Shown here: positions 1-16,956 of the stretch, piece after piece
Layout: every line of letters starts with the position of its first letter
How positions within the stretch are numbered: the stretch's first letter is position 1
DNA from: a virus
Lineage: Duplodnaviria > Heunggongvirae > Uroviricota > Caudoviricetes
Reading direction: 5' to 3' (one strand)
DNA length: 16,956 nucleotides
IMG/VR virus record: IMGVR_UViG_3300045988_103067
Made by a program: the position numbers and the translations under genes
Notes under the pieces: model-generated
What the model was told of the DNA's origin: nothing
The model's input: only the letters and a program-made list of their open reading frames with translations
Databases searched by the model: none

Positions 1-1
1 G

Positions 2-1057
2 CTTGAAAGCACGGAGTTTTATCCTGGAAATGTCCATTCAGCTATTAGTTCATACTTTTCATTAATAGATATTAATAATTATGATCGAGAAGTCAAATCA
101 TTAATACATGTTTCTATAGGATATTGCATCTTTTTAAAGAGTGCATGTTACTATAAAGAACTCGTCGCATTTTCTCGGATGCTTTATTCTAATATTTCTC
201 ATTTGGATATTCTTGATAAATTTAGGGCTGCGTATTTTTTGGCTACAAGTTTAAGAATGATTTATGAGGTTGAACAAAGTGTTGAATTTATTGAGCCTTT
301 AAGTGATGAGTTCGAGGCAAAAGAGTTTTGTCAAAAGGAATATTATTTTAAAATGCTTGATAATATTATGATGGCATGCTCTGAATATAATGATGAAAAA
401 GCACGAAAATACGCAATAAAATTAAAAAAGATAGCTCCAAAGTCTTCTAGTTATTATATCAATGCTGAAGTTCATTTGGCTGACGAATTGTCTCATGGTA
501 AAAGGGTTAATAAGCTTATTTCTCTCGAGAAAAAGTCCCGAGCTGCTGGGTATAACACGCTGGCTAATAATATTAGCATTAAACTTCATTATTTGTTTTC
601 TGGTTCATCTTTCAAATATATTGATAATGCCATAAAAAATGAAGGGGGAGTGTATACTAAGGCCAGGGCGTTACTTGTTAAGTATGAAGAGTTGGTACGT
701 TGCGGAGAGTTTGAAAAAATTGATGCGGAGGGGGTGAGGGAATTAAAGGCCGTTTATGATTATTTGTTCTTGCAGCGATTAGATGAGCTTTTTAACAGAT
801 GTACCGATGTGTTATGGCAGCTTATGAAAGCGTATCGGGATGTTAATGGCTTATACTACTTATTTAAGCGTGGTTCTGTAATTTGGCGTGTAACCTCATC
901 TTATGATAAAGAGTTAGAATATGCTAAGGAGTTGAATGAGCAACAGTTTGATATCAGTGGAGGAGGTGATGATATGAAATATTTATCAATCAGACTGAGT
1001 TTTTTGGCACTAAAGGTGGAGCGAGATAAGTGTCTGATTGATGCTCCAACATTGTAA
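2..1057 (+). CDS. Hypothetical protein, 5'-truncated by the window edge (352 codons visible); AT-rich cargo gene at the cos-proximal old/tin-type locus
   Basis: The frame of the listed ORF 179..1057 stays open back to position 2 when translated by hand, so the gene starts upstream of the window. Strongly AT-rich compared with the adjacent phage genes. The visible protein is rich in K/E/L/Y and looks helical; I do not recognise a family. Confidence 0.6.
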   Translation, partial: LESTEFYPGNVHSAISSYFSLIDINNYDREVKSLIHVSIGYCIFLKSACYYKELVAFSRMLYSNISHLDILDKFRAAYFLATSLRMIYEVEQSVEFIEPLSDEFEAKEFCQKEYYFKMLDNIMMACSEYNDEKARKYAIKLKKIAPKSSSYYINAEVHLADELSHGKRVNKLISLEKKSRAAGYNTLANNISIKLHYLFSGSSFKYIDNAIKNEGGVYTKARALLVKYEELVRCGEFEKIDAEGVRELKAVYDYLFLQRLDELFNRCTDVLWQLMKAYRDVNGLYYLFKRGSVIWRVTSSYDKELEYAKELNEQQFDISGGGDDMKYLSIRLSFLALKVERDKCLIDAPTL

Positions 1058-1185
1058 AGAAAATAGCATGATAGTGCCCTAATTTGCATGCTTACGCCAA
1101 ATCCATATCGAAACGTCAATGTCAATACTGGCGCGGATTCGGCTAGTTCATGCAACTGCATGAAAACCACCTCATGAAGCGGGCA

Positions 1186-1204
1186 GGCGAGGCGGGGAAA
1201 GCAC
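1186..1204. other. cos: Candidate cos site (cohesive-end sequence) of a P2-like phage
   Basis: The 19-nt string GGCGAGGCGGGGAAAGCAC matches my recollection of the P2 cohesive end. It lies in the non-coding gap just beyond the 3' end of Q, where cos sits in P2. Confidence 0.5.
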
Positions 1205-1346
1205 TGCGCGCTGGCGGTGGTGCTGATTTTATTTTTTCAGCGTCTGAGCGCGTCGTGGCGGCGTTTAGATTTTGCGCCGGGGCGTTGCTGTGTCTGCGGG
1301 CTGTTTTGTGCGGTGGTGAGCGTGTGAGGGCGTGATGACTGGGTGT

Positions 1347-1368
1347 AAAAAAGCCGCCCGCAGGCGGC
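1347..1368 (-). terminator. Rho-independent terminator downstream of Q
   Basis: On the minus strand, 6 nt after the Q stop codon: GCCGCC-TGCG-GGCGGC followed by TTTTTT (a 6-bp GC stem, 4-nt loop and a T6 tract). Confidence 0.55.
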
Positions 1369-1373
1369 GATGT

Positions 1374-2408
1374 TCAGCCGTTGTCAGTGTCCAGTGAGTA
1401 GTTTTTAAAGCGGATGACCTCCTGACCGAGCCAGCCGTTTATCTCGCGGATCCTGTCCTGTAACGGGATAAGCTCATTGCGGACAAAGACCTTTGCCACT
1501 TTCTCAATATCACCCAGCGACCCGACGTTCTCCGGCTTGCCGCCCATCAACTGAAAGGGGATGCGGTGCGCGTCCAGCAGGTCAGCGGCGCTGGCTTTTT
1601 TGATATTAAAAAAATCGTCCTTCGTTGCCACTTCACTGAGCGGGATAATTTTAATGCCGTCGGCTTTTCCCTGCGGGGCATAGAGAAACAGATTTTTAAA
1701 GTTGTTGCGGCCTTTCGACTTGACCATGTTTTCGCGAAGCATTTCGATATCGTTGCGATCCTGCACGGCATCAGTGACGTACATGATGTATCCGGCATGT
1801 GCGCCGTTTTCGTAATACTTGCGGCGGAACAGCGTGGCCGACTCATTCAGCCAGGCAGAGTTAAGGGCGCTGAGATATTCCGGCAGGCCGTACAGCTCCT
1901 GATTAATATCCGGCTCCAGCAGGTGAAACACGGAACCGGGCGCGAAGGCTGTCGGCTCGTTGAAGGACGGCACCCACCAGTAAACATCCTCTTCCACACC
2001 ACGGCGGGTATATTTTGCCGGTGAGGTTTCCAGTCTGATGACTTTACCGGTAGTGCTGTAACGCTTTTCCAGAAACGCATTACCGAACACCAGAAAATCC
2101 AGCACAAAGCGGCTGAAATCCTGCTGGGACAGCCACGGATGCGGGATAAATGTCGAGGCCAGAATATTACGTTTGACGTAAATCGGGGAGCTGTGATGCA
2201 CGGCAGCACGCAGGCTTTTTGCCAGACCGGTAAAGCTGACCGGTGGCTCATACCATCTGCCGTTACTGATGCACTCGACGTAATCCAGAATGTCACGGCG
2301 GTCGAGTACCGGCACCGGCTCACCAAAGGTGAATGCCTCCATTTTCGGGGCGCTGGCGGTCATTTTTTTTGCCGCAGGTTGCGGTGTTTTCCCTTTTTTC
2401 TTGCTCAT
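1374..2408 (-). CDS. Q: Portal (capsid vertex) protein
   Basis: 344 aa, the same length as P2 gpQ, with a K-rich N-terminus. It sits beside cos and overlaps the stop of P, as in P2. Confidence 0.9.
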   Translation of the reverse strand: MSKKKGKTPQPAAKKMTASAPKMEAFTFGEPVPVLDRRDILDYVECISNGRWYEPPVSFTGLAKSLRAAVHHSSPIYVKRNILASTFIPHPWLSQQDFSRFVLDFLVFGNAFLEKRYSTTGKVIRLETSPAKYTRRGVEEDVYWWVPSFNEPTAFAPGSVFHLLEPDINQELYGLPEYLSALNSAWLNESATLFRRKYYENGAHAGYIMYVTDAVQDRNDIEMLRENMVKSKGRNNFKNLFLYAPQGKADGIKIIPLSEVATKDDFFNIKKASAADLLDAHRIPFQLMGGKPENVGSLGDIEKVAKVFVRNELIPLQDRIREINGWLGQEVIRFKNYSLDTDNG

Positions 2409-4180
2409 CAGTAAAACTCCAGAATGGTGGATGTCAGCGGGGTGCTGATACCGGCGGTGAGTGGCTCATTTAACAGGGCGTGCATGGTCGCCCAGGCGAG
2501 GTCGGCGTGGCTGGCTTCCTCGCTGCGGCTGGCCTCATAGGTGGCGCTGCGTCCGCTGCTGGTCATGGTCTTGCGGATAGCCATAAACGAGCTGGTGATG
2601 TCGGTGGCGCTGACGTCATATTCCAGACAGCCACGGCGAATAACGTCTTTTGCCTTGAGCACCATTGCGGTTTTCATTTCCGGCGTGTAGCGGATGTCGC
2701 GCGCGGCGGGATAGAACGAGCGCACGAGCTGGAACACGCCGACACCGAGGCCGGTGGCATCAATACCGATGTATTCGACGTTGTATTTTTCGGTGAGTTT
2801 GCGGATGGATTCAGCCTGAGTGGCAAAGTCCATGCCTTTCCACTGGTGACGCTCAAGTATTCTGAATTTGCCACCGGCCACCACCGGCGGTGCCAGCACC
2901 ACGCATCCGGCGCTGTCGCCACGGTGTGACGGGTCGTAACCAATCCATACCGGGCGGGAGCCGAACGGATTGGCGGCAAAGGGTGCATAGTCTTCCCATT
3001 CTTCCAGCGTGTCGACCATGCAGCGTTGCAGCTCCTCGAACGGGAACACCGACGCCTTGTCGTCAACAAATTCACACATGAACAGATTTTTAAAATCGTC
3101 GGCGCTGTTTTCGCGTTTAAGCTGCTCAATGTCGAACAGCGTGCAGCCACCTTTCAGGGCGTCCTCAATGGTGACAATCTGCCGCCACTGGCCGTCCGCA
3201 CAGAGAAGCCCACCGGCAAGGGCGTTATGACTGACGTCGATTTCCACGCGTTCGGCGGCGCTGGCGCGTCCCCGGTTGAACAGTTCACCCGACCAGAACG
3301 GATAGGCGTCGTGCGCCAGCGTGGACGGGGTGGAGAAATAGGTCGAGCGCAGGTGACTCTGTGAGGCCATACCTGATGCCACCTTACGCAGTACCTGAAA
3401 ATTCGGGATCCAGAAAATCTCGTCGACGTACAGGTCGCCGTTATGGCTCTGCGCGGTGTTGGAGTTGGTGCCGAGAAAAATCAGTTTTGCGCCGTTATTG
3501 CCCAGGACAATCGGGTCACCGGTCAGGTCAACGTCAACCAGCCGGGCAAAGGCGATGATGTATTCGCGGAACACATACGCCTGCGTTTTACTGGCCGACA
3601 GAAAAATCTGGTTATGACCTGTTTTCAGGGCGCGCAGCAGCGCCTCGCGGGAAAAATAAAACGTCGCGCCAATCTGGCGGGATTTCAGGATATCGCGGAT
3701 GCGGTGCTCAAGCCCGGCGCGATACCAGTGCAACTGATATTCGAAAGACTGCTCAAAGAAAATCTGCTCCAGCTTTTCGATAGCCTCGTCGCTGAAAAAA
3801 TTCTTTTTCGGTTTGCGACGCCCGCCTTTGTTGCGGTTAGCGACGTTCGGATTAAGGTCTGCCTCGTTGCCGGTCTGGCTGTAGCGATTTACCCGTGCCA
3901 GTCGTTCAATCTGGCGTCCCAGCAGGTCAATTTCCTTGAAGTCACCGCCGGTTTTCTGCGGTTTGATGATGAGCTGGGTCAGTCGCGCTTCCAGACTCAT
4001 TTCGACACGGCTGATGGGGGCAACGCTGTCCCAGCCGTCGCGCTGTTTCCAGCTCTGCACCGTCGGGCGTTTCATCTGCAACATGGCGGCAATCTGCGGC
4101 ACGGAAAACCCCTGCCAGTACAGCAGCGCCGCCTGACGACGCGGGTCGTGTAAAAGAGTGGTGTCTGTGGTGATGGTCAT
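2408..4180 (-). CDS. P: Terminase large (ATPase) subunit
   Basis: The listed ORF is 600 aa; I place the start at the internal Met (MTITTDTT...) at 4180, which has a GAGG Shine-Dalgarno about 6 nt upstream, giving 590 aa, the size of P2 gpP. Transcribed divergently from O, as in P2. Confidence 0.9.
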   Translation of the reverse strand: MTITTDTTLLHDPRRQAALLYWQGFSVPQIAAMLQMKRPTVQSWKQRDGWDSVAPISRVEMSLEARLTQLIIKPQKTGGDFKEIDLLGRQIERLARVNRYSQTGNEADLNPNVANRNKGGRRKPKKNFFSDEAIEKLEQIFFEQSFEYQLHWYRAGLEHRIRDILKSRQIGATFYFSREALLRALKTGHNQIFLSASKTQAYVFREYIIAFARLVDVDLTGDPIVLGNNGAKLIFLGTNSNTAQSHNGDLYVDEIFWIPNFQVLRKVASGMASQSHLRSTYFSTPSTLAHDAYPFWSGELFNRGRASAAERVEIDVSHNALAGGLLCADGQWRQIVTIEDALKGGCTLFDIEQLKRENSADDFKNLFMCEFVDDKASVFPFEELQRCMVDTLEEWEDYAPFAANPFGSRPVWIGYDPSHRGDSAGCVVLAPPVVAGGKFRILERHQWKGMDFATQAESIRKLTEKYNVEYIGIDATGLGVGVFQLVRSFYPAARDIRYTPEMKTAMVLKAKDVIRRGCLEYDVSATDITSSFMAIRKTMTSSGRSATYEASRSEEASHADLAWATMHALLNEPLTAGISTPLTSTILEFY

Positions 4181-4353
4181 GAATACCTCGCCGTGATGAA
4201 TACACGGCAAGGCTACTGAGTCGCGCCCCGCGATTCGCTAAGGTGCTGTTGTGTCAGTGATAAGCCATCCGGGACTGATGGCGGAGGATGCGCATCGTCG
4301 GGAAACTGATGCCGACATGTGACTCCTCTAATCACTATTCAGGACTCCTGACA
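4181..4353. promoter_or_regulatory. P/O intergenic region, the expected site of the divergent Ogr-dependent late promoters
   Basis: Placed by synteny with P2 only. I scanned for a perfect TGT-N12-ACA activator dyad and found none, so no specific site is called. Confidence 0.35.
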
Positions 4354-5208
4354 ATGGCAAAAAAAGTCTCAAAATTCTTTCGTATCGGCGTTGAGGGTGA
4401 CACCTGTGACGGGCGTGTCATCAGTGCGCAGGATATTCAGGAAATGGCCGAAACCTTTGACCCGCGTGTCTATGGTTGCCGCATTAACCTGGAACATCTG
4501 CGCGGCATCCTGCCTGACGGTATTTTTAAACGTTATGGCGATGTGGCCGAACTGAAGGCCGAAAAGATTGACGATGATTCGGCGCTGAAAGGCAAATGGG
4601 CGCTGTTTGCGAAAATCACCCCGACCGATGACCTTATCGCGATGAACAAGGCCGCGCAGAAGGTCTATACCTCAATGGAAATTCAGCCGAACTTTGCCAA
4701 TACCGGCAAATGTTATCTGGTGGGTCTGGCCGTCACCGATGACCCGGCAAGCCTCGGCACGGAATACCTGGAATTCTGCCGCACGGCAAAACACAACCCC
4801 CTGAACCGCTTCAAATTAAGCCCTGAAAACCTGATTTCAGTGGCAACGCCTGTTGAGCTGGAATTTGAAGACCTGCCTGAAACCGTGTTCACCGCCCTGA
4901 CCGAAAAGGTGAAATCCATTTTTGGCCGCAAACAGGCCAGCGATGACGCCCGTCTGAATGACGTGCATGAAGCGGTGACCGCTGTCGCTGAGCATGTGCA
5001 GGAAAAACTGAGCGCCACTGAGCAGCGCCTTGCTGAGATGGAAACCGCCTTTTCCGCACTTAAGCAGGATGTGACTGACAGGGCGGATGAAACCAGTCAG
5101 GCATTCACCCGCCTGAAAAACAGTCTCGACCACACCGAAAGTCTGACCCAGCAGCGCCGCAGTAAAGCCACCGGCGGTGGCGGTGACGCCCTGATGACGA
5201 ACTGCTAA
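4354..5208 (+). CDS. O: Capsid scaffolding protein
   Basis: Start taken at MAKKVSKFF (internal Met of the listed ORF), giving 284 aa, the length of P2 gpO. Lies immediately upstream of the major capsid gene. Confidence 0.88.
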   Translation: MAKKVSKFFRIGVEGDTCDGRVISAQDIQEMAETFDPRVYGCRINLEHLRGILPDGIFKRYGDVAELKAEKIDDDSALKGKWALFAKITPTDDLIAMNKAAQKVYTSMEIQPNFANTGKCYLVGLAVTDDPASLGTEYLEFCRTAKHNPLNRFKLSPENLISVATPVELEFEDLPETVFTALTEKVKSIFGRKQASDDARLNDVHEAVTAVAEHVQEKLSATEQRLAEMETAFSALKQDVTDRADETSQAFTRLKNSLDHTESLTQQRRSKATGGGGDALMTNC

Positions 5209-5266
5209 CCGGCGTCAGTCAGTCCGGGAAAACCTTCACGATTAACCCTTAATTTCAGGAAAAACT

Positions 5267-6340
5267 ATGCGCCAGGAAACCCGCTTTAAATTTAATGCCT
5301 ACCTGTCCCGTGTTGCCGAACTGAACGGCATCGACGCCGGTGATGTGTCGAAAAAATTCACCGTTGAACCGTCGGTCACCCAGACCCTGATGAACACCAT
5401 GCAGGAGTCCTCTGACTTTCTGACCCGCATCAACATTGTGCCGGTCAGCGAAATGAAAGGGGAAAAAATTGGTATTGGTGTCACCGGCTCCATCGCCAGC
5501 ACCAGCGACACCGCCGGTGGCACCGAGCGTCAGCCGAAGGACTTCTCGAAGCTGGCGTCAAACAAGTACGAATGCGACCAGATTAACTTCGATTTTTATA
5601 TCCGCTACAAAACGCTTGACCTGTGGGCGCGTTATCAGGATTTCCAGCTCCGTGTCCGTAACGCCATTATCAAACGCCAGTCCCTTGATTTAATCATGGC
5701 CGGTTTTAACGGCGTGAGGCGTGCCGAAACCTCTGACCGCAGCAGTAATCCGATGCTACAGGATGTGGCGGTCGGCTGGCTGCAGAAATACCGCAATGAA
5801 GCACCGGCGCGCGTGATGAGCAAGGTCACTGACGAGGAAGGGCACACCACCTCTGAGGTTATCCGCGTGGGTAAGGGCGGTGATTATGCCAGCCTTGACG
5901 CACTGGTGATGGATGCGACCAACAACCTGATTGAGCCGTGGTATCAGGAAGACCCTGACCTTGTGGTGATTGTGGGGCGTCAGCTACTGGCGGACAAGTA
6001 TTTTCCCATCGTCAACAAGGAGCAGGACAACAGCGAAATGCTGGCCGCTGACGTCATCATCAGCCAGAAACGCATCGGTAACCTGCCGGCGGTACGCGTC
6101 CCGTACTTCCCGGCGGATGCGATGCTCATCACGAAGCTGGAAAACCTGTCCATCTACTACATGGATGACAGCCATCGCCGCGTGATTGAGGAAAACCCGA
6201 AACTCGACCGCGTGGAGAACTACGAGTCAATGAACATTGATTACGTGGTGGAAGACTACGCCGCCGGTTGTCTGGTGGAAAAAATTAAGGTCGGTGATTT
6301 CTCCACACTGGATAAAGCGACCGCAGAGCCGGGAGCGTAA
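5267..6340 (+). CDS. N: Major capsid protein
   Basis: 357 aa, the same length as P2 gpN, in the expected position; AGGA-type ribosome-binding site upstream. Confidence 0.9.
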   Translation: MRQETRFKFNAYLSRVAELNGIDAGDVSKKFTVEPSVTQTLMNTMQESSDFLTRINIVPVSEMKGEKIGIGVTGSIASTSDTAGGTERQPKDFSKLASNKYECDQINFDFYIRYKTLDLWARYQDFQLRVRNAIIKRQSLDLIMAGFNGVRRAETSDRSSNPMLQDVAVGWLQKYRNEAPARVMSKVTDEEGHTTSEVIRVGKGGDYASLDALVMDATNNLIEPWYQEDPDLVVIVGRQLLADKYFPIVNKEQDNSEMLAADVIISQKRIGNLPAVRVPYFPADAMLITKLENLSIYYMDDSHRRVIEENPKLDRVENYESMNIDYVVEDYAAGCLVEKIKVGDFSTLDKATAEPGA

Positions 6341-6343
6341 CCG

Positions 6344-7087
6344 ATGACGAGTCCCGCACAGCGCCACATGATGCGGGTCTCGGCAGCGATGACCGCGCAG
6401 CGGGACGCCGCCCCGCTGCGACATGCAACTGTCTATGAGCAGATGCTGGTCAAGCTGGCCGCAGACCAGCGCACACTGAAAGCGATTTATTCAAAAGAGC
6501 TGAAGGCCGCGAAAAAACGCGAACTGCTGCCGTTCTGGTTGCCGTGGGTGAACGGCGTGCTGGAGCAGGGCAAAGGTGCACAGGATGACATTCTGATGAC
6601 GGTCATGCTGTGGCGTCTGGATACCGGCGATATTGCCGGTGCGCTGGAGATTGCCCGTTATGCCCTGAAGTACGGTCTGACCATGCCGGGTAAACACCGC
6701 CGCACCCCGCCGTACATGTTCACCGAGGAGGTGGCGCTCGCGGCCATGCGCGCCCACGCTGCCGGTGAGTCTGTGGATACCCGCCTGCTGACGGAGACCC
6801 TTGCACTGACCGCCACGGCAGACATGCCTGATGAAGTGCGCGCAAAGCTGCACAAAATCACCGGTCTGTTTCTGCGTGACGCTGGTGATGCCGCCGGTGC
6901 GCTGGCGCACCTGCAACGTGCGACACAGCTCGACTGTCAGGCAGGCGTCAAAAAAGAGATTGAACGACTGGAGCGGGAGCTGAAACCGAAGCCGGAGCCG
7001 CAGCCAAAAGCGGCCACCCGTACCCCGCGTAAGATCCGGAGCGTGACACCGGCAAAACGTGGACGCCCGAAAAAGAAAGCCAGTTAA
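6344..7087 (+). CDS. M: Terminase small (endonuclease) subunit
   Basis: 247 aa, the same length as P2 gpM, with a basic Pro/Lys-rich C-terminal tail. Position between N and L. Confidence 0.88.
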   Translation: MTSPAQRHMMRVSAAMTAQRDAAPLRHATVYEQMLVKLAADQRTLKAIYSKELKAAKKRELLPFWLPWVNGVLEQGKGAQDDILMTVMLWRLDTGDIAGALEIARYALKYGLTMPGKHRRTPPYMFTEEVALAAMRAHAAGESVDTRLLTETLALTATADMPDEVRAKLHKITGLFLRDAGDAAGALAHLQRATQLDCQAGVKKEIERLERELKPKPEPQPKAATRTPRKIRSVTPAKRGRPKKKAS

Positions 7088-7186
7088 CAACCGAATGCGC
7101 CCCGCGCCAGGGCGGCACGCCGGTCAGTGAGGGTGAATCACCTGACACTGCACCGGCGTCCACCGCCCGACTTTTCAGAGGTAGTC

Positions 7187-7696
7187 ATGATGACGCTGAT
7201 TATTCCGCGAAAGGAGGCTCCCGTGTCCGGTGAGGGTACGGTGGTCATCCCGCAACCGGCAGGCGACGAGCCGGTGATTAAAAACACGTTCTTTTTTCCC
7301 GATATCGACCCGAAGCGCGTCCGGGAACGTATGCGCCTTGAGCAGACCGTCGCCCCCGCCCGTCTGCGTGAGGCCATCAAGTCAGGCATGGCTGAAACGA
7401 ATGCGGAGCTGTACGAGTACCGCGAACAGAAAATTGCCGCCGGTTTTACGCGTCTGGCGGACGTTCCGGCGGACGACATCGACGGTGAAAGTATCAAAGT
7501 TTTTTACTACGAGCGCGCCGTGTGTGCGATGGCGACCGCGTCGCTTTATGAGCGTTACCGCGGCGTGGATGCCAGTGCGAAAGGAGACAAGAAGGCCGAC
7601 AGCATTGACAGCACCATTGATGAGCTGTGGCGGGATATGCGCTGGGCAGTGGCGCGCATCCAGGACAAGCCGCGCTGCATCGTGAGTCAAATCTGA
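7187..7696 (+). CDS. L: Head completion / capsid stabilisation protein
   Basis: Start at the MMTLIIPRK Met, with GAGG 7 nt upstream, giving 169 aa, the length of P2 gpL. Its stop overlaps the X start (TGATG). Confidence 0.85.
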   Translation: MMTLIIPRKEAPVSGEGTVVIPQPAGDEPVIKNTFFFPDIDPKRVRERMRLEQTVAPARLREAIKSGMAETNAELYEYREQKIAAGFTRLADVPADDIDGESIKVFYYERAVCAMATASLYERYRGVDASAKGDKKADSIDSTIDELWRDMRWAVARIQDKPRCIVSQI

Positions 7697-7899
7697 TGAA
7701 GACCTTTGCGCTACAGGGCGACACGCTCGACGCCATTTGTGTCCGGTATTACGGGCGCACTGAGGGCGTGGTTGAGACCGTGCTCGCCGCAAATCCGGGA
7801 CTGGCTGAACTGGGGGCGGTGCTGCCGCACGGCACCGCCGTCGAACTGCCCGACGTTCAGACCGCGCCCGTGGCTGAAACTGTCAATCTGTGGGAGTAA
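7696..7899 (+). CDS. X: Small tail protein
   Basis: 67 aa from the internal Met MKTFALQGD, the length of P2 gpX; translationally coupled to L. Confidence 0.8.
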   Translation: MKTFALQGDTLDAICVRYYGRTEGVVETVLAANPGLAELGAVLPHGTAVELPDVQTAPVAETVNLWE

Positions 7900-7902
7900 C
7901 GC

Positions 7903-8184
7903 ATGACAGCAGAAGAAAAAAGCGTCCTGTCGCTTTTCATGATTGGGGTGCTGATTGTTGTCGGCAAGGTGCTTGCCGGTGGTGAACCCATCACCCCGCG
8001 TCTGTTTATCGGGCGCATGTTGCTCGGTGGTTTTGTCTCGATGGTTGCCGGTGTTGTTCTGGTGCAGTTTCCTGACCTGTCACTGCCTGCGGTGTGCGGC
8101 ATTGGCTCCATGCTGGGTATCGCCGGTTATCAGGTGATTGAGATTGCCATTCAGCGCCGCTTTAAGGGCAGGGGGAAACCGTAA
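7903..8184 (+). CDS. Y: Holin
   Basis: 93 aa (the length of P2 gpY), with hydrophobic transmembrane segments and a charged C-terminus; immediately upstream of the endolysin. Confidence 0.85.
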   Translation: MTAEEKSVLSLFMIGVLIVVGKVLAGGEPITPRLFIGRMLLGGFVSMVAGVVLVQFPDLSLPAVCGIGSMLGIAGYQVIEIAIQRRFKGRGKP

Positions 8185-8681
8185 TGCCGGTAATTAACAC
8201 ACATCAGAATATCGCCGCCTTTCTCGACATGCTGGCCGTGTCCGAAGGGACGGCGAATCATCCGCTGACGAAAAACCGGGGCTATGACGTGATAGTCACC
8301 GGACTGGACGGGAAGCCGGAAATTTTCACCGACTACAGTGACCACCCGTTCGCACATGGCCGACCGGCGAAGGTGTTTAACCGTCGCGGTGAAAAATCCA
8401 CGGCCTCCGGTCGCTATCAGCAGCTTTACCTGTTCTGGCCGCATTACCGCAAACAGCTTGCCCTGCCGGATTTCAGTCCGTTGTCACAGGACAGACTCGC
8501 CATTCAGTTGATCCGCGAACGCGGTGCGCTGGATGACATCCGGGCGGGACGCATTGAGCGCGCCATTTCACGCTGTCGCAATATCTGGGCGTCCCTGCCG
8601 GGTGCCGGTTACGGTCAGCGTGAGCATTCACTGGAAAAACTGGTCACCGTCTGGCGTACCGCTGGCGGCGTACCGGCTTAA
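8184..8681 (+). CDS. K: Endolysin (lysozyme-type murein hydrolase)
   Basis: 165 aa, the same length as P2 gpK; its start overlaps the Y stop. The N-terminal region reads like the P2 K / lambda R class of endolysins. Confidence 0.88.
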   Translation: MPVINTHQNIAAFLDMLAVSEGTANHPLTKNRGYDVIVTGLDGKPEIFTDYSDHPFAHGRPAKVFNRRGEKSTASGRYQQLYLFWPHYRKQLALPDFSPLSQDRLAIQLIRERGALDDIRAGRIERAISRCRNIWASLPGAGYGQREHSLEKLVTVWRTAGGVPA

Positions 8682-8695
8682 ACGGAGTAAACACC

Positions 8696-9121
8696 ATGAA
8701 GAAATTATCCCTTTCACTGATGCTGAACGTGTCGCTGGCGCTGATGCTGGCACTGTCCCTGATTTACCCGCAGAGCGTGGCCGTCAGTTTTGTCGCTGCC
8801 TGGGCGATTCTGGCGATGGTTATCTGTGTGGTTGCCGGTGGTGTCGGCGTGTATGCCACTGAGTATGTGCTGGAACGCTACGGGCGGGAGCTGCCGCCGG
8901 AATCGCTGGCCGTGAAGATTGTCACGTCGCTGTTTTTGCAGCCGGTGCCGTGGCGCAGACGGGCGGCGGCTCTGGTGGTGATGGTGGCGACGTTTATCTC
9001 GCTGGTCGCTGCCGGGTGGATTTTTACCGCGCTGATTTATCTTGTGGCGTCGCTGTTTTTCCGGCTGATACGTAAAGCCTGTCGTCAGCGTCTTGAAGGG
9101 CGGGAATTATGTCAAAGCTGA
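8696..9121 (+). CDS. lysA: Lysis-timing membrane protein LysA
   Basis: 141 aa with several hydrophobic helices; in the P2 lysA position and of the same length. Confidence 0.8.
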   Translation: MKKLSLSLMLNVSLALMLALSLIYPQSVAVSFVAAWAILAMVICVVAGGVGVYATEYVLERYGRELPPESLAVKIVTSLFLQPVPWRRRAAALVVMVATFISLVAAGWIFTALIYLVASLFFRLIRKACRQRLEGRELCQS

Positions 9122-9534
9122 TGATTGTGCTGGTCGTGTTGTTATCGCTGGCGGTGGCGGGGCTGTTTCTGGCGAAGCATGAAAACGCCAGCCTGCGCGC
9201 CTCGCTGGACAGGGCGAACAACGTCGCCAGTGGGCAGCAGACGACCATCACCATGCTGAAAAAGCAGCTTCATGTTGCCCTCACCAGGGCAGACAAAAAC
9301 GAGCTGGCGCAGGTGGCACTGCGTCAGGAACTGGAGAACGCCGCGAAGCGTGAAGCACAGCGCGAGAAAACCATCACGAGGTTACTTAATGAAAACGAAG
9401 ATTTTCGCCGCTGGTACGGCGCTGGCCTGCCTGATGCTGTGCGCCGGTTGCACCAGCGCCCCGCCTGCACCGACGCCAGTGATTGTCCACAACGCCTGCC
9501 CGAAAGTGAGCCTTTGCCCGATGCCGGGCAGTGA
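9109..9534 (+). CDS. lysB: Rz-like inner-membrane spanin LysB
   Basis: 141 aa with an N-terminal transmembrane helix followed by a charged, coiled-coil-like region; in the P2 lysB position and of the same length. Confidence 0.8.
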   Translation: MSKLMIVLVVLLSLAVAGLFLAKHENASLRASLDRANNVASGQQTTITMLKKQLHVALTRADKNELAQVALRQELENAAKREAQREKTITRLLNENEDFRRWYGAGLPDAVRRLHQRPACTDASDCPQRLPESEPLPDAGQ

Positions 9535-9679
9535 CCCGCAGACGAACGGCGATTTAAGTGCCGATATCCGGCAGCTTGAGAACGCGCTGGCACGCTGTGC
9601 CAGCCAGGTAAAAATGATTAAACACTGTCAGGACGAAAACGATGCTCAAACCCGACAGCCTGCGCAGGGCGCTGACTGA
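9389..9679 (+). CDS. lysC: Rz1-like outer-membrane lipoprotein spanin LysC, in the +1 frame of lysB
   Basis: Internal Met with GAGG 8 nt upstream. The product MKTKIFAAGTALACLMLCAGC... has a lipoprotein signal peptide and lipobox (LCAGC). 96 aa, the length of P2 LysC. It starts inside lysB and ends inside R. Confidence 0.72.
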   Translation: MKTKIFAAGTALACLMLCAGCTSAPPAPTPVIVHNACPKVSLCPMPGSDPQTNGDLSADIRQLENALARCASQVKMIKHCQDENDAQTRQPAQGAD

Positions 9680-10109
9680 TGCCGTCACGGTGCTGAAAAC
9701 CAGTCCAGAGATGCTTCGGATATTCGTGGATAACGGGAGTATTGCCTCCACGCTGGCGACGTCGCTGTCGTTCGAAAAGCGTTACACGCTCAATGTGATT
9801 GTGACCGACTTTACCGGTGATTTTGACCTGCTCATCGTGCCGGTGCTGGCGTGGCTGCGGGAAAATCAGCCCGACATCATGACCACCGACGAAGGCCAGA
9901 AAAAGGGCTTCACGTTTTATGCAGACATCAACAATGACAGCAGCTTTGATATCAGCATCAGCCTGATGCTGACCGAGCGCACGCTGGTCAGTGAGGTGGA
10001 CGGCGCACTGCATGTGAAGAACATCCCGGAACCTCCGCCGCCGGAGCCGGTCACCCGCCCGATGGAGCTGTATATCAATGGCGAACTGGTGAGCAAGTGG
10101 GATGAATGA
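9642..10109 (+). CDS. R: Tail completion protein
   Basis: 155 aa, the length of P2 gpR, in the expected position. Confidence 0.85.
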   Translation: MLKPDSLRRALTDAVTVLKTSPEMLRIFVDNGSIASTLATSLSFEKRYTLNVIVTDFTGDFDLLIVPVLAWLRENQPDIMTTDEGQKKGFTFYADINNDSSFDISISLMLTERTLVSEVDGALHVKNIPEPPPPEPVTRPMELYINGELVSKWDE

Positions 10110-10554
10110 GTTTAAGCGTTTTGAAGACCGGCTGACCGGACTGATTGAGTCGCTGTCACCGTCAGGGCGTCGGCGACTGAGTGCAGAACTGGCGAAACGT
10201 CTGCGGCAGAGTCAGCAGCGCCGGGTGATGGCACAGAAAGCCCCGGACGGCACACCCTATGCGCCACGCCAGCAGCAGAGCGCCAGAAAAAAGACCGGTC
10301 GTGTTAAGCGAAAAATGTTTGCGAAACTTATCACCAGTCGTTTTTTGCATATCCGCGCCAGCCCGGAACAGGCATCAATGGAATTTTACGGCGGGAAGTC
10401 ACCGAAAATCGCCAGCGTGCATCAGTTTGGTCTGTCGGAAGAAACCCGGAAAGACGGTAAGAAAATTGATTATCCGGCGCGTCCTCTGCTCGGCTTTACC
10501 GGTGAGGATGTGCAGATGATTGAAGAGATTATTCTGACTCACCTCGACCGTTAG
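10102..10554 (+). CDS. S: Tail completion protein
   Basis: 150 aa, the length of P2 gpS; overlaps the end of R. Confidence 0.85.
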   Translation: MNEFKRFEDRLTGLIESLSPSGRRRLSAELAKRLRQSQQRRVMAQKAPDGTPYAPRQQQSARKKTGRVKRKMFAKLITSRFLHIRASPEQASMEFYGGKSPKIASVHQFGLSEETRKDGKKIDYPARPLLGFTGEDVQMIEEIILTHLDR

Positions 10555-10620
10555 TTGTGCCATTCCCGACACCTCATCGTCACATTGCCGCCGGTATGAC
10601 CCGGCGGCATCCTTCCCGTT

Positions 10621-11256
10621 ATGAACACTCTCGCAAATATTCAGGAACTCGCGCGCGCACTGCGCAACATGATCCGCACCGGCATTATCGTCGAAACCGA
10701 CCTTAACGCCGGTCGCTGCCGTGTGCAGACCGGCGGCATGTGCACCGACTGGCTTCAGTGGCTGACCCATCGCGCAGGACGTTCGCGCACATGGTGGGCA
10801 CCTTCCGTGGGGGAACAGGTGCTGATTCTGGCCGTGGGCGGTGAACTCGACACGGCGTTCGTTCTGCCGGGGATTTATTCCGGCGATAACCCCGCGCCGT
10901 CTGCGTCGGCGGATGCCCTGCATATCCGTTTCCCTGACGGGGCGGTGATTGAGTATGAACCCGAAACCAGTGCACTCACGGTAAGCGGAATTAAAACGGC
11001 CAGCGTGACGGCTTCTGATTCTGTTACTGCCACGGTGCCGGTGGTCATGGTGAAAGCGTCAACCCGCATCACCCTGGACACCCCGGAGGTGGTCTGCACC
11101 AACAGACTGATTACCGGCACGCTGGAAGTGCAGAAGGGCGGGACGATGCGCGGCAACATTGAACACACCGGCGGTGAACTCTCATCAAACGGTAAGGTAC
11201 TGCATACCCATAAACACCCCGGCGACAGCGGCGGCACAACCGGGAGTCCTCTATGA
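10621..11256 (+). CDS. V: Baseplate central spike protein
   Basis: 211 aa, the length of P2 gpV; first gene of the V-W-J-I baseplate operon. Confidence 0.88.
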   Translation: MNTLANIQELARALRNMIRTGIIVETDLNAGRCRVQTGGMCTDWLQWLTHRAGRSRTWWAPSVGEQVLILAVGGELDTAFVLPGIYSGDNPAPSASADALHIRFPDGAVIEYEPETSALTVSGIKTASVTASDSVTATVPVVMVKASTRITLDTPEVVCTNRLITGTLEVQKGGTMRGNIEHTGGELSSNGKVLHTHKHPGDSGGTTGSPL

Positions 11257-11600
11257 CTGCGCGTTATCTCGGAATGAATCGCAGTGATGGCCTGACTGTC
11301 ACTGACCTTGAGCATATCAGCCAGAGTATCGGCGATATCCTGCGCACACCGGTCGGCTCACGGGTGATGCGTCGTGATTACGGCTCGTTGCTGGCGTCAA
11401 TGATTGACCAGCCGCAGACTCCGGCGCTTGAGTTGCAGATTAAGGTCGCCTGTTACATGGCAGTGCTGAAATGGGAACCCCGCGTCACCCTGTCATCCGT
11501 CACCACTGAGCGCAGTTTTGACGGGCGAATGACGGTCACGTTAACCGGTCAGCACAACGACACCGGCCAGCCACTTTCGTTAACCATCCCTGTGAGTTGA
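11253..11600 (+). CDS. W: Baseplate wedge protein (gp25-like)
   Basis: 115 aa, the length of P2 gpW; its start overlaps the V stop. Confidence 0.88.
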   Translation: MTARYLGMNRSDGLTVTDLEHISQSIGDILRTPVGSRVMRRDYGSLLASMIDQPQTPALELQIKVACYMAVLKWEPRVTLSSVTTERSFDGRMTVTLTGQHNDTGQPLSLTIPVS

Positions 11601-11604
11601 AACC

Positions 11605-12513
11605 ATGCCGATTATCGACCTGAACCAGCTACCTGCACCGGATGTGGTCGAGGAGCTGGACTTTGAAACCATTCTTGCCGAACGCAAGGCGACACTGATT
11701 TCCCTTTACCCGGAAGACCAGCAGGAGGCGGTCGCCCGTACCCTGACGCTGGAATCCGAGCCTCTCGTCAAACTGCTGGAGGAAAATGCTTATCGTGAGC
11801 TTATCTGGCGTCAGCGTGTGAATGAGGCAGCACGGGCGGTAATGCTGGCCTGTGCCGCCGGTAATGACCTTGATGTGATTGGTGCCAATTACAACACCAC
11901 GCGTCTGACTATCACCCCGGCAGATGATTCGACCATCCCGCCGACACCGGCAGTGATGGAATCTGACACCGATTATCGTCTGCGTATTCAGCAGGCGTTT
12001 GAAGGTTTAAGCGTCGCCGGGTCGGTGGGTGCCTATCAGTATCATGGCCGCAGTGCTGACGGGCGTGTCGCGGATATCTCTGTCACCAGTCCGTCTCCGG
12101 CCTGCGTCACCATCTCCGTGCTGTCACGTGAAAATAACGGTGTCGCATCCGAAGACCTGCTGGCCGTGGTGCGTAACGCCATTAATGGCGAGGACGTCAG
12201 GCCGGTGGCCGACCGCGTGACCGTGCAGTCTGCCGCCATTGTTGAATACCAGATAAACGCCACGCTTTACCTTTACCCTGGTCCCGAAAGCGAACCCATC
12301 CGCGCTGCTGCCGTGAAAAAGCTGGAAGCGTATATCACGGCACAGCACCGGCTGGGGCGCGACATCCGTCTGTCTGCCATTTATGCCGCTTTGCATGTGG
12401 AAGGTGTGCAGCGTGTCGAACTGGCTGCACCACTGGCCGACATCGTGCTCAACAGTACGCAGGCGTCTTTCTGTACCGAATACCGCGTCGTGACCGGAGG
12501 CTCGGATGAGTGA
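11605..12513 (+). CDS. J: Baseplate wedge protein (gp6-like)
   Basis: 302 aa, the length of P2 gpJ, in the expected position. Confidence 0.88.
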   Translation: MPIIDLNQLPAPDVVEELDFETILAERKATLISLYPEDQQEAVARTLTLESEPLVKLLEENAYRELIWRQRVNEAARAVMLACAAGNDLDVIGANYNTTRLTITPADDSTIPPTPAVMESDTDYRLRIQQAFEGLSVAGSVGAYQYHGRSADGRVADISVTSPSPACVTISVLSRENNGVASEDLLAVVRNAINGEDVRPVADRVTVQSAAIVEYQINATLYLYPGPESEPIRAAAVKKLEAYITAQHRLGRDIRLSAIYAALHVEGVQRVELAAPLADIVLNSTQASFCTEYRVVTGGSDE

Positions 12514-13036
12514 TTCGCGACTGCTGCCGACCGGCTCATCACCGCTTGAAGTCGCCGCCGCAAAAGCCTGTGCGGAAATTGAAAAAACACCGGTCAGTAT
12601 TCGTGAGCTGTGGAACCCGGACACCTGCCCGGGAAATCTGCTGCCGTGGCTGGCGTGGGCGTTTTCGGTCGACAGGTGGGATGAAAAGTGGCCGGAAGCG
12701 ACCAAACGCGCCGTTATTCGCGATGCCTATTTCATCCACTGTCATAAAGGCACTATCGGCGCAATCCGGCGTGTGGTGGAGCCGCTCGGCTATCTCATCA
12801 ACGTGACGGAGTGGTGGGAAAACAGTGACCCGCCAGGCACCTTCCGGCTTGATATTGGTGTACTGGAAAGCGGCATCACGGAGGCAATGTATCAGGAAAT
12901 GGAACGGCTGATTGCCGATGCCAAACCTGCAAGCCGCCACCTTATTGGCCTGAACATTACCCGGAACATTCCCGGCTACCTGTTCGCCGGTTGTGTGGCT
13001 TACGACGGCGATGTAATTACGGTTTACCCCGGATAA
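12506..13036 (+). CDS. I: Baseplate protein
   Basis: 176 aa, the length of P2 gpI; overlaps the end of J. Confidence 0.88.
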   Translation: MSDSRLLPTGSSPLEVAAAKACAEIEKTPVSIRELWNPDTCPGNLLPWLAWAFSVDRWDEKWPEATKRAVIRDAYFIHCHKGTIGAIRRVVEPLGYLINVTEWWENSDPPGTFRLDIGVLESGITEAMYQEMERLIADAKPASRHLIGLNITRNIPGYLFAGCVAYDGDVITVYPG

Positions 13037-13046
13037 GTGAGGAATA

Positions 13047-15296
13047 ATGAGCACAAAATTCAGAACCGTTATCACCACTGCCGGTGCAGCAAAGCTGGCA
13101 GCGGCAACCGCGCCGGGAGGGCGGAAGGTCAACATTACCACGATGGCCGTCGGGGATGGCGGTGGTAAATTGCCTGTCCCGGATGCCGGACAGACCGGGC
13201 TTATCCACGAAGTCTGGCGACATGCGCTGAACAAAATCAGCCAGGACAAACGAAACAGTAATTATATTATCGCAGAGCTGGTTATTCCGCCGGAGGTGGG
13301 CGGTTTCTGGATGCGTGAGCTTGGCCTGTACGATGATGCTGGAACGTTAATTGCCGTGGCGAACATGGCCGAAAGTTATAAGCCAGCTCTTGCCGAAGGC
13401 TCAGGGCGTTCGCAGACCTGCCGTATGGTCATCATCGTCAGCAGTGTGACCTCAGTGGCGCTGACCATTGACACCACAACGGTGATGGCGACGCAGGATT
13501 ACGTTGATGACAAAATTGCAGAGCATGAACAGTCACGACGTCACCCGGACGCCTCGCTGACCGCAAAAGGTTTTACTCAGTTAAGCAATGCGACCAACAG
13601 CACGTCTGAAACACTGGCCGCAACGCCGAAAGCGGTTAAGGCCGCATATGACCTGGCTAACGGGAAATACACTGCGCAGGATGCCACCACAGCGCGAAAA
13701 GGTCTTGTCCAGCTCAGTAGCGCCACCAACAGCACGTCTGAAACGCTCGCCGCAACACCAAAAGCGGTAAAGGCAGCATATGACCTTGCTAACGGGAAAT
13801 ACACTGCACAGGACGCCACCACAGCGCGAAAAGGTCTTGTCCAGCTCAGTAGCGCCACCAACAGCGATTCTGAAACGCTTGCGGCAACGCCAAAGGCGGT
13901 AAAGGCAGCATATGACCTCGCTAACGGGAAATATACCGCACAGGATGCCACCACAGCGCGAAAAGGTCTTGTCCAGCTCAGTAGCGCCACCAACAGTGAT
14001 TCTGAAACGCTGGCTGCAACACCAAAAGCGGTGAAGTCTGCCTATGACAATGCTGAAAAACGTCTTCAGAAAGATCAGAACGGTGCGGATATTCCTGATA
14101 AAGGACGCTTCCTGAGTAACATTAATGTTTACAGCAAAGGTGAAGTGGATAAGAAAAAGGGAATGCGAAAGTATTCGTTTGCAGCCCCTGCAAATGTCGT
14201 TGCCGGGAAGTGGTATCCCGTTATCTTTCGCCGTGCTGCCAGCCTTTCAGGAGAAATGGCATCCCGCGTCGTTATTTCCACTGGTTGTTATAACAGCGAT
14301 TATGTAATGAATAACTGCGAGTTTAATGGCATGGTTATGCCCGGAGGCTGGACTGATCGTGGTTCATATGCGGCAGGTTATTTCTGGACGTATCAGACTA
14401 ATGAGCGTTCAATTCATTCCATTGTTACAAGCCTGAAAGATGATGATGTATGTAGTGTTTTTTATGTTGAAGCCAGAGCTTTCCCTGTACAAATTCTTGC
14501 AGAGGAAGGGCTAACGGTTATTGTTCCGACAGAGGATTATGTCGTCGGTCAGACGACATATAAGTGGGGGGCAACTAATCCCGCTACAGAAAGCACGAAC
14601 GCGCAGGCTATTCTGGATTTTAAAAATGGGCGCGGTTATTACTGCTCACATCCATTTATTTCCAGCCTTTCAGGAAATGCTGCAACAGCAACAAAGTTAG
14701 CGAACGCAAGAAATATTAATGGTGTCAGATTTGATGGCTCTGCCGATATAAATATTAATACACTGGTTTCCAGAAACCGTGTTACTGCATTAGGTGGGAG
14801 CGTAAAGGGGACACCAGGTATTCAGATGTATGAGGCATACAACAATGGCTACCCAACAGCCTATGGTAATGTGCTTCATCTCACTGGTGTAACCGCAGTA
14901 GGAGAGGGTGAGTTACTTATTGGCTGGAGTGGAACCAGCGGTGCTCATGCTCCGGCATATATTCGCTCCCGACGAGATACCACAGATGCTAACTGGTCTG
15001 GATGGGCGCAACTATATACAACTGCTCATAAACCCTCAGCGGGAGATGTTGGTGCATACACCAAAGCTGAGTCAGATTCACGTTATGTGAGAGACATGCG
15101 GCTGGGCGGTGCATCTACATATAAACCAGCAAATAATGGTATTACATGGACGCATCAGGCTCCGTCAGGTTGCGTATATACCGGCATTATTGTTCAGGAT
15201 ACCGGCTCAAACTCTGCCGATAACATTGGTGGCGTATATTACAGACCGGTGCAGAAATACATTAACGGGACATGGTATAACGTGGCGCAGGTATAA
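13047..15296 (+). CDS. H: Tail fibre protein, with an expanded internal repeat array and a low-GC receptor-binding C-terminal part
   Basis: 749 aa. The N-terminus (MSTKFRTVITTAGAAKLAAATAPG...) and the C-terminal tail (...YINGTWYNVAQV) are P2 gpH-like. It is about 80 aa longer than P2 gpH (669 aa) and contains four tandem 44-aa repeats. Confidence 0.9.
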   Translation: MSTKFRTVITTAGAAKLAAATAPGGRKVNITTMAVGDGGGKLPVPDAGQTGLIHEVWRHALNKISQDKRNSNYIIAELVIPPEVGGFWMRELGLYDDAGTLIAVANMAESYKPALAEGSGRSQTCRMVIIVSSVTSVALTIDTTTVMATQDYVDDKIAEHEQSRRHPDASLTAKGFTQLSNATNSTSETLAATPKAVKAAYDLANGKYTAQDATTARKGLVQLSSATNSTSETLAATPKAVKAAYDLANGKYTAQDATTARKGLVQLSSATNSDSETLAATPKAVKAAYDLANGKYTAQDATTARKGLVQLSSATNSDSETLAATPKAVKSAYDNAEKRLQKDQNGADIPDKGRFLSNINVYSKGEVDKKKGMRKYSFAAPANVVAGKWYPVIFRRAASLSGEMASRVVISTGCYNSDYVMNNCEFNGMVMPGGWTDRGSYAAGYFWTYQTNERSIHSIVTSLKDDDVCSVFYVEARAFPVQILAEEGLTVIVPTEDYVVGQTTYKWGATNPATESTNAQAILDFKNGRGYYCSHPFISSLSGNAATATKLANARNINGVRFDGSADININTLVSRNRVTALGGSVKGTPGIQMYEAYNNGYPTAYGNVLHLTGVTAVGEGELLIGWSGTSGAHAPAYIRSRRDTTDANWSGWAQLYTTAHKPSAGDVGAYTKAESDSRYVRDMRLGGASTYKPANNGITWTHQAPSGCVYTGIIVQDTGSNSADNIGGVYYRPVQKYINGTWYNVAQV
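13566..14050 (+). repeat. Tandem direct repeat array inside H: three full 132-bp units (at 13566, 13698, 13830) and a partial fourth
   Basis: The nucleotide sequence repeats with a 132-bp period, and the protein shows TNSxSETLAATPKAVKAAYDLANGKYTAQDATTARKGLVQLS four times. This is the tail-fibre-repeat type of motif seen in side tail fibres of other phages. Confidence 0.85.
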
Positions 15297-15299
15297 TTT

Positions 15300-15827
15300 A
15301 TGCAGCATTTAAAAAATATTACGGCGGGTAATCCAAAAACGGTTGAACAATATCAATTGACAAAGGGCTTTGATGTTGTCTGGTTTTTTTCAGAAGATGG
15401 TAAGAACTGGTACGAAGAACAAAAGTATTTTGCTGATGACACGATAAAAATAGCGTACGACAAAGATAATATTATCCGCTATGTGGAAAAGGATGTGACA
15501 GCTATCAGACCGGATGGATTAAGTGTGGTTGAAGTGGCGGATATTACTGCTAACCGACGGACGGACATTTCAGGGAACTGGATGTTTAAGGATGGCAAAG
15601 TGATTAAACGCATTTATACGGCAGAGGAATTGCAGCAGCAGGCAGAAAACCGGAAAGCTAGACTTCTTGCAGATGCTGAATCCGTGATTTTGCCGCTGGA
15701 GCGCGCTGTCAGGTTGAACATGGCAACAGAGGAGGAGCGCACACGGCTGGAGGCTTGGGAACGCTACAGCGTTGTGGTCAGTCGTGTGGATCCTGCAAAT
15801 CCTGAATGGCCGGAAATGCCGCAATAA
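15300..15827 (+). CDS. G: Tail fibre assembly chaperone
   Basis: 175 aa, the length of P2 gpG; directly downstream of H. The conserved C-terminus ...[14 protein letters not shown] is typical of P2-type tail fibre assembly proteins. Confidence 0.85.
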
Positions 15828-15861
15828 GTTGTATAAGCTCTGGTGTGAGATTACATATCTA

Positions 15862-15912
15862 TGGCACAGAGTAAAGCCTAATCTGACAGTCCGCTCTGTG
15901 CCAAGAGCGGAC
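15862..15912. repeat. Two overlapping, mutually exclusive inverted repeats just downstream of G
   Basis: TGGCACAGAG (15862-15871) pairs with CTCTGTGCCA (15894-15903), a 10-bp stem. GTCCGCTCT (15889-15897) pairs with AGAGCGGAC (15904-15912), a 9-bp stem with a 6-nt loop. The arms overlap, so only one can form at a time. Neither is followed by a T tract. Confidence 0.5.
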
Positions 15913-16320
15913 GTTACTACTACTCGACCTAAAGTAAAGTAATTGTACTCATTAAATAGTGGTAATTGGGTCTGGTGCTTAATCGAACGAAATCTCATGT
16001 TAGGCGAAAAAAACGTCTGAAAAATCGATTAACACATACACCTGTGTACTATGGCCGTTATTCAATTTAAAAGGAACCATTTCCGATATGATTCACTGTC
16101 CATAATGTTTTGATTTATTAAAAAAGAGCCTTAGAGTGTGAAACCATTACGTTGAGTGGCGAACACCATTAATAAATTCTGCTTATACTTACAGCATATA
16201 TTATGTTCACGTCATATAACCATGGCAAATAAGATATTGCACATCAAGCATGATTATGATAGTGATTACAAAAATGAAGAATCTTAGATAAAGGATTAGT
16301 AAGTGGTTACATATAATTCA

Positions 16321-16956
16321 ATGTTGTTACCCCCCCCTAAATCTTGGGACGAATTTGAGGATATGTGCAAAAGTTCATTCCAACTGCGATGGTCCAATCC
16401 TAATCTGAACAGACATGGACGGTCAGGGCAGCGGCAGGATGGAGTTGATGTATATGGTGATGACTCTCTTGGGCGTTTCGTTGGAATTCAGTGTAAAAAT
16501 ACAGTATCAGGAATCAGTACGGCGACAATCGATGATGAATTACTCAAGGCTGAAAAATTTCGCCCAAAAATTACGGTTCTTTACATCGCTACGACAGCGC
16601 CCAGGGATGTTAGCATTCAGCGCTATGTAAGAACACTCAATGATGCCAGACAATTAAAAGGCCTGTTTCCTGTCGATGTGGTTTTCTGGGAGGATATTAG
16701 CTTTGATTTAAGCAAAGACCCAGCTGTACTCAAAATGTACTACCCGCAAATGTTCGAACGACACCAACCGACGAGGGAAGAATTTTTGCGCAAGAGAGAT
16801 ATCTCAAATTTGTCGACATTGTTGAATGTTATTGATTTTCATTCAACAATAGACCATTTGCAGTGGGGCGCAAAATACATTCATTCATTAATTATTGAAG
16901 AATACGATAATATTTTGAACATTTTAAACTCACCTGTTTTTCAACTGAATGATACA
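16321..16956 (+). CDS. Mrr-like (PD-(D/E)xK / PD-QxK) restriction-endonuclease-fold protein, 3'-truncated by the window edge; candidate anti-phage cargo at the Z/fun-type locus
   Basis: This ORF is missing from the supplied track because it has no stop inside the window. By hand, the frame is open from ATG 16321 (in-frame TAA at 16315) to the last base, 212 codons. The N-terminus reads ...WDEFEDMCKSSFQLRW...GRSGQRQDGVDVYG...GRFVGIQCKN, which fits the W-EFE / G-x-Q-x-D-G-h-D / h-Q-x-K pattern of Mrr-type nuclease domains. Strongly AT-rich. A TATAAT hexamer at 16312-16317 sits only 4 nt from the ATG, so the exact start is uncertain. Confidence 0.6.
   Translation, partial: MLLPPPKSWDEFEDMCKSSFQLRWSNPNLNRHGRSGQRQDGVDVYGDDSLGRFVGIQCKNTVSGISTATIDDELLKAEKFRPKITVLYIATTAPRDVSIQRYVRTLNDARQLKGLFPVDVVFWEDISFDLSKDPAVLKMYYPQMFERHQPTREEFLRKRDISNLSTLLNVIDFHSTIDHLQWGAKYIHSLIIEEYDNILNILNSPVFQLNDT

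Follow-up and report, generated by a model that had tools for sequence, protein, structure and literature searches.

The stretch of viral DNA analysed here (the window; 16,956 nucleotides, Caudoviricetes) carries tail genes in the order V-W-J-I-H-G, which is also that of P2 and of annotated prophages. Gene H is preceded by the gene for gpI (PF09684) and followed by a gene for a Caudo_TAP protein (PF02413). Its product has the PF12571 collar domain, and the gene lies in the late operon with the Caudo_TAP gene next to it, as is typical of P2-type (Peduovirus) gpH. The N-terminal 170 aa are 96.5% identical to those of P2 gpH, and a gene of 98.4% identity carries the RefSeq annotation 'tail fiber protein'. 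Downstream of G lies an unrelated low-GC ORF; neither of the two flanking low-GC ORFs matched a family in Pfam, PADLOC or NCBIfam. The features of the locus are:

13047..15296, plus strand: gene H, P2-type tail fibre protein, 749 aa (ORF with PF12571 and four PF03406 stretches)
13047..13499, plus strand: N-terminal tail-collar/baseplate-attachment domain, aa 1-151 (PF12571 Phage_tail_fib, E 4.4e-58)
13557..13688, plus strand: repeat unit 1, aa 171-214, head LTAKGFTQLSN, 76-80% nucleotide identity to units 2 and 3
13689..13820, plus strand: repeat unit 2, aa 215-258, 'NSTSE' type, 91.7% nucleotide identity to unit 3
13821..13952, plus strand: repeat unit 3, aa 259-302, 'NSDSE' type, the type that is doubled in a five-unit allele
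13953..14051, plus strand: repeat unit 4, truncated, aa 303 to about 335; repeat homology stops after ...PKAVKSAYD
13677..13996, plus strand: exact direct repeats of 51 nt and 56 nt across unit boundaries
14037..14132, plus strand: linker SAYDNAEKRLQKDQNGADIPDKGRFLSNINVY, aa 331-362, common to H and phage Mu fibre protein S
14133..15293, plus strand: distal exchangeable receptor-binding part, GC 0.42-0.47, mostly unalignable to P2 gpH
15300..15827, plus strand: gene G, tail fibre assembly chaperone (PF02413 Caudo_TAP, E 3.7e-34), same position as P2 G
13577..13993, minus strand: antisense ORF, 138 aa, TTG start, its translation a 44-residue repeat; not a gene

Straight after the baseplate-attachment domain of H lies the one tandem array that Tandem Repeats Finder reports in the whole window (13593-14048, period 132, 3.5 copies, 91% matches, 0 indels, score 716). 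A repeat search of the window returned three 226-nt copies at 132-nt spacing. Read in the frame of H, the units begin at aa 171, 215, 259 and 303 (nt 13557, 13689, 13821 and 13953), and the array covers 13557-14051, made up of three complete 132-bp units plus a fourth with about 33 of 44 codons retained, all in frame. Self-identity of the array at an offset of 132 is 0.865, compared with 0.287 +/- 0.023 in 1000 codon shuffles (maximum 0.364). At the remaining in-frame offsets it does not exceed 0.346, and the same offset test revealed no second stretch of comparable self-identity in the window. These results confirm the original prediction that a real, in-frame array of 132-bp repeats is present in H. 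Pfam assigns four stretches of H to PF03406 (Phage_fiber_2) with 264.8 bits against a gathering cut-off of 22 (E 1.7e-80), the best of them spanning profile positions 1-41 of 42, which places the repeat in this family. The predicted number of four 44-aa units therefore stands as a Pfam count, whereas only three units are full and the fourth is truncated.

The units differ pairwise at 8-24% of bases. Between units 2 and 3 there are 8 synonymous codon differences and 1 non-synonymous one, and across the 96 nt common to units 2, 3 and 4 the divergence is 7-10%, mostly at synonymous sites. It had been claimed that the units vary only at a few positions, but this does not apply to unit 1, the head of which has 6-7 non-synonymous codons relative to units 2-3 (LTAKGFTQLSN versus TARKGLVQLSS). 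Unit 4 is homologous over about 33 of 44 residues and then passes into a differing linker. The 51-nt direct repeat (13683-13733 = 13815-13865) and the 56-nt one (13677-13732 = 13941-13996) are probable substrates for unequal recombination or slippage. A 44-nt head is identical in units 2-4 of the window; we considered it as a conserved DNA element and rejected this, as its third-position diversity, measured over 96 distinct internal units from relatives, resembles that of the rest of the unit.

An alignment with P2 gpH (AAD03286.1, AF063097) confirmed the supposition that P2 has fewer copies: P2 gpH contains two units and not the four of the window, and its second unit breaks off after ...PKAVK. 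The expected surplus of some 80 aa (749 aa versus 669 aa) breaks down into a gain of 88 aa through the two extra units and a loss of 8 aa in the distal part. The two proteins share the unit type, the gene position, the N-terminal 170 aa, the chaperone gene G that follows, and a C-terminal ...KYINGTWYNVAQV. In P2 gpH, however, the second unit joins a TVMDETNKKAPLNSPALTGTP module, whereas in the window the fourth unit is followed by a linker like that of Mu S and a mostly unrelated distal part. Since P2 is the short-array member of the E. coli gpH genes sampled with a near-identical (>=95%) N-terminus, the greater length of H is unremarkable and no sign of anything unusual.

Members of the gpH family have between one and five units. 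In a set of 102 complete genes taken from IMG/VR and GTDB, one unit was counted in 7, two in 15, three in 9, four in 57 and five in 13. Four units are therefore the commonest state in the close relatives sampled (57/102), with the IMG/VR sample being the best 80 matches ranked by similarity to the window, biased and with non-independent members. Further gpH clades are mainly single-unit (73/73 and 55/66). P2 and Wphi have two units and fiAA91-ss has three, while P22H4, vB_EcoM-12474II and Yersinia vB_YpM_115 have four. The array was originally called expanded, a term that holds relative to P2 only: four is the prevailing number, and the array is old (see below). The architecture of the window, i.e. 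collar domain, units at aa 171/215/259/303 and then the same linker, recurs in P22H4 / phage 9W, vB_EcoM-12474II-V, Yersinia vB_YpM_115 and relatives and in RefSeq WP_096843717.1, and the distal receptor-binding parts of these four-unit proteins vary (642, 748, 764 aa). P22H4 gpH is 88% identical to H over the whole protein, and E. coli ARS-C101 has the same 749-aa gene at 98.4% nucleotide identity. This kind of repeat is already well known, and the four-copy form is common among E. coli prophages and ordinary. In the literature searched we found no discussion of copy-number variation of the Phage_fiber_2 repeat in gpH.

Repeat arrays are prone to assembly errors, and the units of the window might have been collapsed or spuriously expanded. 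The concern, raised together with the original prediction, is generally valid, as 41 of 120 database fragments of the protein family end inside the array (e.g. P0002, P0004, P0064); in addition, parts of H find matches at a median of 2 places per E. coli genome (maximum 14). The window itself is free of this problem, because the same 2250-bp gene is found in identical, collinear layout in 41 complete E. coli genomes (97.4-98.4% identity). Isolated phages also have four units, and the units of one IMG/VR relative (L013) are 99-100% identical to those of the window over the first 96 nt. Moreover, no collapse or duplication error would reproduce both the 8-24% divergence between units and the markers that place each unit with its positional orthologue. 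An artefact is thus extremely improbable and this reading close to refuted; the four-unit form is real and the copy number of the window can be trusted. Short-read assemblies often break in the array, and truncated 'partial' fibre proteins in databases are best read as assembly ends. Searching for homologues of the 170-aa N-terminal domain gave nothing but fragments (100-298 aa), which were of no use for unit counts.

Each unit has its own synonymous markers, which relatives keep at the same position. Over the first 96 nt a given unit of a relative is mostly 92-100% identical to the unit of the same rank in the window (unit 1: 92-100%), but 69-93% identical to the other units. Because these markers are held in place, the array must be old and not the result of a fresh expansion. 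Units of equal rank are orthologous across many relatives, and purifying selection acts on their protein sequence. We also considered a recent expansion in the lineage of the window's prophage from a P2-like two-unit gene, to which the two units of P2, Wphi and some prophages and the identical 44-nt head of units 2-4 would point. Yet the 44-nt identity is no general feature of relatives, and the mostly synonymous divergence of units 2, 3 and 4 also speaks against this scenario. The same four orthologous units accompany at least six distal modules (642, 696, 736, 740/748, 749 and 772-aa types), and the duplications therefore predate the module exchanges. Altogether, a recent expansion appears highly unlikely.

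Units are nevertheless gained and lost in nature, as had been anticipated: alleles of three, four and five units (705, 749 and 793 aa) occur with the same distal part. The three-unit allele (L273, complete E. coli genome) lacks a unit of the unit-2 type, and its distal part is 99.3% identical to that of the window. The five-unit allele (L007, IMG/VR) has a distal part of the window's type (one cluster at >=85% identity), and its extra unit differs from the neighbouring one in 1 of 132 nt. Copy number is largely fixed inside each distal type, with minority alleles in about 6 of some 116 genes (about 5%). Hence, gain or loss of units is infrequent.

These alleles, the one very recent duplication and exact repeats of 51-56 nt, long enough for RecA-dependent exchange, could be taken to mean that the array is a fast-switching contingency locus, in which variation of fibre length in populations is the purpose and not an occasional accident. 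Such a role is improbable in view of the low share of minority copy numbers within distal types and of the unit-specific synonymous markers, which persist across lineages and would be erased by frequent exchange. Furthermore, classical contingency repeats have units of about 1-9 bp and act through shifts of frame or promoter spacing, whereas the unit here is 132 bp (44 codons) and every variant observed gains or loses complete units in frame. An unsystematic look beside H-G turned up neither a dedicated recombinase gene nor inverted repeats. An invertible fibre-switch region of the Mu G / P1 C segment type is likewise not apparent, with one H and one G in the window and neither a second Caudo_TAP gene nor an invertase-sized ORF in 15828-16956.

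At the end of the array GC falls from 0.55 to 0.44. In all relatives repeat homology of the last unit is lost right after PKAVK, where at least three types of downstream module follow, and the linker SAYDNAEKRLQKDQNGADIPDKGRFLSNINVY precedes several distinct distal modules. The closest relative by backbone (L112) has a different fibre of 772 aa. The last 70 or so residues of H are again P2-like, and the C-terminus has matches in Mu S and in a PDB 'short tail fiber'. The baseplate fibres of P2, L-413C and Mu are trimeric and bind receptors via the C-terminal part (PMC9942202, PMC7460101, PMC11915804); in Mu, a wedge protein of the baseplate anchors the fibre N-terminus (PMC11915804). In P2 gpH the receptor is determined by a C-terminal region, and fibres built as chimeras do assemble (PMC9942202, PMC9594776), and L-413C gpH is a mosaic with the P2 N-terminus kept (PMC7460101).

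When the PDB was searched by sequence, using full-length H and a profile of the unit, the unit was recovered only in constructs of the Mu fibre protein S (gp49; 5yvq, 8ju3, 9ki1), where one Phage_fiber_2 unit occupies aa 115-157. Residues 288-362 of H align to residues 99-173 of Mu S (E 4.6e-16). As in H, the unit of Mu S is followed by a NAxxRLxKDxNGADIP linker, the C-terminal tip is related, and a chaperone gene lies downstream (PMC11915804); by literature the likeness extends to P1 S. In contrast to H, Mu S has a single unit, no array, and another N-terminal anchor. Mu and P1 swap tips through DNA inversion (PMC11915804, PMC9942202), while the window has a single H-G pair. The PF03406 repeat, there named Pf2, was first described in lambda Stf, placed between other fibre modules, and is shared with prophage homologues of Stf (StfR, collagen-like EPclB) (PMC3368898). 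This group, likened to H via the Pfam assignment, differs in its N-terminal domain (PfN, PF08400) and its siphovirus or podovirus context.

Taken together, we consider it very likely that the four Phage_fiber_2 repeats of this P2-like (Peduovirus) prophage gpH represent a genuine, old and widespread allele, probably serving as a proximal shaft or spacer and as a joint for module swaps. The array is flanked by the N-terminal baseplate-attachment domain on one side and the exchangeable receptor-binding part on the other; its most likely role is that of a proximal shaft spacer whose conserved end doubles as the joint to the receptor-binding modules. In a trimeric fibre the units would stack, each presumably adding a fixed increment of reach. 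Units could be added or removed by unequal homologous recombination between the long exact direct repeats or by slippage there during replication, and the conserved last unit together with the linker may provide the homologous joint for swapping distal receptor-binding modules from phage to phage. An AlphaFold2 (AF2) monomer of H aa 1-400, built with a 46-sequence alignment, reached a pLDDT of about 85-95 at aa 11-130 and below 50 over nearly the whole array (aa 172-194, 205-400); given this low confidence, the shaft role and any length increment are put forward as a proposal.

It is conceivable, but rather unlikely, that alleles of three, four and five units with one tip match fibre reach to how deep the O-antigen or capsule layer of the host is. 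The alleles would then be no neutral accidents, and the array would be a spacer of adjustable length that P2-like phages set by unequal recombination. In Enterococcus phage EfV12-phi1, a tail-fibre gene acquired in-frame tandem duplications in response to host resistance, and their copy number varies between phage genomes (PMC6365445). Those units are 1.8 kb long and arose within days in the laboratory, whereas the units in the window are 132 bp long and their array is ancient and, for the most part, stable. The finding matters little past housekeeping, and the natural same-tip alleles of three, four and five units offer a ready series on shaft length for engineering P2/P4 delivery particles.

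The ORF on the minus strand (13577-13993) had been regarded as a by-product of the repetition, and this is upheld by its translation, by Pfam and by stops in relatives. A genuine antisense gene within H is exceedingly improbable here: the ORF does stay open for 138 codons, but this length amounts to a stop-free unit repeated about 3.2 times, and its product repeats at the same 44-residue period. It matches no Pfam family, is unannotated in all records inspected, and in 24 of 56 four-unit genes with intact H the frame is cut by stops to at most 110 codons. A synonymous/non-synonymous test was uninformative because the third codon positions of the ORF coincide with those of H, and synonymous changes in H are often silent there too; stops in relatives were used instead. 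The ORF should stay unannotated.

The 749-codon ORF 13047-15296 on the plus strand encodes a PF12571 Phage_tail_fib domain at residues 1-151 (Pfam, E 4e-58), with four Phage_fiber_2 repeats (PF03406, E 1.7e-80) after it. The ORF upstream encodes a P2 gpI-type baseplate protein and the one downstream a Caudo_TAP fibre-assembly chaperone, the gene order is that of P2 in the late-gene half of a P2-like prophage, and a 98.4% identical gene of E. coli ARS-C101 is annotated in RefSeq as 'tail fiber protein'. Therefore, the gene is H. Tandem Repeats Finder detected one array in the 16,956-bp window (13593-14048; period 132, 3.5 copies, 91% matches, 0 indels, score 716), which is contained in this ORF, and an ungapped repeat search returned three 226-nt copies at a spacing of exactly 132 nt. 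Compared with itself at an offset of 132 nt, 13557-14051 has an identity of 0.865, versus 0.287 +/- 0.023 in codon shuffles (n=1000, maximum 0.364) and at most 0.346 at all other in-frame offsets; a self-identity scan of the whole window revealed no comparable repeat signal elsewhere. The tandem array is thus real and far beyond chance, as the original prediction had correctly read from the sequence. All units lie in the frame of H:

13557, plus strand: start of repeat unit 1 (residue 171)
13689, plus strand: start of repeat unit 2 (residue 215)
13821, plus strand: start of repeat unit 3 (residue 259)
13953, plus strand: start of repeat unit 4 (residue 303)

Four near-identical units had been proposed. 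The four starts stand, but the array is better described as three full units and a truncated fourth, since the head of unit 1 differs (LTAKGFTQLSN versus TARKGLVQLSS in the other units) and repeat homology in unit 4 ends at about ...PKAVKSAYD, where a linker follows. Units 2 and 3 share 91.7% DNA identity, with eight synonymous codon differences and one non-synonymous, and both are 76-80% identical to unit 1; over the common 96 nt, units 2-4 are mutually 90-93% identical. Units 2, 3 and 4 begin with the same 44 nt (13689-13732, 13821-13864, 13953-13996), and the synonymous differences lie in the remainder. A comparison of 96 distinct units indicated that such an identical head is not general among relatives, and its presence here suggests that gene conversion has homogenised the units locally in this lineage.

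An alignment with P2 gpH (669 aa) revealed near-identity over the first 242 residues. P2 gpH leaves the repeat after ...PKAVK of its unit 2 and continues with an unrelated module, TVMDETNKKAPLNSPALTGTP...; similarity returns only over the last ~70 residues. P2 gpH has two units and the window's H four, in line with the expectation of fewer copies in P2 and against the alternative that P2 itself has the same four. The excess of 80 aa, which had also been noted, is composed of 88 aa gained in the array and 8 aa lost through a different distal part. Named phages have two units (P2, Wphi), three (fiAA91-ss) or four (P22H4, vB_EcoM-12474II, Yersinia vB_YpM_115). In a larger set of genes, units were counted with an HMM built from the window's own units.

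Unit counts among 102 complete genes, from 80 IMG/VR loci (the best of 425 hits) and 23 species-representative genomes encoding an N-terminal-domain relative (one further 'gene', without any unit, is a spurious 29-aa reading)
1 unit: 7/102
2 units: 15/102
3 units: 9/102
4 units: 57/102
5 units: 13/102

In this sample, which is biased towards the window's relatives and consists of genes that are not phylogenetically independent, four units are the commonest state among gpH genes that share >=95% identity with the window in the N-terminal domain, a group in which P2 stands at the short end. Two further gpH clades, found with divergent N-terminal queries and checked by eye, mostly carry a single unit (73/73 and 55/66). 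A place covering at least 80% of H is present in 54 complete E. coli genomes, and among the matches listed 41 run collinear with the gene for exactly 2250 bp (97.4-98.4% identity). The repeat belongs to an established Pfam family, and the gene is well known and is present here in its commonest allelic state.

Over the first 96 nt, each unit of the relatives is mostly 92-100% identical to the window unit of the same number and 69-93% identical to the others, and this match holds across genes with quite different distal parts. The units are therefore positional orthologues, on which ground a fresh expansion of the array was rejected. The array is older than the distal-module exchanges and is maintained by purifying selection on the protein. 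When distal parts were clustered at >=85% identity, most clusters had a single copy number and three were mixed.

Distal clusters with mixed copy number
Cluster A: 18 genes with 4 units, 1 with 5
Cluster B: 11 genes with 5 units, 1 with 4, 1 with 3
Cluster C (the window's own type): 10 genes with 4 units, 1 with 5

Minority copy numbers amount to ~5% within distal types, so unit gain and loss is recurrent but rare. The five-unit gene of the window's distal type (locus L007) encodes 793 aa, i.e. 749 + 44, and its extra copy is of the unit 3 type, with a single difference in 132 nt from the adjacent unit; for the extra unit in the common 709-aa type, there are 6-11 such differences. The same gene spans 2118 bp in two complete E. 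coli genomes, one of which, PapRG-06-3, encodes a 705-aa H with three units, lacking the unit-2 type, and a distal part 99.3% identical to the window's. These three-, four- and five-unit alleles confirm that the array can expand and contract. In the window, unit boundaries are spanned by exact direct repeats 51 nt (13683/13815) and 56 nt (13677/13941) long, which suffices for RecA-dependent unequal exchange or slippage. Adaptive tandem duplication in a fibre gene of an Enterococcus phage (PMC6365445) offers an analogy; an adaptive value of the P2 unit changes is conjectural. It is speculative, and rather improbable, that the natural three-, four- and five-unit alleles serve to adjust fibre reach to how thick the host surface layer is.

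In every gene inspected, the repeat homology of the last unit is lost directly after PKAVK.

Sequence classes after PKAVK
Class 1 (window): SAYDNAEKRLQKDQNGADIP and various distal modules
Class 2 (P2): TVMDETNKK...
Class 3 (other enterobacteria): AANDNANGRVP...

H 288-362, which comprises the last unit and linker, aligns with the fibre protein S of phage Mu at residues 99-173 (E 4.6e-16). A mosaic of this kind has long been known for P2 H, reportedly from Haggard-Ljungquist et al. 1992 (cited in PMC13100340); the mosaic structure of L-413C gpH has been summarised (PMC7460101). At the array end, GC content drops from 0.55 to 0.44; across distal H and gene G (14000-15800) it decreases from ~0.55-0.60 to 0.42-0.48, consistent with horizontal exchange of a tip-plus-chaperone module. 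The prophage whose backbone is closest, in ETEC 504237 (97.6% over 88% of the window), has a different fibre of 772 aa. This strain (locus L112, NZ_CP025862.1) and its relatives carry two P2-like prophages each, one with the window's backbone, downstream cargo and the 772-aa fibre, and a second at another chromosomal site with the window's 749-aa fibre type (97.4% identity). Judged by these matches, the window seems to be a recombinant of elements of this kind.

The array separates the anchor domain from the exchangeable tip, is conserved, changes by in-frame units and has a fixed junction. Its units would serve as a spacer or proximal shaft of the trimeric fibre, the copy number would set part of the fibre reach, and the conserved last unit and linker may provide homology for tip exchange. 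An AF2 monomer model of H is confident for the N-terminal domain only, and PDB entries with the unit are Mu S constructs only. As of 2012, structure and function of the Phage_fiber_2 repeat were little known (PMC3368898); in functional work on P2 chimeras, host range maps to the C-terminus and fibres accept replaced modules (PMC9942202, PMC9594776).

A public protein database queried with the 170-aa N-terminal domain yielded 120 fragments (P0001-P0120), all of 100-298 aa and many labelled 'partial', 41 of which end inside or directly after a repeat unit. Draft assemblies therefore commonly break there, which bears out the general warning about repeat arrays. For the window itself the doubt is very probably unfounded, as complete genomes and unit-specific markers support its copy number. 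In cluster P0001 (229 aa, 688 member sequences) the frame is lost inside unit 2. The 2250-bp H of E. coli 602687 (locus L106, NZ_CP189657.1 17375-19624) is annotated as a pseudogene in two pieces ('incomplete; partial in the middle of a contig'), so some carriers have a disrupted H copy; the pattern 'tail fiber protein | hypothetical protein' also occurs in several other ETEC and hospital isolates.

Three further ORFs overlap or flank the phage genes:

13577-13993, minus strand: antisense ORF within the array
179-1057, plus strand: 292-aa ORF just outside portal gene Q
16303 onward, plus strand: GTG start, runs off the window end after 218 open codons; counterpart of the 311-aa hypothetical protein WP_001399106.1

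The antisense ORF, previously taken for a mirror artefact, translates into a 44-residue repeat, matched no Pfam family, and is read in the antisense frame that shares its third positions with H. Stops shorten this frame to <=110 codons in 24 of 56 four-unit genes with H intact, and the ORF is a by-product of repeating a stop-free unit, in agreement with the earlier view.

The S-V interval is a variable cargo slot, which holds orf30 in P2 and a 786-bp minus-strand hypothetical gene in the E. coli ARS-C101 prophage but is empty in the window (66 bp, 10554-10621). Positions 1-1147 have a GC content of 0.30-0.37, versus ~0.56 in the phage genes, and occupy the slot beside Q that holds old/tin in P2. 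This stretch is lacking in the closest E. coli prophages, their match starting at ~1148, and one close prophage has an AAA ATPase there instead. ORF 179-1057 matched no Pfam, PADLOC or NCBIfam family and is possibly an uncharacterised cargo or defence gene. After gene G, 15828-16956 has a GC content of ~0.37, at the place of Z/fun in P2. The ORF from 16303, likewise without a Pfam, PADLOC or NCBIfam family, shares 99.8% DNA identity with 13 complete genomes, some from strains named ETEC, and by eye contains a candidate D...QxK motif (VDVYG...GIQCK) reminiscent of PD-(D/E)xK nucleases.

Follow-up and report, generated by a model that had tools for sequence, protein, structure and literature searches.

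A candidate one-gene anti-phage protein with an Mrr-like nuclease head and a shared C-terminal domain in the G-FI slot of a P2-like prophage

Introduction

Mrr-type and type IV restriction enzymes (EcoKMrr, MspJI, and AspBHI) and the Mrr_cat protein AF1548 carry their catalytic domain at the C terminus, and DNA is read by a winged helix in Mrr and by an SRA-like domain in MspJI and AspBHI. An Mrr-like domain is also found as the head of some STAND/AVAST proteins, including Avs4. In phage P2, the interval between genes G and FI is occupied by fun(Z), a minus-strand gene annotated as blocking the growth of T5. This G-FI (fun/Z) slot has been surveyed less than old/tin, the P2 hotspot studied in PMC9122126. 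Defence by a single polypeptide is exemplified by Evangelion Eva01 and by KpSwz, which are single-gene, have an N-terminal effector, and require for defence a C-terminal region without known domains; the C-terminal region of KpSwz is reported to sense a phage protein, and the genes lie on mobile elements (bioRxiv 10.64898/2026.06.25.731849).

Here we describe geneA, a 311-residue protein encoded after G at the end of a 16,956-nucleotide viral stretch (IMG/VR record IMGVR_UViG_3300045988_103067; hereafter the window), and compare it with these systems. In contrast to the Mrr-type and type IV enzymes, geneA has its predicted catalytic domain at the N terminus and lacks a recognisable DNA-reading domain; its partner domain is acidic and is common to non-nuclease effectors, and the Pfam Mrr_cat model misses it. 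With Avs4 and the other STAND/AVAST proteins it has only the head in common, since geneA consists of two domains in 311 residues with no NTPase match and no repeat sensor, and its whole sensor part would be a 155-residue helical domain. Fun(Z) resembles geneA in its slot and in being non-essential lysogenic-conversion cargo, but it lies on the opposite strand, is 528 residues long, and has no sequence similarity to geneA (BLASTP against AAD03288, E 0.26), so that geneA is not the ordinary Z/fun gene of P2. The likeness to Eva01 and KpSwz is one of architecture: one polypeptide, an effector joined to a C-terminal region, and a location on mobile elements, with a DUF4062/TIR-like NADase as the effector in those proteins and a predicted nuclease in geneA. 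Tails homologous to that of geneA from end to end (E 1e-29 to 1e-15) are found in TIR-headed proteins (e.g. P0134 and P0138), themselves uncharacterised, which are of similar length and lie in integrase-bearing islands, but carry a CAP12/Pycsar-type TIR head (PF10137) instead of a nuclease. We rate geneA as a candidate defence protein of the sensor-effector kind with a predicted PD-(D/E)xK head.

The cargo slot and the geneA reading frame

The window covers late genes of a P2-like prophage, among which G, the tail fibre assembly gene, is the last conserved late gene before a variable slot. An earlier reading of this DNA, made from the sequence alone, had placed the stop codon of G at 15827 and an AT-rich stretch after it, and both were confirmed: the GC content is 0.32-0.37 at 15850-16300 versus 0.44-0.57 in the late genes. 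The features of this region are as follows.

15300..15827, + strand: G, taken from the ORF list; the 99.8%-identical record NZ_CP025916 names its product tail fiber assembly protein
15828..15917, + strand: post-G segment, the left border of the variable slot, common to P2 and ~800 E. coli prophages
16292-16295, + strand: Shine-Dalgarno sequence AGGA, 7 nt before the GTG start and invariant in four aligned loci
16303..16956, + strand: geneA, the first 218 of 311 codons, the rest lying beyond the window edge

The post-G segment contains two overlapping perfect hairpins (15862-15871/15894-15903 and 15889-15897/15904-15912), and alignment showed that divergence from P2 (AF063097) and from OU784750 begins after ~15917. 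Of 5,426 complete E. coli genomes, 13 contain the 1,129 bases from 15828 onward (97-99.8% identity), whereas ~800 further E. coli genomes match only the first ~90 bases after G. Extension of the locus to FI in those 13 genomes, a check proposed with the sequence-only reading, recovered the whole gene: the frame was indeed open at the window edge and runs 279 bp past it to give 311 residues, with no stop just beyond the window. The start needed revision. It had been placed at ATG 16321, and the Shine-Dalgarno sequence, the homologues, and RefSeq all support GTG 16303; two stop codons also precede this GTG, and homologues begin with M-x-T aligned to it, M1 and T3 being invariant or nearly so. 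The AT-rich stretch from the G stop to the corrected start, rightly called non-coding, is 475 bp long.

The complete G-FI interval was taken from NZ_CP025916 (locus L001; window position = L001 position + 6827), where it holds three genes before FI.

L001 9476-10411, + strand: geneA in full, 311 aa
L001 10689-10865, - strand: small hydrophobic (membrane) ORF between geneA and geneB
L001 11196-12062, + strand: geneB, a HEPN/zinc-ribbon protein of 288 aa
L001 12548: start of FI, the tail sheath gene, next after the G-FI cargo

The ~220 bp immediately before FI are kept in ~1,000 genomes, and in the P2 record the stretch just before FI holds the activator site and the start point of the F operon. 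Between these borders the content varies. P2 has fun(Z), a second P2 isolate has two unrelated genes, and in E. coli strain B19 the small ORF and geneB come after genes for DUF2971, DUF4236, and S1-peptidase proteins. Because the cargo differs in each P2-like element examined, the G-FI slot is a real variable cargo site, as the sequence-only reading had stated, and it is a mosaic of independent cassettes. The possibility that geneA is a structural phage gene was also disposed of, since a tblastn search of 50,697 phage records found no P2-type phage that carries it. None of the refuting conditions set out with the sequence-only reading was borne out.

The predicted nuclease head

The N-terminal half of geneA was assigned from a predicted structure and from residues conserved among relatives. 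Its features are listed below.

16303..16758, + strand: predicted Mrr-like PD-(D/E)xK nuclease domain, N-terminal, residues 1-~152
16357..16359, + strand: codon for E19, an acidic residue on helix 1 (model helix 15-29), invariant in alignments A1 and A2
16447..16449, + strand: codon for D49, an invariant, putative metal-binding Asp just before model strand 50-53
16489..16497, + strand: codons for Q63-C64-K65, the invariant QxK of a D...QxK Mrr-type motif, on model strand 59-65

An AlphaFold2 model of geneA built from 30 relatives had a mean pLDDT of 89.8 and a pTM of 0.52, the latter value leaving the relative placement of the two domains unsettled by the model. The head of this model has the alpha-beta-beta-beta-alpha-beta core of PD-(D/E)xK nucleases, with an Asp at the start of strand 2, an (E/Q)xK on strand 3, and an acidic residue on helix 1; the predicted placement of E19, D49, and Q63-x-K65 is classical for this fold. 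The D...QxK variant is typical of Mrr. Structure matches of the model (scores after the PDB codes) included AF1548 (1y88, 11.9), MspJI (4f0p, 10.3), AspBHI (4oc8, 10.2), LlaBIII (4xqk, 10.1), N.BspD6I (2ewf, 9.5), FokI (2fok, 9.4), and Avs4 (8dgf, 8.9), and Foldseek returned probabilities of 1.00 for MspJI and 0.98 for Avs4. Matches in a viral structure library were to proteins named restriction endonuclease or Mrr domain-containing.

Profile searches gave less. Mrr_cat (PF04471) and Mrr_cat_2 (PF13156) had no match to geneA at E<=1, and among 31 relatives 6 and 7, respectively, gave below-threshold matches (best 4e-4 and 2e-3). One distant relative, L070, scored above the Pfam cut-off (22.1 bits versus 21). 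The assignment as an Mrr-type nuclease, which the sequence-only reading had made from two motifs, thus rests on the predicted fold, the motif, and borderline matches in relatives, and the Pfam model lends it no support in geneA itself. With respect to the motifs, G-I-Q-C-K was read exactly, whereas the first one is G-Q-R-Q-D-G-V-D-V-Y-G and not G-x-Q-x-D as given. We file the head as a predicted divergent member of the Mrr-like branch, which has the fold and the motif but falls short of the Pfam threshold.

A search of 5.8 billion proteins yielded 173 relatives of geneA. Full-length relatives of ~311 residues occur in Serratia, Atlantibacter, Leclercia, Pantoea, Vibrio, Chromohalobacter, Pseudomonas, and Desulfonema, and many more proteins resemble geneA (~50% identity) over no more than the first ~150 residues and then continue with a different C terminus. 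Apart from a few that UniRef labels automatically as "restriction endonuclease" or "Mrr domain-containing", they bear the name hypothetical. In 31 relatives, the most distant at 29% identity, residues G42, Q43, Q45, G47, D49, G61, Q63, C64, and K65 never vary, so the motifs are not due to chance. The invariant positions common to alignments A1 and A2 (31 and 30 relatives) include these nine together with W15, E19, W30, G39, R40, E79, D102, Q106, and R116. Direct HMM scans of geneA with Pfam, PADLOC, and NCBIfam models gave no match, none of the 5,027 models of PADLOC-DB v2.0.0 being hit; in PHROGs it matched the unannotated family phrog_8991 and nothing else; and a profile of the whole family found nothing significant among PDB sequences. 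Neither geneA nor its tail domain is mentioned in the literature searched by accession and peptide strings, including the DefensePredictor supplements.

The head is also found on other proteins. Its close relatives (36-44% identity over ~145 residues) are the N termini of proteins of 900 to >1,900 residues, some with weak STAND NTPase or NACHT matches (one of these also with strong HEAT repeats) and others with strong TPR, GreA/B-C, and PIN (PF20698) matches. It is joined as well to at least two other small C-terminal domains. The idea that these are diverged copies of the geneA tail was rejected, as they have no significant similarity to it (hhalign probability <5%).

The C-terminal domain

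The remainder of geneA forms a second domain, only part of which lies in the window.

16765..16956, + strand: C-terminal helical domain, residues ~155-311, present in the window to residue 218

In the AlphaFold2 model of geneA this tail is helical with two short hairpins; a single-sequence model of the domain had a pLDDT of 57 and was too poor for use. A profile of the tail by itself, run against 1.84 billion cluster representatives, retrieved 550 proteins at E<=1e-3, of which 267 reach E<=1e-10. The geneA-type head was present in only 16 of the best 146 of these relatives. Heads of at least 90 residues were present in 111 of the same 146 and were clustered by BLAST, and from each cluster one to five members were run through Pfam. 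By far the largest cluster had a CAP12/Pycsar-type TIR head (PF10137) and comprised 84 of the 111, a label that for all 84 derives from the BLAST clustering and five Pfam scans (5/5 members matching). Nuclease heads made up 12/111 and a cluster of unknown type 3/111, and the singletons included a SEFIR/TIR_2 head (PADLOC bSEFIR, 4e-37), a PD-T4-6-like Ser/Thr kinase, and a CHAT protease. Across 32 members with different heads the tail alignment is collinear from end to end, with D15, F62, D66, and F103 (domain numbering) invariant. The geneA tail matches this family over its full length and has the R-x-R-D, F-H-L-Y-D, W, Y, F, and Y-x-E-I-D positions. It is acidic, with a pI of 5.4 (family median 5.7; pI <7 in 26 of 32 members). 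The tail alone had no match in Pfam or among PDB sequences, and 32 diverse members had no notable match in PADLOC. It is a module without a description in Pfam, PADLOC, or the PDB and is the part of geneA that most deserves further attention.

The TIR, SEFIR, kinase, and CHAT partners are effector types of known defence systems, and two of the TIR-headed relatives come from islands that also encode integrases, nucleases, and a caspase-like peptidase. The exchange of domains runs both ways, the head taking other partners and the tail other heads, which is a pattern seen in conflict systems. The tail couples to at least five kinds of effector and may be a small sensor that can be swapped between heads; identification of its ligand would explain several hundred unannotated proteins. 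A bolder proposal is that this ~155-residue domain is a widespread infection-sensing module that directly recognises a phage component and licenses whatever effector head is fused to it, in which case geneA and at least 550 relatives would be unrecognised, compact, single-chain immune receptors without an NTPase. We offer this as a tentative possibility and are doubtful that it holds in full.

Proposed mode of action

The reading that we favour on balance is that geneA is a self-contained, one-gene anti-phage protein, probably acting by abortive infection, which a P2-like prophage carries between G and FI as moron cargo. The N-terminal 150 residues would be the effector, a divergent Mrr-type PD-(D/E)xK endonuclease with E19, D49, Q63, and K65 as proposed catalytic residues. 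The acidic helical domain of ~155 residues would act as a regulatory or sensor module, a role suggested by the architecture, and would keep the nuclease inactive until a cue of infection arrives, by way of binding a phage component or of induced oligomerisation. Once freed, the nuclease would cut DNA (of the phage, the host, or both), and phage production would stop. The analysis itself establishes the anatomy of geneA (predicted fold, invariant motif, modularity of both domains, movement as a cassette, and lack of a conserved partner), and the nuclease activity and its substrate, the trigger, sensing by the tail, and the defence phenotype are inferred from it.

A rival explanation makes geneA a modification-dependent (type IV) restriction endonuclease, in which the C-terminal domain reads modified bases and the head cuts phage DNA directly, without abortive infection. 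The modification-dependent MspJI and AspBHI are among the closest folds, the motif is the D...QxK variant, and the predicted nuclease stands alone, no methyltransferase gene lying close to it, all as such an enzyme would have it. The domain order, however, is reversed with respect to Mrr and MspJI, and the C-terminal domain resembles neither the winged-helix nor the SRA readers and matched no PDB or Pfam entry. It is also acidic, in geneA and in the family as a whole, and the same domain occurs mostly on TIR heads and singly on SEFIR, kinase, and CHAT heads, which need no placement on DNA. Given that its other heads act on NAD or proteins and that it is acidic, the tail is better suited to sensing a cue or to assembly than to reading DNA. 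An infection-triggered, probably abortive, nuclease is therefore favoured over a type IV restriction enzyme, and we consider the latter improbable.

The substitution rates are compatible with a sensor that evolves faster than its effector: dN/dS was 0.22-0.26 for the head and higher, 0.34-0.68, for the C-terminal domain, in two comparisons only. If geneA protects against phage, it would add a compact one-gene system to the arsenal of P2 prophages. Candidate defence genes in prophage hotspots are common, and the modular tail offers a testable lead that extends over several hundred proteins.

Mobility and autonomy of geneA

Comparison of the E. coli and Serratia loci defined the unit that moves. 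The ORF has 89-90% DNA identity, ~410 nt upstream of it are also common (84% identity), and so are ~90-120 nt downstream. Because the homology spans leader, ORF, and downstream sequence, the mobile unit is a cassette of ~1.4 kb with its left end at window ~15882-15893.

The sequence-only reading had suggested that geneA looks like the first gene of an uncharacterised defence system. The gene does continue beyond the window, but no conserved partner was found. Dependence of geneA on the small membrane ORF and the HEPN/zinc-ribbon geneB, as a three-gene system, would account for the presence of all three together between G and FI in E. coli prophages and for their protein clusters lying on similar numbers of contigs. 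Outside E. coli, however, no geneB relative was found within 8 kb of any other examined geneA locus, and comparison of 17 loci with full-length homologues revealed no neighbour that is found repeatedly. Within E. coli the small ORF travels with geneB as a cassette of its own, which begins at L001 ~10500, is present without geneA in 15 further genomes, and in B19 stands behind other genes; a homology break at L001 ~10500-10530 separates the two cassettes. We regard such a three-gene system as very unlikely. Since the HEPN gene is an independent cassette, geneA is most likely a complete one-gene unit.

The sites occupied by geneA are diverse. In S. ureilytica it directly follows KwaA-KwaB (Kiwa), in Vibrio it is in an island with AlpA, RadC, DUF2787, and transposases, in Pantoea it adjoins a DndB-like gene where a P2/186-like prophage ends with ogr, in Chromohalobacter it is two genes from an Mrr_cat protein, and in Pseudomonas it is in an integrase island. 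In S. marcescens it is inserted alone between genes for a LacI- and a LysR-family regulator, which is not a defence island, and in Leclercia it is on a 93-kb plasmid, adjoining the Rep gene and near a ParE toxin. Sites of the latter two kinds, along with a rather high dN/dS of 0.3-0.4 (0.31-0.41 in two comparisons with Serratia copies), are what one might expect were geneA not anti-phage at all: it could stabilise mobile elements as a nuclease toxin or addiction module, act against plasmids or other elements, or be a passenger in decay. That the gene is decaying is contradicted by the 311-residue ORF, which is intact across genera with the proposed catalytic residues invariant, and a toxin is at odds with the lack of a conserved antitoxin-like partner. 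Moreover, the domain partners are effector types of known anti-phage systems and the P2 slot is occupied elsewhere by an anti-T5 gene. A role other than defence therefore seems unlikely to us, and we retain the one-gene anti-phage reading.

The leader of the geneA cassette

The DNA preceding geneA belongs to the mobile unit and was analyzed separately.

15893..16302, + strand: AT-rich non-coding leader of the geneA cassette, which travels with geneA between E. coli prophages and Serratia chromosomes

From window ~15882-15893 onward this leader is 84% identical to the Serratia loci. Selective constraint on it was considered and rejected, because the same level of identity (85-86%) is found at the third codon positions of geneA between E. 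coli and Serratia; the agreement of the two values indicates common descent with no extra constraint. An ORF of 43 codons at 16156-16287, the only one in the leader, was ruled out as coding, because the Serratia copies contain frame-breaking indels that are not multiples of three, and the leader is thus non-coding. An Rfam scan of the AT-rich stretch gave no match to a known RNA, and a scan for consensus promoters upstream of geneA gave no site on the + strand. A weak promoter candidate, TTCACG-18-TAAGAT at ~16210-16239, was picked by eye only.

The second cargo gene of the G-FI slot

Beyond the window end, the slot between the P2 genes G and FI continues in the E. coli locus L001 (NZ_CP025916), where two further reading frames were located.

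L001 11196-12062 (approximately window positions 18023-18889), plus strand: geneB, second of the slot's cargo genes
L001 10689-10865, minus strand: 58-aa hydrophobic ORF that travels with geneB

Residues 1-139 of the geneB product were matched by the PADLOC candidate PDC-S64 at 4e-21, with weaker PADLOC matches to HEC-08 and PDC-S19. Across 30 relatives, Arg119, Asn120, Gln123, and His124, which make up an Rx4H motif, were invariant, as were three CxxC pairs. GeneB is a HEPN-type protein that appears to be a stand-alone, single-gene RNase defence candidate bearing zinc ribbons at its C terminus. In E. coli strain B19, the 58-aa ORF and geneB are kept together at 98%, and geneA, the 311-aa cargo gene that encodes an Mrr-like nuclease head and a helical tail, is absent. 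Possible roles for the small ORF are as a geneB partner or as a small membrane toxin.

A possible junction and other candidate cargo sites

Just 3′ of G are two overlapping perfect hairpins, one with a 10-bp stem and a 22-nt loop and the other with a 9-bp stem and a 6-nt loop, both of which are retained in P2. The stretch at approximately window positions 15893-15917 is common to P2 phages that lack geneA and to chromosomal geneA loci of Serratia that lack P2 sequence. This segment may be the recombination junction by which cargo enters the slot. The features concerned, together with those at other possible cargo sites of this and a related prophage, are as follows.

Window 15862-15912: two overlapping perfect hairpins
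Window 179-1057, plus strand: 292-aa ORF, adjoining Q and outside the conserved late module
Window 1374-2408, minus strand: portal gene Q
L002 3129-3914, minus (opposite) strand: extra 261-aa gene between a virion morphogenesis gene and the baseplate gene V

The ORF beside Q had no match in Pfam or PADLOC and may be additional cargo, likewise uncharacterised, at a different variable site of the prophage. The 261-aa gene of L002, a related prophage of strain WS3294A, is missing from both L001 and the window. Its presence there suggests that the late operon has a further point of insertion.

Relatives and hosts of geneA

Nuclease heads of the geneA type were found at the N termini of TPR-GreA/B-C-PIN giants (L054, L059, and L070; about 1,280-1,420 aa) and of STAND-type NTPases (L041, L044, and L048; about 1,040-1,490 aa); one head-bearing STAND-type NTPase has HEAT repeats and a faint match to Avs2. 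The Chromohalobacter locus L101 is a small island rich in nucleases.

L101 9027-11249: geneA homologue, then a 292-aa protein (no match in Pfam or PADLOC), then a 418-aa Mrr_cat protein

The records of the 13 complete E. coli genomes carrying geneA describe mostly human stool isolates. Several of the strain names (ETEC-2265, B7A, and TW10722) are those of enterotoxigenic E. coli, suggesting that this variant of the prophage clusters in ETEC lineages.
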